Assembly: GCA_037305845.1 (NCBI GenBank)
Contig: CP147778.1
Coordinates: 2,272,001-2,336,000 of the forward strand
Reading direction: 5' to 3'
Origin: Candidatus Freyarchaeum deiterrae
GTDB taxonomy: Archaea; Asgardarchaeota; Jordiarchaeia; Jordiarchaeales; Jordiarchaeaceae
DNA: 64,000 nucleotides
Numbering within the stretch: the stretch's first letter is position 1; each line of letters begins with the position of its first letter. Made by a program: the position numbers and the translations under genes. The notes under the pieces were generated by a model. It saw nothing but the letters and a program-made list of their open reading frames with translations, ran no database searches and had not been told where the DNA came from. Positions 1 through 64,000 of this stretch are shown here, in pieces.

Positions 1-86
1 AGCCTGTTGATATTACCCCTTAGCGATGCGATTATCTCATCCTTGTCCTTTGGCCTTTTTCCAAAAAGTATATCCTTAAAGCTCAT
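1..86 (-). CDS. 5' end of a gene running off the window; probable second ESCRT-III/Snf7-family protein
   Basis: Manual translation from ATG at 86: MSFKDILFGKRPKDKDEIIASLRGNINR. GAGGAG SD upstream. The 'LFGK' N-terminal amphipathic start is typical of Snf7-family proteins. Only 28 codons are visible. Confidence 0.5.
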   Translation of the reverse strand, partial: MSFKDILFGKRPKDKDEIIASLRGNINR

Positions 87-180
87 ATTATTCTCCTCTA
101 TGCTAATTCACTCATAGATTTTCTACTAATATAATGATTTAAATCATTTATTAAATTCTCCCCTTTAGGCATTTCATATC

Positions 181-1248
181 CTATCCGTATATACGGCTTA
201 TTTCTCTTTTTCTAGTCTCTATGAATTCGATAAATTCTTCTAGTGAGGGATCCTCCTCAGCCTCTTCAGAAACTAATTCCGCCATACTGATTAATGAAGC
301 TGCTACATGTGTACGAGCAGGCTCAGATTTTATTTCAGGCTTAATAAGCGATACTATTCTTTTTTCGAAGTCTTTTAACGTAAGAACCTTATCCACAAGT
401 AACATAAAAGATTCTGTTATTCCCTTCTCTAATTCCTGTTTCTCATCCAATACTCCATTCGCTGCAAGATTTTTAAGCGCGGGGCTCACAATATCCCTCC
501 TAAACCAATCAAAGAGTACACCCTTTTTACTGGAAGGTGGAAGAAAGCTTGAAACAGGGGAACTAATGGTTTTTGGTTCTTTCTTAGCGTATTCCGCCAC
601 TTTATTAGTATTTAAAGTTTTAATAGTTTCCATCGCAGCTAGTATTAGAGAGGTCACCCCTAAAACAACTTCTCTCCTACTGTAGTGTTCTAACATTTTT
701 TTAAGAGCCTGTGAAGTTTCTTCAAAAGAAACGCCCCCCGATATAAACGATTTAAAAAGCTCCAAAATCATACCTCTTGTCTCAAGAGCTTCACTAAAGC
801 TAACACTATCCAGAGTTAAAATTCGATACGCCGAGTCTAAAACCTGTTTATCAAACCATCTCACCACTATATACTCCTCTGTTAACCTCTTCAGATCTTC
901 TGGAACAAGTTTCTCCTCGGTATCTTCTAAAGCGCTACATAGTTGCGAGGCGAAGGTTTCAAAAACTGAAGATACGTAAGCACGTAGCGTTTCATCCAGT
1001 TTAAGCCTTGATAACATCTTATCGACGTTTTTTTGAAACTGGGATTTGGAACCTTTTCTTTCTAAGTAGTTTTTGAAATGTGGGAATATTTCATCCTTCA
1101 TTAGTTGGGATTCTTCAGGAGTCAGATTAGTTGTGATGTTGTCTAGAACACCGAAAACTACATAGTCAAAAAACTCTCTTAAAATTTTCAAATTTTTTTC
1201 CGAATCAAAAATGGCGACCATGGTTGGCTTCACCGGAGGGTCATTCAA
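181..1248 (-). CDS. Hypothetical helical protein (355 aa)
   Basis: Long ORF overlapping the ATPase stop (translational coupling). No family recognised. Confidence 0.75.
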   Translation of the reverse strand: MNDPPVKPTMVAIFDSEKNLKILREFFDYVVFGVLDNITTNLTPEESQLMKDEIFPHFKNYLERKGSKSQFQKNVDKMLSRLKLDETLRAYVSSVFETFASQLCSALEDTEEKLVPEDLKRLTEEYIVVRWFDKQVLDSAYRILTLDSVSFSEALETRGMILELFKSFISGGVSFEETSQALKKMLEHYSRREVVLGVTSLILAAMETIKTLNTNKVAEYAKKEPKTISSPVSSFLPPSSKKGVLFDWFRRDIVSPALKNLAANGVLDEKQELEKGITESFMLLVDKVLTLKDFEKRIVSLIKPEIKSEPARTHVAASLISMAELVSEEAEEDPSLEEFIEFIETRKREISRIYG

Positions 1249-4200
1249 TTAGTGATCTTTGCAGCTGCTCAATTTTTTCAATGGTTTTTCTTTTTAGAAA
1301 AATGTATTCGTCCTCAGCCATCCTGCCTAATTCATAGTATTCCTGCAAACTCTTTAGATATTTGTTGAATTTCTGTATCTCCTTAATGCTTTTTTCCTGT
1401 TCTATCTGCTTGTTAGTTTTCTCCTCTATCTCTGGTGTTTCCGTTTTCATAACCACTGGTGCTTCTAAAGGTTCCTGAAGTTCTGGTTCAATGTTTTCCT
1501 CGGCTTTAATACTGGGTCTGGGTGGTGGAGTGGGTAATTCCGGAAGTTTTTCAACCTTGGCTTTCTCTAGTAACTGTTTGGGTTTCGGCTTCGGATGCTT
1601 TCGGGGTGCTATTTTTAAATTATTAACTACGCTTTTTAGTGATGAAATTATACCTGTTGCTTCGCTCCTTTGAGCTGATGTAGATAAAATAAGAATTACT
1701 GTACTATCCTCGGTTTCTACAACTCCTAATGAAACCCGCGATTTGTCCTTGGAGCCTAAAATCACCGGTACACCCTTTGCAGCGTTTATTTGAGGTTGCC
1801 ATCCATCTTCCTTTAATTTGCTATAAACATCACGGATAACTTCAACGCTATCCGCTTGTGACAATATTTTTTCGACGGCGGTTTCCATTTTTGGGACTGG
1901 ATACAAATGATTGTAGAATCCATAGTCCAAAACCCGTTTTATGTAATTAGCGGCTAAATCGTTTGATAAACCGAGTACTGGTGGAGAAGGAATTGTTATA
2001 TCTGGGGCTATTTCAACCACTTCTTCTTCTACTACTACCCCCTCCGGAGACTCTGTGGCTTCTGTTTCGGATACTTTTTCTATTTTCTCAGTGGTCTCCT
2101 CAATTTTTTCCGGAGTAACGATAGATTTCGATGGAGTTGATGCAAGTTCCTCAACCATTTTGGGAAGCGCTTCCCGACCGGAATGCTGACTTAGTCTCGG
2201 CCTGATTTTAACCACGAGGGCACGGCTACTAGTGATTGATTCGTCTGAAACAATCGTGGTTCCAATTGGAATATTACGCAGAAATCCTGAGTCCTTTATC
2301 TCCTCAGGAATCTCTTTAGGTGATCTCTTTGTAAAAGCAATAATGTCTGGTTCATATGACAAATAATGTGTTATCAGTATATCTATTTGAGATAAAACTC
2401 GATTGTCTGTAGCTGAGGGTTGCTGGGTTACCAGTACCAAGCCACAACCCGGTTTTCTTCCGAGCTTGGTAAACTCGATTAGGGGATCAGAGGCTGCGGT
2501 GACCCCTCTGGAAGGAACGAGTAAGTGTGCTTCATCAATCATCAACCAGGTCACTGGAATCTCCGCTTCAACTTTCTCATTTGATGCTTCTCTCAGTTGG
2601 GCGGCTTCCTCTGTTCTTGAAATCTGTAACCTCACCCTGAGAATTCTTCGCGCCAGTATGCCAATAACTAGAGCACGCAAGCTATCATCTAGATTGCTTA
2701 CATCTATAACAGATATTTGATTTGGAACTGCCAATTGCATTAAGCTGGTTCCTTTATCTGAGAAAATTCCCCACTGTTTTGCCGAAGAGAATCTCGCAAC
2801 AAACGCTCTTCGTGTATCGCGTCTAAACCCTTTATCTTCGGATATAATCTCCGAAGAAGTTTCAACACATTTAATTAAATCATCTATAGTGTAGATGTCT
2901 CCCTTACCCGTAATGTTTAACTCTTGGTCATCGGTCATAGCCTTGTAGCCGTTTTTAACTTTTTCAATAACCTGTTCAGTTAAAAGGCCTAACGTGCTAA
3001 ATCTATCTATACTAAAGGTATGACACCAATCATCGGCCGATAGCTCCGAGGGCTTTAACGAGAAGGCGGCGTCTTTCGTTTGTTCTGGAACTCTATCATA
3101 GAAGCCTATAGGGACAAAAACCTTTACGTTACTAAAACCCTTAGTTGTGAGTTCCCATTTTTCAAGTGTTTCTAACTCTCTTTTATCCCAATTGGGGTAC
3201 TTCATGCTCCAAAATATTCCCATAGGGTCAACAATAATCGTCGCAATTCCTAATTCTGACTCCGCCAACTCTTCTGCGATAACACCCATAGTATAAGATT
3301 TTCCAGATCCTCTATGACCGCTTATAAATATGACATGGGGAGTCACTCCATCTAAGAGAACTTTACAACCAAGTAAGCCGTTATCTTCACTCCTTTTCTC
3401 TCCCACGCGGCCAATGTACATTGTTCCTTTACAGCCTAATTTAGTCTGGGTCACTTTGCTTCTTCCCAAAATAACCGATTCACCTAAACTATCCATAAGT
3501 ACACTAATTGGAGTATCCACTATTGTTGGTGATTCAACACTAGTACCTTTTTCAAAGTTTATTATACCTGCTTCACCATTAATGTAGGCTAGTGCTCGCC
3601 ACAAATCTTTCAAATTGTTCGGATCAGTTTGTTCGGCTATATGCTTTCTAAGATTAGGCTGTTTAGGGTATCTATCAGCATCAAAACCTGACAAGTCCCA
3701 TAATAGAAAATCAACAGTTTCTTTATTTGAGAACCCATTGTAGGGTTTTACTGCATTCAAAGCTTTTTCCAGGTATTCCATCCTATCGGTGGCCATGAGC
3801 AGAAGGAGAAATACCTCAACGCGTTTATCAACATCAATTAGGCTTACTAGTTCAACCATCTTGTCAAGAAGTTTATCATCCGCGTTGTATCTGTAACCTT
3901 CGTACAGAATTTTTATAATTTGGAAGTCTGGTGATTCCTGAGTCGAAGCGTATCTGACAGCGGAATCCAGAGATTTTTGAATCTCCCCCTTTTCGGTTTC
4001 TTTTAATATGGTTCGGAAGGCGTGAACGATTGAAGCAGCAGCTTCGTTGTCAATTTCGCCAGAGTCCGAAATCCAAGCTCCAGAATCTGACTGAATAGAA
4101 ACCAGTTGTCCAACGAGGCTGTCCACTTGTTCTAGAAAAGTTTTGTTTCCAGTAACCCTATTTGCGATAATATAACAGTTTAAAAGGTAGGCTTTTTCTC

Positions 4201-4282
4201 TGGTGGTGACTGGTTTCGCCAGAGAGACTTTCTGTAACATGTCCACTAGTGATGAACATAAAGGTCTTCCCCTACTTAACAA
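1241..4282 (-). CDS. HerA/FtsK-like (DUF87) P-loop ATPase with N-terminal helical domain and SHOCT/CdvA-like C-terminal tail
   Basis: Walker A GHRGSGKS, Walker B LMIDEAH, GRKPG arginine finger and VTQQPS motif. Tail LQEYYELGRMAEDEYIFLKRK. Confidence 0.85.
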   Translation of the reverse strand: MLSRGRPLCSSLVDMLQKVSLAKPVTTREKAYLLNCYIIANRVTGNKTFLEQVDSLVGQLVSIQSDSGAWISDSGEIDNEAAASIVHAFRTILKETEKGEIQKSLDSAVRYASTQESPDFQIIKILYEGYRYNADDKLLDKMVELVSLIDVDKRVEVFLLLLMATDRMEYLEKALNAVKPYNGFSNKETVDFLLWDLSGFDADRYPKQPNLRKHIAEQTDPNNLKDLWRALAYINGEAGIINFEKGTSVESPTIVDTPISVLMDSLGESVILGRSKVTQTKLGCKGTMYIGRVGEKRSEDNGLLGCKVLLDGVTPHVIFISGHRGSGKSYTMGVIAEELAESELGIATIIVDPMGIFWSMKYPNWDKRELETLEKWELTTKGFSNVKVFVPIGFYDRVPEQTKDAAFSLKPSELSADDWCHTFSIDRFSTLGLLTEQVIEKVKNGYKAMTDDQELNITGKGDIYTIDDLIKCVETSSEIISEDKGFRRDTRRAFVARFSSAKQWGIFSDKGTSLMQLAVPNQISVIDVSNLDDSLRALVIGILARRILRVRLQISRTEEAAQLREASNEKVEAEIPVTWLMIDEAHLLVPSRGVTAASDPLIEFTKLGRKPGCGLVLVTQQPSATDNRVLSQIDILITHYLSYEPDIIAFTKRSPKEIPEEIKDSGFLRNIPIGTTIVSDESITSSRALVVKIRPRLSQHSGREALPKMVEELASTPSKSIVTPEKIEETTEKIEKVSETEATESPEGVVVEEEVVEIAPDITIPSPPVLGLSNDLAANYIKRVLDYGFYNHLYPVPKMETAVEKILSQADSVEVIRDVYSKLKEDGWQPQINAAKGVPVILGSKDKSRVSLGVVETEDSTVILILSTSAQRSEATGIISSLKSVVNNLKIAPRKHPKPKPKQLLEKAKVEKLPELPTPPPRPSIKAEENIEPELQEPLEAPVVMKTETPEIEEKTNKQIEQEKSIKEIQKFNKYLKSLQEYYELGRMAEDEYIFLKRKTIEKIEQLQRSLIE

Positions 4283-4331
4283 GAGTGTTTCCCCACACCT
4301 TTTCTGTATTGAAATATGAAAAGAAGAAGCC

Positions 4332-4946
4332 TTAAAGTTCTTCTTTCAATTTCTTAATATCTTTTTCCAGTTCTTCAACTTTTCCGCTAGGTGCTGACGG
4401 GAGCTTTACTCCGGTTTCGACACTTATTTCTTGGTCGATCTCAGAGATAGTAGCTGCGACTTCTTGAGATGTGACTTCTGTGCTAACTGTCATCTTCTCC
4501 ATTCCAGCCTCAAGAACATCTTGACGAACGTCGAATTCTTGCATAATGCTGTCTATTTCCTCAGCGTTTTTAGCAATGTCTTCTGGGAGCTTGACAGCTT
4601 CTTCGAGTCCCTTAAGGGCTTCTCTTACACCCGATATTGTGCTGGCGACGTCAGCTACGGATTCGCTCTGACGGAGTCTAATTACCATACCCTGAATTTT
4701 GAGGCGATAAGAATCTGTTGCTAAAGCCCACTTATTGTACCTTATATAATGTTCGGCGTACATTTTGGCTCCTTCGGCGTTTCCTCTAAGCCTATATTTC
4801 TTAGCATCTTCTCTGTTTTTTCTGGCTTCTCTCTCCAGCTGTTTTTTCTGGTATTCAAGGCGGCGAGTGAAAACATCAAGTTTGTAAACCACTTCTTTTA
4901 TCTTCGGTCCTCCCTTAAGCCAACTTGAGAATTTTCTAAGCGCCAT
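4332..4946 (-). CDS. ESCRT-III (Snf7 family, Vps2/24/46 class, CHMP1-like)
   Basis: GNAEGAKMYAEHYIR resembles CHMP1 GNMEVARIHAENAIR. Basic N-half, acidic C-half, MIM2-like LPSAP and MIM1-like terminal helix. Start taken at ATG 4946. Confidence 0.85.
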   Translation of the reverse strand: MALRKFSSWLKGGPKIKEVVYKLDVFTRRLEYQKKQLEREARKNREDAKKYRLRGNAEGAKMYAEHYIRYNKWALATDSYRLKIQGMVIRLRQSESVADVASTISGVREALKGLEEAVKLPEDIAKNAEEIDSIMQEFDVRQDVLEAGMEKMTVSTEVTSQEVAATISEIDQEISVETGVKLPSAPSGKVEELEKDIKKLKEEL

Positions 4947-5078
4947 ACAAAACACCAATCCCTTTTTTGATATTTTTCTAATTCTTTATTTTACCTAATA
5001 GAAGATTCCAGATGGTAGCATATAATACTTTCTTAATGTGCATTCCTCTGTTTTAAAAAGCAGTGAAAATTAAGCCGT

Positions 5079-5702
5079 TTAAAACCCGAAAATGCGGTCC
5101 AATTTCTCATGAACGAGAAAAATACAGTGGCTTCCCAAGTATTCCTTAGGCCCCAGACTTAAAGGCTTGATACCTTTTTCCTTCAAGTATTCAATATCAT
5201 TTTGACTAAACCCAATATGATCCCCCAGTATAAATACAAGCTGCGGCTTTTCTACATTTTGAAACTCGCTAAAAGTTTTGTTAAAATCAGCACCAGACTG
5301 GTGGAGATAGTAAATTTTGGATATAATCGCCTGTTCTTCTACCAGCTCTCGGAAGCCTTTGCTTATTAATCGAAATCCGGGAGGAAACAATTCTTTCTTG
5401 GGGTCTAACATATCTTTTAGTACTAAACCCACTTGAAGTTCATCTCTTGGCAACTCTTCAATTTTTCCTCCATTCACTTCAATCACGAGCGTTGGCCGTG
5501 GGGGGCCTTCAAGCACAGCATAAAAAACGGTGTCCACCCTGTGGGTATTTGATAGAAGCAGGGCGGATAGAATACATCTACAGACTAAATCCATTCTCCC
5601 TGATGTACCAGGTAAGTCCTTAATCGTGAACCTATTATCGGTATGGGCGATGCTCGCTTTAAGAATAAACACTCTCTTCAAAAGATTTTCACCCAAAAGC
5701 AA
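5079..5702 (-). CDS. trmY: tRNA (pseudouridine54-N1)-methyltransferase (SPOUT)
   Basis: DLPGTSGRMDLVCRCI, FILGDHIG and SLGP motifs. The true start may be a few codons downstream. Confidence 0.9.
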   Translation of the reverse strand: MLLGENLLKRVFILKASIAHTDNRFTIKDLPGTSGRMDLVCRCILSALLLSNTHRVDTVFYAVLEGPPRPTLVIEVNGGKIEELPRDELQVGLVLKDMLDPKKELFPPGFRLISKGFRELVEEQAIISKIYYLHQSGADFNKTFSEFQNVEKPQLVFILGDHIGFSQNDIEYLKEKGIKPLSLGPKEYLGSHCIFLVHEKLDRIFGF

Positions 5703-6651
5703 TTATTGCCTCGTAAATCATTTGAACTGATATGAGGATTAGGACTAGACCAAAAATTTTTCTAAGAAGGTTGGGCGATATCCTCATCGCTATTCTAACG
5801 CCTATCTGAGCTCCAATTACCGCTCCAATCATCATAACAATGCCGATTTGCCAATTCACTTGTCCTAACATAACATGCTCGAAGGATCCAACTAATGACG
5901 TAAAAATAATTATGAACACCGAAGTAGCCACTGAGACAATCATGGGAACCCCGAGAGCAATATTCAATACCGGCACCTGAACAATTCCTCCCCCTATTCC
6001 TAATAGCCCAGATACAAGTCCCGCCACAAAAGAGAACGCTAAACCCAAAGGTACATTCACAAAGTACTCATAGCTTTCACCGTTTGCCACTTTAATCGTT
6101 CGTTTCCAACTCAGAATACCTCTCTTTATTATTTTCTTCTCTTCTTTAACGGCTTCCTGAGGACTATTCGGATTAGATCTTCTCCCACCACTTCTAAAAA
6201 GCATATTAATTCCAACTACAACAAGCGCCACCCCAAAAATTGCTTCGAGTATATTTCCTGGAACCCATCCGGTCAAATACGCTCCAAGGAAGCCACCGGG
6301 AACAGATGCTACTGCTAGCACCAAACCCAATTTATAATCTATAACTCTTTTACGAGCATATTCAACGGTACCAGAAGACGAAGTGAATACGATAATGAAT
6401 AAACTGGTTCCTATAGCCACATTTATTGGCTCATTTGCTACATACTGAATTGCTGGAACATTTAGAAATCCACCCCCAATACCAAACATGGGCCCAATTA
6501 TCCCAGTAAAAAAAGATGTTCCACCCAGCAGTGGATAAAGCCACCAGTTACTACCACTATTGAGAAGGAGGTACAAAAGCCACCAATCCAAGTTATCATA
6601 CTCCAAATAATTGAACCAACTAAGAGGAACCAGTATAAAACAATTTCTCAC
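5689..6651 (-). CDS. TauE/SafE-family sulfite exporter
   Basis: Two GIGGG repeats (FGIGGGFLNVP, LGIGGGIVQVP) and multiple TM helices. Confidence 0.88.
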   Translation of the reverse strand: MRNCFILVPLSWFNYLEYDNLDWWLLYLLLNSGSNWWLYPLLGGTSFFTGIIGPMFGIGGGFLNVPAIQYVANEPINVAIGTSLFIIVFTSSSGTVEYARKRVIDYKLGLVLAVASVPGGFLGAYLTGWVPGNILEAIFGVALVVVGINMLFRSGGRRSNPNSPQEAVKEEKKIIKRGILSWKRTIKVANGESYEYFVNVPLGLAFSFVAGLVSGLLGIGGGIVQVPVLNIALGVPMIVSVATSVFIIIFTSLVGSFEHVMLGQVNWQIGIVMMIGAVIGAQIGVRIAMRISPNLLRKIFGLVLILISVQMIYEAIIAFG

Positions 6652-6819
6652 CTACTGTTTATGTAAAATATATCCGTAAAAACCCTCCCTAAAAACTGAA
6701 CGTTCTCCAAAAACATAATTTGGCTACAAGTAACTTTATTATGTGAGAGATAAGAATAAATAGTTCGTTTAGTTTTACTTGTCTAGATTCAAAATAAATG
6801 AATTAGTGAAGTGAGTATT

Positions 6820-7129
6820 TTGCCGCAAAAACGTAAAAGTCGTGGAAGAGCCAAAGGAAGCGCTGGAAAGAAATCACTCGTCCAATGCTCCGGGTGTGGG
6901 GCCATGGTGCCTCGCGATGTCAATTTGCTCAATTGAGCAAGTACGCGATAAGGCTAAGCGTGTGACCCGATACACCACATTGGTTGATCCAATGATCGGT
7001 CGAGAATTAAGACAGCAGGGAGCATACATTCCAAGAACTAGAGAAATCAAGGTATACTGCATCAACTGTGCTGTTCACAGAAAATTGACTCGGGTAAGAC
7101 CAAAGGAAGATAGAAGAGACAGAAGATAA
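6820..7129 (+). CDS. rps26e: 30S ribosomal protein S26e, two exons (6820-6918 and 6950-7129), 92 aa after splicing
   Basis: TTG at 6820 gives MPQKRKSRGRAKGSAGKKSLVQCSGCGAMVPRD. The downstream frame gives KAKRVTRY...YCINCAVHRKLTRVRPKEDRR. Removing 31 nt restores the conserved PRDKA motif. Confidence 0.93.
6919..6949 (+). other. Putative 31-nt bulge-helix-bulge mRNA intron in rps26e
   Basis: GCCT-CGCG-[ATG]-stem-loop-CGCG-[ATA]-AGGC. Cutting after the 2nd nt of each bulge gives CCT CGC GAT AAG GCT. Confidence 0.88.
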
Positions 7130-7183
7130 ACAAGAAAATGTCGCTCTTAGGTAAAACCGGTTAACCCATTAAGGGGAGAGGCT

Positions 7184-8074
7184 TTGCTTAACCTAGTGGT
7201 TATTGGGCATATTGCAAAGGATACAATAATTCGAAATGGCTCCAAAACCTACTCGATTGGCGGGCCTCCTTTTTATGCTGGAATAGCTGCGAGAAAAATG
7301 GGGGGAAAAGTGGGTATAGTTTCTAAAATAGGCCGAGACTTGGATGACGCGTCTTTGTCCGTTTTTAAAGAAACGGGAATTCAAACATCTATAAAAAAAA
7401 CAAATGGTTTGACAACAAACTTCGAACTCGAGTACCTGCCTGAAGGCAGAAGATTAAAATTGAAAGAGAGATGCGAGCCTATCTTATTTGAAGACGTTCC
7501 CAAACACTTTTTACGAGCGGGCTCTCTACTCGTCAGCCCTATAGCAGGAGAAATTTCAACGGATTTTATGGAAAAAATCTCTCGAAAAACAGATTCCATA
7601 TTAGCCATTGACGCACAGGGCTTTGTTCGCAAGTTTGATGACCAAGGAAATGTGTATTTTGATGTTTGGAGGGAAGGCGAAGACATTCTTCCTCTTGTGG
7701 ATATTGCCAAATTTTCAAAACGTGAAGCACTAACCGCTATGGACTGCGATAGCATTCATGACGCTGCCCAAAAAATTTTGAATTTTGGCCCAGAAATCGT
7801 TATAATAACGCTTGGTGAGGAGGGAGTTCTGATAAGAGGAAAGGAAAACCTTTCCATCACTCCCAAGACTACCCCTGAAAAAGTAATAGACACTACCGGC
7901 GCAGGAGACATATTCTTCGGAGTATTTCTTCTTGAATATTCCCTGACAAAAAACGTAAAAACTTCTGGAAATATAGCGACCATCGCAGCCTCAAAATCTA
8001 CTGAGGGAAAGGGGATGTCACGGTTTATAACAAGAGATATGATTGAAAATGATTCATTCCAAAATGTAGACTAG
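7184..8074 (+). CDS. PfkB-family carbohydrate kinase
   Basis: GG motif near the N-terminus and DTTGAGDIF signature. Confidence 0.9.
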   Translation: MLNLVVIGHIAKDTIIRNGSKTYSIGGPPFYAGIAARKMGGKVGIVSKIGRDLDDASLSVFKETGIQTSIKKTNGLTTNFELEYLPEGRRLKLKERCEPILFEDVPKHFLRAGSLLVSPIAGEISTDFMEKISRKTDSILAIDAQGFVRKFDDQGNVYFDVWREGEDILPLVDIAKFSKREALTAMDCDSIHDAAQKILNFGPEIVIITLGEEGVLIRGKENLSITPKTTPEKVIDTTGAGDIFFGVFLLEYSLTKNVKTSGNIATIAASKSTEGKGMSRFITRDMIENDSFQNVD

Positions 8075-8173
8075 AATTTTAATAGAAAAAAATTAGGGGA
8101 CTCCTATTCAATAAATTCAAGGAAAGGTTAATCGAATAATAAATGATTTTTAATTGCTGCTTTAGATGAGTCC

Positions 8174-9301
8174 TTATTCTACGGGTTGTATCTTGCCTAA
8201 TATTCCAAAAGCGGGGCATCCTGGAATAAAGATTCCCTTATCCTTATGTTCCTGTGTGCAGTCTCCTATGATGTACGTTCTACCCTCTAGTTTTTCTGGT
8301 ACTTTTGCATCCTGCCCTATTACCATATTAATTTTTCCCACTTTTTCTATGAGTCCATGTTTTCTAAGCCTATCCAGCTCTACTCTGGCCCAAGCCAAGC
8401 AACCTTCATTACACGCGCATCCAACGTAAACCTCTACGTTCGGATAAATGCCCATTACATCCGTTGATGGTCTCTTAAAATTCCTCCGGACTTCACTAAT
8501 ACTCGCTCCTCTTACTTCTATTTTATTCAAGTCCATTTCTCCCAGTCTCCGAAGGGCAGCCAGTCTTATATGAGGAATTTCACCAGGCTCAAAGCCCATG
8601 ATACTTGACGCTACAGCATCTACAGATACCACATCTGTTCCCGCAATAACCAGACCCATATCCAATGCATCTCCGTAGGTAGGTCCCTGTCCCTCAAACG
8701 CGATTAGACCGTCAATTATTGCTAGGGCGGGTTTTGCCGCTAGCGTTACGTCCACAACCTTCTGGTGGATATCCGTCCTGTGATAAATCTGTTTTTCTTC
8801 AGGGGTTAATAGACCGATCTGATTTTTAATCGCTAAGCTGACTCTGCACATGGTATGAGTTTTTAATTTTGGCACTGTTATGAACTTGTTGCAATCCAGT
8901 AGAACTTTTGGGAGTTTAATGGTGTTCATTAATTTTGCCTTGGGGGACTCTATCTCTAGATATTCCTCCTCGTCCAAGTAAACAGCCTCAGCGCCCTCCT
9001 CTTCCACTACCGTTTGCGTTCCTGTAACTTCGAAAGCTTTTCTGGACTTGTAAAAGAAGAAGGGAGCATCTCCAACTTTTATCTGGCTAGCTCCCGCCTC
9101 TCTCACCAGTTGAATCACCGCCCTAACTACTTCTGGGTCAGTGGTTGCACCGGATTCTTTGGCAAGGGGAACAACCAGGTTTGGTTTTATGAAAACCTTG
9201 TCTCCTTTTCTCACAATTTTTTTGATTCCGCCTATGAGGTCTACCGCATTTCGAACAGCATCTGCTGCTGTTTCACTCTTTACAATTGACACTACTGGCA
9301 T
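8174..9301 (-). CDS. DUF362-family Fe-S protein
   Basis: IKPNLV, TTDPEVV, PKLKTH and EGQGP motifs, plus C-terminal Cys motifs. Confidence 0.85.
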   Translation of the reverse strand: MPVVSIVKSETAADAVRNAVDLIGGIKKIVRKGDKVFIKPNLVVPLAKESGATTDPEVVRAVIQLVREAGASQIKVGDAPFFFYKSRKAFEVTGTQTVVEEEGAEAVYLDEEEYLEIESPKAKLMNTIKLPKVLLDCNKFITVPKLKTHTMCRVSLAIKNQIGLLTPEEKQIYHRTDIHQKVVDVTLAAKPALAIIDGLIAFEGQGPTYGDALDMGLVIAGTDVVSVDAVASSIMGFEPGEIPHIRLAALRRLGEMDLNKIEVRGASISEVRRNFKRPSTDVMGIYPNVEVYVGCACNEGCLAWARVELDRLRKHGLIEKVGKINMVIGQDAKVPEKLEGRTYIIGDCTQEHKDKGIFIPGCPAFGILGKIQPVE

Positions 9302-9577
9302 GGAGTTTCCCTCTAATTGTAGCTAATATATTACAAAGGGAAAACACTTAAAAAAAATTCGGTAAAAAGTCCCATTATATAATCCATTTTAATGGCGATG
9401 GAAAATAAAAATTTATATTAAACCCCAATGATTTAACTCCAACAAAAAGAAAGAGCTTAACAAGCGCTCATCAAATATTTAATTTATCAATTCAAAGCCC
9501 ATTTAGTTTATGTTGAATACTCTAAGCAAAAGATGTATTTTAAGTTGCAAAACTACTGAGTTTTAGCTGGTGATTGA

Positions 9578-11032
9578 ATGGTTGAAGATACTGAAACTCC
9601 CTTACCCGACAAGGAACAAAACTTCAGTGAATGGTATAACGAAATCGTCCAGAGGGCGGAGCTAGTAGATCTTCGCTACGGAGTGAAAGGATTTATAGTT
9701 TATCGCCCTAATATTTCAACTATCTTGAGGCAAACTTATCGCCTTTTCGAGGAAGCTCTAGATGCATATGGTCATTCAGTTTGCAACTTTCCAGTAGTAA
9801 TACCCTTGGAATTCTTTCAAAAAGAAGCTGACCACATAAAAGGATTTTCGGGAGAAGTTTTTTGGATAACAAAGGCAGGCGGTAGTGACCTCGATAAACC
9901 TATGTTACTGAGACCAACTTCTGAGACCGCTATGTATCCCCTTTACGCCTACTGGGTTCGAAGCTATCGCGATTTACCTTTGAAATTATACCAAAGCAAC
10001 ACCGTCTACCGATATGAAACCAAGGCAACAAAAGCTCTCATTCGGGGCAGAGAATTCTACTGGATAGAAGCGCACGATGTTCATAGAACGCCTGAAAACG
10101 CAATAAACCAAGTAAAAGAGGATATGGAAATAACGATTAACTCCCTACACGATCAGCTTGGTATTCCCTTTCTATTGATGGAAAGGCCTCCATGGGATAG
10201 GTTTGCAGGAGCAGACCAAACTTACGCCTTTGACGTACTTCTTCCCGATAAGAATGTCCTACAAATTGCCACCACTCACCTCCTAGGTGAGAATTTCTCT
10301 AAAGCCTTCGAGATTATGTTTGAGGATGAGGATGGAGTCAAAAAGTATGGTCAACAGACATGCTTTGGAATAGGCATCTCAAGAATAGTAGCTACCATTA
10401 TCAGTATGCATGGCGACAATTACGGACTAGTACTACCATTTCACGTCGCTCCCCTCCAAATCATAATAGTACCAATACCCAAAAAGGGAAAGAATGAACT
10501 CATAACTGAGAAGTGTGAGGAAGTTTACCAAAGACTCAAAGATAAAGGTTATCGAGTAAAATTTGATAACTCAGATGAACGCCCCGGAGCCAAATTTTAT
10601 CACTGGGAACTACTGGGTGTACCATTAAGACTCGAAATAGGTCCTAAAGACATAGAGCAAGGTGCGATAACTATTTTTAGAAGAGATAAAAGGGAACGCT
10701 TTCTGACAAAAGAAAGCCAACTAGTAGAAACTATCGAACAGCTGAGGGATGATATCTTAAAAGAATTAAGAACCCATAGAGAAAAAGACTTGGAAGAGGA
10801 CACCCGAGAAGCCAAAAGTAAAGAGGAATTTCTAGAAATCGCGAAAAACAAAGGGGGCTTTATAAAGATAGAGTTCTGTGATAACGTTAAGTGCGCGGAA
10901 ATAATTAAAGAAGAAACCGGAGGATACGAGGTAAGAGGCAAACTCTTTGGAGAAAAAGAAAAACCAAAGGGTAAATGCATAATCTGCGGCGAAAAAGCAA
11001 AATCAATAGTTTACGCAGCCAAGCCTTATTAA
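9578..11032 (+). CDS. proS: Proline--tRNA ligase (archaeal/eukaryotic type)
   Basis: LRPTSETAMY and YRYETK..IRGREF motifs, C-terminal Zn domain ending AKPY. Confidence 0.97.
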   Translation: MVEDTETPLPDKEQNFSEWYNEIVQRAELVDLRYGVKGFIVYRPNISTILRQTYRLFEEALDAYGHSVCNFPVVIPLEFFQKEADHIKGFSGEVFWITKAGGSDLDKPMLLRPTSETAMYPLYAYWVRSYRDLPLKLYQSNTVYRYETKATKALIRGREFYWIEAHDVHRTPENAINQVKEDMEITINSLHDQLGIPFLLMERPPWDRFAGADQTYAFDVLLPDKNVLQIATTHLLGENFSKAFEIMFEDEDGVKKYGQQTCFGIGISRIVATIISMHGDNYGLVLPFHVAPLQIIIVPIPKKGKNELITEKCEEVYQRLKDKGYRVKFDNSDERPGAKFYHWELLGVPLRLEIGPKDIEQGAITIFRRDKRERFLTKESQLVETIEQLRDDILKELRTHREKDLEEDTREAKSKEEFLEIAKNKGGFIKIEFCDNVKCAEIIKEETGGYEVRGKLFGEKEKPKGKCIICGEKAKSIVYAAKPY

Positions 11033-11131
11033 AAACTATCTTCAAATAGAAATCCTTAAAAAAGATTATTCCCTTAGAAAGGTCTTCCCTATTTTCCATT
11101 TTGTAAATTACCTGAAAGTTTCCAAACAAGA

Positions 11132-12403
11132 GTGATTATGTTGAAAGATTTACAGATCCCTTACGGCAAAAAAGAAATCAGATTTAACCTACCAAACAAC
11201 TGGAATCTGCTAGGCGTTCTCTCACCAAAGATAACCAACAAGCAACTTGATCCTTACAAGGCGGTACTGAAAGCGGTGAGAAATCCAATAGGAACCGAAA
11301 GCCTGTATGATATAGCACACAGAAAAAGGAATGCAGTAATCCTCTCAGATGATAAAGCACGCCCTACCCCCTCAAACCTTATTATTCCTCCATTACTGGA
11401 CGAGTTAAATCGGGCTGGTATTCCCGATGGTAAAATTACTATTATCATAGGAAGGGGATTGCACGAATCTCTGAATGAAAAAGAACTTGAAAAGAAGCTA
11501 GGTGAGAATGTCTTAGAACGGGTTGCTGTCATTGATCATGAACCAGATAAAGATTTAATTAACGTTGGAAAAACTCCTCAAAACGTGCAGGTATTCATTA
11601 ATAAAAACGTTGTTGAGGCGGACCTAAAGATAGGTATAGGCAGCCTTACACCTCACGAATTATCTGGATTCACAGGAGGCGCAGGAATCGTTGTACCTGG
11701 CGTGGCTGGAAGGCGAACCATTAATCAAAACCATTCTCTTGTTAAAAGGTTCAAGGCAGAATTCGGAAAAATTGAAGGAAATCTCATACGCAAAGATATG
11801 GAAGACGCAGCCAAGTTGCTTGGATTAGACTTTTTGGTAAATGCTACTCTGGACGTTAACGATCAGATAGTAGATATATTTGCAGGAGATGTGGTTAAGG
11901 CTTCCCATGAAGCGGTTGAAAGTGCTAAGAACATTTACGGTGTGCACATCGATAAAAAGGCAGACGTAGTGATAGCCAGTTCTCATCCAAAAGATGATAC
12001 TTTCGGCAAATCAATGAAAGCCATTTTCGCTTCTTCACTGGCAGTCAAACCAGACGGCGTTATAATACATGTAGCGCCCTGCTGGGACGGGCTGTCGCAC
12101 AGTGAAATTTTCGAGAAAATGTTACTAGACAATCCTGGACTAGAAACATTATTCAAGATATTGGATAGAGGACAACTTCCTGGAGAAAGCTGTGTACTCT
12201 ACCTGTTTGCTTTAGTTAAAAATAAACTTAGAATCATAGTAGTTACCGACGGAATAGAAAAAGAGGTCGTAGAAAAAATGGGTTTAGAATACGCTGAAAA
12301 CATAGAAACCGCCTTAAAAAACACTGGAAAAGAAAAAGCGGATTGTACCGTGCTGCCCTGGGGCGCTGTCTCATTACCTATTCTAAATAATTCGAGTGAG
12401 TAA
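11132..12403 (+). CDS. Nickel-dependent lactate racemase (LarA) family protein
   Basis: SDDKARPTP, GRGLH and PHELSGFTGG motifs. Confidence 0.85.
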   Translation: MIMLKDLQIPYGKKEIRFNLPNNWNLLGVLSPKITNKQLDPYKAVLKAVRNPIGTESLYDIAHRKRNAVILSDDKARPTPSNLIIPPLLDELNRAGIPDGKITIIIGRGLHESLNEKELEKKLGENVLERVAVIDHEPDKDLINVGKTPQNVQVFINKNVVEADLKIGIGSLTPHELSGFTGGAGIVVPGVAGRRTINQNHSLVKRFKAEFGKIEGNLIRKDMEDAAKLLGLDFLVNATLDVNDQIVDIFAGDVVKASHEAVESAKNIYGVHIDKKADVVIASSHPKDDTFGKSMKAIFASSLAVKPDGVIIHVAPCWDGLSHSEIFEKMLLDNPGLETLFKILDRGQLPGESCVLYLFALVKNKLRIIVVTDGIEKEVVEKMGLEYAENIETALKNTGKEKADCTVLPWGAVSLPILNNSSE

Positions 12404-12598
12404 TGTCCATTTTACATGTTTCAAAACTTATTCTATTCCCCTTTTCCTATATTTTCTTTTAAATTTCATTGGTATTTTTTATTAATTTCGAAACAAAATC
12501 TAAGTTTTATTATCCATCTCTTTTAAAAGCAAATATGTAACACTAAAATTAGTGAAATAATAGAATGGATAATATTGCATAAAGTGGAGGCTTTGTAA

Positions 12599-13926
12599 TT
12601 GCGCTTTTTTTCGGACTTGCACATACATAGCAAGTATAGTAGGGCCACCAGTGATAAAATGGATATTGAGAATTTGATAAAGCATGCCAAGGTTAAGGGA
12701 CTAAACCTGCTAAGTTCTGGAGACCTATCTCATCCAAAATGGTTATCCGAGTTGAAAAACAAACTGATAGAGATCGAGGATTCGGGATTTTTCAGGGCTG
12801 AGGGCGAAAATGATGTTTTCTTTGTTCTTTGCACCGAAGTGTCAACTGTCTTTAGACATGAAGGAACTTCAAAGAAGATTCATCATCTTTTGTTTGCTCC
12901 TAATTTCGAAGTAGCTGATAAAATGAACGAATTTTTAGCGAAATTCGGGAATCTGAAAGCAGACGGTAGACCAATGTTGAATATTACCCCCGCAGAACTC
13001 GTTGAGAATCTTATAAATATTGATGAAAGAATATTAATCGTTCCTGCACATTTATGGACCAGTTGGTTTGGTGCATTAGGTGAAAATGGTTTCGACAGTT
13101 TAGAAGACTGTTACGAAGATCAGCTAAAGCACATCTACTCTGTGGAAACAGGTTTATCCTCTGACCCGGCTATGAACTGGAGACTGAGCAAATTGGACAA
13201 ATACGTTTTAATGAGTAACAGCGACGCTCACAGCCCATGGGATTGGAGGCTTGGTAGGGAAGCAAACGTTTACGAACTAAAATCTCCATCCTACCGAGAA
13301 TTAACCGAGGCTATAAAAACAAAAGACAGGGAAAAAATTCTTATGACCATCGAAGTTGACCCCGCCTATGGAAACTAATTCGAAGTGAGTCCGAGTTAGC
13401 CATAAAATATCACTTCGATGGTCACCGCGCAGATAAACATCAAAGCGGTACGGACGTATACATGTCTCCAAAAGAGGCTATTAAAATAAGTAACATTTGT
13501 CCAATCTGTAGAAAGAAAATGACTATCGGAGTGCTACACAGAGTAGAAGAATTAGCTGATCGAGATGAAAATTATTTACCCAAAAATTATGTACCCTTCA
13601 AAAGATTAATTCCTTTGACAGAACTCATTGCGGCTGCTATGAGGATTGATGACTTGTACTCTAAGCAGATTTGGGAGATGTACTACCGACTTGTGAATTC
13701 TTTCGGTAACGAGTACAATATTTTAATTAATGTTCCCAAACCCGATATTGAGGCGGTGGTGGATCAGAAAATTGCTGATTTAATTATCAATAACCGAGAA
13801 GGAAGACTAAAGATTAGACCAGGTTTCGATGGGGTGTATGGAAAAGTTGTTTTAGACGAAAAAGAAGCTAAAGGTAAAGGCTTTAAACAGCTGGAGCAGA
13901 AAAGTCTGGATGGATATTTTAAATAA
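12599..13926 (+). CDS. EndoQ/TIGR00375-family PHP-domain endonuclease, two exons (12599-13373 and 13406-13926), 431 aa after splicing
   Basis: DLHIHSKYSRATS, ETGLSSD and NSDAHS motifs. The joined sequence reads EVDPAYGKYHFDGHR...CPICRKKMTIGVLHRVEELADR...PGFDGVYG. Confidence 0.9.
13374..13405 (+). other. Putative 32-nt bulge-helix-bulge mRNA intron in the EndoQ-family gene
   Basis: ATGG-[AAA]-CTAATTCG-loop-CGAGTTAG-CCAT-[AAA]. Canonical cuts give TAT GGA AAA TAT CAC (YGKYH). A 13-bp perfect exon-exon stem pairs 13344-13356 with 13412-13424. Confidence 0.88.
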
Positions 13927-14171
13927 AAGACTAATTTAAATAACTCTTCATAAATTTAAGAATATAATTAGAGATTATTTAATGGAAAAATTTTTCCCGT
14001 CTTTAATAGTTAACCAAAACAAGATTACTTTTAAAAAGCCATAATAAAAAGAGTTATTATAAACTTATTCCCAAAATATGCTAAAGACAAATAAAAAACT
14101 CGAAAATCATAAATTTAAATACTAAAAATGCATTACTATTCCATGATACAGCCGTACAGGAGGAAAAAATA

Positions 14172-14426
14172 ATGCCCAAGGAAGATGAGAAGAAAGTATT
14201 CTCAGATAAAGTAAAAATCAAGGCAAAAGAAGAACGCGTACCCATAATAGCTCCAGCAGAGTTTAAAGAAGGCGGCGCAATATCAGCTAGAATCACCTTT
14301 AAGGGAGACGAACAAATATCCCCATTTCTAAAACTAGCGGTTCTATTCCGAAAACCGGTAGTTTTTTACAACGATGTCTTCTACATACCAAACAGCAGCG
14401 AACTTTATGAATTAAAATCCCGATAA
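14172..14426 (+). CDS. Small hypothetical protein (84 aa)
   Basis: ATG preceded by GGAGGA SD. No family recognised. Confidence 0.65.
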   Translation: MPKEDEKKVFSDKVKIKAKEERVPIIAPAEFKEGGAISARITFKGDEQISPFLKLAVLFRKPVVFYNDVFYIPNSSELYELKSR

Positions 14427-14795
14427 GCTGGCAGCAATCAGAGTGAATTCATCAAGGGAAGAAGAAAATAAAATTTATTAAAACTCACCCTACTCTTCCT
14501 ATTTATTAATTATTTAACTACGTTCAAATTACTTTCTAAAAAATTAAAATAATAATTTAAAATTAATCTCTGGTTAAAAAGTACCCTATTTTTTTCAAAA
14601 CTAAACCTACTAGCATCTAACCAGCTTTAAATGCTATAACCTCAATCTAATTCATTAAATATAAAATCCCCATTTATCTACTTCTAATCCTCATTAAAAA
14701 ATAGTTTTACAAAGAATTACTAAAGAATATAACTCATAATATAAGGGGATAGGAGAAGCGCTAGGTAGAAACTTCTCCCTCGAAAAATTACCTAA

Positions 14796-15491
14796 CTATT
14801 CCTCCGAAGCAAACAGCTTCTTTAATCTACCAAGCTCTGTCATCATCGCATTCCTAAGATCCGTAATAGAGCCCGCATCCTGTTGAACCGCAGCTCCTAT
14901 CGCAGCCGAAGCGGCTACACCAGGTGCACCCATACTCGGCGGTCCACCTACTGCTGGTGTTCTACCCGCTACCGGCGGCATACCTGCTGGTGGTCTGCCT
15001 CCCGCTGATGGCGGTCCACCTATACTTGGCGGTGCGCCTGCTGATGGCGGCATACCTGCTGGTGGTCTGCCTCCCGCTGATGGCGGTGCGCCTGCTGATG
15101 GCGGCATACCTGCTGGTGGTCTGCCTCCCGCTGATGGGGGCATACCTGCCGCAGTTGCTGGTTGAGTGCCGGTTTTGGTAGAGAACATACCAAATACATC
15201 ATCTGGTGCGGTTCTACTACTTAATGATTCTAGTGGGACGGATGATGATGACGATACTATTGTTTCCTGCGTTCCCATTGCTGTAGATTGAGGCATAGCA
15301 AGTTCGGAAGCTCCGAGGTCGACCTCCATTCCTTTCGCCGCTTTTGCGAGGTCTTTTTGTAGACTTTCTACCGATTTAGAGTAGGCTTCTTGTGCTTTCT
15401 TTAGGGATTCGATATACTTATTAGAAAAACTGAGCAGGGAGGAACAAGCCTTTTGAACGAACCGTAATAGTTTCTCTTCTTTCTTGGGCAA
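14796..15491 (-). CDS. Hypothetical protein: coiled coil, Pro/Gly-rich repeats and C-terminal helix with LKK
   Basis: 231-aa ORF with a GAGG SD-like site. Repeats AGMPPS/AGGRPP/AGAPPS. Confidence 0.75.
   Translation of the reverse strand: MPKKEEKLLRFVQKACSSLLSFSNKYIESLKKAQEAYSKSVESLQKDLAKAAKGMEVDLGASELAMPQSTAMGTQETIVSSSSSVPLESLSSRTAPDDVFGMFSTKTGTQPATAAGMPPSAGGRPPAGMPPSAGAPPSAGGRPPAGMPPSAGAPPSIGGPPSAGGRPPAGMPPVAGRTPAVGGPPSMGAPGVAASAAIGAAVQQDAGSITDLRNAMMTELGRLKKLFASEE
14974..15137. repeat. Coding tandem repeat with an 18-bp basic unit
   Basis: Exact 38-mer GGCGGCATACCTGCTGGTGGTCTGCCTCCCGCTGATGG at 14974, 15046 and 15100. Confidence 0.9.
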
Positions 15492-15742
15492 GTTTTAACC
15501 CTCTTATTATTTGTTTTTATATTGATGTTTCTTGTTTTTTTAATTCCCTATTATTAAGATATGTGTAACCCTTTTTAAAAACTCTTCGGCTAATGATTTT
15601 TACATTAGATGAAAAGTTTATTAGAGTATCGAACCTTTTAATTTTTTCACAGCTAATTTTTAATTTTTCTCTAATATTATATTCGCCTCGGTTTGTTATA
15701 TCTCTATTGTCTGAATTTTTATGTATATCTAGTTGGGTTTTG

Positions 15743-16801
15743 TTAATACAAGAAAATCCAGGCGCTAGAGATAAAGTATATTGATACTAGAATTATCATA
15801 TAAAACGCGTGGGCTGTTATTGTAGTGATTATTCGGTATTTTCTAACCTGAAGTAAGATACCCAGTGTAAACGAGAGAGCCAGATAAGAGGGTATGGCTA
15901 ATATGGCTGAAATTGATCCGACATACGGGGGAAATCCCAATCCACCTGCGTTTGTAGGGTACAGAAATATGTGTAAGGCTGAAAAGATTATTGCGGTAAC
16001 GATAAGTCCGGCCCATCTTCCAAAACCATTTTCCAGTCCTTGCTGTAGAAAGGCTCTGGTTGATATTTCCTCACAAGGCGCAACAAGTAGGATCATACTC
16101 AGCACGAGTAGTATGTACTGATAGAAGTAAATGCTCATAAAAGATGCATCATTTACACTGGAGAATAGTCTTGAGAGGTAGATGTCGATGGGCGAGTAAA
16201 GCCCTTCTAATGTGTAAGATGTTATCAACGACACTGCAAAAGAGATTATCATCATCAAACTTCCGCCGAGTGCTCCTACTATAACATCATTCCGAACTTC
16301 TTTCTTATCCTCAAAATCAAACCCAAGTTCCTTTATGGACCGACCTCTATATTTTAGAAGTAGAAGGGGTCCCACTAATAGACCGAGCTCAGCTAAGGTT
16401 ATAAAAACTAGAAACTCTGGACCTGCCACATAAATCGTTGAACCTAGAACCGGTAAAACTCTGTAGGCGGGTACCATGTATGATAGTATAGAAGCTGGTA
16501 GATCTCGAAAAATTAAAAGCACATTAAGTGCATCTGAGTATATGTATGATCCTATATAGGATAGTAGATTTTGAAGAAGGAAGAGCAGAAGAATTGAGGC
16601 TGTATATACTACTATAGCAGCGACCCAGCCCCAGGATGCATAGGTTCTCTGTTCACTTCTTTTAGAAGGTTTCCCCTCATAAGAAGCAACTTTGCCATTA
16701 GGATAATCCTCAAGTTTTCCTCCACAGTACCTACAAAACTCAAAACTGGTTGATTTGTACTTTACTTGACACCTGGGGCAGAAAAGGTCTTTCTTTATCA
16801 A
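15743..16801 (-). CDS. CPBP (Rce1/Abi CAAX-type) intramembrane protease with N-terminal zinc ribbon
   Basis: PCEEISTRAFLQ, FSALH and AHAFYM motifs. CPRC...CRYC at the N-terminus. Confidence 0.85.
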   Translation of the reverse strand: MIKKDLFCPRCQVKYKSTSFEFCRYCGGKLEDYPNGKVASYEGKPSKRSEQRTYASWGWVAAIVVYTASILLLFLLQNLLSYIGSYIYSDALNVLLIFRDLPASILSYMVPAYRVLPVLGSTIYVAGPEFLVFITLAELGLLVGPLLLLKYRGRSIKELGFDFEDKKEVRNDVIVGALGGSLMMIISFAVSLITSYTLEGLYSPIDIYLSRLFSSVNDASFMSIYFYQYILLVLSMILLVAPCEEISTRAFLQQGLENGFGRWAGLIVTAIIFSALHIFLYPTNAGGLGFPPYVGSISAILAIPSYLALSFTLGILLQVRKYRIITTITAHAFYMIILVSIYFISSAWIFLY

Positions 16802-17093
16802 TTTTGGACACCCTGAAACTATTTTTAAGATATTACCTATTAAAAAGGCAACTCTTCTACTTTTGAATTAAGCTGAGTTCGAAAACTTATTTGACATAGG
16901 AAGAACGGGTTTTTCAATATTTCGAAAAAGCTATCCAGTACCAATTTAACCTTATTTTTTCTCAGAGAATAGTGCGGATTTTCTTTTTCCTATTTAGAAA
17001 GAAATTTAAGATAGTACTTGTTAGTCTCGGTTGCTAACGGTCGTGCAAAAAGCAACCATATTCTCTTTAGATTATTTTTAGGAGGGACGCTTA

Positions 17094-17900
17094 TTGCAGG
17101 AAAATTTCGATAATGTTCTCAGCAACAATGAACAAGATGTTCACTTGGATGAGAATTATCTACAATTAAACGACTCTTTATCCGAAGCTACTAATTTGAG
17201 CGTTCCTGAGATGGAGGTTTTGTTACTCTTTAATAGTGATGATGCTAAATTGAGGGGTTTTTCTTTTGGTTTTCAGGGAATAAGAAGACGGCTGGATATT
17301 CATCAGCAAACTCTAGCCATAGCGTTAAGAAGACTTTTGAGAAAGAGAATAATAGCAAAAAATGATGATCAAGAATACTTTTTAACTAAACAGGGAGGAA
17401 ACCTAGTCTCAACCTTGTTTAATAATGATGAAGATGAATTAAGACCACTTCCTAATTCTGAGAAGAATGGATTGCCATCTTATGAAATCGAAATGAAAGT
17501 GAACCCAAAAAGGATGGAGCATAAAAAACTCGCAAAAGGACTTAAAGGAAAATGGTTTTCACACTATCGCTATGTCGGAAGCCTACTTAACGAGGATAAG
17601 TCAATGCTGGAATGGATTACCGACGATGCTCATTACTCTGCTCGAGTTAGCGCTAATGAGGATGGAGATGTTAGAGTAGGCGTTTCTGCATTCAAATTCT
17701 TTGAGGATATGAAATTAAGAGAGGAAACAATTAGGGTTTCATCGTTTATAGAAAAAAATATCAGAGAACTGTTTGGTGAGTCTCTAATTTATAAGAGTGA
17801 AATCGAAAGCACTAAGAACCAGCCTAGTTTAAATCCCACTCTACTGAACAAGTGGATAGAGGAAATCTACAAGTCTCAAATGTTGCAAAACTACTCGTAA
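17094..17900 (+). CDS. Hypothetical protein with winged-helix-like N-terminal domain
   Basis: FQGIRRRLDIHQQTLAIALRRL...YFLT pattern. GGAGGG SD. Confidence 0.65.
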   Translation: MQENFDNVLSNNEQDVHLDENYLQLNDSLSEATNLSVPEMEVLLLFNSDDAKLRGFSFGFQGIRRRLDIHQQTLAIALRRLLRKRIIAKNDDQEYFLTKQGGNLVSTLFNNDEDELRPLPNSEKNGLPSYEIEMKVNPKRMEHKKLAKGLKGKWFSHYRYVGSLLNEDKSMLEWITDDAHYSARVSANEDGDVRVGVSAFKFFEDMKLREETIRVSSFIEKNIRELFGESLIYKSEIESTKNQPSLNPTLLNKWIEEIYKSQMLQNYS

Positions 17901-17904
17901 AAAA

Positions 17905-19653
17905 TTAGATTAAAACATTAGTTACTTCTTGATTTATAACATCTATTAATCCTTTTTCTGTAATTTTTAAATCTGGAATAACAGGTAGAGATAGGAAGGA
18001 CATTGTCATAAAGGGTGATTCAAGTTCACAACCCATTTCCATTGCCGCTTTTTTGAGCTTCTTTCTTTTTTCGATGACTTTTTCAATGGATTCTGTGCTC
18101 ATCAGGCCAGCAAAGTTTAGTGCTATTTGGGCAATAACTTTTCCCTTGTTTACTACTACTATCCCTCCCTGCATTTCGAATATTTCATTAACCGCTTTAG
18201 CCATATCATTCCAATTCGTCCCGACTATTACAATGTTGTGTGAATCATGAGCAACAGTAGATGCGATGCTTCCTTCTTTCAAACCGAATCCTCTTACAAA
18301 TCCTTTTCCGATTTCTCCAGTAGCATGGTGCCTTTCAACAACCGCTACCTGAAGTATATCCTTCCGAGGGTCTGGCGTAACTCTACCATTTTCGACTCTT
18401 AGTTGCTCAGTTTCAGAAGTGGTAAGAAGCGAGCCTTCAGATATTCCAATCACTCTAACTTTCTGATTTTCTTTTTTATTGGTTTTAATGAGAAACTTAT
18501 CTGATTCTGGTAGTTTTCCGACATTTACACTTTTTTGTATCTCTGAAGAATACTCATAATCTGGAACATTAACTTCAAGCCTTTCATTAACTACAACGGG
18601 CACCCCTGAAACAATTGTCGTGACAACTTTCACTTTTTCAAGATCTTCGAGTAAAACTATGTCTGCACTTTTTCCCGGCGTTATGCTCCCTAACCGGTTA
18701 TCCACTCCAAGGTAACAGGCGGGATTAAGAGTCGCCATCTGGTAAGCTTTCACTGGTTCTAAGCCTTCCTCGATAGACCTCCGAATAAGAAAGTCAACTT
18801 CTCCCTTCTCCTTTAAATCCTCAGGGCTTTTATCATCAGTTGCTAGTAGACAGTTTCTTGTATCTAACCTCATTTCAATAATGGGCTTGATTAAAACAGC
18901 CAAATTTTTGGATGCTGATCCCTCCCTAATCATAAGGAAGACTCCCCTTCTCAACTTCTCAACCCCTTCATCCCCAGAAACTGATTCATGGTCTGAGCGA
19001 ATGCCGGTTGAGAAATAGGCGCAGAGCTTTTCAGCCCTAAGCCCTGGGGCATGGCCGTCTATTGCTCTAAATCTCTCCGCTGCTTTTATTTTAGCTAAAA
19101 CCTCCCTGTCACAGCTTAATACTCCGGGAAAATTCATAACTTCCGCTAGACCTGATACTCCCTTTTCATCTGCTAGTGCTAGAATATCTTTAACACTAAT
19201 TACTGCTCCCGAACTTCCCAGCTTCGGCGAGGCAGCGGGAACACTGCTTGGTATCATAACAAAAACATTAAGTGGAAGGTTTCTAGACTCCGCCAAAATC
19301 TCTCTTATTCCTCTTATTCCTCTTACATTTGCTATTTCATGGGGATCCCAAATTATCGAGGTGGTTCCGTGAAGAAGGCAGGTTTTGGTGAATTCTGTAA
19401 TCGTAATCTCACTAGATTCAACATGTATGTGAGAATCAAAAAATCCGGGTGAGGCAAATTTATTCTCTCCCTTTATTATCCTTGTTTTCTCTCCAATAGT
19501 GTGAGAGGAATCACCCACTAAGGCAATTTTATTGGATTTTAATGCAATATCTCCTGTTTCGATTTCGCCGGTACAAACATTAATTATGTTAGTGTCTTTT
19601 ATCACAATGTCTGCTTTTTTTTCTCCCAGAGCAGTCTTTATTATTTCCTCCAA
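17905..19653 (-). CDS. ade: Adenine deaminase
   Basis: DSHIHVESS, DPHEIANV, LAEVMNFPGV and STVAHDSHN motifs. Confidence 0.95.
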   Translation of the reverse strand: MEEIIKTALGEKKADIVIKDTNIINVCTGEIETGDIALKSNKIALVGDSSHTIGEKTRIIKGENKFASPGFFDSHIHVESSEITITEFTKTCLLHGTTSIIWDPHEIANVRGIRGIREILAESRNLPLNVFVMIPSSVPAASPKLGSSGAVISVKDILALADEKGVSGLAEVMNFPGVLSCDREVLAKIKAAERFRAIDGHAPGLRAEKLCAYFSTGIRSDHESVSGDEGVEKLRRGVFLMIREGSASKNLAVLIKPIIEMRLDTRNCLLATDDKSPEDLKEKGEVDFLIRRSIEEGLEPVKAYQMATLNPACYLGVDNRLGSITPGKSADIVLLEDLEKVKVVTTIVSGVPVVVNERLEVNVPDYEYSSEIQKSVNVGKLPESDKFLIKTNKKENQKVRVIGISEGSLLTTSETEQLRVENGRVTPDPRKDILQVAVVERHHATGEIGKGFVRGFGLKEGSIASTVAHDSHNIVIVGTNWNDMAKAVNEIFEMQGGIVVVNKGKVIAQIALNFAGLMSTESIEKVIEKRKKLKKAAMEMGCELESPFMTMSFLSLPVIPDLKITEKGLIDVINQEVTNVLI

Positions 19654-20044
19654 TCACATAAGCCACCTTTAATTTTCTACATAACTCCTCTGCAACGCAA
19701 TTTTAAAACAATTCGCCTTTCTTGGATTACTCCATTAAAAATTATTTGTATTCAGTTGACACACTTCTTTTTTTTAGAATTTCGAATTCATTACAGATGT
19801 TTCATTTAGCGTTTCAATTAGTAATTATTTATCTAATAACTCATATTAAATGAATCAAAATAATATATAATTAAGAATCATTCCTCATTAAAAAACCAAT
19901 CATGTATGTTAACTACCTTTTTTTCATAAATAGTTTAAAAAAATAAAAGTAAGACTTTAAAGAATTATTAGTCTAATTATAATTATAACACTCTAAAAAC
20001 TTACTTAGACTAAAGAGGAAGTAAAAGCGACGGTGAGCTGAGAA

Positions 20045-20407
20045 ATGGGAACCACTGAAATCCGCAAACAACTGAAAGAGGAGCTAACAACACTAGGAAA
20101 AGAAATATCGAATATTCTTAGTGAACAGAATATTTCATCGGAACAGATTAGATGTGTGATAGCCGACATAGACCGGTGCTACATTCTTCTAGATAGATTT
20201 GAGGATGTCTGTAAAGATTTATCCTACTACTTCACCCTACGAAAAGACCTCTGCCGTTCACTAACTCCTCTCATCATCGCTTTAGAAGCATTTGAGGCTG
20301 GAGCCATTGATCTCCCCTCACTAAAATCTGCAGCAGAGAAATCAAATGCTACAGCGAGCATAGAAAGGGCAATAGAAAAACTGGAAGAAACTTTGATTGA
20401 TGCATAA
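20045..20407 (+). CDS. Hypothetical helical protein (120 aa)
   Basis: ORF with GGTGAG SD. Confidence 0.65.
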   Translation: MGTTEIRKQLKEELTTLGKEISNILSEQNISSEQIRCVIADIDRCYILLDRFEDVCKDLSYYFTLRKDLCRSLTPLIIALEAFEAGAIDLPSLKSAAEKSNATASIERAIEKLEETLIDA

Positions 20408-20548
20408 AACTCATTTTAATAGTCTACTATGAGACGCTCGTTTCACATTCAGCCGTTAAAGGTATCTAAAAAAATTACCGCGCTAGGAGTTATGAACTCA
20501 TTTTGAAAGTATCCTGAAAAAGTGCTTCATCTGTCTTGATGTTTCTTT

Positions 20549-21694
20549 CTAACCATGTATGAGTGGACCCACAAGGAATGCGATTAATCCAAACAAAGCC
20601 CCTAGTTTAACGAATAAGCTAGCCCATTTCTGCGCCCTTTGTGATTCATACTTCCAGAGAATTAGTGTAATCGAAATGGCTACAGATATGATTCCTGCGA
20701 AATAGAAAGGAATGAACCAGAAGCCGAGCAGTTTTGGAATGTACCATGGAGAAGGCATGTCGATTACCCAAAACGATGTAAAAATTATCATCCCCGTAAA
20801 ATTAAACGAAGAACCTGCGATACCAAATATATTCAGAATATACCACGGTGAGAACGCATTCATTGTCAACCATGGTGCAAAGGTTGTTATCCCAGTAAAG
20901 TTAAGCACCGAACCTAAGAGACCGGGTAGGATTGGGGAGTACCACAGTGAAGGCATATCTAGTATCCAACACGCTGTAAAAGATATTATTCCAATAGCAT
21001 TGCACACGGAACCCGCGATACCCGCTCTTTTTAAACCATAAACACAAGCTATTGTTTTTGCATTTCTGCATTTGTCACCCTCGACATCCTCCATACCCTT
21101 AATGATTTCCCGCCCTTGAAGCACCATAAATGCTGTAATGAAAAACAGCAAAGTCATCAGTGGAAATCTCAAAATACCCCTCTCCATAGAGGTAATAAAA
21201 GATCCGTAGATATAACCAAAAGCGAAACTAAAAGCAACTACAAAATTACCAAGAAGCCCTGAAACCTTGACTCGAGCTGCATACAAAAGCCCTATGCCCG
21301 AAAAAATCAAGGCAAGTATACCTGAAGCAACGCTTATCCAAAAGGCTAATGCTACACCTGAAGCCCAGAGAACCACTGTATATGCTACTGCCTGTTTAAC
21401 CGTTAAAGCTCCTCTCGGAAGAGGGCGATTCGGTTTATTAATCTTATCAACCTCTAGATCAAAAATATCATTTATCACCATACCCGCAGCAGCAATGAGA
21501 AAGTACACGAAATAGGATATAAAAGCAATCTCAAAAAATCTATTAGGGAAAATCCAGAATTTTGACCAAAAGAATTGTAAATTGAGATTATCGAAAACAT
21601 TCGCTACCAGCACTGCAGATAATACAGTAAGGCCTCCCATTACACAATTTACTGGCCTTATAATTTCAACGCAAGCCTTAAACTCCATGAGCAA
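20549..21694 (-). CDS. UbiA-family prenyltransferase (DGGGP synthase-like)
   Basis: IRPVNC, INDIFDLEVDKINKPNRPLPRG and REIIKGMEDVEGD motifs. Confidence 0.9.
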   Translation of the reverse strand: MLMEFKACVEIIRPVNCVMGGLTVLSAVLVANVFDNLNLQFFWSKFWIFPNRFFEIAFISYFVYFLIAAAGMVINDIFDLEVDKINKPNRPLPRGALTVKQAVAYTVVLWASGVALAFWISVASGILALIFSGIGLLYAARVKVSGLLGNFVVAFSFAFGYIYGSFITSMERGILRFPLMTLLFFITAFMVLQGREIIKGMEDVEGDKCRNAKTIACVYGLKRAGIAGSVCNAIGIISFTACWILDMPSLWYSPILPGLLGSVLNFTGITTFAPWLTMNAFSPWYILNIFGIAGSSFNFTGMIIFTSFWVIDMPSPWYIPKLLGFWFIPFYFAGIISVAISITLILWKYESQRAQKWASLFVKLGALFGLIAFLVGPLIHG

Positions 21695-22183
21695 TCACCG
21701 GTGTTTTAACATTTTTAATACGGTAAATGGGATCTACTTGTTCCAACGAATCTAAAGTACGCCTTACTATGCGACTATGAAATATTAAAATCTTACATAA
21801 ACTAATCCAATTGCACAGTACGTGTTAACTGGCGCCTATATAAAACTAATCAAACCATAAAATGGTTGCTCTAAACAAATATGTCCTTATATTTTTAATG
21901 TTGAACTCCATTCTAAAGTTAAATATCATTTATATAACACAGTAAACCTCATTATTACAACACTAGTTAATTCCAAAAAAGGATGCAAATTAATGATTTT
22001 CAATACAAAAACCCGCCATTAACTTTCTTTATGTAAGAAATTACAATTTTTTTCTTTCAAAAAAATAGAAAAAATAAAAAGGATTATAAATATCGAAAAA
22101 GAATATATTAAACTTAGGTAACTTTTTATTTAGTAACCAATTAACAGGTCGAAAATCAAGAATAATATTGAAAGGTGTTTAAG

Positions 22184-22345
22184 ATGTCAGAAAGCACATC
22201 ATCTGTGAGAGTAAAATGCCCCAAATGTGGTGGAATTAATATAAAACAGGTACAAGATAAAGGAAAGGTAATAAGCTACGCCGGACAAACACCGATCTAC
22301 AAAAAAGTCTGGAAATGCAAAGATTGCGGAGCCAGCTGGGAATAG
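22184..22345 (+). CDS. Small zinc-ribbon protein (53 aa, missing from the ORF track)
   Basis: Manual translation: MSESTSSVRVKCPKCGGINIKQVQDKGKVISYAGQTPIYKKVWKCKDCGASWE. AAGGTG SD. Confidence 0.8.
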   Translation: MSESTSSVRVKCPKCGGINIKQVQDKGKVISYAGQTPIYKKVWKCKDCGASWE

Positions 22346-22684
22346 GAACCTCTCCGAAATTTCATAAATACAAAAAATCAAAAGCCTACTCCATAAATCT
22401 CCTTACAGGTTCCTAACCAATATCTAAGACCTTTCCCCTCTTTCCAAACCCAAGCCTACCAAAACAGCGAAATGTATCCGACTAAACGTTGAGAGGGAAA
22501 GAATAGAAAGCTAACATTTGCCGGTTCTCCTCTTTTTTTTCCAACAAACCCAGTGATGCTTTACCTTTATTCAATACTTTTTGATATCCGACATTTGAAA
22601 TTTTTTTTTAATATGAAATGATATTAGTGAAAAACTTTATATGTCGCCAAAAGGCTAATTTCATTAGTTGAGGAGCTATTCATT

Positions 22685-23155
22685 ATGGCAGACGAGTTTA
22701 GTGAGCTACTTGCCGATTTTGGCAATGATAAAAAAGTAAAAGAACTAGCCGAAATTATTCAAGGAGTGGTAAAAATACTCCTGAATGCAGTCGACATGCT
22801 TGAGGGAAGAATGAACCAAATAGATAACCGAATGAATGGCCTGGAAAAATACGTTAATAGTAGAATGGACGATTTACAAAGGTTTGGCGGATCCGCCGAT
22901 CCTAGAGGAGAAAAACGAAAAGCCTCTGCAGATTCTGATAGAGATGATTCGGACTATAAGTCAGGTAGCAGGGAAACTGGTCCATATTCCCGTCCAACAC
23001 CTGCACCTGCATACGGAGCACCAGGAGGAACTGCTACAGCAAGCGGTCCCGGTCCAGCGCCTGGAGGCGGAACCGGAGGCCCCATGACTGCAAGGATGCA
23101 ACTACAAGGCGAATTAAAAGATCTCTTTTCTAGGATGCGCTCAAGAAGAGGCTAA
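22685..23155 (+). CDS. Hypothetical protein: coiled coil, Pro/Gly-rich linker and basic C-terminal helix
   Basis: GAGGAG SD and a TTTATAT TATA-like box upstream. 156 aa. Confidence 0.75.
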   Translation: MADEFSELLADFGNDKKVKELAEIIQGVVKILLNAVDMLEGRMNQIDNRMNGLEKYVNSRMDDLQRFGGSADPRGEKRKASADSDRDDSDYKSGSRETGPYSRPTPAPAYGAPGGTATASGPGPAPGGGTGGPMTARMQLQGELKDLFSRMRSRRG

Positions 23156-23346
23156 ATAACAGTAAATAGATTTTCAGCCAGCACTACTATTATTGAACTT
23201 AATCACTCCCTCTATCCTTAATTACTGGACAGTATAAATGAAGTCTGATTCGGCTTGGTTTTTGATTGTACTTTAAAAATTAGAAAACCTAATTTTAAGT
23301 AAAATAAACTAATATTTTGAGTATATATAAGAAAAAAGGAGGAGTA

Positions 23347-24660
23347 TTAATTTTTACTCTTGAGCTTTTTGACCTCCGCCAATAGAGCTTCCAGAATCTC
23401 TTTGTCTGATAAGCAGCCCTCTGGCGCGTCTATAACCTTTCTTAATCTAATTGGGACGTGATCCATTCGATAGGCGGTTCCTTCACATTCTATACCTGCT
23501 ATAGCTGGAGGCAAAATTACAGAAGCAACCTCGGTGGTCGGGTTTATGTGAGGTTCAATGGCAATTACGGGTAGTTTAGCCATATAAAATATGCTGCTGG
23601 CAGGAAAGTGTGAGACTGGATCCGAAGCTATTGCCAAAACTGCGTCTGCTTCTTCTCTCTGAAGAACATCGTTAGAAGTAGTTTCTCCCGGATTATAATA
23701 CGGGTAACCTCTCTGATAGTCTACACCGAATGGGTAACCCGATTGCCAACATGCAACCTGACTAAAGCCTGCAACGTTATAATGACCTCTCATCGCCATT
23801 ATAACCCATTTAGAGTACTTATTCAAGTCGATGGTTAGACTGATTGCGTTTTCGATGTTTCTATGCTTACCTCGGGACATGGTTAATCCTAAACCGAAGA
23901 AGATTACGCCGAATCCCGCGTTTTTCATTAGTTCCGCAACTTCCTGAATCTTGGAAACAGGCACCCCACCCACATCTTCTCCTCGGACGGGCAGTCCCTT
24001 TATTGCGGCTCTAAAAGCATCAAAAAGCTCGTAATCATACCCCGGCTTAATCTGTAGGAAATGATCCGCAAGCCTCGCAGTATCCGTGTTACGTGTATCA
24101 ATTACTATAAGTGTTCGATCCTTTTTTCCTTGTTCTCTGAAAAATCCTCTAACAAAAGTGGTGTATCTCGCCATGTGTCTCGGGTGTGCGTGGGCAGGGT
24201 TGCATCCCCAATAAACTATGACGTCCGCCCTGTTCTTTACCTGTCCTAAAGTGCATCCCGGAATACCCACCTCTTCCACTGCAATGGTGGAAGGACCATG
24301 GCAAACACTCGCCGTATCATCTATAACCGCGTTGAGTTCTTCAGCTAACTCAAATCCAACGCGGTCAGCTTCGCATTCCGTTGAGGCCCACCCGTAGAGA
24401 AGCGGTCTCTCCGATTTTACAAGGATTTCAGCCGCCTTTTTGATAGCCTCCTCAAAAGTTGTTTCTTTAAGCTCACCCTTTTCCCTAATCATCGGTTTAG
24501 TAATTCTATGATGTTCCTGAGCATTCATGAACTTCGCGGTACCAATGGTACAGAGATTCCTAGTTTCAACTATTTTCTCATCCTCAAGGATTACTTCTCC
24601 ATCATCACAGAGTGAACCGCAAAACGGACAAACAATATCTGTCAAAACTTCTCGAGCCAA
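23347..24660 (-). CDS. fwdB: Formylmethanofuran dehydrogenase subunit B (Cys form)
   Basis: CPFCGSLCDD, VCHGPS, GQVKNRAD and MRGHYNV motifs. Confidence 0.95.
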   Translation of the reverse strand: MAREVLTDIVCPFCGSLCDDGEVILEDEKIVETRNLCTIGTAKFMNAQEHHRITKPMIREKGELKETTFEEAIKKAAEILVKSERPLLYGWASTECEADRVGFELAEELNAVIDDTASVCHGPSTIAVEEVGIPGCTLGQVKNRADVIVYWGCNPAHAHPRHMARYTTFVRGFFREQGKKDRTLIVIDTRNTDTARLADHFLQIKPGYDYELFDAFRAAIKGLPVRGEDVGGVPVSKIQEVAELMKNAGFGVIFFGLGLTMSRGKHRNIENAISLTIDLNKYSKWVIMAMRGHYNVAGFSQVACWQSGYPFGVDYQRGYPYYNPGETTSNDVLQREEADAVLAIASDPVSHFPASSIFYMAKLPVIAIEPHINPTTEVASVILPPAIAGIECEGTAYRMDHVPIRLRKVIDAPEGCLSDKEILEALLAEVKKLKSKN

Positions 24661-24700
24661 ACTTATTTCCTCCTAGAATATTCTTCAGCTGTTTTAACTT

Positions 24701-24760
24701 TTGCCATGTAGAATGTTCTAACTTCTACTAAGACAAATGCTACAGTAATATAAATGTATC
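24701..24760 (-). promoter_or_regulatory. Repeated promoter/leader cassette, copy 1 (upstream of fwdB)
   Basis: 60-nt gapless repeat, 50-51/60 identical to the other two copies by manual count. Contains a TTTATAT box and ends at ATGGCAA. Confidence 0.8.
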
Positions 24761-24933
24761 ACCATGTCAAAACGGTATTAAAAAATAGTTTATAAAAATT
24801 AGAATAAAAAACCCCGAGACTTATCCAGAGATTATTCCTTAGTACCTGAATTTGTACCTAGTTCTTGTAATGCAAAGAAATAATTAGTTAACACTAAAAA
24901 AAGAGAAGGATTACACCTAACTTCTTTTCCATT

Positions 24934-25338
24934 CTATTTTACCAAAAATTTTCTTGCTATTTCGATAGCGCTTAGAATAGGCTTACCTGGAGCTGGCTCA
25001 ACGGTAACATCTACTCCTTTAAAGGAAGGCATGCCCGTAGAGTCTGTATATGGATTTATAACTTGATTAGCCCAAATTCCCATAGGTATGTAAGCAATTC
25101 CTTGATGTGGCGCATCCGGTGACTTCTCAGCTCTGACTATAACTTCGCCAAATTTTGATTTAACTAGAACAGTGTCCCCACTTAGAATTTTTAGCTTCTT
25201 CATGTCTTCAGGGTCTAGAAAGCATTTTCCGCAAGCCCTAGTATTTATGTCTCCTGACTTATCGGTCTCAATTGCTACACCCTGATCTACAGTTCTACCC
25301 GTATTCAAAATTAATTTAAGAGCGCTACTTTTGGACAT
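24934..25338 (-). CDS. fwdD: Formylmethanofuran dehydrogenase subunit D
   Basis: LNTGRTVDQG, IPMGIWAN and TGMPSFKG motifs. Confidence 0.95.
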   Translation of the reverse strand: MSKSSALKLILNTGRTVDQGVAIETDKSGDINTRACGKCFLDPEDMKKLKILSGDTVLVKSKFGEVIVRAEKSPDAPHQGIAYIPMGIWANQVINPYTDSTGMPSFKGVDVTVEPAPGKPILSAIEIARKFLVK

Positions 25339-25388
25339 TTCATTTTCCTCCTGTCACAACATTAGCATATTTTCCAGTCTGTTTACTC

Positions 25389-25448
25389 TTGCCATGTACA
25401 ACATCCTAACTACTACTAAGACAAATGCTACCATCATATAAATTTATC
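25389..25448 (-). promoter_or_regulatory. Repeated promoter/leader cassette, copy 2 (upstream of fwdD)
   Basis: Same 60-nt element as 24701-24760. Confidence 0.8.
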
Positions 25449-25559
25449 TTCATTTAGTTTAACTCTTGGAACCATTTTTTGATATATTCCTATCTCAAAC
25501 ACAAAATGAATTAACTAAAGAAATGAGAAGTTTAATCCCAGAAAACTATAACGATTTTA

Positions 25560-25911
25560 TTAAAGTAATGCTTCGAATACAAGAACTTCGTAATCTTCGG
25601 AGATATCAAAAAATTTAGACACTCCAGAATAAGGGGAAAAACTAGAGAAGTAAAAACAACTTGAAGATACGTAATGCATCTTCACATGAGGTAAAAATAA
25701 ACGGAATCTGAATGGAGCCATCAATATCAGAAAAAGAATTTTATGTCACATGCTTAGGAGCATAGCTGTGCCAGCTGTCCGTGACCTCACGAGATGAGAA
25801 GTGAACCACCCTCAAACCTCTTCGGTGTAAGCCGCTCTAAAAGGAGACCAAATCATGATTTAGAGTGAGAGTAAGGGAGCCTCTCAAGTATCGCTAGGGG
25901 AAATAGTTCAC
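25560..25911 (+). mobile_element. Degenerate IS200/IS605-family (tnpB) remnant with right end
   Basis: AAT CTG AAT GGA GCC ATC AAT ATC (NLNGAINI) at 25705 resembles the TnpB C-terminal D-x-N-(G/A)-A-x-N-I motif. The element ends GGGAGCCTC...AGGGGAAATAGTTCAC, like IS605-type right ends. No intact ORF; left boundary approximate. Confidence 0.5.
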
Positions 25912-26168
25912 TTTCTTTCAGATGTTTCAATTTTAATTGCCCCACTGGGGCAGACCTTAACGCAATCTATGTATTTACATTTTGAGCATAATTCTGGTTT
26001 AAGCACACACGCTACACCGTTAACCACACAAATAACTTCATCTGCTTTCTCAACTTGGCAAGATTCAAATCCACTCTCGTACAGTCTTCTCTCTACCCCA
26101 TAAGGACAGACAATAACACAATTGCCACATCCTTGGCATATTTCCCTGTTGATTTTCACTCTTGCCAT
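25908..26168 (-). CDS. 2x[4Fe-4S] ferredoxin (FwdG-like)
   Basis: CQGCGNCVIVCP and CSKC...CVKVCP. Start placed at MARVK. Confidence 0.85.
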   Translation of the reverse strand: MARVKINREICQGCGNCVIVCPYGVERRLYESGFESCQVEKADEVICVVNGVACVLKPELCSKCKYIDCVKVCPSGAIKIETSERK

Positions 26169-26221
26169 GTAGAACACCCTAACTTCTATAGAAACAAATG
26201 CTACCATAATATAAATGTATC
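26162..26221 (-). promoter_or_regulatory. Repeated promoter/leader cassette, copy 3 (native promoter and start of the ferredoxin gene)
   Basis: Same 60-nt element. Here the ATGGCAA is the ferredoxin start. Confidence 0.8.
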
Positions 26222-26566
26222 ACTAGACAAAAACGATATTCAAAACTAGTCTATAAAAATTTGCAAAAATAATGAGTCCCCCTTCTCTCAAAAACAAGCT
26301 GCAACATAACCAAGAAATAAGGGAACATCTCAAGGTAAGTCCAAGTTGACACCATCAATACACCCTTCAAAAACAAAAACCTCATTTAAGAAAAAGAATT
26401 ATTAAAGCTATAAATTTAAAAGTAATTGAGAATATGTTCTAACGTAAAACTCAAACATATAATGTTATTGATGGGCTGATGGAAAAACTTCCAAGCCTCA
26501 AAACAAACCCAAACAAATTAATAAATAACCAAATACACCATAAAACTCTAAACGAGGTAGCCCTTT

Positions 26567-26818
26567 ATGGAAACCGCTAAAAACGTTTATAGAATCCATA
26601 TAAGAACCCGAATCTGCAACGGCTGCGGAGACTGTGTCACGTCATGTCCCGTGAACGCTCGATTAAGAATGGAAGGTAACACCGACGAAGAAAAATATAC
26701 GGTTGTCGTAAATAACGGAAAATGCCGAGTAGTAAACATAGACGCTTGTGATGGATGCGGCGTCTGCGTAGAATCCTGCTCAATGAAAGCCTTAAAACTG
26801 GAGCAAGCCGAAAGGTGA
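26567..26818 (+). CDS. 2x[4Fe-4S] ferredoxin (FwdG-like)
   Basis: CNGCGDCVTSCP and CDGCGVCVESC. GAGGT SD. Confidence 0.88.
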   Translation: METAKNVYRIHIRTRICNGCGDCVTSCPVNARLRMEGNTDEEKYTVVVNNGKCRVVNIDACDGCGVCVESCSMKALKLEQAER

Positions 26819-26823
26819 GAGAA

Positions 26824-27498
26824 ATGTATCCACATTACGAGCAACAGATTAAAAAGGATAAAATAGTCACCGAAATGAAAATGTTAGATGTTGACGCGAA
26901 ACTCACACTAGACCGAGATAAATGCACGGGATGCGGAATATGCATAACCGTATGCCCCAAAGAAGCAATCGAGCGAGGACCGGTTGGAGCTGCCGATAAA
27001 AAGTTGTCCGATGTTCCTGCGGTTCTCGTTGACGAGAAGAAATGCAGTTTCTGTGGAGTTTGCGCACATCTCTGTCCCTTTGACGCTCTTGAACTCAGAA
27101 TCAACGATCAACCAAAGCTTCTGGTCGTCGAAGGAGGAGCTTTACCCCAACTAAAATACGAAGAAGTAAAACGAACTAGCGACGAAGGTAAGACTGCAAA
27201 AAAATTCTTTGAAGGGGAACTCAAAGTCCATCCTGAAAAATGTCCTGGAGGATGCGCCACCTGCACACTTATCTGCCCCACTGGAGCTTTATCAATTCCC
27301 AAGCGTGAACACCCCTGGGATAAGCCGCCAAAAATAGAGGTAGACCAAGACAAGTGTATACTTTGCGGAGTATGCGTATCCGGTTGCCCGGGTGAAGGAG
27401 CCCTCGAACTAGTAAGGACCAATGTGCTCTCGGAGGGTGAACACACAGAAATCTGGGACAAAATTGTTGAAAAATTAAAAACTCCGAAAACTTCCTAA
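26824..27498 (+). CDS. Polyferredoxin (FwdF-like, four cluster motifs)
   Basis: Four CxxCxxCxxxCP-type motifs including CPGGCATC. Start placed at MYPHY. Confidence 0.85.
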   Translation: MYPHYEQQIKKDKIVTEMKMLDVDAKLTLDRDKCTGCGICITVCPKEAIERGPVGAADKKLSDVPAVLVDEKKCSFCGVCAHLCPFDALELRINDQPKLLVVEGGALPQLKYEEVKRTSDEGKTAKKFFEGELKVHPEKCPGGCATCTLICPTGALSIPKREHPWDKPPKIEVDQDKCILCGVCVSGCPGEGALELVRTNVLSEGEHTEIWDKIVEKLKTPKTS

Positions 27499-27718
27499 TT
27501 TTCCATTCTTTTTATCTTAGGGTTAGTAATTCTCGGTTTTTCTGGGTTGCAGTTTTTTGATTTGTTTACTCACGTTAGGCACTTGGATAAAATTCGGAAG
27601 GTTCATATGTTTGTGTTCATTTCTTTTCTCAATGTTTTCTGGTTTAAAATGAAGCTAAAAATTTTTATATAAATTTGGGTATTTTTAATATTAAATAGTT
27701 ATAAGAGGAGGATGTGAA

Positions 27719-28153
27719 ATGTCAGAAGAATCCAAGCGTAAGGCATTTAAGAAGCTTGAGGAAGCCTACAAAGGGAAATTAGATGCACTCGAGGAAGTTT
27801 ACACCGCCGACTGTATCGTCCACCGAGCGCCGGGTCCCGTTTATAAAGGTCTGGAGTCCTTAAAAAAGGCCATTGCCGAATGGCGCAAAGCCTTCCCCGA
27901 CACCCAAATGACAGTAGACGAGTTAATCATCGCAGGCGACAAAGGCGCTGCTCTCTTTACCATTCAGGGCACACATAAAGCGCAAACGGAGGGCTTCCCC
28001 TTTCCACCCACCGGCAAGAAGGTGAAATTCAGGGAAGCCAGCATACTTCGTTTTAAGGGAGATAAAGTCGCCGAAGAGATTAGCTTTGGCGATAATTTGG
28101 GCTTGTTGCAACAGCTCGGCGTTATCCAGCGCGGCGTTTTACCACCAAGATAA
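27719..28153 (+). CDS. SnoaL-like ester cyclase (NTF2 fold)
   Basis: AFPDT, GTH and PPTGKKV motifs, plus DNLGLLQQLG. Confidence 0.9.
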   Translation: MSEESKRKAFKKLEEAYKGKLDALEEVYTADCIVHRAPGPVYKGLESLKKAIAEWRKAFPDTQMTVDELIIAGDKGAALFTIQGTHKAQTEGFPFPPTGKKVKFREASILRFKGDKVAEEISFGDNLGLLQQLGVIQRGVLPPR

Positions 28154-28323
28154 TATAACTATCAAAAATGAGATTTGCAATAAACAGAATTTAATAAAGC
28201 AGGAATAAAAGCCGTATAAGGTGTTATGCGAGTCTTGTGCCAAAGAAGTAATAAAAGATGAAAATCGGCATACTTAAATTTCAGAACTCTTTTTGAGTTA
28301 GAAAGCAAGGGAATAATTGATGA

Positions 28324-28463
28324 AAAGTTAGAAAACACTCGCTACCAAAGCTCGTGAAGCTACTAGAAGTCGAAGACATGTGTCGGTACACGGGGTGGGC
28401 CCTCGGTCAGTTAGACGCGGTTCGAAGAAACACAGCATAGGCTCTCAGAAAAATACTATTTTA
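28324..28463 (+). pseudogene. Probable HEAT/PBS-lyase repeat gene remnant
   Basis: Manual translation KVRKHSLPKLVKLLEVEDMCRYTGWALGQLDAVRRNTA*ALRKI has an internal stop and no start. Confidence 0.4.
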
Positions 28464-28732
28464 ATCAAAGGGACTTGAGCTTTCTCGCTAATCTTCTGTG
28501 AAGTAACCTGCCCTGCAAAGGCAAATGATTAAGCTAACCAAAAATTTTCGACTTCAATTTCTATTCAGTCAAAACAACAACCAGTTTTAAAATAAGATTC
28601 TTGAATTGGATTTATTTAAATACATAATCTCTCAACTGTTATAAAGAATAAAGGTAGATAAATCAACGAAAAAAGATAAATAATAACATGGAATATGTTG
28701 TGAAAGCTAATAAAGTACTTGAGGGACGCTTG

Positions 28733-30442
28733 ATGGCTGAACTTCTAATAAAAAACGGTTATGTTTATGACCCCACCAACAAAATTGATGGTGAAAAAAT
28801 AGATATCGCAATCAAGAACGGAAAAGTAGTAGAGGCAAGCAAACTTTCAAAAAAAGCCCAAGTTATAGAAGCTACTGGCATGGTTGTAATGCCCGGCGGA
28901 GTGGATATTCACACACATATTGCGGGACCCAAAGTAAACACTGGACGCCAGCTAAGACCCGAAGACCACAGAAAAGATGTGGTACCCAAGGCTCCAGGAT
29001 TGAGATCTGGAACAGGTTACTCGGTTCCAACCACCTTTGTAACCGGTTACAGATATGCTGCTATGGGCTATACAACCTGTATCGAACCAGCAGTGCCACC
29101 CCTCGAAGCACGACACACACATGAAGAATTGAACGATATTCCAATAATTGATAAAGCTTGCTTTCCACTTTTTGGAAACAACTGGTTTGTTTTTGATTAC
29201 ATATCTAACCATGAACCCGATAAATTGGTAGCCTTTGTAGGCTGGCTACTGAGAGCCGCAAAAGGATACGCGGTGAAAATAGTTAACCCCGGCGGCGACG
29301 AAAATTGGGGATGGGGCAAAAACGTAAACAGCCTAGACGAGCCCATAACCCATTTTGAACTCTCACCAAGAGAAATATTAGAAGGACTCGCCTACGCGAA
29401 CGAAAAACTAGGACTACCACACACTATACACGTACACGGTAACAACCTAGGACACCCCGGAAACTATGAAATAACACTCGAAACATTTGAAACCATGAGA
29501 AAAATAAACGCAGCTACAGGAAGAAAAAGTGTAATGCACTTCACACACTGCCAGTTTAACGCATATGCTGGAGAGGATTGGAACACATTCGCATCAGGCG
29601 CAGAACCAATAATAGAATACATAAACACACACGACCACATTACAGTAGACTCAGGCCAAGTCCTCTTCGGAGACACAACCACAATGACCGCAGACGCTCC
29701 CTGGGAATTCGCTCTACACGGAATTAACCATCAAAAGTGGACGAATGCTGATATAGAGTTGGAGACCAGTTCTGGTGTTGTGCCATATGACTTTAGACGT
29801 AAGAACCCTGTTAATGCTGTTCAGTGGGCGATAGGGCTAGAACTCCTGCTGGGTATCACTGATCCTTGGAAAATTTGTACTACTACTGATCATCCAAATG
29901 GTGGGCCATTCTTCAAGTATCCAACATTCTTCACTTGGCTCATGAGCAAGAATGCTCGTAAAGAGATGCTTGAAAAAGCTCACGCCAACGCGTCTCAGAA
30001 AACTAAACTACCTGATTATGATAGAGAATACACTTTCGGTGAGCTTGCTGTAGTTTCGAGGGCTGGAGTTGCAAAGCTTCTGAGTTTGAAGGATAAGGGG
30101 CATCTCGGCGTTGGTGCCGACGGGGATGTTGCAATTTACAACTTTAACCCTGAAACGATGAATCCCTCAACAGACTTCAAAAAATTAGAGAAGGCTCTTG
30201 GAAACGCAGCTTACACGATAAAAGATGGAGCAATCGTAGTTAAGGATGGCAAGGTGGTTTCTTCACCCTTCGGTAAAACCATATGGGCTGACGTTCACTT
30301 GCCCAAGGACCAAGAAGAATCCATCCTTGAGGACATAAAATACAGGTTTACTTACCAGTATAGTGTAACTCTGAGAAACTATCCAGTTCAGACTGAATAT
30401 TTGCCAAAATCCATGGCGATAACAGTGGGTGATTCTAACTAA
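28733..30442 (+). CDS. fwdA: Formylmethanofuran dehydrogenase subunit A
   Basis: GGVDIHTHIAGPKVN, KIVNPGG and TTDHPNGGPF motifs. Start placed at MAELL. Confidence 0.96.
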   Translation: MAELLIKNGYVYDPTNKIDGEKIDIAIKNGKVVEASKLSKKAQVIEATGMVVMPGGVDIHTHIAGPKVNTGRQLRPEDHRKDVVPKAPGLRSGTGYSVPTTFVTGYRYAAMGYTTCIEPAVPPLEARHTHEELNDIPIIDKACFPLFGNNWFVFDYISNHEPDKLVAFVGWLLRAAKGYAVKIVNPGGDENWGWGKNVNSLDEPITHFELSPREILEGLAYANEKLGLPHTIHVHGNNLGHPGNYEITLETFETMRKINAATGRKSVMHFTHCQFNAYAGEDWNTFASGAEPIIEYINTHDHITVDSGQVLFGDTTTMTADAPWEFALHGINHQKWTNADIELETSSGVVPYDFRRKNPVNAVQWAIGLELLLGITDPWKICTTTDHPNGGPFFKYPTFFTWLMSKNARKEMLEKAHANASQKTKLPDYDREYTFGELAVVSRAGVAKLLSLKDKGHLGVGADGDVAIYNFNPETMNPSTDFKKLEKALGNAAYTIKDGAIVVKDGKVVSSPFGKTIWADVHLPKDQEESILEDIKYRFTYQYSVTLRNYPVQTEYLPKSMAITVGDSN

Positions 30443-30457
30443 GATGAGGTGGTGTGG

Positions 30458-31285
30458 ATGGCAACAATTGAGTTGACTCCTCTTGAACAAACTAAAATTC
30501 CAATTGAAGCTGAGGCTATAAGCCCTGATAATTTTGCAGGTAAAACCGTTGAGGAAATCAAAAAACTTGATGTTTGGAGAGGTAACCGCAAGAAGAAACT
30601 TGGAGAATTATTCAAGATTGCTGGTGAAACCGCAAAGTCTGCAGGGGAAATATCTATAGTAATTAATGGGGATGTGCCCAGCTTGAAACGTATAGGGCAG
30701 GGCATGACTGCAGGAGAAATTATTATCAAGGGTAAAGTTGGCATGCATGTGGGTGCAATGATGAAGGGTGGTAAAATCACGGTGGAAAAGGATGCGGATC
30801 ACTGGGCTGGAGCTGAGATGCAGGCAGGAGAGATACATATTAAGGGTAATGCTGGGAATTATCTGGGTGCAGCTTATCGTGGTTCTTACGAGGGAATGAC
30901 ACGGCTTGAGAAGGGTGTTCAGGGAAATATAATAGTTGATGGTAACGCGGGAAGCGAAGCAGCATCACGCATGACTGATGGAAAAGTAATAATAAAAGGA
31001 AATATTGGTGCTTTTGCAGGTCTCCATATGTCAGGTGGATACATGATAATCTATGGCAATGCTCAGGAGCGAGCCGGTGGAGAGATGACCAAGGGAAAAA
31101 TCGTCGTACTTGGAAAATTATCCGAGCTACTACCTACTTTTAAATTCGAGGAAGAGGTTCCCGAAGTAGAGCTAGACGGTGAGAAGGTTAAAGGGCCTTT
31201 CCTAAGGTTCTCCGGTGACCTTTCGGAAGAAGGTAAAGGATCACTCTACGTGTCAAAGAAAAACAACACCAATTTCGCAACCTAA
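30458..31285 (+). CDS. fwdC: Formylmethanofuran dehydrogenase subunit C
   Basis: ISPDNFAG and GXGXG beta-helix repeats. Confidence 0.95.
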   Translation: MATIELTPLEQTKIPIEAEAISPDNFAGKTVEEIKKLDVWRGNRKKKLGELFKIAGETAKSAGEISIVINGDVPSLKRIGQGMTAGEIIIKGKVGMHVGAMMKGGKITVEKDADHWAGAEMQAGEIHIKGNAGNYLGAAYRGSYEGMTRLEKGVQGNIIVDGNAGSEAASRMTDGKVIIKGNIGAFAGLHMSGGYMIIYGNAQERAGGEMTKGKIVVLGKLSELLPTFKFEEEVPEVELDGEKVKGPFLRFSGDLSEEGKGSLYVSKKNNTNFAT

Positions 31286-31309
31286 AATGAGAGAATGTGA
31301 GGGAGGAGA

Positions 31310-32272
31310 ATGGTTATCAGCGTGAATCAGCAAGCAAAGTTACTTGTAGACAGAATGATAGAAAACGCTCAATTGATACAAGTAGAAGCAACCGAAACTG
31401 GGAACGGTGCACATATAATCGATGCCGGAATTAAAGCCAAGGGAAGCATCAATGCGGGAGAGTCTGTTACGAAGACATGTCTGGGAGGGTTGGGAAAAGC
31501 TAAGGTTGTCACAGCGCAGTACGGCGATGTTCTTCTTCCGTCTGTGATGGTTTCAACAAACTATCCTCCTATATCTACACTTGGATCTCAGTTTGCTGGT
31601 TGGAGAATCACTGACAAGGCAGAGAAATTTTTCGGTATGGGTTCAGGACCGGCGAGAGCTCTTTCATTAAAGCCCAAGAAAATATACGAGGAAATAGATT
31701 ACCAGGACGAGTCGGATGTTGCAGTACTGTTTCTTGAAGCTGACAAAATGCCAAACGACGAAATTGTGGAAGTCATTGCTGAAGGATGCAAAGTTGAACC
31801 TAGTCAGGTATACCTGGTAGTTGCCCCTACAAGCAGTATGGTTGGATCAATCCAAATCTCTGGAAGAGTGGTCGAAACAGGAATACACAAAATATCGGAG
31901 TCCGGTTTAGATCCCAAGAAAATCATATACGCCAATGGAAGTGCACCCATAGCGCCCATTCATCCTGACAACACAAAGGCTATGGGAAGAACTAACGACA
32001 TGATAATAGCTGCGGGGCACGTAACTCTATTCGTAGACTCGGAGGACGATGAAGAGCTTGAGGAGATTGTAAAGAAAACCCCATCCAGCGCTTCAAAGAG
32101 TTACGGGAAACCCTTCTACCAAACATTCAAAGAGGCAAAATTCGACTTCTACAAGATTGACCCGGGAATCTTCGCACCTGCAAGCATCTTGGTGAACAAC
32201 ATCAAGACAGGCAAATCCTACACTGCAGGCAAAATAGATATTCCTCTACTCAAAAACTCAATAGGAATCTAA
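31310..32272 (+). CDS. mch: Methenyl-H4MPT cyclohydrolase
   Basis: SQFAGW, MGSGPARAL, QISGRVVETG and DFYKIDP motifs. Confidence 0.96.
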   Translation: MVISVNQQAKLLVDRMIENAQLIQVEATETGNGAHIIDAGIKAKGSINAGESVTKTCLGGLGKAKVVTAQYGDVLLPSVMVSTNYPPISTLGSQFAGWRITDKAEKFFGMGSGPARALSLKPKKIYEEIDYQDESDVAVLFLEADKMPNDEIVEVIAEGCKVEPSQVYLVVAPTSSMVGSIQISGRVVETGIHKISESGLDPKKIIYANGSAPIAPIHPDNTKAMGRTNDMIIAAGHVTLFVDSEDDEELEEIVKKTPSSASKSYGKPFYQTFKEAKFDFYKIDPGIFAPASILVNNIKTGKSYTAGKIDIPLLKNSIGI

Positions 32273-32420
32273 AAATATAACTCCTTTTTCTTTTACAATA
32301 AAATAAGATTACGACCTGATAGTATTATTTTTTGCCTGCCTTAATTGTTTGTCTAAAATAATAAAATTGATCAAAATGGCTTAATCGTTTTTTGATAATA
32401 AAAATGAAATTGAATTGAGT

Positions 32421-33620
32421 TTAGAATAACTCGTATTCTCTCTGCATGAATCCTTTCCAGATGTTCGGCATATCTTGCATTACTTCTTCAGCGATAGCCT
32501 CTGCAGTGTCCTTAACAGCATTTATCGATCCTTCCATGTTTAGCTCTAGGTTGATTCCTTGGGGTTCAGTTATCGGAGCGCCTATTTGACTCACTATGTA
32601 CACTGACACGTTTTCCACTTTTGGTTCTTCCTTCACTAGAGTGTCCGCAATTCTCCGAGCAGCGGTATTGTACGTTTTCCCAACGTGTGTCACTGGGTTC
32701 TTCCCTGCTGTCGCCTCAAGAGTCATAGGTCTGTAAGGAGTAATCAAACCGTTTGCACGATTACCTCTACCAACTTGTCCATCGTCACCATGTTCAGCTG
32801 AAGTACCCGTCACGGTGAGGTACATTAAATCATTTTTAATTACGTCCGCTGTGTTTACGTATACGTTTACATCCATATCTGTGATTTTTGAAGCCAGGTT
32901 TAATGCCCATTCTTTGATTTCATCTTTTACACTAATATAACTGTCTTTGTCCGGGGTTTCACTGGATATTATTGCAGTTGCTACTGTTAGATTGATTGTG
33001 TTATTGCGTCTTACACCCATAACTTTTATGTCTTCGCCGACGGCCGGGCATTTTTGCTTGCATTCTGGCGAGTTCAGAGTTTTTTCTGTCTGATATACTA
33101 GTGTCTCGGTTTCTGTGAATGGTGCGAAGGAAACACCGAAACTTGTGTCATTTGCTCTGGGGATTTCGGGCGTCTGATCAAAGTTTCCCACTAGGTCAAC
33201 GCTGCCTGGTTTAATTTTGTAATCCACAATCAAGTCGCAGTTGACGTCAAGGTGTGGGAGCGTTTCGGCTATCCACTCTTTAGTGTGTCCGACGGCGAAT
33301 TTTCCTACGGGAACCTTTTTTGAAGAGTCGTGGCCTACCTGCACTGTTGCTCTACCTACTAAGAGTAGATATATTGGTTCCAGAATATCCCCGCCGCCAA
33401 GTCTGGCGTTAGACTGTCCACCGACCAGTACGCATTTGTCAACATTGTGGTGGAGTACACGTCCAAAGTTTTCAAGGTAGTACTCGCTGAGTGATATGCT
33501 TAGTTCTTCCGAAGCTCTATCACAGATGGAGTCTGGGTGACCTTTTCCCTTGCGTTCAACCATTTCCATTGGTAGATGAGAGGGGGGTAAACCCTGTGCT
33601 TTGCTTACTTCTAGATTCAT
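32421..33620 (-). CDS. mat: S-adenosylmethionine synthetase (archaeal type)
   Basis: VERKGKGHPD, ANDTSFG, GRGNRANGLITP and GKNPVTHVGK motifs. Confidence 0.96.
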   Translation of the reverse strand: MNLEVSKAQGLPPSHLPMEMVERKGKGHPDSICDRASEELSISLSEYYLENFGRVLHHNVDKCVLVGGQSNARLGGGDILEPIYLLLVGRATVQVGHDSSKKVPVGKFAVGHTKEWIAETLPHLDVNCDLIVDYKIKPGSVDLVGNFDQTPEIPRANDTSFGVSFAPFTETETLVYQTEKTLNSPECKQKCPAVGEDIKVMGVRRNNTINLTVATAIISSETPDKDSYISVKDEIKEWALNLASKITDMDVNVYVNTADVIKNDLMYLTVTGTSAEHGDDGQVGRGNRANGLITPYRPMTLEATAGKNPVTHVGKTYNTAARRIADTLVKEEPKVENVSVYIVSQIGAPITEPQGINLELNMEGSINAVKDTAEAIAEEVMQDMPNIWKGFMQREYELF

Positions 33621-34025
33621 TTCCAACACCTTTCAAAACTTAAACTCAATGAACTTAATTAATGTTTTTCTTAAGTCGTTCAATTTTTTAAATTTTGGTT
33701 TAGGTTTCACCCCTATTTTTTACACCTTTATCAATTTTTGTAAACCCTTTTTCCAAGTTTCTGTTCAATTTAAGTAGAGTTTGTTTTTATTGCTTTTTAA
33801 TGAACGGGGTTCTCGATGTACAGAATTCAGTTTTATTCCGTTTAATAATATTTAAATCATACTTCTATGCCTTTTTAAGCATATACATATTCGGAAAACT
33901 AGGAAAAGCAGAAAGAAGTTACATCAACTTCTGGAAAAAATTATTAAAATGTAAGAAATCTCCTAAAAAAATACTTATTTTATGAATTTTCCGGGTTCTT
34001 GAATTAAAAAATAGAGAAGGGGGAT

Positions 34026-34859
34026 TTAAGCTGGTTTTTCAGCGAGAGCGGTCTTTTTTACTATTTCGCCCGATTTTTTGTGAGGTTGTCTCAGCACTGT
34101 GTCTCCGGTTTTCTCTAGTTCTCGCGCCTCATCCGCTAATTTTGCGGCAACTCTCATCATTTCGTGTGCACTGGCAATGATTGGGATGTACTTTTCCGCT
34201 TCCTGTATTTTGAAGCAACCTTCAACATTCAGGTCAGCAACTTTACAAGCAATCTCATAAGCTGCCAAAGCTTTTGCCTTAGCGTAGGGATTCCTGAAGT
34301 TCAACGCGTCTACTGCTGTATCTTTATTGATTACTACTCGGGGAAGTTCTGGTTTCTCTCCTTTCTTTATTTGTTCAATAACCGAGTCTATCTCGTGATA
34401 TATCACAGAGAATGCACCTGTGGCAGCTAGAACACGGATAACATCTGAATTGAAGAGCGCCATCTCAGTTGGATCCAAGAATTCTCTTCGAGCTCCAATC
34501 ATTGAATCGGCGTTCACAATTATGTAACCCTGGTTTTTAGCTTCCACATCTTCCTTACACTTTTTTCCCGGAGCGTCCGAAACAACTATCAGAGGAATTC
34601 CCGCATCAGCCATTATCTCCCGAACCTTTCCAGGACCGGGTAAAGCCGCATTCGGACTCACTGTAATAACCAGATTCGGCTCAAAATCAAGAATCTTCTT
34701 AGCAGTCTCCTCAGCCTGTTCCGGGTTGAGCTTAGCTCCAGAACTCACCACCCGGACATCGATATCGTTTCTATCAGCTCTCTCATCTAAAAGAAGCTCC
34801 AGTAGCGGAGCAGAACCGATGTTTCCTAGCTTCACAAATCCTATTTTGACAACATCCAT
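34026..34859 (-). CDS. mtd: F420-dependent methylene-H4MPT dehydrogenase
   Basis: KLGNIG, LLDERADR and MIGARREFLDPTEMA motifs. Confidence 0.96.
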   Translation of the reverse strand: MDVVKIGFVKLGNIGSAPLLELLLDERADRNDIDVRVVSSGAKLNPEQAEETAKKILDFEPNLVITVSPNAALPGPGKVREIMADAGIPLIVVSDAPGKKCKEDVEAKNQGYIIVNADSMIGARREFLDPTEMALFNSDVIRVLAATGAFSVIYHEIDSVIEQIKKGEKPELPRVVINKDTAVDALNFRNPYAKAKALAAYEIACKVADLNVEGCFKIQEAEKYIPIIASAHEMMRVAAKLADEARELEKTGDTVLRQPHKKSGEIVKKTALAEKPA

Positions 34860-35141
34860 AATATCACCATCTCTTTAAATTACTGTCATATACAGCCTTT
34901 CGTATAAACCACTATAAAAATATATTACACTCTCAAGCTCTTTGAGGCGCTATTTTTTGAGGCGTAGTGTACTATTTTTAAGGTAATAGATTAAGTTTAT
35001 TGTTTCCTTCCTCCAAAGAGCTTAAAAACTTTAACAATTCACTTATATTAAAATTGAATTTGATATTAACTTCAGAAAAAGACATAAATGTCTAACAACT
35101 ATCTTGAGAAGTTAAGATAGATAGATACGTGGAGGTTATGA

Positions 35142-36026
35142 GTGTTGGCGGAAGTTGTTGACACCTTTGCGGAAGGTTTCACTCTCTGGATGAGTAGAAT
35201 TCTAATAACTGCGAAAAATGAGAAATGGGCGAGAATAGCTGCTAATGTCGTCACAGGATTCGCAACCTCAGCGATAGGTTGCCCCTGTGAGGCTAGCGTC
35301 GATAAAGAGGTTCCCGCAAGTGGAACACCGGATAAGCGTCCTGGAATAATTGTAATGCTCTGCGCTTCAAAAAACAATCTTGAGAAAGTGCTTATAGATC
35401 GAATAGGACAGTGCATACTCACCTGCCCCACAACCGCGGTTTTTGATGCCCTAGGCGAGGAGCCTGAGTTGACTTTTGACACTGGGAACAAAATGAAATA
35501 CTTTGGCGACGGATTCCAGACAAAGGGTGAAGTTGCAGGTAAAGAGGTCTACAAGATACCGGTAATGGAAGGAGAATTTATTATTGAGAATAACTTCGGC
35601 GCTAAAAAAGGTGTGGCTGGAGGAAACTTCTTCATACTAGCGGAGAACGAAGATAAGGGACTGGCTGCCGCGGAAGCCGCAGTTGAAGCAATTAAAAAAA
35701 TAGAAAAAGTTATCCTACCATTCCCAGGAGGAATATGCAGAAGCGGAAGCAAAGTCGGGTCGCTTAAGTACAAATTCATGCATGCTACAACAAACCAAAA
35801 ATACTGCCCGACCCTAAAAGGCCAGATAGAGGACTCCGAATTACCAGACAATGTAAACGCTGTTTACGAACTGGTAATAAACGGATTAACAATAGACCTC
35901 GTAAAACAAGCGATGTCCGCTGGAATAAAAGCAGTCAAAAAAATGCCTGGCGTGAAAAAGATTACCGCTGGAAACTATGGAGGAGAACTCGGAAAACACT
36001 TCATCTACCTGAAGGAACTCGTATAG
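35142..36026 (+). CDS. ftr: Formylmethanofuran:H4MPT formyltransferase
   Basis: DTFAEGF, RIGQCILTCPTTA, SGSKVGS and AGNYGG motifs. Confidence 0.96.
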   Translation: MLAEVVDTFAEGFTLWMSRILITAKNEKWARIAANVVTGFATSAIGCPCEASVDKEVPASGTPDKRPGIIVMLCASKNNLEKVLIDRIGQCILTCPTTAVFDALGEEPELTFDTGNKMKYFGDGFQTKGEVAGKEVYKIPVMEGEFIIENNFGAKKGVAGGNFFILAENEDKGLAAAEAAVEAIKKIEKVILPFPGGICRSGSKVGSLKYKFMHATTNQKYCPTLKGQIEDSELPDNVNAVYELVINGLTIDLVKQAMSAGIKAVKKMPGVKKITAGNYGGELGKHFIYLKELV

Positions 36027-36489
36027 AAACACGCCACCATTTCTTACTTTTTTTAATTCACATTACCGAATACTGGTAATCCCCGACATCCTCTAAAAAC
36101 TAGAATAATTAACTTTTTTTAAAACTCAACCATTGTTTAAAATGTGTTTGTACAGAAACCCCACACTAATCCATCTACGCTTCTCTAATTATGCAGACTA
36201 CTCGCATCTCTACACCCTTTAAGTGTTTGAGGTTATTAAGCTGTGGAGATTAACAAAGGGTATGTCACCGCCTTATTAAGTTCATTAAGATGCAGAAGCC
36301 GTTTACCATATTTAAACAGCCAAGTAGGTTTGAGCCTTTTTCTTATAGCTTATAACTGCTATCTTTATCAGAATTATCAAGTGTCTTCATTGGTCTCATA
36401 ATTCTTCCATAAAGTTTAAAACCCAAAAAAACCGTCGTTAGTCGGATTCAATTTGATTATACTGCGCAAGTTTATGGAGGAAATAAATA

Positions 36490-38853
36490 ATGACTAAAAC
36501 CTCTGGATATTTGAAAGCAGACGAACTCAAGACACCTCTAGCAGCATTCAAAAACCTAGAGGTGCAAATAGGAAAAGTACTAGTTGAAGAAGAAGAATGG
36601 GAACCCATGGGACCCACTCCCAAACCCACTCTGACTCAGCTTAGATCTTGGTCGATAGATAAGCTTCTTAAGAGGTATCGCCCCTTTTACTCTCCATTCT
36701 GTGACCGCTGCTGTCTCTGTACATATGGTCACTGTGACCTAACAGCAGGAAAGCGCGGCGCATGCGGAATCAACATCGAAGACACCCAAGGCAGAACAAT
36801 TCTCTTGGCCTGCACCATAGGTGCTTCGGCTCACGCTGGACACGCGAGGCACATGCTTCACGACCTCATACAAAGAGTCGGCCCAGACTACCCCATCGAT
36901 ATGGGTAACGATATCGCTGTTGAAGCACCCATAATCCGTAACATACTCGGCATAAGACCCCAGAAATTGAGCGACTTGGAGGAAGTTATGGACTATGTTG
37001 AAAACCAGATAGTGCAGGGAGTCGCCGCTTGCCACACCGGGCAAGAGGGGAGTTACCTTGACTTCGAGGCTAAGGCTTTGCACATCGGTCTGATGGACTT
37101 CGTGGGAATGGAAGCAGCCGACATACTCCAGATAACAGCGCTGAACTTCCCGAAGGGTGAAGGCGACGCGCCTCTGGTGGATATCGGTCTGGGTTGCATG
37201 AGTACCGAAAAACCTATGATTCTAGTAGTAGGTCACAACGTCATCCCGAGCGTTGGTGTCATGGACTATATGCATGAACACAATCTAGAAGAAAACTTGG
37301 AGCTGGCTGGAATATGCTGCACCGCTCTGGACATAACCCGATATAATGCTCGGTATAAGGTTGTGGGCTCAATGGCACGCCAGTTGACCTTTGTCAGATC
37401 CGGTATCCCGGATGTCGTGATGGTAGATGAACAATGTGTCCGAACGGACCTTCTTGAAGAAGCGGCTAAGGTCAAGTCGGCATTCATAGCTACAAACGAG
37501 AAGAACTGTCTAGGATTAAAAGACAGAACCTTCGACCCAGTTCAGGACATTGTTGATGACCTGGTCAAGTACGCCACAGCCGGTGAGGCGAATGGTGCAC
37601 TCATATTTGACGGTAATAAAGCTGGCGAAGTCGCTGTGAGAACCGCCATGAAACTATTCCCCATGAGAAAGAAGTTCAAGAATGTTCCCAGCGAGGAACA
37701 GGTTGTAGAATACGCCAAACTATGTACCGAGTGTTACGATTGTGAGAGAGCTTGCCCGAATGACTCGCCCACCACAGAAGCGGTGAGGGCTGCTGCTGAG
37801 GGAGACCTGACCCCGCTTGAGGCCCTATACGAAGACTGTGTTGGGTGCGGCAGATGCAACGTCGTATGTAAAAAAGGTGTACCAGTCAAAGAAATGATTG
37901 ATGCGGCAGCTCAGAAAGAGATCAAGAGCGACGTTTATAAGGTAAGGGTTGGACGCGGTCCTGTTAAAGACACTGAGATCCGAAACGTTGGAGCTCCTAT
38001 AGTTTTGGGCGAAATTCCAGGTGTTATAGCTTACGTGGGTTGCGCGAACTATCCCAATGGACCAAAAGAGGTAGCTTTGATGGCTGAGGAGTTTCTCAGG
38101 AGAAGGTACATAGTAGTGGTCAGCGGTTGCTCAGCCATGGACATAGGTAGATACAAGGACGAAGAAGGTCTTACACTCTACGAGAAATATACCGGTGAAT
38201 TCGACGCCGGAGGACTTGTGAACGTTGGTTCCTGTGTAGCCAACAGTCACATAGTAGGGGCTGCAATAAAGATTGCAAACATATTCGCTAGAAGACCACT
38301 CAGAGCGAATTTTGAGGAGATTGCAGACTACGTTCTTAACCGGGTGGGTGCCTGTGGTGTGGCTTGGGGTGCCTACAGTCAGAAGGCAGCTTCCATAGCA
38401 ACTGGAGTCAACATGTACGGCATACCGGTAATTGTGGGACCACACGGATCCAAGTACCGAAGAATGTATCTTGGCCGGAGTGACAAAGACGAAGACTGGA
38501 ACGTCTACAATGCAAGAACCGGTGAAAAGGTATATATTGGTCCTTGTCCAGAGCACCTGATACTTGCTGCTGAAAACATGGACGAGTGTATTGTGGAGAC
38601 TGCGAAGCTGTGCTTGAGGCCTAACGACACCTTTAAGGGTAGGGCGATTAAGCTCAGCCACTGGATCGACCTATACCGCAGGAAGTACGGAAAGGACTTC
38701 CCAGACGATATTCACAAGTACATTAGGGTTGAAGGTGATATACCAGTCACTTTCAAGGAGGATCTCGTAAGAGTGCTCAAGGACTGGAACTGGAAGCCCA
38801 CCGAGATACCAGACCCTACACTGCTCGAAAGACTCGTAAAAGTCAAAAAGTAA
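36490..38853 (+). CDS. cdhA: CO dehydrogenase/acetyl-CoA synthase alpha subunit
   Basis: WEPMGPTP, CCLCTYGHC, GSCVAN and WGAYSQKA motifs. Confidence 0.97.
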   Translation: MTKTSGYLKADELKTPLAAFKNLEVQIGKVLVEEEEWEPMGPTPKPTLTQLRSWSIDKLLKRYRPFYSPFCDRCCLCTYGHCDLTAGKRGACGINIEDTQGRTILLACTIGASAHAGHARHMLHDLIQRVGPDYPIDMGNDIAVEAPIIRNILGIRPQKLSDLEEVMDYVENQIVQGVAACHTGQEGSYLDFEAKALHIGLMDFVGMEAADILQITALNFPKGEGDAPLVDIGLGCMSTEKPMILVVGHNVIPSVGVMDYMHEHNLEENLELAGICCTALDITRYNARYKVVGSMARQLTFVRSGIPDVVMVDEQCVRTDLLEEAAKVKSAFIATNEKNCLGLKDRTFDPVQDIVDDLVKYATAGEANGALIFDGNKAGEVAVRTAMKLFPMRKKFKNVPSEEQVVEYAKLCTECYDCERACPNDSPTTEAVRAAAEGDLTPLEALYEDCVGCGRCNVVCKKGVPVKEMIDAAAQKEIKSDVYKVRVGRGPVKDTEIRNVGAPIVLGEIPGVIAYVGCANYPNGPKEVALMAEEFLRRRYIVVVSGCSAMDIGRYKDEEGLTLYEKYTGEFDAGGLVNVGSCVANSHIVGAAIKIANIFARRPLRANFEEIADYVLNRVGACGVAWGAYSQKAASIATGVNMYGIPVIVGPHGSKYRRMYLGRSDKDEDWNVYNARTGEKVYIGPCPEHLILAAENMDECIVETAKLCLRPNDTFKGRAIKLSHWIDLYRRKYGKDFPDDIHKYIRVEGDIPVTFKEDLVRVLKDWNWKPTEIPDPTLLERLVKVKK

Positions 38854-38872
38854 AGTAAAGGAGGAGATTGTG

Positions 38873-39406
38873 ATGGCTGTTAAAGCACCGACCCCCTGGC
38901 AGACAGGTAATTATGGTGGATCAAAGAACGCTAGCGTTCTGGTTGGCGGAAAGGCTGCTGCTAAAATAATGAAAAAGAAGAGATGCCTGTTGATAGTCAG
39001 TGCTCATGCAATAAGAGAATTGGACGGCAAAAAACTAATCGATTACGCAGTTGAAATCGGCAAAGCCGGAATCCCGATAGTTGCAACCGCAACCATGATT
39101 AAAGAACTTCGAGGTGCGGGATTCAATGATGCAATAGATTTGCAATTGGTTGATATAACAAACAGACTAAAAGACCCAGCATGGATGGGATTGGACGGAA
39201 AAGGACCCTATGACTGTGTAGCCTACTTAGGCGGAATATACTACGTTCAGAGCCAAGTCCTATCTACACTCAAACACTTTTCAGACATTTTGACTATCAG
39301 TCTGGACAGAGAATACCAACCTAACGCCGGTTTTAGTTTCAACAACATAAAGAAAGGAGAATGGAAAAAAGAGTTAGATGATTTAGTATCTGAACTAAAC
39401 GCATAA
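38873..39406 (+). CDS. cdhB: CODH/ACS epsilon subunit
   Basis: WMGLDGKGPYD and LSTLKHF motifs; position in the operon. Confidence 0.93.
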   Translation: MAVKAPTPWQTGNYGGSKNASVLVGGKAAAKIMKKKRCLLIVSAHAIRELDGKKLIDYAVEIGKAGIPIVATATMIKELRGAGFNDAIDLQLVDITNRLKDPAWMGLDGKGPYDCVAYLGGIYYVQSQVLSTLKHFSDILTISLDREYQPNAGFSFNNIKKGEWKKELDDLVSELNA

Positions 39407-39455
39407 TTTATTTTTTTTGAAAAATTAAGATTAATGAAAAAAGGAGGATACCCAA

Positions 39456-40865
39456 ATGAGCATGTTTGAGGACATACCCGTGGACGTAGGAGTAGTATAC
39501 GAAGGCGAGCGAATTCGTGGAAAAGATATGCAATTCGAATTCGGCGGACCAAACGTAGAAAAGAAATTCGAACTGGTACAAGCCCGCGAAATGAAAGAAA
39601 TCCAAGACGGAAAAGTCATCATACAAGGACCGAACCTAAAAGACTTTGAGGAAGGCAAGTCATACCCCCTCGGCATACTAATAGAAGTTGCAGGCAAGCA
39701 AGTCGAAAAGGACCTTGAGGCAGTACTTGAGAGACGAATACACGAATTCACCAACTACGTTGAAGGCCTCATGCACCTAAACCAGCGCTACGACATCTGG
39801 TTAAGACTAAGCAAAGGTTCTTTCAAGAAAGGTTTCAACTCATTTGACTTTTTAGGGAAGGTTCTAGCAAGACTCTTCAAATCCGAGTTCCCAATCATAG
39901 AAAAGATACAAATCACATTCATTACTGACCCAGCAAAGATTGAAGACTGGTATAGCAAAGCAATGAAAATCTACGAGGCAAGAGACGCAAGAGTTAGAGG
40001 AATGAAAGACGAGGACGTTAAAGAATTCTACGGATGCGTTCTATGCCAAAGTTTTGCACCAAGCCATGTATGCATCATATCCCCTAACAGGGTCTCCCTG
40101 TGTGGAGCCATAAATTGGTTCGACGCTAGGGCTGCCGCACGCATTGATCCGAAGGGACCAAACTTCATGATTGCCAAAGGCGATTTAGTCGACGAGGTTC
40201 ATGGAGAATATACGGGTGTAAATGAAGCAGCAAAGCAAAGATCACTCGGAGAAGTTCAGCAAGTTTATATGTACAGCATGTTTGGTCACCCACACACCAG
40301 CTGTGGATGCTTCGAAGCCATAGCCTTCTACATACCCGAGGTGGATGGAGTAGGAGTTGTGGACAGAGGTTTCGAAGGCACCGCAGTTAACGGCTTAGCG
40401 TTTTCAACCATGGCTAACCAGACTGGAGGAGGCAAACAGGTCGAAGGATTCAACGGCATCGCAATAGAATACATGCGAAGCCCGAAATTCTTACAAGCCG
40501 ACGGAGGATGGAACAGAGTAGTATGGCTACCCTCCAACGTAAAAGAAAAAATCCAAGACGCCATACCTCCAGAACTAAAAGACAAAATCGCAACCGAAAA
40601 AGACGCAACCAACACAACAGACCTAAAAGCATTCCTAAAAGAGAAAGGACACCCCGTAGTCGAAAAATGGCCCGCAGAAACTGTTGAAGCCGAAGCAGCG
40701 CCAGCAGAAGGCGTTTCCACCGAGTACGCTCTACCCCAAATGACAATGGCAGCAATGCCCGGATTTATTCCAGGCGTAGGTGAAGGCTTCCAATTAATCT
40801 TCAAAAACGTAAAAATCAAAGCTGACAAACTAATAATCAGAAAAGAAGAAAAAAAGAGTAAATAA
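39456..40865 (+). CDS. cdhC: CODH/ACS beta subunit (acetyl-CoA synthase)
   Basis: YEGERIR, CVLCQSFAP and PHTSCGCFE motifs. Confidence 0.97.
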   Translation: MSMFEDIPVDVGVVYEGERIRGKDMQFEFGGPNVEKKFELVQAREMKEIQDGKVIIQGPNLKDFEEGKSYPLGILIEVAGKQVEKDLEAVLERRIHEFTNYVEGLMHLNQRYDIWLRLSKGSFKKGFNSFDFLGKVLARLFKSEFPIIEKIQITFITDPAKIEDWYSKAMKIYEARDARVRGMKDEDVKEFYGCVLCQSFAPSHVCIISPNRVSLCGAINWFDARAAARIDPKGPNFMIAKGDLVDEVHGEYTGVNEAAKQRSLGEVQQVYMYSMFGHPHTSCGCFEAIAFYIPEVDGVGVVDRGFEGTAVNGLAFSTMANQTGGGKQVEGFNGIAIEYMRSPKFLQADGGWNRVVWLPSNVKEKIQDAIPPELKDKIATEKDATNTTDLKAFLKEKGHPVVEKWPAETVEAEAAPAEGVSTEYALPQMTMAAMPGFIPGVGEGFQLIFKNVKIKADKLIIRKEEKKSK

Positions 40866-40879
40866 ATGAGGGATAACAA

Positions 40880-42094
40880 ATGCCTAGTGACGATGTAACA
40901 AAACTTGGCAAAAATATACTATCAATACTGGAAAAATTTGGTGAACTAGAACTGCAAGACGTTACCCTAGAAGCTGATGAACTGGTACTTAAAATGGCCG
41001 CAGGGGTGGCTTCTATGGTTCCTAGAGCCATAGCCCCTGGGGTCGTACCCACAGTGGCAAAACCTTTCCAGCTTCTAGAAGAAAAATTCAAGCCTCCAGT
41101 ACAGACATATCCTGGTCAAATAGTAGAAGTACAATTTGGTCAAACCCGTGCTGAAGGAGGCACTCGAAAACAGATCCGTAAAATTGGTGGAGAAAAGGTT
41201 CCGCCATTCTACCGTTTTGAATACGATAACCCCAACAGACCCCTAGTCACCTTCGACGTTTTCGACATGAGAATGAACCTACCCAAACCAATCAGGGATC
41301 ACTTCGACGAGGTAATGGACGACCCGGCGGAGTGGGCGAAGAAATCCCTCAAGGAATATGGCGCAGACCTTGTAACAGTGCACCTAATCAGTACAGACCC
41401 CTACATCAAAAACACCCCTGCAAAACAAGCCGCAAAAACCATAGAAGACGTACTACAAGCAATAGACACCCCCCTGCTCATAGGAGGATCCGGAAACCCG
41501 GAAAAGGACCCCGAAGTCCTTGAAGCTGCCGCAGAAGCCGCACAAAATGAAAGACTCATGTTAAACTCCGCATCCGACAACCTCGACTGGAAAAGAATAG
41601 TCGAAGCCGCCAAAAAGAACAACCACAACGTACTCTCCTGGACCCAGCTAGATGTCAACAATCAGAAGAAAATGAACCAGCTAATCCTTGATGCAGGTCT
41701 ACCCAAAGACCACATCGTACAAGATGCAACCACTGCCGCCCTAGGATACGGACTAGAATACTCTTTCAGCATCTACGAAAGAATCAGAATGGCTGCCCTA
41801 AAAGGAGATAAAGACCTACAAATGCCACTCTCCTCAGGAACCACGAATGCTTGGGGTGCAAGAGAAGCTTACATGAGCGACAAAAAGAAAGGACCCGAAT
41901 GGGGAACAGTCAACTTCCGAGGCCCGCTATGGGAAGCAACTACTGGACTCTCACTGGCACTAAACGGCTGTGACATCTTCATGATGCTACACCCTGCTAG
42001 CGTTAAAATATTCAAAACAGTCGTCGAGTATCTAACCTCCAAAAAGAAAGACAAACCCAGCCCGCTCTTAAACTGGGTAACCACAAAAGTATAA
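40880..42094 (+). CDS. cdhD: Corrinoid Fe-S protein small (delta) subunit
   Basis: GGSGNPEKD, ALGYGLEY and NAWGAREA motifs. Confidence 0.95.
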   Translation: MPSDDVTKLGKNILSILEKFGELELQDVTLEADELVLKMAAGVASMVPRAIAPGVVPTVAKPFQLLEEKFKPPVQTYPGQIVEVQFGQTRAEGGTRKQIRKIGGEKVPPFYRFEYDNPNRPLVTFDVFDMRMNLPKPIRDHFDEVMDDPAEWAKKSLKEYGADLVTVHLISTDPYIKNTPAKQAAKTIEDVLQAIDTPLLIGGSGNPEKDPEVLEAAAEAAQNERLMLNSASDNLDWKRIVEAAKKNNHNVLSWTQLDVNNQKKMNQLILDAGLPKDHIVQDATTAALGYGLEYSFSIYERIRMAALKGDKDLQMPLSSGTTNAWGAREAYMSDKKKGPEWGTVNFRGPLWEATTGLSLALNGCDIFMMLHPASVKIFKTVVEYLTSKKKDKPSPLLNWVTTKV

Positions 42095-42099
42095 AAAAG

Positions 42100-43878
42100 G
42101 TGAAAAAAATGTCACGATTAAAACCCCTAGACATTTACAACCTACTACCCAGAACTAACTGCAAAGTATGTGGCGAAGATACCTGCATGGCCTTCGTTTA
42201 CCTACTCATGAACCACGAAGCAGAACTAGAAGCCTGCAAGCCAATATTTGAACCCAAATACAAGCAAAGCTACACGAAACTCAGAGAAATTCTAACTGCT
42301 CCAGTGAGGGCTATTAAATTCGGAGAAGGCGAGCATGAGAAGGTAATAGGCGGAAAAGAAGTCATGAGGCGCCATGATCTTACATGGTACAATCCTACAG
42401 TATTAGCAATAGATGTCCACGATGAAATGGACGAGAAAGAACTAGCAAAACGAGTAGACCTAGTCACACACTGGGGAACCTTCTACATAGGACAAACACT
42501 CATGCTTGACGCAATTGCAATCAAATGCGTATCAGGTGACCCCAACAAATTCGCAAATACAGTGAAGGCAGTCATCAAGAACACCGACTGGCCCATAATC
42601 CTCTGCTCCTTAGACCCCGCATGCCTAAAAGCAGGAATAAAAGCCGCCGCTGGAAAGAAACCGCTACTTTACGCTGCCACAAAAGACAATTGGAAAGAAG
42701 TCGGAGAAATCGCAAGAAGCGAAAAACTCCCAGTAGTGGTAGCCGCACCAGGAGACTTAGATCAACTGAAAACTTTAGCAAAATCACTGCACGAAGCGGG
42801 AGTAGAAGAAATAGCCCTTGACCCAGGAACCTTCTGGGGAGAAGGATTATTCTCCGATACTGTAAACAACTTTACAATGCTGAGAAGAGCCGCAATAGAA
42901 AATAACGATAAAGCTGTGGGATGGCCACTAATAGGCGTTCCCGCTACAATCTGGATCGGCAAAGAAGGAGTCTCCGAAGGTGATAGACTAGCAACCGCTT
43001 TTCAGGAAACTATCATGTCTGCAGTATTAACTGCCAGATATGCCGACCTACTAATCATTCACTCAACAGAACTTTGGACATTCCTACCACTAGTGTTCCT
43101 TAAAAAGAACCTCTACGCAGACCCCCGAATACACCCTGCAGTTAAATCCGAAGTCATGTCAGTAGGGACACCAGACCAAAACAGTCCAGTAATGATAACA
43201 ACAAACTTCGCCCTAACAGCGTACACAGTAAAATCAGACCTAGAACAAGCCAAATTAAGCGCATGGCTCATAGTCATGGACACTGGCGGCATAGGAGTTG
43301 AGTCTTCGGCTGCTGGTGGTCAGTTTAATGCAAGTAAAGTGTCTGAGGCGATTCAGGAGTTTAAGGTTGGAGACAATGTTGCTCACAGGGCTTTAATTAT
43401 TCCAGGTATGGGTGCCAGGTTCAAAGGTGAGATTGAGGATCAATCCGGCTGGGATGTTTATGTTGGTCCCAGGGACTCCGGTGGTATCGGCGACTTTCTG
43501 AAGGAGAAATACAGAGCAGTGACGGGTCTTAAGTACGTGGGAGATCCAGGTAAGGACAGTCCAATGATTTTGACTACAAACAACATCAAGTCCTTCTACG
43601 AGGTTAAGAAGCCATTGCTGGATGCCAAAGCTTCGGCGTGGCTGGTTGTGGTGGACACCGAAGGTCTAGACGTAGCCTCTGCTGTGAAAGAGAAGAAGTT
43701 AGACGCTGCATCCGTGAAGAAAGTCATGGATGAAGGCACTGCTGACGAGCAGGTTACAAAGAAGGAACTAATAATTCCGCCTGCTGCAGAGTCGTTGAAG
43801 ACCAGCATTGAGAGCGCCACCAAGTGGAAAGTAAAAGTCGTCGCTCCAGAAAAACTTGCAGGAACAATAAAGAAATAA
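42100..43878 (+). CDS. cdhE: Corrinoid Fe-S protein large (gamma) subunit with a duplicated C-terminal domain
   Basis: LPRTNCKVCGEDTCMAF, ITTNFALT and VGPRDS motifs, followed by about 120 extra aa. Confidence 0.94.
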   Translation: MKKMSRLKPLDIYNLLPRTNCKVCGEDTCMAFVYLLMNHEAELEACKPIFEPKYKQSYTKLREILTAPVRAIKFGEGEHEKVIGGKEVMRRHDLTWYNPTVLAIDVHDEMDEKELAKRVDLVTHWGTFYIGQTLMLDAIAIKCVSGDPNKFANTVKAVIKNTDWPIILCSLDPACLKAGIKAAAGKKPLLYAATKDNWKEVGEIARSEKLPVVVAAPGDLDQLKTLAKSLHEAGVEEIALDPGTFWGEGLFSDTVNNFTMLRRAAIENNDKAVGWPLIGVPATIWIGKEGVSEGDRLATAFQETIMSAVLTARYADLLIIHSTELWTFLPLVFLKKNLYADPRIHPAVKSEVMSVGTPDQNSPVMITTNFALTAYTVKSDLEQAKLSAWLIVMDTGGIGVESSAAGGQFNASKVSEAIQEFKVGDNVAHRALIIPGMGARFKGEIEDQSGWDVYVGPRDSGGIGDFLKEKYRAVTGLKYVGDPGKDSPMILTTNNIKSFYEVKKPLLDAKASAWLVVVDTEGLDVASAVKEKKLDAASVKKVMDEGTADEQVTKKELIIPPAAESLKTSIESATKWKVKVVAPEKLAGTIKK

Positions 43879-44099
43879 ACTCTCCCCCCTTCTTTCTTTA
43901 TTTTGTTTTTCTGTTTTAGGTTTTGATTAGCTCGTTTTTTGAATGTTTTTTAAATAGTCATTATAACCTTTTGGGCTCATTTTGTAGATATTAGACAAAG
44001 TTGAAGAATTAATTGTTGGAGTCTTGGTTTAGCGTATTATTAGAACTGGGCAATATGCGTGTCTGCTTACTTTTTCTGAGACGCTGCCTATAGTGAGGA

Positions 44100-44552
44100 T
44101 TAAACTAGGTTTTTCATCATTTCAAATCCGTTGCGATTTTTTCCATAGTAATCTTTTAGTTCTCTATTTGTTTTGTATCCAAATTTTTGGTACAGGTTAA
44201 GAGCTGATGTGTTGTTAACCTCTACTTCAAGTATGGAAAGAGCTGCCCCCCTTTTTTTGAATTCGTTTTCCAATGTTTGAATCAGCTTTAAAGCTATGCC
44301 CCTCCTTCTGAATTCTGGTTTAACATCTAGAGTATATATTCTTCCAACGCTAAAGGAGTTTTGGAGGACGCCGGCTATGAATCCGACGATTTCGTCGCTT
44401 ATTTGGGCTTTGAGGAAAATGGAATTATGCTGAACTATTAAGAATTTTATGAATGATTTGGGAAACGCGTTTTCCTGAAAACACTCCATCTCAATTTTGT
44501 GTAAGGTGTCTAAATCCTTTACTTCCGCTTTTTCGATTAAAATTTCAGTCAT
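44100..44552 (-). CDS. RimI/Ard1-like GNAT acetyltransferase
   Basis: FRRRGIA, LEVEVNN..ALNLYQKFGY and DYY motifs. Confidence 0.88.
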   Translation of the reverse strand: MTEILIEKAEVKDLDTLHKIEMECFQENAFPKSFIKFLIVQHNSIFLKAQISDEIVGFIAGVLQNSFSVGRIYTLDVKPEFRRRGIALKLIQTLENEFKKRGAALSILEVEVNNTSALNLYQKFGYKTNRELKDYYGKNRNGFEMMKNLV

Positions 44553-44826
44553 TAGCTAAACACTGCCCCACGGTACCCATTTTTTAAAACTTTCAAAATT
44601 GGATGTTGCTTGTTAAATTTCCGTTTTAGCGCAATCGACCTAACTACACAACTTGCAATGTAGACTCTTAGGCCTTCATACTTTTTTATTTATTTAAACT
44701 TATAATATTCTTCCTATTTAAGAGATAAATTTGTAAATACTTATTGTGTATTATCACAACATAATCAAAAGAATTATAAGCACCAACAACCTAAGTTATA
44801 AAAACGATGCATCTGAGGCCAAATAG

Positions 44827-45249
44827 TTGGGAAATTGGGAAGTTCAATTGAATTCACCAGCGGAAAGACTAGTATTTAATGATACTAGACGAGAAATAGG
44901 AAAAGAGATACTACGACTTAGTTTCCTTCAACATCTCGCTGAAGACGGAGAAATAATTAGAAGAGAAATGAGAGTCACAGACCCCGAAGGCAAAACTCGA
45001 TATTCGGACACCTTTCTAATAATAGACCTAAAAGACGAATCCGGAAGCTTTACTCTACTTTTTGAACACCATTCAAATTTGGGCATACGCATAGTGGGAG
45101 TTAAAAGCCGCCTTGGAAGAACGCAAAAGATAGTTGGACATCTTGAGGAAATCGCCAAAATTGAAAATCACAAAGAAATTAAAATTACACTTCCACCAAC
45201 TTATAGAATAAGCACTAGAACCATTAAAACCCCACAAATAGTCGATTAA
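44827..45249 (+). CDS. Hypothetical protein, paralog of 46470-46856
   Basis: Shares W-x-V, RR-x-x-GK, PEG-x-x-RY-x-D-x-F and GIRIVGV with the paralog. Confidence 0.75.
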   Translation: MGNWEVQLNSPAERLVFNDTRREIGKEILRLSFLQHLAEDGEIIRREMRVTDPEGKTRYSDTFLIIDLKDESGSFTLLFEHHSNLGIRIVGVKSRLGRTQKIVGHLEEIAKIENHKEIKITLPPTYRISTRTIKTPQIVD

Positions 45250-45480
45250 CTCTTTCAATTACCCACTCATTTTTAGTCTTTACTCAGATAATTCAAAAAT
45301 TAAGAATTTTTAGAGAATAAATAATATTTCTAGTCCAAGAATTTCTTGCAAAATCTACCAATAAGTCTTGACACGATACAATCCTACTAGAAAAATTTGG
45401 AATTAAAATTAGAGGAAAAATTGATGAAACAAAAATTGAGTCAGCGGCTATTAGAAGCTCTCTCAGCGTAGGAACATATC

Positions 45481-46245
45481 CTATGATTCTAGTTTCGACT
45501 TAATGATTTGGGAAACCACTTGATATGCTGGGTCATCGTCCGGTAGTGTGAGTAACGATTTTCCCTGTAGATTATATTGCGCTAGTTGATCGTCTGGGGG
45601 AATGGTTGCAATGTATTCTAGGTTGTATTTTTTTGCTTGTTCTTTTACCGCGGGTTCAATATCTGGTGTTATCCTATTACCGACCAGGTATATGTGCTCA
45701 AAATTCGATTTAAGGGATTTCGCCAAATCTCTAATGTGGGCTGCGGTTTGGATTCCCATTCTTGAAGCGTCTGAAATTAAGAACATGTAATTTACATTCT
45801 TACTCGTTCTTCGACTTACATGTTCTAAACCTGCGGGTAGGTCTAACAGAGTGAATATGTAGTTTTTTGTTAGCGTATCCATAATCTTGGTTAGCAGATT
45901 ATTCACGCTACAGTAGCAACCCTCTCGCTCAGTTGTTCCCATAACCAATAAGTCAAAATCGTCGCCCTCATGCAGAACACTGAAAATTAGAGATTCTAGG
46001 TATTCCCCTTTATCAACTCCTGGAGCCATTTGACTCATCTTTCCTTTAAAATCTGCTACAACACTTCCTACAGTCTTTTTAACATTAACATCCAAAACTT
46101 GGGGCATATTGGAGTCAGCATCACCGTCGACAACCAAAATCTCCTTTCTGTTAGATTTTATTAGCGTTTTTAAGGCTAAAGCGAGAAAACTTGTTTTCCC
46201 GACTCCTCCTTTTCCGGATACTGCAATTATTTTATTTCCTTGCAT
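45481..46245 (-). CDS. cooC: CooC/AcsF nickel-insertion ATPase
   Basis: SGKGGVGKT, EGCYC and AGLEHVSR motifs. Confidence 0.9.
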   Translation of the reverse strand: MQGNKIIAVSGKGGVGKTSFLALALKTLIKSNRKEILVVDGDADSNMPQVLDVNVKKTVGSVVADFKGKMSQMAPGVDKGEYLESLIFSVLHEGDDFDLLVMGTTEREGCYCSVNNLLTKIMDTLTKNYIFTLLDLPAGLEHVSRRTSKNVNYMFLISDASRMGIQTAAHIRDLAKSLKSNFEHIYLVGNRITPDIEPAVKEQAKKYNLEYIATIPPDDQLAQYNLQGKSLLTLPDDDPAYQVVSQIIKSKLES

Positions 46246-46469
46246 AAGCACATCCCCGAATAACATTTAACTTATCATGTTGCCGGTAAAGTGGAGGAAT
46301 AAATACTTTTTGTCTATAAAAAATACCTTATTTTCTTATCGAATTATCTTTGCTTACAAAAATATAATAGTATTAATTTCTAGTTATCTTGATACCAAAT
46401 TTTATTAGTGCGTTTACTCTTTAAATTCACTAGGAGTGGTGTCATTTTTACTCAGAAGGTGTAAGGCTA

Positions 46470-46856
46470 ATGTCTTCCTGGAAGGTGAAGATAGATTCTA
46501 TGGGAGAAACTCCTTATGAGTTTTTGGATTCTCGTCGAAAGACGGGTAAGGATGTTCTCAGGCCAGAGTTTTTACACGATTTGTCGCAAAAGGGGGAAGT
46601 AATAGAAGACGATTTGCATGTTGTGGGGCCAGAGGGAAGAGGAAGATACACCGATGCCTTTGTCATTATATCTCTCAGTGATAATAAGGGGGGGTTTATG
46701 TTGCTTATGGAGAATTACATGGTGGGCATAAGAATCGTTGGTGTTAGAGGTAGCATTGATATCTCCGAGAAGCTAATAGAACTTTTGCAAGACACTGTAA
46801 GGTATTCTCAGAACATTAAGGTAAGCATTATTACCCCTAAAGGCTATAAAATTTAA
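46470..46856 (+). CDS. Hypothetical protein, paralog of 44827-45249
   Basis: See paralog. AAGGTG SD. Confidence 0.75.
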   Translation: MSSWKVKIDSMGETPYEFLDSRRKTGKDVLRPEFLHDLSQKGEVIEDDLHVVGPEGRGRYTDAFVIISLSDNKGGFMLLMENYMVGIRIVGVRGSIDISEKLIELLQDTVRYSQNIKVSIITPKGYKI

Positions 46857-46882
46857 AAAGTAAAAGCTCAATAATCTGTTTT

Positions 46883-47659
46883 TCACTTTAACCATTTTAA
46901 ATTTTTGATTCCGGGTATTATTTCCTGGGCTCCGGTTATGTTTACTATTAAAGTGTTTGTTTGCGACGCTAGCCAACTTATTAAACTTTTAGCGTATTCT
47001 AGTTTTTTTCTTTTAGTTGGTGTTACCGATACATCTGTTTTGTAATTTGGTTTCGAGTATTTTCCAATGTACTCGCCAAAATCGAAACCCGCTAAAAGAA
47101 TTGTATGGGCTCCCATTGCGTCTGCTAGGAATATAGCTCGATCTCCGTCGGTGAATCCTGAAAAGTTGAATACGTGAGTTAACGGTTTTGTTTGTGTGGT
47201 GCCAATGAGAACCCCAGGCATATTTTTTACGAACTTTTTAAGCGCCGGAATATTGTCACCGTGTGCATGAACGACTAGGATAGCGCCCCTGCTATTCGCT
47301 AAAATTATATCTTTAATCTGCCCGTCGAGATCTGAAACAATTATTTCCGGAACCATATCTTCTCCAAGTAGCGCTGATGTTGCGCCATCTGCAGCTATCT
47401 GGCAGCATACTCTGTTTAAACCAACTCTTTTGATCTCAGAAATGTTTCTCTCTAAGGAAGGCCCACAACCGTAAACCAAAACACACTTGTTAAGAACTTT
47501 TTCTTTCAGAAGACTCAACTGCCTTTCTGGGTCTTGGTTTTCAAGCATTTTTTCCAAAATTTCTGCAGCTTCTGTATCCGCATCCCTACTGTACCCAAAA
47601 TCGTTTATGATTCTTTGATACCACGAATTCCACTCATTGAAGCTCAATTTCTTTGACAT
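46883..47659 (-). CDS. mptE: 6-hydroxymethyl-7,8-dihydropterin pyrophosphokinase (archaeal)
   Basis: IAADGA, VSDLDG, VHAHGDN and GFTDGDRA motifs. Confidence 0.92.
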   Translation of the reverse strand: MSKKLSFNEWNSWYQRIINDFGYSRDADTEAAEILEKMLENQDPERQLSLLKEKVLNKCVLVYGCGPSLERNISEIKRVGLNRVCCQIAADGATSALLGEDMVPEIIVSDLDGQIKDIILANSRGAILVVHAHGDNIPALKKFVKNMPGVLIGTTQTKPLTHVFNFSGFTDGDRAIFLADAMGAHTILLAGFDFGEYIGKYSKPNYKTDVSVTPTKRKKLEYAKSLISWLASQTNTLIVNITGAQEIIPGIKNLKWLK

Positions 47660-49076
47660 CTTTGGGCTCCTTCTTTACAAGATCCATTGCCTCTTCGAAG
47701 CTAGGTAGCGAAGATCTTGCACCCAGCTCTCTGGTTGCTAGAGCAGCAGAAGCAGAGGCGAAACGTATACAATCCTTTAATTCCTCAAACCCTTTTTCCT
47801 GTAGTAAAGCGGCAATTAGACCAGCAGAAAAGGCGTCGCCGGCACCGATTTCGTCTACACTTTTAACGTCATAGGCATCTATATGGAAACTAAAATCCTT
47901 TGTGTATGTATCACACCCTTTCGTTCCTCTCGTGATTATGAAAATATCAGGCCCCTTTTCCAAAATTTCATTTAGGCTTTTAACACCCTTTTCTTTTAAA
48001 CTCTGCCAACCAGTATCGTTAATAATAAGAATGTTTGTATTTCTAAGTATCCCTTCTAGTTTTTCCAAACCCTGAACTAGGTAATGAATAGTTGGACGGT
48101 AGATGATTGTTTTTCCTAGGTTTTTACCGTATCCCGCAATTAATTCACTAATTTCAAGAAAGGTTTCACCTATGTAGAAAATCTCCGCGTCTTTCATTTG
48201 GTTCCAGTTGATTTCATCAGGGATTGTTATGGATAAAGCGGTGTCCTTTGTCGCATAAATGTACGTTCTTTTCTTTTGAACCTCTCCAGAAATAATGAAG
48301 CTTCTAGAAGTTCTCTTATCCCTATCGATAATAACACTAGAAACATCCACACCATCTTTAATGAATTCACTTAGCAACTGCCATCCAGCTCGGTCACCGC
48401 CCAGTTTTCCTATGAAGCTGGTTTTCACCCCCAGCTTTGAGAGAGCAACGGCAACATTGCCTCCCGAACCTCCAGGAAACTCGTGTAACTCATACAAAAG
48501 ATGTGAGCCCCCTGTTTCACCCTTTTCCTCCAGTAAAGAAGATGTGTCCAAGGCCACCGAACCGAATACAAGAGCACTGGGTATTTCCAATTTTGAAGAC
48601 TTTGATAGTTTTATTAAACCCTCACCCATAGACTTTGAGAAAATGCTCTCTAACCGACTGAAATCAAGTCCACTCTTCAAGCATAGTTCTACCGCATTAT
48701 CGAGATAAATACTGAAAAGTTCTTCCAACACTTCACCAAGATCAGTTGTAGACAACTTTCTTTCAAACATAAGCAGTATCCAGCGTCCCGTAGATGAAGG
48801 TTTATAAGCGATGATTCTACGTCCTCCCTCAATCTGGAATTCCTCTTTGATAACTTTCAATTCAATAAGAGTTTTCAGGTGTGCGATTACGGTCTTATTA
48901 GAATAATCAAGTTGCTGTATAATATCCTTTTGACGCACTGTTCCTTCATTTATTTTTTCCAGAATACTTATACTTATTGGAGAACCCAGAACTTCAGTAA
49001 GAAACTTCTTCAACACTTCAGGTTCCGCTGGAAGAAAAATTAGATACGGCCAAATCTCACCTTCAGGGCTACCCAT
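47634..49076 (-). CDS. Winged-helix/PfkB kinase fusion
   Basis: N-terminal HTH (RQKDIIQQLDYSNKTVIAHLKTL). PGGSGGNVA and DEIGAGDAF motifs. Confidence 0.85.
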   Translation of the reverse strand: MGSPEGEIWPYLIFLPAEPEVLKKFLTEVLGSPISISILEKINEGTVRQKDIIQQLDYSNKTVIAHLKTLIELKVIKEEFQIEGGRRIIAYKPSSTGRWILLMFERKLSTTDLGEVLEELFSIYLDNAVELCLKSGLDFSRLESIFSKSMGEGLIKLSKSSKLEIPSALVFGSVALDTSSLLEEKGETGGSHLLYELHEFPGGSGGNVAVALSKLGVKTSFIGKLGGDRAGWQLLSEFIKDGVDVSSVIIDRDKRTSRSFIISGEVQKKRTYIYATKDTALSITIPDEINWNQMKDAEIFYIGETFLEISELIAGYGKNLGKTIIYRPTIHYLVQGLEKLEGILRNTNILIINDTGWQSLKEKGVKSLNEILEKGPDIFIITRGTKGCDTYTKDFSFHIDAYDVKSVDEIGAGDAFSAGLIAALLQEKGFEELKDCIRFASASAALATRELGARSSLPSFEEAMDLVKKEPKDVKEIELQ

Positions 49077-49492
49077 TAATCCTCCTCCTCCTCAATTTTT
49101 TCAATAAACATTAGAGGAAAATCCAACTCCGAAACAAAGGACATTCGCATATACACTCGAGTTTTACCATATTTTGATACCAGCTTAACTGAAAGATGTT
49201 TTCCCCCCACTTCACTATAATCATAAGGATGCGAACCTTCCTTGATTTCACTTAAATCGATTTTTATTTCAACCTTCTCAATATAGGGTTGGAGAGACAT
49301 GGATTTTTCTATCGCTTTTTCAAGCGCTGAAACAACCTTGGTATCTCTAGAAATAGGTGTCCCTACAAATTGATGATACGTAGCACCCATGGTTATAGCT
49401 CCCTCAAAAATAGCTCTATCCCTATCTGTCACATCCTTTCCAAAGTATCTCTTTGCCTTCGCTTCAAACTCTTCTATTCTCGGCATATGCAA
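49076..49492 (-). CDS. mptD: Dihydroneopterin aldolase (archaeal, DUF381)
   Basis: DRAIFEGAITMGATYHQFVGTP and FPLMF motifs. Confidence 0.9.
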   Translation of the reverse strand: MHMPRIEEFEAKAKRYFGKDVTDRDRAIFEGAITMGATYHQFVGTPISRDTKVVSALEKAIEKSMSLQPYIEKVEIKIDLSEIKEGSHPYDYSEVGGKHLSVKLVSKYGKTRVYMRMSFVSELDFPLMFIEKIEEEED

Positions 49493-49971
49493 TCATCCTT
49501 AAATTAACCAATTAGTAGTTTAACTCCAATTAAATGATTATTCATGAAAATCGGAATTCCTGATACAAGTTCTAATATTTTTCGTGTATTGCTTCATTAA
49601 TTTCTTTTCCCCGCTATTTAACTAATCCTCATTTTCTGCTCATTTTCACAAATAATTTGTATGAAAAATAACTAGAAAATCGGCTTGGATAAATATTTTC
49701 GAAATCAATTGAGTGAATTTTTTAGTTGATTCGGATTATATGCACTCAAATTGATAATGGGTTGGGCATATTTTTTAATCGATAAATGTTAATAACTCTC
49801 CAAAATATAGTTTTAACAGTGAATTTTGGGTCATTTTGAGACGATTTACATCCTGTATTGTAACAAAAATCTTGAAATAAAAAGTGGCTCGAAATTTATG
49901 GCATCTCTAGTTTGGAAGCTAACTCATCAAGTCTTGATTAAAATGTTTGAAAAAGGTATTGAGGGATTTAA

Positions 49972-51333
49972 TTGGCGGATTTAGAGGGGCTTGTAAAAAG
50001 GCTTTATGCCAAAAACTCTTCAAAAGAAGAAATCATTTCTCGCTTAGTTGATGAAATAAAAATATATAAGGATTTAACCGATGAGGAAGCCTCTGAACTA
50101 GCAAATGCAGTTTTCTCTGAAACTTGGGCTACTATTAATCAGAAAACCACAAAGGAAGTAGCCGATATACTAGATTATTCAAAGTGTGAGGCAACCATGC
50201 ATGATTTAGGCGTTGGTTGCCGTGGGGAGGGCGACTTCTTTGTTCATAGATTGCTTGCAAAATTAAGCGACGCAGGGATAAGTACTTTGTTAGGTCCTCG
50301 TTCACAGGATGATGCGGGGGCCGTTAAGGGTAGCCATGATGTAATTGTTGTTTCTGTTGATGGGACTCACTCCAGGCTCACTGAGTTTCCTTTTATTGCT
50401 GGTTTTCACGTAACCAGAGCAACCATGAGAGATGTTTATGTTAAAGGATCTAAACCCTTAGCGTTGCTTACAGATGTGCATCTTGCGGATGATGGTGATG
50501 TTGGAAAACTTTTCGACTTTATGGCGGGCATAAGAACGGTTTCCAAATTGACCGGTGTACCTTTAGTCACCGGCTCCACACTGAGAGTTGGAGGAGACAT
50601 GGTTATAGGAACCAGATTTGTTTCCTGCGTCGGTGCAGTAGGTGTTGTCAGAGAACCCCACCTTATTGCAGCGAGAACCAGAGTAACACCCGGAGATGAC
50701 ATAATTATGACCGAAGGTGCAGGAGGCGGAACGATAGCAACTACCGCTATTTATGGCGGAATGCCCGAAGTAATTATGGAAACTCTAAACATTCAATTCA
50801 TAAAGGCCTGTGAAACACTCATGAACAGAAACCTGTTTAGAAAGATACATGCCGCAACGGATTGGACTAACGGGGGATTAAGAGGAGACTGCAACGAAAT
50901 CTGCAAAACCGCTGGGGTAGGAATAAAAATCTTCGAGGAAAAGGTAGACTCACTAGTAAACCCCGTAGTGCTAAAAATGCTCCGCGACCTAAACATAGAC
51001 TATCTAGGAGTCTCAATCGACTCCCTACTAATTTTCAACCCACCCAAGTACTCGGAAGAAATTCTATCAGCATTAAGAGATGCGAAAATAAAATCTGACA
51101 TTATCGGTACAGTAGTTGAAAAACCGAAAAAAGCTGAATTAATATCCGACGGTAAAGCAAAATCGCTACAACCTCACTACAGAGAAGCTGCTTACACCAA
51201 AGTAAAAAAAATTGTTGGAGAAGAAACACCTCAAAACAAAGAAAAACTAATGAATAAAACAACACGAGCTGCAAAAGAAGCTATTGAAAAATCTGAAAGA
51301 ATAATAAAAATGATTAAGGCGCAAAAAAGCTAA
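49972..51333 (+). CDS. AIR-synthase (PurM-like) related protein
   Basis: GVGCRGEGDF, DGTHSRL, GSTLRVGGDM and TDWTNGG motifs. Confidence 0.85.
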   Translation: MADLEGLVKRLYAKNSSKEEIISRLVDEIKIYKDLTDEEASELANAVFSETWATINQKTTKEVADILDYSKCEATMHDLGVGCRGEGDFFVHRLLAKLSDAGISTLLGPRSQDDAGAVKGSHDVIVVSVDGTHSRLTEFPFIAGFHVTRATMRDVYVKGSKPLALLTDVHLADDGDVGKLFDFMAGIRTVSKLTGVPLVTGSTLRVGGDMVIGTRFVSCVGAVGVVREPHLIAARTRVTPGDDIIMTEGAGGGTIATTAIYGGMPEVIMETLNIQFIKACETLMNRNLFRKIHAATDWTNGGLRGDCNEICKTAGVGIKIFEEKVDSLVNPVVLKMLRDLNIDYLGVSIDSLLIFNPPKYSEEILSALRDAKIKSDIIGTVVEKPKKAELISDGKAKSLQPHYREAAYTKVKKIVGEETPQNKEKLMNKTTRAAKEAIEKSERIIKMIKAQKS

Positions 51334-51551
51334 ACTTCATCAAAAATCTCACGTCTTCCGCCTTTTTTTTAATTTATGTTCAACTAGGAAGTCGCTGAAA
51401 CTATTAGTTCGTCTTTTTTATTCTCCTTCTAAACTATCTCAGGGGATTCGGTTATAAACAAGAAATATAAAATGAGTTTTATTTGGGGAAACTAGTTGAA
51501 TCTAAAGTCGGTTTACAATACGCTGGGTATTTTACTCTTCACTTGGAGTTA

Positions 51552-52499
51552 CTAAGCATCGCTTATACCGTTTTCATCTATTGCAAACACTACTTCCGAT
51601 TCTGGGAGATAGGGGCTGTCCACAAGTCTCGCTATTCGCTGGGTACCTTTGCTTTTTCTAAGATATATTCTCGTGGTACAGTTGTGAGCTACTATGTGCC
51701 CGCCAACAGGAGTTGTCGGGTCTCCAAAGAATGTGTCTGGTTTTGACATGACCTGGTTTGTGACTACAACCGCGAGGTTGTATAGTTCCGATAACCTCAG
51801 CAATGTGTGAAGATGCTTGTTTAGTTTCTGTTGTCTTTCGGCGAGCATTCCTCTACCAATATATTCTGACCTAAAGTGCCCCACCATACTGTCTACGATA
51901 ATGAGTTTTATGTTTTTACCCTTCGTTATTAACCCGTCTATGTTTTGAGAAAGATACAACTGGTGATCCGAGTTATAAGCCCTCGCATAAACTACCTTCT
52001 TCAAAGCCTCCTTAGGGTCCATTTCGAGCTTGGTGGCGACTTGGACGATTCGTTCCGGCCTGAATGTTCCTTCAGTGTCGATATACACAGCTTCCCCGTT
52101 GAGTCCTCCTTTTTCTTCAGGTAACTGAACCATGACAGATATCTGGTGGCATATCTGAGTTTTGCCTGTTCTAAACTCTCCGAAAAACTCTGTGATGCCT
52201 CTTGTTTCTATACCTCCACCAAGTAGTTGGTCAAGGTTTTTGGTGCCAGTGGTAATCGTCGAGATTGCTTTTCTCTGCTCCAGAAACTCCTGAGCAGACA
52301 CGAACCCTATGTTCAGCATCTCTCGGGCGCCCTCAATTATTCTGCTAGCAGTTGCCTCTCCAATATCTGCTGCGGTGGCGAGTTCCTTAGGAGTAGCAAC
52401 AGCCACTGCTTCTGGGCTTCTATAACCCGCTTCAGTTAGTTTCTTTGCGATAGCAGGCCCAACTCCGGGAAGATCCTCTAAGTGAGCAGTTGATGTCAT
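51552..52499 (-). CDS. radA: DNA repair and recombination protein RadA
   Basis: [21 protein letters not shown] and LAERQQKL motifs. Confidence 0.97.
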
Positions 52500-52652
52500 G
52501 TTTAAACCTCTATAATATTATAGTAGTTTTATCGTTGTAAAATATACAATAGGGGTATATTAATAGTTTGCATCCTTAGTACTTTAGGCACTGAGAGATT
52601 TGAAGTTTATTGATTAGTATTCTCTAAACGCTATTTAAGGGGCTCGAAGCAC

Positions 52653-53288
52653 ATGAATTCGGAAATACTTGAAAAATTAAAAATCATTCCTAACTGCATA
52701 TACGAAACTATATTCACTACCTACAATAATGACTTCACTCCCAACGTGGCTCCAATGGGAATTAGCACCCCCGATATGAAAAAGCTTGTAGCAAAGATAT
52801 ACTCCACTAGTCAAACATACAGGAATATATCGGAAAAAAAATGCACCGTAATAAACATCACAAATGACTTGTCGCTCTTCTATAAGACGTCAATAGATAA
52901 AAAAAGTTTGGAAAAAGAAACCAAAATATTCGCAAAGTCAAAGAATATAGCTGCCCCAATTCTAATCCCCTCATCGGCTTACATGGAAGCAACGGTAGAC
53001 GTTATACAAAAAATTGAAAAAAATCGGTTTAAAATAATATTTAGCATAATTAACGCTGAAATATTAGACCCATGCGTAACTCCAATCTGCAGAGCCCCCA
53101 ATTTAGTGTTAGAATCCATAATCCATGCTACTAGAATCGAAACCTACAACAGCAGGGGGGAAACTGAAAAAGCAGAACAATTAATTGACCAAATAAAAAA
53201 TTATAGAGAACTAATAGGTCGAATTGCAACCGGAACCATGTACGAAGAACTAATAGAAAAAATCTGGAAAAAAATACAACCAGCTTGA
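52653..53288 (+). CDS. DUF447-family protein
   Basis: ETIFTT..PNVAPMGI and RAPNLVLESIIHATR motifs. Confidence 0.85.
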   Translation: MNSEILEKLKIIPNCIYETIFTTYNNDFTPNVAPMGISTPDMKKLVAKIYSTSQTYRNISEKKCTVINITNDLSLFYKTSIDKKSLEKETKIFAKSKNIAAPILIPSSAYMEATVDVIQKIEKNRFKIIFSIINAEILDPCVTPICRAPNLVLESIIHATRIETYNSRGETEKAEQLIDQIKNYRELIGRIATGTMYEELIEKIWKKIQPA

Positions 53289-53312
53289 ACTTAGTATAAA
53301 ATTGAAACATTT

Positions 53313-53495
53313 TCCTTGAAAGGAGCGAATTGTTTTATGATAGTTACCGATTGGAACGAGTTTAAAAATTTGCCACTAGCCGAAATTAAAGATTTGATGA
53401 AAACTCCCTTTATCGTGGATGGTAGACGAATCCTGAATCCAGAAATTGCTAAGAGAGAAGGATTCAAGTACAAATAAATAGGTTGGAAAGACTAA
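53313..53495 (+). pseudogene. C-terminal remnant of a UDP-glucose/GDP-mannose dehydrogenase gene
   Basis: Manual translation SLKGANCFMIVTDWNEFKNLPLAEIKDLMKTPFIVDGRRILNPEIAKREGFKYK*IGWKD*. The N-terminal domains are absent and there is a premature stop. Confidence 0.75.
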
Positions 53496-53510
53496 GGATG
53501 CTGCAATAAA

Positions 53511-55133
53511 ATGAGCTTTCAAGTGAAATTCACGGACATAATGGGTCGTATAGGCCAAATTAGTACAAAAAGCGGAAAGTTCCAAACTCCAGCACTTCTG
53601 CCAGTTATAGATCCGAGAAATCTGATTATTCCACCCAATCTTTTGAAAACAGAATTCAAATGTGATGCTGTTATTACTAATGCTTTCTTTATTAAGAAGA
53701 ATTTCTATGAGCAGGCTAAAGAAGAAGGGCTTCATAAATTCTTGAACTTCCCCGATTCCATAATGACCGATAGTGGAGCCTACCAACTGCTAGTATACGG
53801 TGAGGTAGATGTTTCCCCCGAAGAAATTGTGAAGATACAGGAAGAAATCGATACCGATATCGCTATAATCCTTGACATACCCTCAAGCCTGAATGCTAGT
53901 TCTCAAGAGGTGGAGAATGGGGTAAAACAGACCATAAGAAATGCTGAAACCAGCCTAAAGCAGAAGACCCGGGACGATATACTCTGGATTGGCCCTGTTC
54001 AGGGCGGAACCTATCTAGATTTAGTAAAACAGTGCGCAACGCAAGTTGGAAAACTCGATTTTGATATGCACGCAATTGGTAGCGTTACCCAAATAATGGA
54101 AACATATCAATTCGAAAAATTAGTAGACATTGTTATGGCGGCGAAACAAAATCTACCCCTACAAAGACCTGTTCACCTGTTTGGGGCGGGGCACCCCATG
54201 ATGTTTTCTCTTGCAGTCGCTATGGGCATAGATACATTTGACTCCGCAGCTTATGCACTATATGCAAGGAATAACAGATATCTAACTACCACAGGCACTG
54301 TGCGACTAGAAGAACTAAAATATAATATCTGCGTTTGTCCTGTCTGCAGGGAGAATTCTCCACAAGAACTATTAGAAAAACCACAAGGAGAAAGAGAAAC
54401 ACTACTAGCCAAACATAATCTCTACGTCTCACTAATGGAAATCCAAACAATCCGTCAATCAATCCTTGAAGGAAGACTCTGGGAACTATTAGAAATCAGA
54501 GCAAGATCACACCCCTCTTTACTGGAAGCCCTTAGGCGTCTGGGAGAATATAGCGATGTTCTAGAATTTTTCACTCCAACAGCAAAGCCCCACGCAATCT
54601 TCTACGGGGGTCCAGAAACACTAAAAAGACCCGAAGTCACCCGCCACCTAAAAAAATTGGAAACGCTTCAGCAACCCGAAGAAACTGACATACTTCTAAT
54701 ACTGTTGGAACCCAAAACCAAACCATTCTACAAATCCAGAGAACACGCCGAAGTACTCGAAATAATTAATGGTTTCCCGGATGACCAACAGAAAAGGTTT
54801 CAAATAATAACCAAATCCACAATTTTCGGATTAATACCCCTCGAACTAGAGGAGGTATACCCCCTATCACAGCACATAAATCTGAGACCCGATCCCACTA
54901 CTATACAACACACTTCCCAAGTCATAACACAATACATAACTACTCACAGTTACCACAAAGTAATTATACAATTAACACCAGCAGAGGAGGAAAGCTTCGA
55001 ACCCATAAGAAAAATCTGCAAAGAAAAAAACATCGACCTACACATAATCAATGTTGAAGACGTATCGAACCTCAAAAATAACTTGGAATCACTAGAAGAA
55101 ATTCTAAGGAAAGTAACCCCATGCGAGAAATAA
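53511..55133 (+). CDS. tgtA: Archaeosine tRNA-guanine transglycosylase
   Basis: MTDSGAYQL, PVQGG, HLFGAGHP and FDSAAY motifs. No recognisable PUA domain. Confidence 0.93.
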   Translation: MSFQVKFTDIMGRIGQISTKSGKFQTPALLPVIDPRNLIIPPNLLKTEFKCDAVITNAFFIKKNFYEQAKEEGLHKFLNFPDSIMTDSGAYQLLVYGEVDVSPEEIVKIQEEIDTDIAIILDIPSSLNASSQEVENGVKQTIRNAETSLKQKTRDDILWIGPVQGGTYLDLVKQCATQVGKLDFDMHAIGSVTQIMETYQFEKLVDIVMAAKQNLPLQRPVHLFGAGHPMMFSLAVAMGIDTFDSAAYALYARNNRYLTTTGTVRLEELKYNICVCPVCRENSPQELLEKPQGERETLLAKHNLYVSLMEIQTIRQSILEGRLWELLEIRARSHPSLLEALRRLGEYSDVLEFFTPTAKPHAIFYGGPETLKRPEVTRHLKKLETLQQPEETDILLILLEPKTKPFYKSREHAEVLEIINGFPDDQQKRFQIITKSTIFGLIPLELEEVYPLSQHINLRPDPTTIQHTSQVITQYITTHSYHKVIIQLTPAEEESFEPIRKICKEKNIDLHIINVEDVSNLKNNLESLEEILRKVTPCEK

Positions 55134-55591
55134 AAAAAGAGAACCTACTGCAAGTTGATGGAGCCGGCATATTCTTTGACTTGGACAAATTCAAAGAAAC
55201 CATGAAAAAAATGGGATGGACAGAATTCAAACCCAACGCAATCACCGGAAACCTCACTCAATTTATACAAATGTTCGCCTCAAAACACAATGCAAATATT
55301 CTCTGGGGATTAGACCAAGAAAGAGGAACAGAGGAAGCTTACCTAGAAATTGTTGAGCCAGACACTGAGGAAATATCAGCAGATTTGGAAGTGATTAGAA
55401 AAAAAATAGAGGAACTCGGAAAAGAAACAAAATCCAATGCACACCTAAGCATAGGAGTAGCCTATGGAAAAATTGGAAACGTAAAACCCCGCAGTAGAAG
55501 AGAGCTTACCAGAACGCCACTGGGAAACGGAGCATGGAAGGCACTACATGAAGCCAAAAAAACTGGCGGAAACAAAATAATGCAAATTTAG
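55121..55591 (+). CDS. Degenerate GGDEF/nucleotidyl-cyclase-fold protein
   Basis: FFDLDKFK, LSIGVA and ALHEAKKTGGNK motifs, with RGTEE at the GGDEF position. Confidence 0.7.
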   Translation: MREIKKENLLQVDGAGIFFDLDKFKETMKKMGWTEFKPNAITGNLTQFIQMFASKHNANILWGLDQERGTEEAYLEIVEPDTEEISADLEVIRKKIEELGKETKSNAHLSIGVAYGKIGNVKPRSRRELTRTPLGNGAWKALHEAKKTGGNKIMQI

Positions 55592-55798
55592 TATACTTTT
55601 GAGACCATTAAACATTTTATCATGATAAAATCTCTTGTAATATCAAAAAACTCAGTTGTTAGGTTTCTGTATTTAAACTTCTTTCGAAATAAAAGACGAT
55701 GTTAAGAATATGAACATTTTTGCGGAAATCATTAAAATTTAGAAATGGTGCACTTTTATGTTACTCAGATTACATAATCTTGCAACGTGTTGGTAAAT

Positions 55799-56065
55799 AT
55801 GGTTTCAGGATGCGAATTATGTGAATTGCGCAAGGTAACTGAATGGTTTTTTGAATGTGAGGATTACGTTATATTGGAATGCGATTTGTGCGGTATTCCT
55901 ATGGTGGTTTTTCGTTCGCATGAGGAGGTTCCAGAGGAATTATATGAAAAGGCAAAGGCTAAGTGTCGTGAGCTATTTGGAGAAGTTTATTTCCGTATGT
56001 ATCGGGGATCAATACCTGATCATCCTCATTTTCACGTGGTAACATTTAAACCAGTTCATAAATAG
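55799..56065 (+). CDS. Small HIT-like protein
   Basis: N-terminal CELC and C-terminal IPDHPHFHV triad. Confidence 0.7.
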   Translation: MVSGCELCELRKVTEWFFECEDYVILECDLCGIPMVVFRSHEEVPEELYEKAKAKCRELFGEVYFRMYRGSIPDHPHFHVVTFKPVHK

Positions 56066-56198
56066 GGAATCTATCTGAAATCCGTTGTAATAACTCTTTT
56101 TTTATAAGATTATATTATCTCAACCGAGTCTCAGAAAAATAAATAAAAAAGTAGAAGTGAAGAAGCTTTTACTCTTTTAGAAAGCTTTTATTGTATTA

Positions 56199-57368
56199 CT
56201 AAATGCGTGGAATACCTAAATCTCTATCAGATTGTTTAGGGTCTTCGGAAAATACTGGAATTAGCGGTTCATTGTCTTTGAGGATGCTGGCTCCCTTGCT
56301 GTATTCTCTTATGGGTTCTATGGAAGGCAGGTCTGGCACAATTTCCGTGGGCCCTAGAAGCTGCGGGCTGGTAACTCCGGTTAGAATCAGAATGACTCTT
56401 ATCATGCCTTCGGCTCGGGGGTCTTTTCTGGCTCCCCAGATTACATTGGCGTCGTCAATCATTTTGTCTGTGATTAGTTCCGCAACACCGGTGGCTTCTG
56501 CTAGGGTTAAATCTGAACCTCCGGTGACGTGTATCAGTGCTCCTGTTGCACCCACTATGTCCACATCTAGGAGCGGACAGTCTAAGGCGCTTTTTACGGC
56601 TCTTTCTACGCGATTTTCGCCTTCGGCTTCTCCTATTCCCACCATGGCTACCCCTCCATCTGTAAGTATGCTGCGTACGTCGGCGTAGTCAAGGTTGATT
56701 AAACTGGGTATCGATATGCACTCGGTAATTCCCTTTACCATGTTAGCCAGTATTTCGTCTGCCACGCTGAATGCTTCCTCAATGGGTAGATTTGGAACGA
56801 GGTCTAAGAGCCTGTTGTTATCTATTACCACCACGGTATCCGTATAGTATCTTAGTTTTCTAAGTCCCTGTTTGGCTTTTATTATTCTTCCTCTTTCAAC
56901 GTTAAAGGGCATAGTTACGACGCCCACAACTATGCTTCCCATCTTTTTCGCAATATCCGCAACAATAGGTGCGCTTCCAGTTCCAGTTCCGCCGCCCATT
57001 CCAGCGGCTACAAACACTAGGTCTGCGTCGGAGAGAATTTCGGCTAGTTCTTCCCTGCTCTCTTCCGCTGCCGCTTCGCCTATTCTTGGGAAGCCTCCAG
57101 CTCCTAAGCCTCTGGTTATGTTTCTTCCCATTAGGAGTTTGAGGTTAGCGTTGGTTGCGTCTAAATGTTGCTGGTCGGTGTTAACCGCTATGCATTTTGC
57201 TCCATGGATGCCTATCTGCATAATTCTGTTTACCGTGTTGTTTCCAGCGCCTCCGGCGCCAACAACCAGTATTCTCGCAGATCCTGGCTTTTTAGTAGCA
57301 CTTGGCTCTTTACTCTCTCTTGCGTTCTGTAATGCGTCTTTAATAATATTATTCATGCTCATTGGCAT
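56199..57368 (-). CDS. ftsZ: Cell division protein FtsZ
   Basis: GAGGAGNN, GMGGGTGTG and INLDYADVR motifs. Confidence 0.97.
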   Translation of the reverse strand: MPMSMNNIIKDALQNARESKEPSATKKPGSARILVVGAGGAGNNTVNRIMQIGIHGAKCIAVNTDQQHLDATNANLKLLMGRNITRGLGAGGFPRIGEAAAEESREELAEILSDADLVFVAAGMGGGTGTGSAPIVADIAKKMGSIVVGVVTMPFNVERGRIIKAKQGLRKLRYYTDTVVVIDNNRLLDLVPNLPIEEAFSVADEILANMVKGITECISIPSLINLDYADVRSILTDGGVAMVGIGEAEGENRVERAVKSALDCPLLDVDIVGATGALIHVTGGSDLTLAEATGVAELITDKMIDDANVIWGARKDPRAEGMIRVILILTGVTSPQLLGPTEIVPDLPSIEPIREYSKGASILKDNEPLIPVFSEDPKQSDRDLGIPRI

Positions 57369-57398
57369 CCACCTGAATATCTATCATATCGGTTCTGC

Positions 57399-57584
57399 TT
57401 AGTGTCCTGTGCCCCTAAAAAAGAGTTGCCTTTCCCAAAGCTCTCTTTTAAGTAGGTCTCTAACCGCTACTCTTATCGCTTCACTTCTGTTCGGATATAT
57501 TTTACTTTTTACGAGTTGTTCTAAACCTTCGAGATAAGCTTCTGGTAGGTGTACTGTTACGAGTATAATGAAGACCACCCCCAT
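57399..57584 (-). CDS. cdrS: Ribbon-helix-helix regulator, CdrS-like
   Basis: VTVHLP...YPNRSEAIRVAVRDLL, directly upstream of ftsZ. Confidence 0.8.
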   Translation of the reverse strand: MGVVFIILVTVHLPEAYLEGLEQLVKSKIYPNRSEAIRVAVRDLLKRELWERQLFFRGTGH

Positions 57585-57922
57585 TTGTTGGGATTATCTA
57601 AAACAATTCTTTCTTGAATAATGCTTTTAATGTGAGTAGTTTTCCATTAATACACAAGGAATACCCACATTATATATGCGTGACACACCCTAGCTAGAAA
57701 TGGTGCTTGTTACGCTTTATTCCCATAAGAGAGAAGCTATAATCCCTCTTTGGAGATTCAGCGATATACCTTATCTTCTTTTTAATTATTGGGGCTCTAA
57801 ATATTTTAATATTATTTATCAGCCCTCCTATTCCAAAATTTTTCATGTACCCTTGATTATTCCCCCGGATTTTTGGCGCGTTTCGAAGCAGAATACGTTA
57901 ATGTTATGCTGGAGTTTTCATC

Positions 57923-59233
57923 TTATAAACATTGGGAATTCTTAATTATCTTCCCTATGAGGTATCCTATTTTCGAGGCGATTACTTCTATCCTAATTTT
58001 TCTCCCCAAGGATTGATTCTGGTTATGAACTAAGATTGGCTTGTAAGTGTAATTTCGTGCTATCCAGCCTTCCTTAGTTCCTCCCTCTGTTATAATGGCG
58101 TCTCCCCTCCACCCAACCCATCTCTTGTTTCTTTCTTGACCAATTTTTTGGACTGTTTTCGTAACTTCCCTGCTCCTATCTTTAATAATCCATCCCGGGA
58201 TCTGGTTTTCCATTGTTTCCGCCTGCGTTTTTGGTCTAGGTGCGAATCTTGAAATATTGACTATATCCGGTTTTATTTCTTGGATGAGATTCACTGATTC
58301 TTGAAAGTGTTCGTCGGTTTCTCCTGGAAAACCTACTATAATATCTGTGGATAGCGTCAGGTCGGGGATTTCTGTTTTAAAAGCGTCTATAATTCCTGTG
58401 AACTGTTCCTTTGTGTAACCCCTGTTCATGGCTCTCAGTATTTCGTTGCTTCCTGATTGTACTGGAATATGGAGAAACTTGTAAACCTTTGGATTTTGGA
58501 AGATATTCACTAAATCTTCGAGAATTGGTATTGCGTGCTTGGGGTTGGTCATGCCAACTCTAATTTTAAAATCTAAGGGTAGTTCCACAATTCTTCGTAG
58601 CAAATCGGGAAGACTCTCATTATTCCAGCGATAGGCTCCAGTGTCCTGAGAGGTTAACCAGACTTCCCTGCACCCCTTCTGAATTGATGTTTCTATCTCC
58701 CTCAGAATTATTTCAGGAGGGTAGCTTAAGAGTTTTCCACGGGCAAATTTTACGCAGCAGTAATAACAATCACCCAGACATCCCTCGCCTATGGGAATGA
58801 TTGCAATCACTGGATTGACTGGTTTCCTCGGAGTTCCTAACTTAACATCCTTTTTTTCATCAAGATTTACGATTCCCCGTTCACCCTTCTCCACCTGTTT
58901 TAAAACATCAACAATATTGAACAATGAGTTGGTGTCTAAAATCGCAGCGAATTTCGAGCCAGCCTTTACAACCCCATCAAGGTTTATTCGGGGTAGACAG
59001 CCACCAATAATAAAGGGTTTTTCTGATAAATTTAGCTCCGAGATTTTTTTCAAAATCTTCCTTTCTGTTGGTTTCTTGACACCGCAAGTATTTATGATGA
59101 TGACATCTGCCTGGTCTTCCGACTCTGCTGTACTGTAACCCCCCTCTTTTAATATGCCTAACATGATTTCTGCATCGGCTTGGTTCATAGAACAACCATA
59201 TGTAGAAACATATACTGAAACCAAAACAATCAC
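57923..59233 (-). CDS. tRNA t6A37 methylthiotransferase (MiaB/MtaB family radical SAM)
   Basis: TYGCSMNQAD, NTCGVK and GCLGDCYYC motifs, with a TRAM-like tail. Confidence 0.92.
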   Translation of the reverse strand: MIVLVSVYVSTYGCSMNQADAEIMLGILKEGGYSTAESEDQADVIIINTCGVKKPTERKILKKISELNLSEKPFIIGGCLPRINLDGVVKAGSKFAAILDTNSLFNIVDVLKQVEKGERGIVNLDEKKDVKLGTPRKPVNPVIAIIPIGEGCLGDCYYCCVKFARGKLLSYPPEIILREIETSIQKGCREVWLTSQDTGAYRWNNESLPDLLRRIVELPLDFKIRVGMTNPKHAIPILEDLVNIFQNPKVYKFLHIPVQSGSNEILRAMNRGYTKEQFTGIIDAFKTEIPDLTLSTDIIVGFPGETDEHFQESVNLIQEIKPDIVNISRFAPRPKTQAETMENQIPGWIIKDRSREVTKTVQKIGQERNKRWVGWRGDAIITEGGTKEGWIARNYTYKPILVHNQNQSLGRKIRIEVIASKIGYLIGKIIKNSQCL

Positions 59234-59241
59234 TCACAACT

Positions 59242-59559
59242 TTACCTCAACATACCGGCGAAGGGGTTAGAGTCGGTTCCACCTACTGCTGGCGGAAGAA
59301 CCGCTAAAACATCTCCATCCTTAAGCGGAGTTTCTAATCCTTTTAGTTCCTTTATGGAAACACCGTTTACCATTAAAATAAAAACAGGCTTTGGTTCTCC
59401 ATTCTTCTCAAGCAGGTAGTTAGCTAGCTTCTCTCCGTACCTATCGGTCATTAACTTTATTGCATCATGAACTTTTATCTTATTGTCTGATTCCAACTCA
59501 ATTTCTTTTGTTTTCGTTATCTCCCTTAGGGTGGCGAAGACCTTTATTTTGAATTTCAT
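59242..59559 (-). CDS. MoaD/SAMP ubiquitin-like protein with a C-terminal extension
   Basis: FATLRE...VNG...LKDGDVLAVLPPAVGG, followed by TDSNPFAGMLR. Confidence 0.88.
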   Translation of the reverse strand: MKFKIKVFATLREITKTKEIELESDNKIKVHDAIKLMTDRYGEKLANYLLEKNGEPKPVFILMVNGVSIKELKGLETPLKDGDVLAVLPPAVGGTDSNPFAGMLR

Positions 59560-59730
59560 TTACTCGCCTGCTCCTAATTCTATTCAGTCAACTAATTAAG
59601 TTCTGAATAAGTGGTAAAATTTCTGGATGAAATATTGATAAGATTCTGTCTTAAACTTTGCTTATTTATCTTGAAAAATGTTTAAATAATATTTCATTGA
59701 CATGAACGATTGCAAGAGGAGATGCATTTT

Positions 59731-60384
59731 ATGAGCGAACAGGGAGTCAAAATTGTTAACATTGAGCAGGATCTTATCAAAGCGAATGAAAAAATAGCGA
59801 AAAAAATCCAAAAGATTTTCCACCAAAAAGGAATCAAAACCTTCGACATTGTGGGAGCTATAGGCGCCGGCAAAACCCTGATTCTGGAGGCCCTTGTGGA
59901 GCGGCTGAAAGAGAAGTACAGACTGGCTATGGTTACTGCGGATGTGACCACGGAGATAGATGCTGATAGAATTAGGCGTCATGGAGTTAAGTGTATACAA
60001 ATTAATACTGGGAGAGAGTGCGCTTTAACCGCGATTCTTCTACAAAACATTCTGGATCAGCTACCCCTAGACGACATTGATATACTCTTTGTGGAGAATG
60101 TGGGTAATCTAATCTGTCCAGCGGATTTCATAGTCGGTTGTGATAAGAGAATTGTGGTGGTAAGCATCACCGAGGGAGGGCATGTGGTTATAAAGCATCC
60201 TCTGCTGTTCAAAATGTCGGATGTTGCGGTTATAAATAAGATTGATCTGCGAGAAGTTATGGATGTAGATCCTGAAAAAATGTTGAGGGACGCTCTAGAC
60301 ATAAATCCTTCCATCAAGGTGGTTTTGACCAGTGCGAAAACGGGTGAAGGTATCGATGAGTTGATTAATGTACTCGGCCTCTGA
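59731..60384 (+). CDS. hypB: HypB/UreG-type nickel-handling GTPase
   Basis: GAIGAGKT, ENVGNLICPA, INKIDL and SAKTGEG motifs. Confidence 0.9.
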   Translation: MSEQGVKIVNIEQDLIKANEKIAKKIQKIFHQKGIKTFDIVGAIGAGKTLILEALVERLKEKYRLAMVTADVTTEIDADRIRRHGVKCIQINTGRECALTAILLQNILDQLPLDDIDILFVENVGNLICPADFIVGCDKRIVVVSITEGGHVVIKHPLLFKMSDVAVINKIDLREVMDVDPEKMLRDALDINPSIKVVLTSAKTGEGIDELINVLGL

Positions 60385-60590
60385 AAATTTTTTTCATATA
60401 AAAGTGAACTAGTAAACTACTCTTTTTTTCAATAAAAGATATAAGAATAAATCCGTTATGTAAGTCCAAAATAAACAAAATTATATTTATATAAACCCCA
60501 AAACCCAATGATAACATGTCAATAAAAAATAAATAAGGGTTTTACCTAAATCGGTTGAGTCAAGAAAAGTGTTTGCTTGGAGGCGCTTCG

Positions 60591-61658
60591 ATGCCCACCG
60601 TTTGGGTTGATTACGTTGCTCCCAAAGACGTTGTTTTCTTCATGAACATGGTTGAGAAGCTGAAAAACAGGGGAGACACTGTTATCGCAACAACCAGAAA
60701 ATTCAGAGAAGTAAACGAGTTAATGAGATTAAAAAATGTTGAAGCAAAGATTTTGGGTAGCTATGGTGGGGGAACCCTGAAAGGCAAGTTGGTGGAGGGC
60801 GCAAAAAGAATAGTTAAATTGGCAGATTATGTTTCAAGATTTGATGTAGATGTTATGGTTTCCTATTGCTCACCCGAAGCTGCCCGTGTAGCCTTCGGAT
60901 TGCAGATTCCAATTATAAATATTTATGACGCTCCTCATGCGGTTAAGCAAATACTTTTGTTATCACAGCTTGTGGATTTTAACCTTTCACCAAAATGTAT
61001 CCCTGAACAGGAATGGCTTAAACTTGGTTTCAAACCAGAGCAGTTGATATTTTACGATGCTATAGATCCAGTTGCCTGGCTCAAAAACTTTTCACCCGAT
61101 AAAACCATTATACAAAATTTAGGATTAAATCCCGACAAAAAAATCGTTGTGGTCAGAACAGAAGAAGCTTTCGCTTCATACCTACTCGGTAAAACCTCGG
61201 ACGACAATTCCTATATAGCTCCATTAATTAAAAGCGCTTTAGATTTTGATGAAGAGCTTCAAATCGTTGTGCTCTGTAGATATGGGCGTCAAAAACCGAG
61301 TTTAGGTAAACTCTTTAAGAAAATTATTATTGCTGAACACGTAATAGACACTGCGAGTCTACTTTCTAATAGCGTTCTTTTTATGGGGGGAGGCGGAACA
61401 ATGACCTGTGAGGCTGCTCTTTTGGGAGTACCTTCTATCTCGTTTTTCCCTGGAAAGCTCTACTATGAAGAGCCGCTCATGAAAGAAAAACTGCTCTGTC
61501 ATCCAAAAACGGTAAACGAAGCCCAAGGTTTGATTAAGGAAATACTGAGTCAGCCGAAAAAATATTTCGATGAATTAAAGAAAAGAGCCAGACTTTTATT
61601 GGATAGTATGGAGAATCCAACAGACAAAATAATTGAAACTATTGACAAATTTGGGTAA
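60591..61658 (+). CDS. DUF354-family GT-B-fold protein
   Basis: SPEAARVAFGL, VRTEEAFASY and GGGTMTCEAALLGVP motifs. Confidence 0.87.
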   Translation: MPTVWVDYVAPKDVVFFMNMVEKLKNRGDTVIATTRKFREVNELMRLKNVEAKILGSYGGGTLKGKLVEGAKRIVKLADYVSRFDVDVMVSYCSPEAARVAFGLQIPIINIYDAPHAVKQILLLSQLVDFNLSPKCIPEQEWLKLGFKPEQLIFYDAIDPVAWLKNFSPDKTIIQNLGLNPDKKIVVVRTEEAFASYLLGKTSDDNSYIAPLIKSALDFDEELQIVVLCRYGRQKPSLGKLFKKIIIAEHVIDTASLLSNSVLFMGGGGTMTCEAALLGVPSISFFPGKLYYEEPLMKEKLLCHPKTVNEAQGLIKEILSQPKKYFDELKKRARLLLDSMENPTDKIIETIDKFG

Positions 61659-61678
61659 CCAGTAAGCATTAATTTTCC

Positions 61679-61990
61679 TTAGCTTAATTTCTTCTTTTTC
61701 ATATCTCTCCAGAATATCTTTTTCGATAGTTCATACCATGTGTACAACCATACTAACACCAGAGATCCTGAAGAAACTACTTGAAATATCTGTCTTATTG
61801 AACTCCAAAATCCTAGCTGGCCTTGGTCAAACTGATAGGGTGTAGTAAGAAAGTTAATAATTGTCCAGGATATCTGTTGAGGTGGATACCAAGGAATAAT
61901 TATCAATCCAACGAATACAAATACGCCGATTATTGTTATCCATACAAACAGAATCAACAATAGAAGGGGTATGTATCTTCTTAACTCCAA
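61679..61990 (-). CDS. Small two-TM membrane protein
   Basis: Two hydrophobic stretches; follows the AglH-like gene with a 6-nt gap. Confidence 0.65.
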   Translation of the reverse strand: MELRRYIPLLLLILFVWITIIGVFVFVGLIIIPWYPPQQISWTIINFLTTPYQFDQGQLGFWSSIRQIFQVVSSGSLVLVWLYTWYELSKKIFWRDMKKKKLS

Positions 61991-61996
61991 TTTTCA

Positions 61997-63031
61997 TCAC
62001 CAAACTATTAGCACCGCGGTTAAAATAGCTAATATGGCACTTAGAGCGCTTAGTAAGTAAAGCCCCTTAACGATCTCCGGTTCAGTTAGAGGCCCTCTTG
62101 CAAGCATCATGCGCGCCAAGGGTATTGGAGCCTTCGAGCTTTCATTGGCTGCGATTCTGCCATCCTTGAGGAGTATTGTTGCTGGCTCTTTAACTAGTCT
62201 GTACTCTTGAAATTTACGCATACTTGTCAACATGTAGAAAGAATTCATTATGAAAGGTATCAAGGCAATGATGGTGACCAGCTCCAACTGTCCCACAACA
62301 GCGAGGGCACCAATAGCGGCGCCCACGGTTAAAGAACCTACATCGCCAGAAAAAGTCTTCGCCGGATATTTGTTGAACCTATAATAGGCTATCATTACTC
62401 CCAGCATTACTACCGATATTATCACGCCGGTCTTAGAATCTAGAAGAACTGAGCAACAAAGCATGGCGCCGAACGTTATTATAGTTGTACCGGGCATAGC
62501 TCCATTCATAATATCCAACATGTTTACAGTATTCGAACAGACCGCCACATTCACCGGAACATAAATTGGATAGAGATAACTTAATCTGGTACTTCCAATA
62601 AAGGGAAAACGAGGGGAGTAAACCAGGATAGGAAAGAAAAAGTTGATTATCAGCAGGGGAGCGGCTGCAATTACTGTAAGCAGGGTTTTTGTATAGGCGC
62701 CCAATCTTTTTAAATCATCGACCATCCCCACCGCACCAGTGGCAGCTACGGTTAATAAAAATGCCAGTAGCCTCAATCTAATTATATTATCCTCAAACGG
62801 AATGATCATTATCATTATGCCCAAGGTTACGCTTATTAAAATCGCGATTCCACCCATCTCTGGAATCTTGGGTTTATTAAGTTTATGTACATCACTCCCT
62901 ACAATTTTTAACGATTTCATCTTTCGCATAACGCGAGGAACCAAAAAATTACAAATCAAAAGAGAGGCGAAGAACCCAATCACTAAAAATAGTATTTCAA
63001 TGGGTTCAAGGTTTATCATTTTTACTGTCAC
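61997..63031 (-). CDS. GlcNAc-1-phosphate transferase (AglH/GPT/MraY family)
   Basis: DVHKLNKPKIPEMGG, GMVDD, NTVNMLDIMNG and FSGDVG motifs. Confidence 0.9.
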   Translation of the reverse strand: MTVKMINLEPIEILFLVIGFFASLLICNFLVPRVMRKMKSLKIVGSDVHKLNKPKIPEMGGIAILISVTLGIMIMIIPFEDNIIRLRLLAFLLTVAATGAVGMVDDLKRLGAYTKTLLTVIAAAPLLIINFFFPILVYSPRFPFIGSTRLSYLYPIYVPVNVAVCSNTVNMLDIMNGAMPGTTIITFGAMLCCSVLLDSKTGVIISVVMLGVMIAYYRFNKYPAKTFSGDVGSLTVGAAIGALAVVGQLELVTIIALIPFIMNSFYMLTSMRKFQEYRLVKEPATILLKDGRIAANESSKAPIPLARMMLARGPLTEPEIVKGLYLLSALSAILAILTAVLIVW

Positions 63032-63195
63032 CCTCTTAAATAATCCAAGATAAGGCTTTTATACCAAATCAAACTATTCATCAGTAAAAATTGCCAAAAC
63101 ATTTATGCGAATTAGGTAATAACCTTTATGTCCTTAAGATAATCCATATATATTCTTCAGTATAATTATAATCAGCCTTTGCCGAAGGTGATTAC

Positions 63196-64000
63196 TTGCG
63201 AAAAAGCACAGGTGCGATGCTGCTGATACTATTAATCATTACAATGGGTTTAACCGCAATCATAGCACTAAACAACAACAACAATATCGGTTATACGCCT
63301 TTCATTCAAACCAATAACAAAGTAATACCCAAAAATATTACAAGCGCGTCTACCAACAATCTAACCAACAGTCTGGTACTAAGAAATATTTCAATAAATA
63401 ACTTCGGGATAGCAACCATTACCGACGTTATCACAGTAAGGAACGACGGTATAGATACTGCAACATTCGCAGATGTCTTCTATACTGCGGATGTATGGTC
63501 TAAACTCCTTACATCTAGCGCTCAGTTCGGAAATATTCAACTGAGCACCCAACAAATTTCTTCGGGCGGAATTAACGGTACCAGAATACTGTTCAGTAAC
63601 TCAGTAGCCCCCGGGGAAAACTACACATTCGCATTAGTGCAATATTTTGATGGAACACTTACGAGTGTTGCTATTCCATCTTTTGGAAATGTATCAGAAT
63701 TCGATTTTCCAGCTAGCCCCTATTCACCTTACACGATAGAAGTATGTAATGTTTCGATTGCATTACCTAAAGGTGCACAAACCCCCTTCTCACTTACAGC
63801 CAATTTTACTAACCTTACACCTTTCAATACCAACAACACACTATCAACAGAATTCGTGTTCACAGATGGAAGCTCCATCATATCACTTAAAACGGTTTAC
63901 AGACAGATAACAGTGGATCCTTGGCGTGGAATAACTGTAACAGAAACCAACTTCATAGAAAACGCGGCTCCCGCGAATCTTACCAAAATCTATTTCAAAG
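63196..64000 (+). CDS. Ribophorin I (OST1/RPN1)-like secreted protein, runs off the window (missing from the ORF track)
   Basis: Open from TTG at 63196 (AAGGTGA SD) to the window end. Signal-peptide-like N-terminus and many N-x-S/T sequons. SPYSPY and VYRQITVDPWRGITVTE resemble ribophorin I SPY and RxIEVSHWGNIxVEE. Confidence 0.7.
   Translation, partial: MRKSTGAMLLILLIITMGLTAIIALNNNNNIGYTPFIQTNNKVIPKNITSASTNNLTNSLVLRNISINNFGIATITDVITVRNDGIDTATFADVFYTADVWSKLLTSSAQFGNIQLSTQQISSGGINGTRILFSNSVAPGENYTFALVQYFDGTLTSVAIPSFGNVSEFDFPASPYSPYTIEVCNVSIALPKGAQTPFSLTANFTNLTPFNTNNTLSTEFVFTDGSSIISLKTVYRQITVDPWRGITVTETNFIENAAPANLTKIYFK

What the first reader, a model, noticed from the sequence alone, without database searches (positions are those of the whole stretch)
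6820..13926. mRNA splicing system: two protein-coding genes within 7 kb carry bulge-helix-bulge mini-introns
Seen: rps26e (31 nt) and the EndoQ-family gene (32 nt) are each broken inside a conserved motif by an insert that shifts the frame and contains an in-frame stop. The two inserts are unrelated in sequence but share one geometry: a 4-bp central helix, two 3-nt bulges and an inner hairpin. In both, cutting after the 2nd nucleotide of each bulge regenerates the exact conserved codons. Established: this is the substrate rule of the archaeal tRNA splicing endonuclease EndA (ligation by RtcB), and the well-known archaeal mRNA example is the cbf5 intron of some Crenarchaeota. Inference: this probable Asgard lineage splices mRNAs of multiple genes, including a ribosomal protein, so many apparent frameshifted pseudogenes in the genome may be intron-containing genes. 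This bears on the origin of eukaryotic introns and IRE1/RtcB-type splicing.
Basis: partly seen in the sequence, partly recalled or inferred. Interest (0 to 1): 0.96.

Follow-up and report, generated by a model that had tools for sequence, protein, structure and literature searches.

The report
tRNA-type introns across Asgard protein genes
In this Asgard archaeon, at least 22 ordinary protein genes, several of them essential and single-copy, are interrupted by tiny hairpin introns of the kind cells cut out of tRNAs. Its messenger RNAs therefore very probably have to be cut and rejoined routinely, something published for only one archaeal coding sequence.

Summary
Confirmed, and larger than reported. 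The genome is the complete Freyarchaeia (Jordarchaeales) genome of Valentin-Alvarado 2024. Both inserts (rps26e 6919-6949; EndoQ 13374-13405) are relaxed bulge-helix-bulge (BHB) introns. Both recur in independent assemblies and interrupt the only gene copy, with both exons under purifying selection. The EndoQ intron sits at one site in all 11 genomes of the order searched, at lengths covering all three frames, with a compensatory exon-intron pair change. The rps26e intron is unique among 98 homologues. I count 25 such introns in 22 genes, including cbf5 (the crenarchaeal site), rtcB, tyrS, gatE and ahcY (three). The genome encodes a crenarchaeal-type (alpha-beta)2 EndA with the broad-specificity loop. 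For alba, two related species have contigs lacking exactly the intron; one is otherwise identical over 13 kb, and the junctions agree only at the BHB cut. The link to eukaryotic intron origin is unsupported. This scan noted the same phenomenon earlier in this and other genomes.

The parts
6820..6918 (+). rps26e exon 1 (TTG start, 33 codons, ends VPRD)
6919..6949 (+). 31-nt BHB intron of rps26e; in-frame TGA 6934-6936; inner hairpin 6923-6930/6935-6942; specific to this genome among those searched
6909..6954 (+). BHB motif: outer helix 6909-6912/6951-6954, central helix 6913-6916/6944-6947, bulges 6917-6919 and 6948-6950
   Evidence: sequence
6950..7129 (+). rps26e exon 2 (KAKRV to stop)
12599..13373 (+). 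EndoQ/TIGR00375 gene exon 1 (PHP domain; matches PfuEndoQ 5-242)
13374..13405 (+). 32-nt BHB intron splitting the Lys codon of YGKYH; in-frame TAA 13376-13378; present in all 11 genomes of the order searched
13367..13407 (+). BHB motif: central helix 13368-13371/13400-13403, bulges 13372-13374 and 13404-13406, inner stem 13375-13382/13392-13399, one closing pair 13367/13407
   Evidence: sequence
13406..13926 (+). EndoQ gene exon 2 (zinc-finger and C-terminal domains; matches PfuEndoQ 259-390)

Best explanation
Both inserts are real pre-mRNA introns. The transcript folds a relaxed bulge-helix-bulge at the exon-intron borders. The cell's (alpha-beta)2 tRNA splicing endonuclease cuts after the second base of each bulge, and RtcB joins the exons, which restores the frame. 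They are two of at least 25 such introns in 22 protein genes of this genome, gained at different times (order-wide, genus-wide, species-level), in a lineage whose tRNA genes are already 92-95% intron-bearing. Shown: the structure, frame restoration, conservation, the enzyme genes, and an intron-less alba form at the predicted junction in relatives. Inferred: that EndA and RtcB do the work, and that these two particular mRNAs are spliced. Likely reason for the bias to conserved motifs (inference): there the exon half of the helix does not drift, and only a precise loss is survivable.
For: Only copies, both split. Both exons under purifying selection, pN/pS about 0.15-0.3 (short rps26e exon 1 up to 0.6). 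EndoQ intron at the same site in 11/11 genomes of the order at 24, 28, 29 and 32 nt, and absent at that site in 19 other Asgard loci. 91% of cells paired, 0/500 shuffles, a U-A to C-G change between a Tyr third position and the intron. Homology-first scans against three relatives: 13 of 27 frame-breaking inserts of 20 nt or more pass the strict test, about 0.1 expected. cbf5 intron inside the catalytic Asp codon, as in Crenarchaeota. rtcB, tyrS and gatE interrupted genus- or order-wide. EndA alpha has the Tyr/His/Lys triad and a Lys aligned to K44 of the A. pernix loop; beta lacks the His. Lengths and 3' AA ends match the genome's tRNA introns. alba: L358 vs L360 have 13,185 aligned columns, 0 mismatches and one 30-nt gap; a second species shows the same gap; the equivalent-placement windows (-2..0 and 0..+2) meet only at the BHB cut.
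Against: The runs with intron-less alba are of unknown type, and one contig spans genes on both strands, as DNA would. Both window motifs are relaxed, and rtcB, ychF and FBPase have only 3 of 4 central pairs. The central-helix covariation alone rests on one change (13/500 shuffles), and the genomes are kin.
Confidence: 0.92

Rival explanations
1. The inserts are not removed from RNA. Intron-less alleles arise or coexist at DNA level (precise excision or loss), and the split copies are a silent or minority state.
For: The intron-less alba contig L358 is 13 kb with genes on both strands, and L344 extends 365 nt upstream of the start codon. Precise loss probably occurs over time (ahcY intron 2 in G009 but not G006, G007, G008, G010).
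Against: It would need the same precise loss in two species in one run, with zero other differences over 13 kb in one of them. No RVT_1 reverse transcriptase or LAGLIDADG_3 match in this genome. Every assembly of this strain carries the split essential genes.
Confidence: 0.04
2. Translational recoding (frameshift, readthrough, or T4 gene 60-like ribosome hopping over a hairpin) makes the proteins without splicing.
For: The rps26e insert is flanked by a 6-nt direct repeat, giving matched GAT codons, a hairpin and a stop.
Against: Orthologous EndoQ inserts fall in all three length classes modulo 3. Most introns split a codon (18 of 23 scored). The exon-intron helix is conserved. Recoding cannot produce intron-less contigs.
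Confidence: 0.02
3. Pseudogenes broken by tiny insertion elements, or assembly errors.
For: Target-site-like 6-nt repeats flank 3 of 24 inserts.
Against: The inserts are single-copy and unrelated to each other. They are present in seven independent runs. There is no intact second copy of rps26e, EndoQ, rtcB or tyrS. Purifying selection acts on the downstream exons.
Confidence: 0.02

Closest known systems
cbf5 pre-mRNA intron of Desulfurococcales and Sulfolobales (Watanabe 2002; Yoshinari 2006; Yokobori 2009, PMC2738675)
   Same: Short ORF-less BHB intron in a coding sequence, relaxed motif, (alpha-beta)2 EndA. This genome's own cbf5 has an intron at the same position, between the first and second base of the catalytic Asp codon.
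   Different: One gene there; at least 22 genes here, including a ribosomal protein, a tRNA synthetase and the ligase RtcB itself, with up to three introns per gene and different gene sets per lineage. Splicing was shown by cDNA there, not here.
Non-canonical tRNA introns of Freyarchaeia and Atabeyarchaeia (PMC11291895; preprint 10.64898/2026.10.13.758758)
   Same: Same genomes, similar size (median 28 vs 31 nt), same 3' AA bias, repeated independent gains.
   Different: Those papers treat tRNA genes only; the preprint has no occurrence of 'mRNA' or 'cbf5'. No mRNA intron here is a copy of a tRNA intron (longest shared word 11 nt).
BHB intron in the 5' UTR of Haloferax HVO_1309 (PMC7714728)
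   Same: EndA acts on an mRNA.
   Different: Outside the coding sequence, one gene. That paper states cbf5 was the only other case.
HAC1/XBP1 unconventional splicing in eukaryotes (own knowledge)
   Same: Protein nuclease plus tRNA ligase remove a short intron and restore a frame.
   Different: The nuclease is IRE1, the substrate is two stem-loops, and the event is stress-regulated and concerns a single target. No homology of substrates was shown or tested.

Membership tests
Archaeal BHB (EndA-type) intron | 4-bp central helix formed between exon and intron | tested here: met
   CGCG/CGCG and AUGG/CCAU; conserved with a compensatory change
Archaeal BHB (EndA-type) intron | Two 3-nt bulges on opposite strands with flanking helices (strict or relaxed) | tested here: met
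   Met as relaxed forms: one flanking helix is a single pair in each
Archaeal BHB (EndA-type) intron | Cut after the second bulge base restores the product | tested here: met
   the placement is one of 7 and 4 equivalents; pinned exactly only for alba
Archaeal BHB (EndA-type) intron | Host encodes a broad-specificity EndA and RtcB | tested here: met
Archaeal BHB (EndA-type) intron | Spliced RNA in vivo | tested here: inconclusive
Archaeal BHB (EndA-type) intron | Cleavage by EndA in vitro | not testable with these tools
   Needs bench work
cbf5 intron family | Located in the catalytic Asp codon of cbf5 | tested here: not met
   The window introns are in other genes; the genome's separate cbf5 intron does meet it
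Homing-endonuclease-coding archaeal introns | Internal LAGLIDADG ORF | tested here: not met
   31-32 nt; the 191-nt ahcY intron holds no such ORF; no PF14528 match in the genome (other LAGLIDADG families not searched)
Group I/II self-splicing introns | Ribozyme core | tested here: not met
   Too short; no Rfam match in the window
MITE / insertion sequence | Multiple copies and target-site duplication | tested here: not met
   Single-copy; a 6-nt repeat in only 3 of 24
Ribosome bypassing (T4 gene 60 type) | Matched take-off and landing codons | tested here: not met
   Matched for rps26e only; the EndoQ intron and most others split a codon
IRE1-type unconventional intron | IRE1 nuclease and dual stem-loop substrate | not tested
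   No search for IRE1 was made; the substrates fold as BHB

The most novel reading that the evidence does not exclude
Jordarchaeales and some other Asgard classes run routine, genome-wide mRNA splicing with the tRNA machinery. Because rtcB itself, cbf5, tyrS, gatE, kae1 and a ribosomal protein depend on it, EndA/RtcB activity acts as a regulatory gate, with a feedback loop on the ligase, rather than the introns being tolerated passengers.
Probability: 0.3. Interest if true: 0.93.

Novelty: new variant of a known kind. Interest (0 to 1): 0.82.

Why it matters
In the papers I could search, archaeal coding-sequence splicing is documented for one gene, cbf5. Here one genome has at least 25 such introns, and relatives have their own sets, so intron-split protein genes are a normal part of genome organisation in a prokaryotic lineage related to eukaryotes. 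It makes directly testable how introns arise, spread and persist without a spliceosome, since gains of different ages can be compared. It also has a practical cost. Public databases hold these genes as fragments (EndoQ 259 aa, AHCY 207 aa, Alba 78 aa). One gene caller bridged an intron by reading TAG as Gln. Gene-loss, metabolism and genetic-code claims for these archaea may therefore be wrong.

Tried and rejected
A loose de novo BHB-plus-ORF scan gave over 10,000 hits and was useless without energy and homology filters. No near-identical full-length rps26e or EndoQ protein was found; the 95-aa cluster member was a mis-called read through the intron. Further cluster look-ups found no spliced AHCY, cbf5 or EndoQ. 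The run accessions were not found in papers. Copying from tRNA introns was not supported. A palindrome or direct-repeat origin fits only 3 of 24 and is left as an idea. About eight of the 27 homology events lacked any hairpin and looked like antisense or gene-overlap alignment artefacts (judged by eye). Four de novo candidates (1164949, 339094, 1958627, 735531) were not accepted. One search was a mistyped alignment and (bacterial promoter scan) was uninformative.
Full report
Identity. The window is C1:2,272,001-2,336,000 of a single 3,576,204-nt contig. That length is listed for SRVP_Freyarchaeota_curatedFINAL in the supplement of PMC11291895, and its tRNA coordinates match mine. The paper reports introns in 92-95% of tRNA genes, often at non-canonical sites. 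I found no mention of mRNA introns in it.

Observation. Removing 6919-6949 gives a complete S26e, and removing 13374-13405 gives a complete TIGR00375/EndoQ protein. Both fold as relaxed BHB motifs with the MFE or within 1.5 kcal/mol of it. Short repeats make 7 and 4 placements equivalent, so frame restoration alone does not fix the cut sites. A random same-length excision passes my test (four central pairs, constrained fold within 5 kcal/mol of the MFE and at or below -8) at 3.3e-4. The unspliced forms occur in Logan contigs from seven other runs, which rules out an assembly error.

Not pseudogenes. Each gene has one copy, the split one. Against relatives, pN is well below pS on both sides of each insert.

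Comparative test. rps26e is intron-less in 36 related genomes and 62 metagenome loci, so that intron is a recent gain. The EndoQ gene is split at the same base in all 11 genomes of the order, with inserts of 24, 28, 29 and 32 nt. The loops diverge while the stems are kept: 91% of cells pair, and none of 500 shuffles reaches that. The third base of the Tyr codon changes together with its partner in the intron. Kinship inflates these counts, and the central helix alone rests on that one change. Three Atabeyarchaeia-type genomes carry an independent intron in the same gene at GTGD|FT.

Genome-wide. De novo and homology-first scans, plus leads from earlier notes that I checked, give 25 introns of 25-191 nt in 22 genes: rps26e, EndoQ, cbf5, rtcB, ahcY (3), tyrS, gatE, kae1, ychF, pcm, alba, moaE, porA, leuC, nadE, mvhD, a RuBisCO-like gene (2), an HD protein, a ferredoxin, a radical SAM gene, FBP aldolase/phosphatase and one unnamed gene. 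Twenty-two rest on alignment or family splits. The ferredoxin, radical SAM and FBPase cases rest on fold, frame and my recall of the motif, and several gene names are also from recalled motifs. Among 27 frame-breaking inserts found by homology without using the motif, 13 pass the strict test, against about 0.1 expected. The count is a lower bound. Ages differ: pcm, gatE and cbf5 are broken order-wide (cbf5 inserts read out in five genus members); rtcB, tyrS and ahcY-2 are genus-wide. The cbf5 intron also occurs in other Asgard families and lies at the crenarchaeal position. G006, G021 and G003 have introns that this genome lacks, for example in rpl44e and aIF5B. All eight sites with deep alignments fall in the 77th-100th percentile of conservation.

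Machinery. The genome has two EndA genes and one rtcB. The alpha subunit is closest to A. pernix EndA (E 7e-43), with the catalytic triad and a Lys aligned to K44 of the loop that confers activity on relaxed motifs. The second subunit lacks the His. rtcB itself carries an intron just after a conserved Asp codon: a perfect BHB in four relatives and 3 of 4 central pairs here.

Nearest thing to a spliced product. A search with alba exon 2 returned full-length forms. In one related species, contig L358 (run SRR28530378) and L360 (SRR28530383) align over 13,185 columns with no mismatch and one 30-nt gap, which is the intron. L359 (SRR28530379) also lacks it and L361 (SRR28530382) has it. In a second species, L344 (SRR28530378) lacks it while SRR28530379 and SRR28530381 keep it. 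The equivalent-placement windows of the two species overlap only at the BHB-predicted cut. The simplest reading is paired RNA and DNA libraries, with abundant spliced alba mRNA winning the assembly. I could not verify the library types, and L358 looks like DNA in span, so this is strong support and not proof.

Mechanism and limits. Shown: anatomy, conservation, enzyme genes and an intron-less form at the predicted junction. Inferred from the cbf5 precedent: EndA cleavage and RtcB ligation. Open: how the introns arrive (no copying from tRNA introns, no homing ORF, no RVT_1 match) and whether they regulate anything.

Prior knowledge. PMC7714728 names cbf5 as the only earlier mRNA case and adds a 5' UTR intron. 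PMC2738675 says introns in other genes were predicted but unconfirmed. A 2026 preprint covers Asgard tRNA introns only. My searches found no paper on Asgard mRNA introns, but the library is incomplete. Earlier AI notes of this scan report the same phenomenon in this genome and many others; they are not independent evidence.

Verdict. A real, multi-gene mRNA intron system of a known chemistry at an unpublished scale: a new variant of a known kind, interest 0.82. The claim about the origin of eukaryotic introns is not supported.

Noticed in passing
window 13350-13356, 13380-13388, 13410-13418: The EndoQ intron repeats 7 nt of exon 1 and is complementary over 9 nt to exon 2, giving a competing fold that hides the BHB with short flanks. 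A possible switch, and specific to this genome.
   Followed up: partly
L282 and L319 (genome G009): The EndoQ and ahcY introns of G009 share a 13-nt hairpin, and its four family relatives lack the ahcY intron: a possible copy between genes, though chance is not excluded.
   Followed up: no
rtcB of G000; EndoQ introns of G006, G007, G008, G010: The same G-A mismatch recurs at the central-helix position next to the 5' bulge, suggesting a tolerated relaxed motif.
   Followed up: partly
G000 C1:987,065-2,636,190: All 25 introns lie in under half of the chromosome, overlapping the region that holds the tRNA genes; partly detection bias.
   Followed up: no
G000 C1:1,876,393-1,876,203 (L324): A 191-nt single-copy intron in ahcY folds into one long hairpin with no clear ORF; G021 has a 31-nt insert at or next to the same motif.
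   Followed up: partly
P0007, P0020, P0068, P0100, P0106, P0110: EndoQ homologues elsewhere carry inteins at two other conserved motifs (PAH and SDAH), so this gene is a repeated target of intervening sequences.
   Followed up: partly
G020, G057, G049 cbf5; G013, G034 rtcB: cbf5 is broken at a different position in one family (59-62-aa frames; 902 aa in G049), and rtcB has frames of about 1,000 aa in two genomes, probably inteins.
   Followed up: no
G006, G008, G010 gatE; G016 pcm: An extra break near the start of gatE in three genomes, and a split pcm in a family outside the order.
   Followed up: no
L345, L346: Gene callers bridged the alba intron by reading TAG as Gln, a false sign of a changed genetic code.
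   Followed up: yes
window 1241-4958 (-) and 14796-15491 (-): A HerA-like ATPase next to an ESCRT-III/Snf7-like gene, and a protein with Pro/Gly-rich repeats (read from the translations, not searched).
   Followed up: no

What the first reader, a model, noticed from the sequence alone, without database searches (positions are those of the whole stretch)
6909..6954. BHB intron in ribosomal protein S26e
Seen: outer helix GCCT(6909-12)/AGGC(6951-54), central helix CGCG(6913-16)/CGCG(6944-47), bulges ATG(6917-19) and ATA(6948-50). The inner hairpin includes the perfect palindrome TTGCTCAATTGAGCAA (6925-40). Removing 6919-6949 gives VPRD|KAKR and a 92-aa S26e. Unspliced mRNA stops at TGA 6934-36 after 38 aa. 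Additional exon-exon pairs: CGGGT 6891-95/ACCCG 6965-69 and CCAATG 6882-87/CATTGG 6978-83. Both exons retain the zinc-binding Cys motifs, which argues against a pseudogene. The ORF track mis-annotates the N-terminus.
Basis: partly seen in the sequence, partly recalled or inferred. Interest (0 to 1): 0.92.

Follow-up and report, generated by a model that had tools for sequence, protein, structure and literature searches.

The report
tRNA-type intron in Asgard rps26e gene
The only gene for ribosomal protein eS26 in a soil Asgard archaeon is broken by a 31-base insert shaped like a tRNA intron, one of at least 14 such inserts in its protein genes, so this microbe very probably splices many messenger RNAs with its tRNA-splicing enzymes, something documented so far for only two archaeal mRNAs.

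Summary
Confirmed. The genome is Ca. Freyarchaeum deiterrae. Its single rps26e gene carries a 31-nt frameshifting insert (6919-6949). Cutting after the 2nd nt of each bulge restores VPRD|KAK and a 92-aa eS26, 78-80% identical to five intronless congeners. A second assembly has the same insert.

The motif is relaxed (hBH/BHL-like): 4-bp exon helix, 4-bp central helix, only 1 bp directly under the 5' bulge. A motif-free homology census found 17 ORF-breaking inserts of 20-80 nt; 11 have a perfect central helix in exact BHB register (null mean 1.5, mirror 1). Several are kept across the genus. Two EndA paralogues and RtcB are present.

Best reading (0.88): an EndA/RtcB-spliced mRNA intron, gained on this lineage, in a genome-wide system.

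New point: the insert ends in an exact 6-nt repeat (CGCGAT) on a palindromic 4-mer, and self-pairing 4-mers are enriched at such introns, hinting at gain by target-site duplication. The scan noted similar introns before, in this genome and in rps26e of another Asgard genome. I found no paper reporting Asgard mRNA introns.

The parts
6820..6918 (+). rps26e exon 1 (TTG start, 33 codons, first CxxC, ends VPRD)
   Evidence: Pfam PF01283 1-33; start matches relatives
6919..6949 (+). 31-nt BHB/BHL-type intron
   Evidence: absent from relatives; found motif-free; present in a second assembly
6950..7129 (+). rps26e exon 2 (KAK to stop, second CxxC)
   Evidence: Pfam PF01283 38-95
6909..6912 (+). exon-exon helix h, 5' strand GCCT (pairs with 6951-6954)
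   Evidence: pair probability 0.98-0.99 for three pairs, 0.42 for U6912-A6951
6951..6954 (+). exon-exon helix h, 3' strand AGGC
6913..6918 (+). central helix 5' strand CGCG plus bulge AT; first copy of the CGCGAT direct repeat; predicted cut after 6918
6944..6949 (+). central helix 3' strand CGCG plus bulge AT; second copy of CGCGAT; predicted cut after 6949
6923..6942 (+). intron hairpin, 8 bp with 4-nt loop, containing the 16-nt palindrome 6925-6940 and the in-frame TGA 6934-6936
6892..6906 (+). extended exon-exon helix, 5' side (pairs with 6959-6976)
   Evidence: same in four fold windows, C6903-G6962 p 0.96-0.98; flanks raise outer-helix probability beyond synonymous shuffles
6959..6976 (+). 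extended exon-exon helix, 3' side
6917..7129 (+). 70-aa ORF from the AUG in the 5' bulge, read through the intron in the exon-2 frame; the product held in the NCBI-derived set, probably a mis-call
13374..13405 (+). second mRNA intron in the window: 32-nt BHB in a gene the scan's notes call EndoQ-family (removal restores PAYG|KYHFDGHR)
   Evidence: same site in L234 (32 nt) and G006 (29 nt, one compensatory pair, one mismatch)

Best explanation
The insert is an archaeal-type intron in the rps26e mRNA. The transcript folds into an exon-exon stem, a 4-bp CGCG/CGCG helix and two staggered bulges above an intron hairpin (DNA shown, fold computed). The two-subunit tRNA-splicing endonuclease EndA cuts after U6918 and U6949, and RtcB joins the exons, leaving a 7-nt loop on the exon stem and an open 92-codon frame (inferred from the established EndA rule). 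Unspliced mRNA gives a 38-aa dead-end peptide. The intron was gained on the branch to this species and is one of at least 14 such introns in its protein genes. No specific regulatory role is shown; the likeliest status is a tolerated, near-neutral intron that makes eS26 supply depend on EndA/RtcB.
For: Single locus in a closed genome that its authors curated and checked with long reads (PMC11291895; tRNA coordinates match). A Logan contig of run SRR15677223 is identical over 3953 bp with the insert. Relatives lack it and keep (V/I)PRDKAK; eS26 is found in 85 of 90 high-quality Asgard genomes searched. Both exons show pN far below pS against the closest relative: 0.10/0.47 and 0.055/0.59. Motif-free census: 11 of 17 ORF-breaking 20-80-nt inserts have a 4/4 central helix in BHB register (mirror 1; null mean 1.5, max 8 in 5000), and 0 at offsets +/-1. 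The rtcB, ahcY-a and porA-like inserts are kept in 5, 5 and 4 congeners with a fixed central helix and a varying hairpin. Size and geometry match the genome's tRNA introns (14-47 nt), 14 of 38 of which also have 0-1 bp under the bulge. Two EndA paralogues and RtcB are present; two-subunit EndA cleaves non-canonical introns (PMC5829648 abstract). Native exon codons stabilise the motif.
Against: This intron is seen in one species only, so there is no covariation evidence at this site. Its inner helix is among the weakest of the set, and the exact BHB register is one of two near-equal conformers. The pN/pS signal includes time before the insertion. In S. solfataricus eS26 is sub-stoichiometric (PMC11698992), so essentiality cannot be assumed.
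Confidence: 0.88

Rival explanations
1. Recent inactivating insertion: rps26e is a young pseudogene and the cell does without eS26.
For: The insert is confined to this species and has a 6-nt direct repeat typical of insertions. Archaeal eS26 binds loosely and is absent from other archaeal phyla (PMC11698992).
Against: Exact BHB geometry shared with 10 more ORF-breaking inserts and with tRNA introns; no second lesion in either exon; motif-stabilising exon codons; eS26 near-universal in the Asgard genomes searched.
Confidence: 0.04
2. No splicing: the protein is made as a 70-aa form from AUG 6917, as two pieces, or by a +1 ribosomal frameshift inside the insert.
For: The exon-2 frame is open through the insert from AUG 6917, puts a Cys in the register of the second zinc ligand, and has GGUG 7 nt upstream (anti-SD pairing -5.2 against -4.9 kcal/mol for the true start).
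Against: That AUG is the 5' bulge and its SD-like site is buried in the exon stem. The 70-aa form lacks the conserved basic N-tail and the first Cys. Ten stop-free codons are common by chance (my estimate, about one in two). No Rfam frameshift element lies at the site.
Confidence: 0.04
3. The insert is removed by another route, such as precise DNA-level deletion between the CGCGAT repeats in part of the population, or a non-EndA nuclease.
For: A hairpin flanked by an exact direct repeat is a classic deletion substrate (own knowledge); seven registers give the same product.
Against: Only 2 of 13 inserts in this genome have an exact 6-nt repeat, while 11 share the full BHB helix. Both assemblies carry the insert.
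Confidence: 0.03
4. Assembly or sequencing artefact.
For: The Logan contig may come from the same site or sample, so it is not fully independent.
Against: Curated genome checked with long reads; identical second assembly; the insert has no second copy in the genome; sister inserts recur in independent congener assemblies.
Confidence: 0.01

Closest known systems
cbf5 pre-mRNA intron of Sulfolobales and Desulfurococcales (Watanabe 2002; Yokobori 2009, PMC2738675)
   Same: Short intron in a coding sequence, unconventional BHB, cut predicted between the 2nd and 3rd nt of each bulge, hetero-oligomeric EndA, patchy presence among relatives.
   Different: Different gene, phylum and site. cbf5 splicing was shown by cDNA; this one is not. 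cbf5 is a lone, old intron; this one looks young and is one of at least 14 in one genome.
BHB intron in the 5' UTR of HVO_1309, Haloferax volcanii (Schwarz 2020, PMC7714728)
   Same: mRNA substrate of the tRNA-splicing endonuclease.
   Different: Lies in an untranslated region, not the reading frame; euryarchaeal host.
Non-canonical tRNA introns of Freyarchaeia and Atabeyarchaeia (Valentin-Alvarado 2024, PMC11291895; Goswami 2026, bioRxiv 10.64898/2026.10.13.758758)
   Same: Same genome, size range, 4-bp helix geometry and frequent weak inner helix; repeated terminal-branch gains.
   Different: Host is an mRNA. No tRNA intron resembles it in sequence. In the passages I read, those papers treat tRNA introns only; 'mRNA' does not occur in the preprint.

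Membership tests
Archaeal EndA-spliced (BHB/BHL) intron | 4-bp central helix between exon-1 end and intron end | tested here: met
   CGCG/CGCG, p 0.84-0.90
Archaeal EndA-spliced (BHB/BHL) intron | 3-nt 3' bulge closed by an exon-exon helix | tested here: met
   AUA 6948-50 on GCCU/AGGC; competes with a one-base-shifted form, p 0.42 against 0.55
Canonical hBHBh' motif | 3-nt 5' bulge closed by at least 2 stacked intron pairs | tested here: not met
   one pair (p 0.15), then a bulge; so relaxed hBH/BHL-like, as in 14 of 38 tRNA introns of this genome
Archaeal EndA-spliced (BHB/BHL) intron | Cutting after the 2nd nt of each bulge restores the host gene | tested here: met
   92-aa eS26 colinear with relatives; register degenerate over 7 positions
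Archaeal EndA-spliced (BHB/BHL) intron | EndA able to cut relaxed motifs, and RtcB, encoded in the genome | tested here: met
   two PF01974 genes, one with the Tyr/His/Lys triad and one lacking the His (triad from own knowledge); RtcB; substrate range not measured
Archaeal EndA-spliced (BHB/BHL) intron | Spliced RNA, excised intron or in vitro cleavage observed | not testable with these tools
Archaeal EndA-spliced (BHB/BHL) intron | Compensatory change across species at this site | tested here: inconclusive
   no second species with this intron found; seen at other sites
Group I or II intron, or multicopy mobile element | Ribozyme core, Rfam match or further copies | tested here: not met
   31 nt, no Rfam match at the site, single copy at up to 6 mismatches
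Ribosomal protein eS26 (PF01283) | Profile match and two CxxC motifs | tested here: met
   both exons above cut-off; CSGC and CINC present; an intronless relative matches solved archaeal eS26 at E 1.5e-24

The most novel reading that the evidence does not exclude
Jordarchaeales/Freyarchaeia run routine mRNA splicing with EndA/RtcB on dozens of genes, and rps26e shows how such an intron is born: a short hairpin is inserted with a 6-nt target-site duplication at a self-pairing 4-mer, which at once creates the central helix and both bulges. Support: exact repeats at rps26e (CGCGAT) and ahcY-b (CCGGAA), both absent from congeners, and at a G006 site (CTGGAA, pairing through two G-U). The rps26e 3' bulge is AU like its exon copy, whereas the other 12 have AA. 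Self-pairing 4-mers occur at 10 of 22 introns against a background of 0.108 (P 4e-5), strict palindromes at 5 of 22 against 0.046 (P 0.003); both post hoc. Against: other young introns, such as the 59-nt one in the RuBisCO-like gene, lack a repeat.
Probability: 0.3. Interest if true: 0.88.

Novelty: new variant of a known kind. Interest (0 to 1): 0.72.

Why it matters
In the papers I could search, only cbf5 (coding region) and HVO_1309 (5' UTR) are known archaeal mRNA substrates of the tRNA-splicing endonuclease, and a 2026 Asgard review does not mention introns or splicing. An intron in a ribosomal-protein gene, among at least 14 in one genome and about 9 different ones in another family of the order, would mean protein-catalysed mRNA splicing is routine in close prokaryotic relatives of eukaryotes. 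It also means their gene catalogues are mis-called: this locus is on record as a 70-aa and a 95-aa protein. eS26 blocks Shine-Dalgarno pairing and favours leaderless mRNAs in Saccharolobus, so splicing efficiency could tune initiation (speculative). The repeat footprint gives a testable route for how BHB introns arrive, which a 2026 preprint calls the central open problem.

Tried and rejected
Ab initio genome scan for BHB motifs that restore an ORF, against a mirror-geometry control: no enrichment, too noisy, and it missed this site; replaced by the homology census. Exact look-up of the 70-aa ORF: none. Local templated origin of the intron body from flanking DNA: rejected (p 0.82 here, Fisher 0.56 over 23 introns). 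Copying from a tRNA intron: no match; the best hit is weak, to the 59-nt mRNA intron (p about 0.02 under one null, not pursued). The mirror control was uninformative in G006 (10 against 8), so that set rests on the individual structures. Paper searches found no report of Asgard mRNA introns; the library lacks most subscription journals.

Full report
Identity. The window is C1:2272001-2336000 of a single 3,576,204-bp contig. The length and the tRNA coordinates match the curated circular genome of Ca. Freyarchaeum deiterrae (Asgard; Freyarchaeia, also called Jordarchaeia), which its authors checked with long reads and in which 92-95% of tRNA genes carry introns (PMC11291895). The gene lies between tauE and pfkB, near snf7 and proS, in the same order as in the closest relative.

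Observation. All stated sequences and coordinates are right. From TTG 6820 the unspliced frame stops at TGA 6934-36 after 38 aa; removing 6919-6949 gives 92 aa with both CxxC motifs. There is one rps26e locus, and the insert has no second copy. Thirty Asgard loci, among them five congeners at 78-80% identity, are uninterrupted, as are three closer assemblies at 77-82% DNA identity. In the tree this gene groups, with modest support (81/88), with intronless sequences, so gain on the terminal branch is the simplest reading. A Logan contig from run SRR15677223 is identical over 3953 bp, insert included. Databases hold the locus as a 70-aa and a 95-aa mis-call; no 92-aa form is on record.

Anatomy. 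Exon helix GCCU/AGGC, central helix CGCG/CGCG, 3' bulge AU^A, 5' bulge AU^G, then one U-A pair, a bulge and an 8-bp hairpin. The central pairs have p 0.84-0.90; U6920-A6943 only 0.15; U6912 splits between A6951 (0.42) and A6948 (0.55). This is a relaxed hBH/BHL-like motif, not canonical hBHBh'. With synonymous recoding of the exons the outer helix falls from p 0.99-1.0 to a mean of 0.02-0.04, and to 0.29-0.58 even when the VPRD/KA codons are kept (at most 1% of shuffles reach the observed value), so the native flanks favour the motif. Both exons show purifying selection against relatives (pN 0.10 and 0.055, pS 0.47 and 0.59 against L234), though this includes time before the insertion.

Is it part of a system? 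An ab initio motif scan was too noisy. I then ran a motif-free census: ORFs from nearly all of G006 (same order), 400 kb of G011 and 136 kb of G005 were aligned to this genome, and insertions were located by protein score alone. Of 17 ORF-breaking inserts of 20-80 nt, 11 have a 4/4 central helix in exact BHB register; mirror geometry gives 1, and displaced positions a mean of 1.5 (max 8 in 5000). Among the 14 that bear a hairpin, 11 fit at offset 0 and none at +/-1; two more fit 3/4, and one (tyrS) was mis-sized by my method. The rps26e insert was recovered blind. The rtcB, ahcY-a and porA-like introns are kept in 5, 5 and 4 congeners with constant central helix and changing hairpin; ahcY-b, like rps26e, is absent from all five. 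A 32-nt intron at window 13374-13405 is shared with L234 and G006, with one compensatory pair. Shared introns are mostly invisible to the census, so 14 is a floor. G006 has about 9 inserts of its own in other genes; none was seen in 400 kb of G011. Of 57 published tRNA introns of this genome, 38 have a 4/4 helix at the given ends, span 14-47 nt, and 14 have 0-1 bp under the bulge, so the enzyme here must cope with motifs like this one. Two EndA paralogues, one with the catalytic triad, and RtcB are encoded. Two-subunit EndA cleaves non-canonical introns (PMC5829648), and most Asgard genomes have two paralogues.

Mechanism. Shown: the DNA, the frame restoration, the computed fold, the enzymes, and the genome-wide geometry. 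Inferred: EndA cuts after U6918 and U6949, RtcB ligates the exons into a 7-nt loop on the exon stem, and full-length eS26 is made only from spliced mRNA. Probability 0.88. Rivals: young pseudogene 0.04; translation from AUG 6917, split protein or frameshift 0.04 (the exon-2 frame is open through the insert with an SD-like GGUG, but both are buried in the stem); DNA-level deletion or another route 0.03; artefact 0.01. No regulatory role is shown. eS26 competes with the SD duplex and favours leaderless mRNAs in S. solfataricus (PMC11698992), which makes a link possible but speculative.

Origin. Exon 1 and the intron both end in CGCGAT, on a palindromic 4-mer, and three of the four closest-matching congeners in L009-L016 already carry CCT CGC GAT AAG GC at the empty site. 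A 6-nt duplication there yields the central helix and both bulges at once, and explains the AU 3' bulge where the other 12 have AA. ahcY-b and one G006 intron show the same exact repeat. Self-pairing 4-mers occur at 10 of 22 introns (background 0.108, P 4e-5) and strict palindromes at 5 of 22 (0.046, P 0.003), both post hoc. The intron body is not copied from the flanks or from a tRNA intron. The routes tested in section 2.5 of the 2026 preprint on Asgard tRNA introns do not include this one. Short direct repeats near splice sites have been claimed for all intron classes (PMC11782384), so the idea is not wholly new. The repeat also means a junction read alone cannot prove splicing.

Comparison with what is known. 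It works like the cbf5 intron of Crenarchaeota (PMC2738675). As of 2020, cbf5 and the HVO_1309 5' UTR were the only reported archaeal mRNA cases (PMC7714728). It meets the sequence-level tests for an EndA intron, fails the canonical inner-helix test, and the RNA test could not be run. Six paper searches found no report of mRNA introns in Asgard archaea. The scan's own notes list many such introns in this genome and others, including a 29-nt intron in rps26e of another Asgard genome with RNA support. I confirmed several in this genome myself. I also saw rps26e split after profile positions 35-37 in three genomes of one genus in another family, where the G188 gap implies 29 extra bases, but could not read those sequences.

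Verdict. Real, very probably spliced, gained on this lineage, and part of a many-gene mRNA splicing load not described in the papers I could search. New variant of a known kind; interest 0.72.

Noticed in passing
window 13374-13405 (+): Second mRNA intron, 32 nt, in a gene the scan's notes call EndoQ-family; same site in L234 and G006, with a compensatory A-U to C-G change in G006.
   Followed up: yes
G000:C1 1452824(-), 1876927(-), 1877066(-), 2174638(-), 1589381(-), 1145015(-), 2494680(+), 1619887(+), 1152345(+), 1715664(-), 2434719(-), 1055908(+): Twelve further ORF-breaking hairpin inserts (25-73 nt) with BHB geometry, in rtcB, ahcY (two), a RuBisCO-like gene, a porA-like gene, mvhD and others; the 3' bulge starts AA in all twelve. 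Gene names come from the peptides or the scan's notes, not from my own family searches, except rtcB.
   Followed up: partly
L237 (G000:C1:1452796-1452824): The rtcB intron here has a mismatch in the central helix (CCCG/AGGG) and 29 nt, where all five congeners have CCCG/CGGG and 30 nt.
   Followed up: partly
G006 (other family, same order): About 9 BHB-type mRNA inserts of 27-59 nt in other genes, several with exact or near 6-nt direct repeats.
   Followed up: partly
G185:C6:441732-442036, G188:C352:3633-3940, G191:C264:271-602, G337:C7:25281-25557: rps26e is split in three genomes of one genus in another Asgard family, just downstream of this site (G188 gap implies 29 nt), and at a different place in G337.
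   Followed up: partly
window 6917-6949: Read in the exon-2 frame, the intron encodes MSICSIEQVRD, placing Ser and Cys in register with exon 1's SGC; probably chance.
   Followed up: partly
window about 14800-15500 (-): A 232-codon open frame overlies a low-complexity repeat region (Pro/Ala/Gly-rich when read on the + strand).
   Followed up: no
window 1241-4958 (-): snf7 (ESCRT-III) gene next to a 1013-aa HerA/DUF87 ATPase gene; L234 has a second snf7 beyond them.
   Followed up: no

What the first reader, a model, noticed from the sequence alone, without database searches (positions are those of the whole stretch)
13344..13424. BHB intron in an EndoQ/TIGR00375 nuclease, clamped by a 13-bp exon-exon stem
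Seen: central helix ATGG(13368-71)/CCAT(13400-03), bulges AAA/AAA, and 8-bp inner stem CTAATTCG/CGAGTTAG (one G-U). Removing 13374-13405 restores DPAYG|KYHFDGHR and fuses the two ORF-track fragments into 431 aa. The flanking coding sequences TGACCATCGAAGT (13344-56) and ACTTCGATGGTCA (13412-24) are perfectly complementary. Pairing directly next to the 3' bulge is only 1 bp, so this is a relaxed BHB. Inference: exon codons were selected to hold the splice structure, and the EndA must accept relaxed motifs. Intron retention would give a 259-aa protein lacking the C-terminal zinc-binding region.
Basis: partly seen in the sequence, partly recalled or inferred. Interest (0 to 1): 0.9.

Follow-up and report, generated by a model that had tools for sequence, protein, structure and literature searches.

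The report
tRNA-type intron splitting Asgard endoQ gene
The only endonuclease Q (DNA-repair) gene of this Asgard archaeon is broken by a 32-base insert shaped like a tRNA intron that all its relatives keep at the same codon, so the mRNA almost certainly has to be spliced by the tRNA-splicing enzymes, which the papers I could search show inside a coding sequence for only one other archaeal gene (cbf5).

Summary
Observation confirmed base by base. Removing 13374-13405 at the standard bulge-helix-bulge (BHB) cut sites gives a 431-aa EndoQ and rebuilds Lys259 (= Lys243 of Pyrococcus EndoQ, needed for activity). All 11 genomes of the order, plus 12 further contigs, carry an insert at this codon (24-32 nt, all three frames); the intron side of the helices covaries with the exon side; both halves are under purifying selection (dN/dS 0.07 and 0.12); the genome has one endoQ, a two-subunit EndA with the broad-specificity loop, and RtcB. 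The 13-bp exon stem is real but partly forced: MTIEV/HFDGH fix 9 of 13 pairs. The remaining synonymous positions are nearly frozen in this family (strong constraint) but free in the sister family, which keeps the intron, so the stem is an accessory, not a requirement. Another Asgard family has an independent BHB intron at a different site of endoQ. No spliced transcript was found; splicing is inferred (about 0.9). It works like the crenarchaeal cbf5 intron. The scan had already reported this intron and the second one on other DNA; the test of the exon clamp is what this report adds.

The parts
12599..13373 (+). endoQ exon 1: PHP nuclease domain, codons 1-258 plus the first base of Lys259
   Evidence: TIGR00375 3-236; PfuEndoQ 5-242, E 5e-38
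13344..13356 (+). 5' arm of the distal exon-exon stem (codons M-T-I-E-V)
   Evidence: exact complement of 13412-24; synonymous constraint in this family only
13367..13367 (+). outer BHB pair, T13367 with A13407
   Evidence: U-A in 16 of 17, U-G in 1
13368..13371 (+). central helix, exon strand (ATGG)
   Evidence: U-A / C-G compensatory change in 8 versus 9 sequences
13372..13374 (+). 5' bulge AAA; predicted cut between 13373 and 13374
   Evidence: BHB rule (cut between 2nd and 3rd bulge base, PMC2738675); restores frame
13374..13405 (+). 32-nt BHB intron; shifts the frame and holds an in-frame TAA (13376-78)
   Evidence: same site in L001-L011, L034-L043, L060, L061
13375..13399 (+). intron hairpin: stem 13375-82 / 13392-99, 9-nt loop
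   Evidence: 5 of 6 scored pairs show changes on both sides
13400..13403 (+). central helix, intron strand (CCAT)
   Evidence: covaries with the Tyr257 codon: CCAT with TAT, CCGT with TAC
13404..13406 (+). 3' bulge AAA; predicted cut between 13405 and 13406
   Evidence: last intron base varies to G in L061 while the exon side is kept
13406..13926 (+). endoQ exon 2: rest of Lys259, zinc-binding domain and C-terminal helical domain
   Evidence: TIGR00375 250-374; PfuEndoQ 259-390; dN/dS about 0.12
13412..13424 (+). 3' arm of the distal exon-exon stem (codons H-F-D-G-H)

Best explanation
endoQ carries a protein-spliced, tRNA-type intron. In the pre-mRNA the exon bases ATGG pair with the intron bases CCAT between two 3-nt bulges; the (alpha-beta)2 splicing endonuclease EndA cuts after the second base of each bulge, and RtcB joins the exons, rebuilding the Lys259 codon (A+AA) and the frame, so that a 431-aa EndoQ (a nuclease that nicks DNA at deaminated bases and abasic sites) is made. 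Unspliced mRNA stops two codons into the intron. The intron was gained once, in the ancestor of the order (class Jordarchaeia/Freyarchaeia). The flanking MTIEV and HFDGH codons are complementary by nature; in this family the free third positions were then fixed so that a 13-bp stem closes the region and makes up for the one-pair outer helix, playing the part the tRNA body plays for a tRNA intron. Shown: structure, conservation, covariation, selection on both halves, presence of the enzymes. Inferred: the splicing itself, the enzymes' action on this RNA, and the stem's role in efficiency.
For: Same-site insert in 11 of 11 genomes of the order and 12 more contigs; absent from the other Asgard families examined. 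Lengths 24, 28, 29, 32 (all three frames), each removable by the BHB rule to a 426-437-aa frame. Central-helix pair U-A/C-G switches on both sides; 93% of cells paired against 21-49% for slid controls. dN/dS 0.07 (5') and 0.12 (3') in this family, 0.05 and 0.10 in the sister family. Single endoQ copy in a closed genome. Lys259 aligns to Pfu Lys243, whose K243A mutant is strongly impaired. Two EndA paralogues, one with Tyr/His/Lys and the K-P-K loop, and RtcB. Intron-bearing proteins form one clade, 100/99. Clamp codons: diversity 0.51 against 2.82; computed probability of the central helix 0.99 native against a median 0.55 when the clamp codons are redrawn synonymously. Precedent: spliced cbf5 cDNAs (PMC2738675); tRNAs of Freyarchaeia are 92-95% intron-containing (PMC11291895).
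Against: No spliced junction in JGI metagenome contigs and no full-length protein above 61% identity in the protein collection; these sources are mostly DNA, so this is weak. In the Jordarchaeum-like genus the productive register has a G-A mismatch in the central helix, while a register slid by one base is a perfect BHB whose cuts give a frameshift. The exon stem is missing in the sister family. Related genomes inflate the covariation and permutation statistics.
Confidence: 0.9

Rival explanations
1. Split gene: the PHP domain (259 aa) and the zinc/helical part are translated as two polypeptides that assemble, and the hairpin serves translational coupling.
For: Databases annotate the halves as two genes. 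In relatives with a 28-nt insert and a TAT codon, the ATG of the central helix opens the downstream frame (P0122, P0123, P0125).
Against: That ATG is out of frame here (32 nt) and is ACG in many relatives; in this genome the first ATG/GTG/TTG of the downstream frame is Met278, which would drop the conserved KYHFDGHR. It does not explain the exon-intron covariation.
Confidence: 0.04
2. Ribosomal recoding (frameshift, hop or read-through) crosses the insert without splicing.
For: A-rich junctions (GGA AAC / AAA ATA) and a hairpin after the 5' junction; one relative has an in-frame 24-nt insert with a single TAG (L010).
Against: Insert lengths fall in all three frames (0, +1, +2), so no single recoding event fits; a hop would not need the 4-bp helix with two 3-nt bulges or its covariation.
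Confidence: 0.03
3. Pseudogene or assembly error.
For: A stop and a frameshift inside a conserved motif.
Against: Kept at one site across two families at 60-65% protein identity, from independent samples and assemblies; dN/dS about 0.1 after the break; only copy of the gene.
Confidence: 0.01
4. The intron is spliced, but the 13-bp stem is only a by-product of the protein sequence and shared descent, or is kept for another reason (mRNA stability, a protein-binding site). This rivals the clamp part only.
For: 9 of 13 pairs fixed by the amino acids; no change on both sides in any stem pair; the stem is absent in the sister family; reduced synonymous change extends upstream to about codon 235, beyond the stem.
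Against: ACC, CAC, TTC, GAT, GGT are invariant although synonymous sites are near saturation between some of these genomes (pS up to 0.77); Thr and Gly codons are never invariant elsewhere in the gene (0 of 8, 0 of 17); the only changes seen (ATC/ATT, GAA/GAG) keep pairing through G-U.
Confidence: 0.25

Closest known systems
cbf5 pre-mRNA intron of Desulfurococcales and Sulfolobales (Watanabe 2002; Yoshinari 2006; Yokobori 2009, PMC2738675)
   Same: Short ORF-less intron inside a coding sequence; BHB with cuts between the 2nd and 3rd bulge bases; relaxed motif; two-subunit EndA; intron placed between the first and second base of a functionally important codon (catalytic Asp there, the Lys243-equivalent here); one gain in a lineage ancestor.
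   Different: Different gene (DNA-repair nuclease) and lineage (Asgard); splicing is shown by cDNA for cbf5 and only inferred here; a distal exon-exon stem under synonymous constraint; a second, independent intron site in the same gene in another Asgard family.
Non-canonical BHB tRNA introns of Freyarchaeia and Atabeyarchaeia (PMC11291895; bioRxiv 10.64898/2026.10.13.758758)
   Same: Same motif, size range, lineage and enzymes; repeated gains.
   Different: Those papers describe tRNA genes only; my searches of their text found no mRNA introns.
HVO_1309 5'-UTR BHB intron of Haloferax volcanii (PMC7714728)
   Same: EndA-processed mRNA, confirmed in vitro.
   Different: Lies in the 5' UTR and does not break the reading frame; homodimeric EndA.
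Endonuclease Q of Pyrococcus furiosus (PDB 5ZB8, 7K30-33; PMC5961232); TIGR00375
   Same: PHP + zinc-binding + helical domains; metal ligands and lesion pocket residues conserved.
   Different: First two cysteines of the C4 zinc site are not cysteines here (His265 at the Cys249 position); gene is intron-split.

Membership tests
Archaeal BHB (EndA/RtcB-spliced) intron | 4-bp central helix between two 3-nt bulges on opposite strands | tested here: met
Archaeal BHB (EndA/RtcB-spliced) intron | Flanking helices: intron-side helix and exon-side helix | tested here: met
   8-bp intron helix; exon-side helix only 1 bp here (2 bp in many relatives), so a relaxed form
Archaeal BHB (EndA/RtcB-spliced) intron | Cutting after the second base of each bulge restores the functional sequence | tested here: met
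   431-aa frame, YGKYH motif as in intron-less orthologues; in the Jordarchaeum-like genus only the imperfect register does so
Archaeal BHB (EndA/RtcB-spliced) intron | Structure conserved while sequence varies | tested here: met
   6 pairs with changes on both sides; 93% paired against 21-49% for slid controls; related sequences inflate this
Archaeal BHB (EndA/RtcB-spliced) intron | Host encodes EndA (two-subunit with specificity loop for relaxed motifs) and RtcB | tested here: met
   loop lysine aligns to Aeropyrum K44 (PMC12397907)
Archaeal BHB (EndA/RtcB-spliced) intron | Spliced RNA or circular intron observed | tested here: inconclusive
   0 matches to the spliced junction in JGI contigs; no full-length close protein; collections are mostly DNA and may omit this genome
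Archaeal BHB (EndA/RtcB-spliced) intron | Cleavage by EndA in vitro | not testable with these tools
   needs an experiment
Endonuclease Q (TIGR00375 / PfuEndoQ) | PHP metal ligands H8, H10, E76, H84, H139, D193 (and H195) | tested here: met
   H8, H10, E80, H95, H151, D209, H211 by alignment to 5ZB8
Endonuclease Q (TIGR00375 / PfuEndoQ) | Lesion pocket and DNA-binding residues T142, W144, E167, G169, N191, R201, K243, Y244 | tested here: met
   T154, W156, E183, G185, N207, R217, K259, Y260; K259 exists only after splicing
Endonuclease Q (TIGR00375 / PfuEndoQ) | C4 zinc site C249, C252, C268, C271 | tested here: inconclusive
   C290/C293 kept; His265 stands at the C249 position, as in most of 103 full-length homologues (GH motif); the second ligand was not identified
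Endonuclease Q (TIGR00375 / PfuEndoQ) | Score over the curated TIGR00375 cut-off (326.6 bits) | tested here: not met
   111 + 80 bits for the halves; none of 400 Asgard genomes reaches the cut-off either, so EndoQ-like by residues and domains, outside NCBI's equivalog
Endonuclease Q (TIGR00375 / PfuEndoQ) | Nicks DNA 5' of deaminated bases and abasic sites | not testable with these tools
   needs an assay

The most novel reading that the evidence does not exclude
In these Asgard archaea tRNA-type splicing has become a routine step of mRNA expression, with exons evolving tRNA-body-like clamps through their synonymous sites, and endoQ is a controlled target: gained twice at different conserved motifs, with splicing efficiency (clamp strength here, competing registers in Jordarchaeum) setting how much repair enzyme is made, in the manner of IRE1/RtcB splicing of XBP1/HAC1 in eukaryotes.
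Probability: 0.15. Interest if true: 0.9.

Novelty: new member of a known kind. Interest (0 to 1): 0.62.

Why it matters
Published work that I could search documents EndA splicing inside an archaeal coding sequence only for cbf5 (PMC2738675, PMC7714728); searches for such introns in Asgard archaea returned nothing. A conserved, order-wide case in the closest prokaryotic relatives of eukaryotes shows that protein-catalysed mRNA splicing can arise and be kept for long periods in ordinary genes, and that coding sequence can be bent at synonymous sites to serve it. It also means that public annotations of this class split endoQ into two wrong genes. The prediction is exact and cheap to test with existing metatranscriptomes of wetland soil (PMC11291895) or with purified EndA.

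Tried and rejected
(1) Spliced-junction scans of JGI metagenome contigs, narrow and broad pattern: 0 matches. (2) Protein searches with each half for a full-length or junction-spanning close relative: none; all relatives above 64% identity are split. (3) A blind, homology-free scan of the genome for BHB motifs that join reading frames: it recovers this intron, but the total is no higher than with decoy geometries (182 against 141-195; strict version 20 against 12-27; first attempt timed out), so I give no genome-wide count. (4) Other Asgard endoQ genes with low scores were checked for further breaks: intact, except one TAA point change without an insert on a short contig. (5) Sigma-70 promoter scan: at chance level and not suited to archaea. 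(6) Other deletion lengths (29, 35 nt) can restore a frame, but only the 32-nt class gives YGKYH with a BHB at both ends. (7) The PNAS 2011 review on archaeal introns was not held. (8) No structure was predicted: the spliced protein cannot be handed to that tool, and the solved Pfu structure answers the question.

Full report
Source. The window lies in a closed 3,576,204-base genome. The nearest relatives of the protein are named Candidatus Freyarchaeota / Freyrarchaeum / Jordarchaeia in public records, so this is an Asgard archaeon of class Jordarchaeia (Freyarchaeia). A complete Freyarchaeia genome from wetland soil, with introns in 92-95% of tRNA genes, is described in PMC11291895; that it is this very genome is my inference, not checked.

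The observation. All coordinates are right. The central helix ATGG 13368-71 pairs with CCAT 13400-03; each is followed by AAA; the intron stem 13375-82 / 13392-99 has eight pairs, one G-U; on the exon side only T13367-A13407 pairs; 13344-56 and 13412-24 are exact complements. Cutting after the second base of each bulge, the rule given for archaeal introns (PMC2738675), removes 13374-13405 and joins the 259-aa ORF to the downstream frame as one 431-aa protein reading DPAYGKYHFDGHR. Both halves match TIGR00375 in order (positions 3-236 and 250-374) and Pyrococcus EndoQ (residues 5-242 and 259-390). It is the only copy in the genome. The region folds far better than its shuffles (z -5.06), though the computed optimum extends the central helix by one pair instead of forming the 3' bulge.

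Is it an intron? All 11 genomes of the order have the open frame cut short at 258-303 codons, whereas the other Asgard families listed have 409-481. In those 11, and in 12 more contigs fetched by protein identity, an insert sits between GGA-A and AA-TAY. Its length is 24, 28, 29 or 32 nt, that is all three frames; the 24-nt one holds a stop. Its loop varies freely, but the geometry stays: when the Tyr codon is TAT the intron strand is CCAT, when it is TAC the strand is CCGT or ACGT (U-A in 8, C-G in 9 of 17), and five of six intron-stem pairs change on both sides; 93% of cells pair against 21-49% for slid controls (related sequences inflate such figures). Two natural variants fit the predicted boundaries: one keeps Lys as AAG with the outer pair turned to U-G (L039), and one changes the last intron base to G, leaving the exon side intact (L061). 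After removal every relative gives a 426-437-aa frame. The intron-bearing proteins form one well-supported clade among intron-less homologues (100/99), consistent with one gain in the ancestor of the order.

The machinery. The genome encodes two EndA paralogues and RtcB. The 211-aa one has the catalytic Tyr, His and Lys and is closest to the Aeropyrum pernix catalytic subunit (E 8e-43), including the loop whose K-P-K aligns with Aeropyrum K44-P45-R46; that loop is tied to cleavage of relaxed motifs (PMC12397907). The 198-aa one lacks the His and is the structural subunit. A preprint finds this two-subunit form in most Asgard genomes.

What the intron interrupts. The junction falls between the first and second base of Lys259, which aligns with Pfu Lys243; the K243A mutant has strongly reduced activity, and residues 239-303 form the zinc-binding domain (PMC5961232). 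An unspliced message gives a PHP domain alone. The metal ligands and lesion-pocket residues are all kept. The zinc site differs (His at the Cys249 position) and the TIGR00375 cut-off is not reached, as in all 400 Asgard genomes searched, so I call the protein EndoQ-like by residues and domains; its activity is untested.

The 13-bp exon stem. MTIEV and HFDGH are complementary by nature of their codons: six pairs are Watson-Crick whatever the codons, three more always pair, and only four depend on synonymous choice. Random synonymous codons give 11 of 13 paired on average; a fully paired stem has P 0.047 and a perfect one P 0.0016. Intron-less orthologues with the same residues already pair in part. 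Still, selection is visible in this family: ACC, CAC, TTC, GAT and GGT are invariant across genomes whose synonymous sites differ by up to 77%, Thr and Gly codons are never invariant elsewhere in the gene, and the changes that occur keep pairing through G-U. Summed diversity of the seven codons is 0.51 against 2.82 expected (none of 100,000 draws as low; overstated by relatedness and by choosing the codons after the fact), and the eight most constrained of 394 windows all overlap codons 235-264. Redrawing these codons lowers the computed probability of the central helix from 0.99 to a median of 0.55 in this genome, less so in some relatives. In the sister family the stem is broken (Tyr for Phe, free third positions, diversity 4.7 against 3.17) although the intron is kept. 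So the stem is a later, family-specific aid to folding, not part of the splice signal. No stem pair shows a change on both sides, which the protein constraint makes hard; its role is inferred, about 0.75.

Context. Another Asgard family has a different BHB intron (41-54 nt) in endoQ, after GTGD, and lacks this one: two independent gains in one gene. In this window rps26e is split by a 31-nt insert of like design. My blind genome-wide scan recovered the endoQ intron but did not rise above decoy geometries, so I give no count. Two gains in one gene may only reflect a high rate of intron gain in these lineages; I have no evidence of regulation.

What is missing. No spliced junction turned up in metagenome contigs or predicted proteins; these are mostly DNA, so the absence is weak. 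One oddity remains: in the Jordarchaeum-like genus the productive register has a G-A mismatch, and a register slid by one base is a perfect BHB whose cuts would break the frame.

Comparison and verdict. It works like, and by every feature I could test belongs with, the archaeal BHB introns; the closest case is the cbf5 intron, also placed inside the codon of a key residue and cut by a two-subunit EndA (PMC2738675). A 2020 paper counts cbf5 and a 5'-UTR intron of Haloferax as the only mRNA cases (PMC7714728), and my searches found no paper on such introns in Asgard archaea; subscription journals are mostly not covered. Earlier notes of this scan report this same intron in other genomes of the class, the second endoQ intron, and many similar introns in this genome; they are leads, not evidence, and I tested the endoQ ones independently. 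Verdict: real intron, splicing inferred at about 0.9; new member of a known kind; interest 0.62.

Noticed in passing
window 6919-6949 (+): rps26e is split by a 31-nt BHB-like insert (CGCG/CGCG helix, bulges ATG and ATA, weak intron-side pairing); removal gives a 92-aa protein with VPRD-KAK, and both halves hit Pfam S26e.
   Followed up: partly
Earlier notes report it too.
   Followed up: yes
L008-L011, L042, L061 junctions: In the Jordarchaeum-like genus the in-frame register has a G-A mismatch, and a register slid by one base is a perfect BHB that would give a frameshifted product; unexplained.
   Followed up: partly
window about 13300-13360: Reduced synonymous change in this family extends upstream of the stem to about codon 235 (KTK, AAA ACA AAA); no pairing partner identified.
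   Followed up: no
G000 C1: 1472160-1472189 (-), 1125569-1125598 (+), 2244134-2244165 (+), 1876899-1876927 (-), 1589354-1589381 (-): Blind-scan candidates with A-rich bulges whose removal gives protein-like motifs (gatE-like CTYE, alba-like IGKKPTMSY, ISAPHM and others; names from memory and earlier notes); the scan as a whole is not above its decoys.
   Followed up: no
G000 whole genome: ARAGORN finds only 17 tRNA genes in a closed 3.58-Mb genome, as expected if most tRNAs carry several non-canonical introns (PMC11291895).
   Followed up: no
window 11132-12403 (+): LarA-family nickel-pincer racemase gene directly upstream of endoQ, kept in several relatives; below the curated cut-offs of all subfamilies.
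   Followed up: no
window 14796-15491 (-): 231-aa protein with a repeated Pro/Gly/Ala-rich tract (GMPPSAGGRPPA-like units) and no NCBIfam match.
   Followed up: no
L002 codon 264: One relative has GGT to TGT (Gly to Cys) in HFDGH, the only break of the exon stem in this family; could be an assembly error.
   Followed up: no
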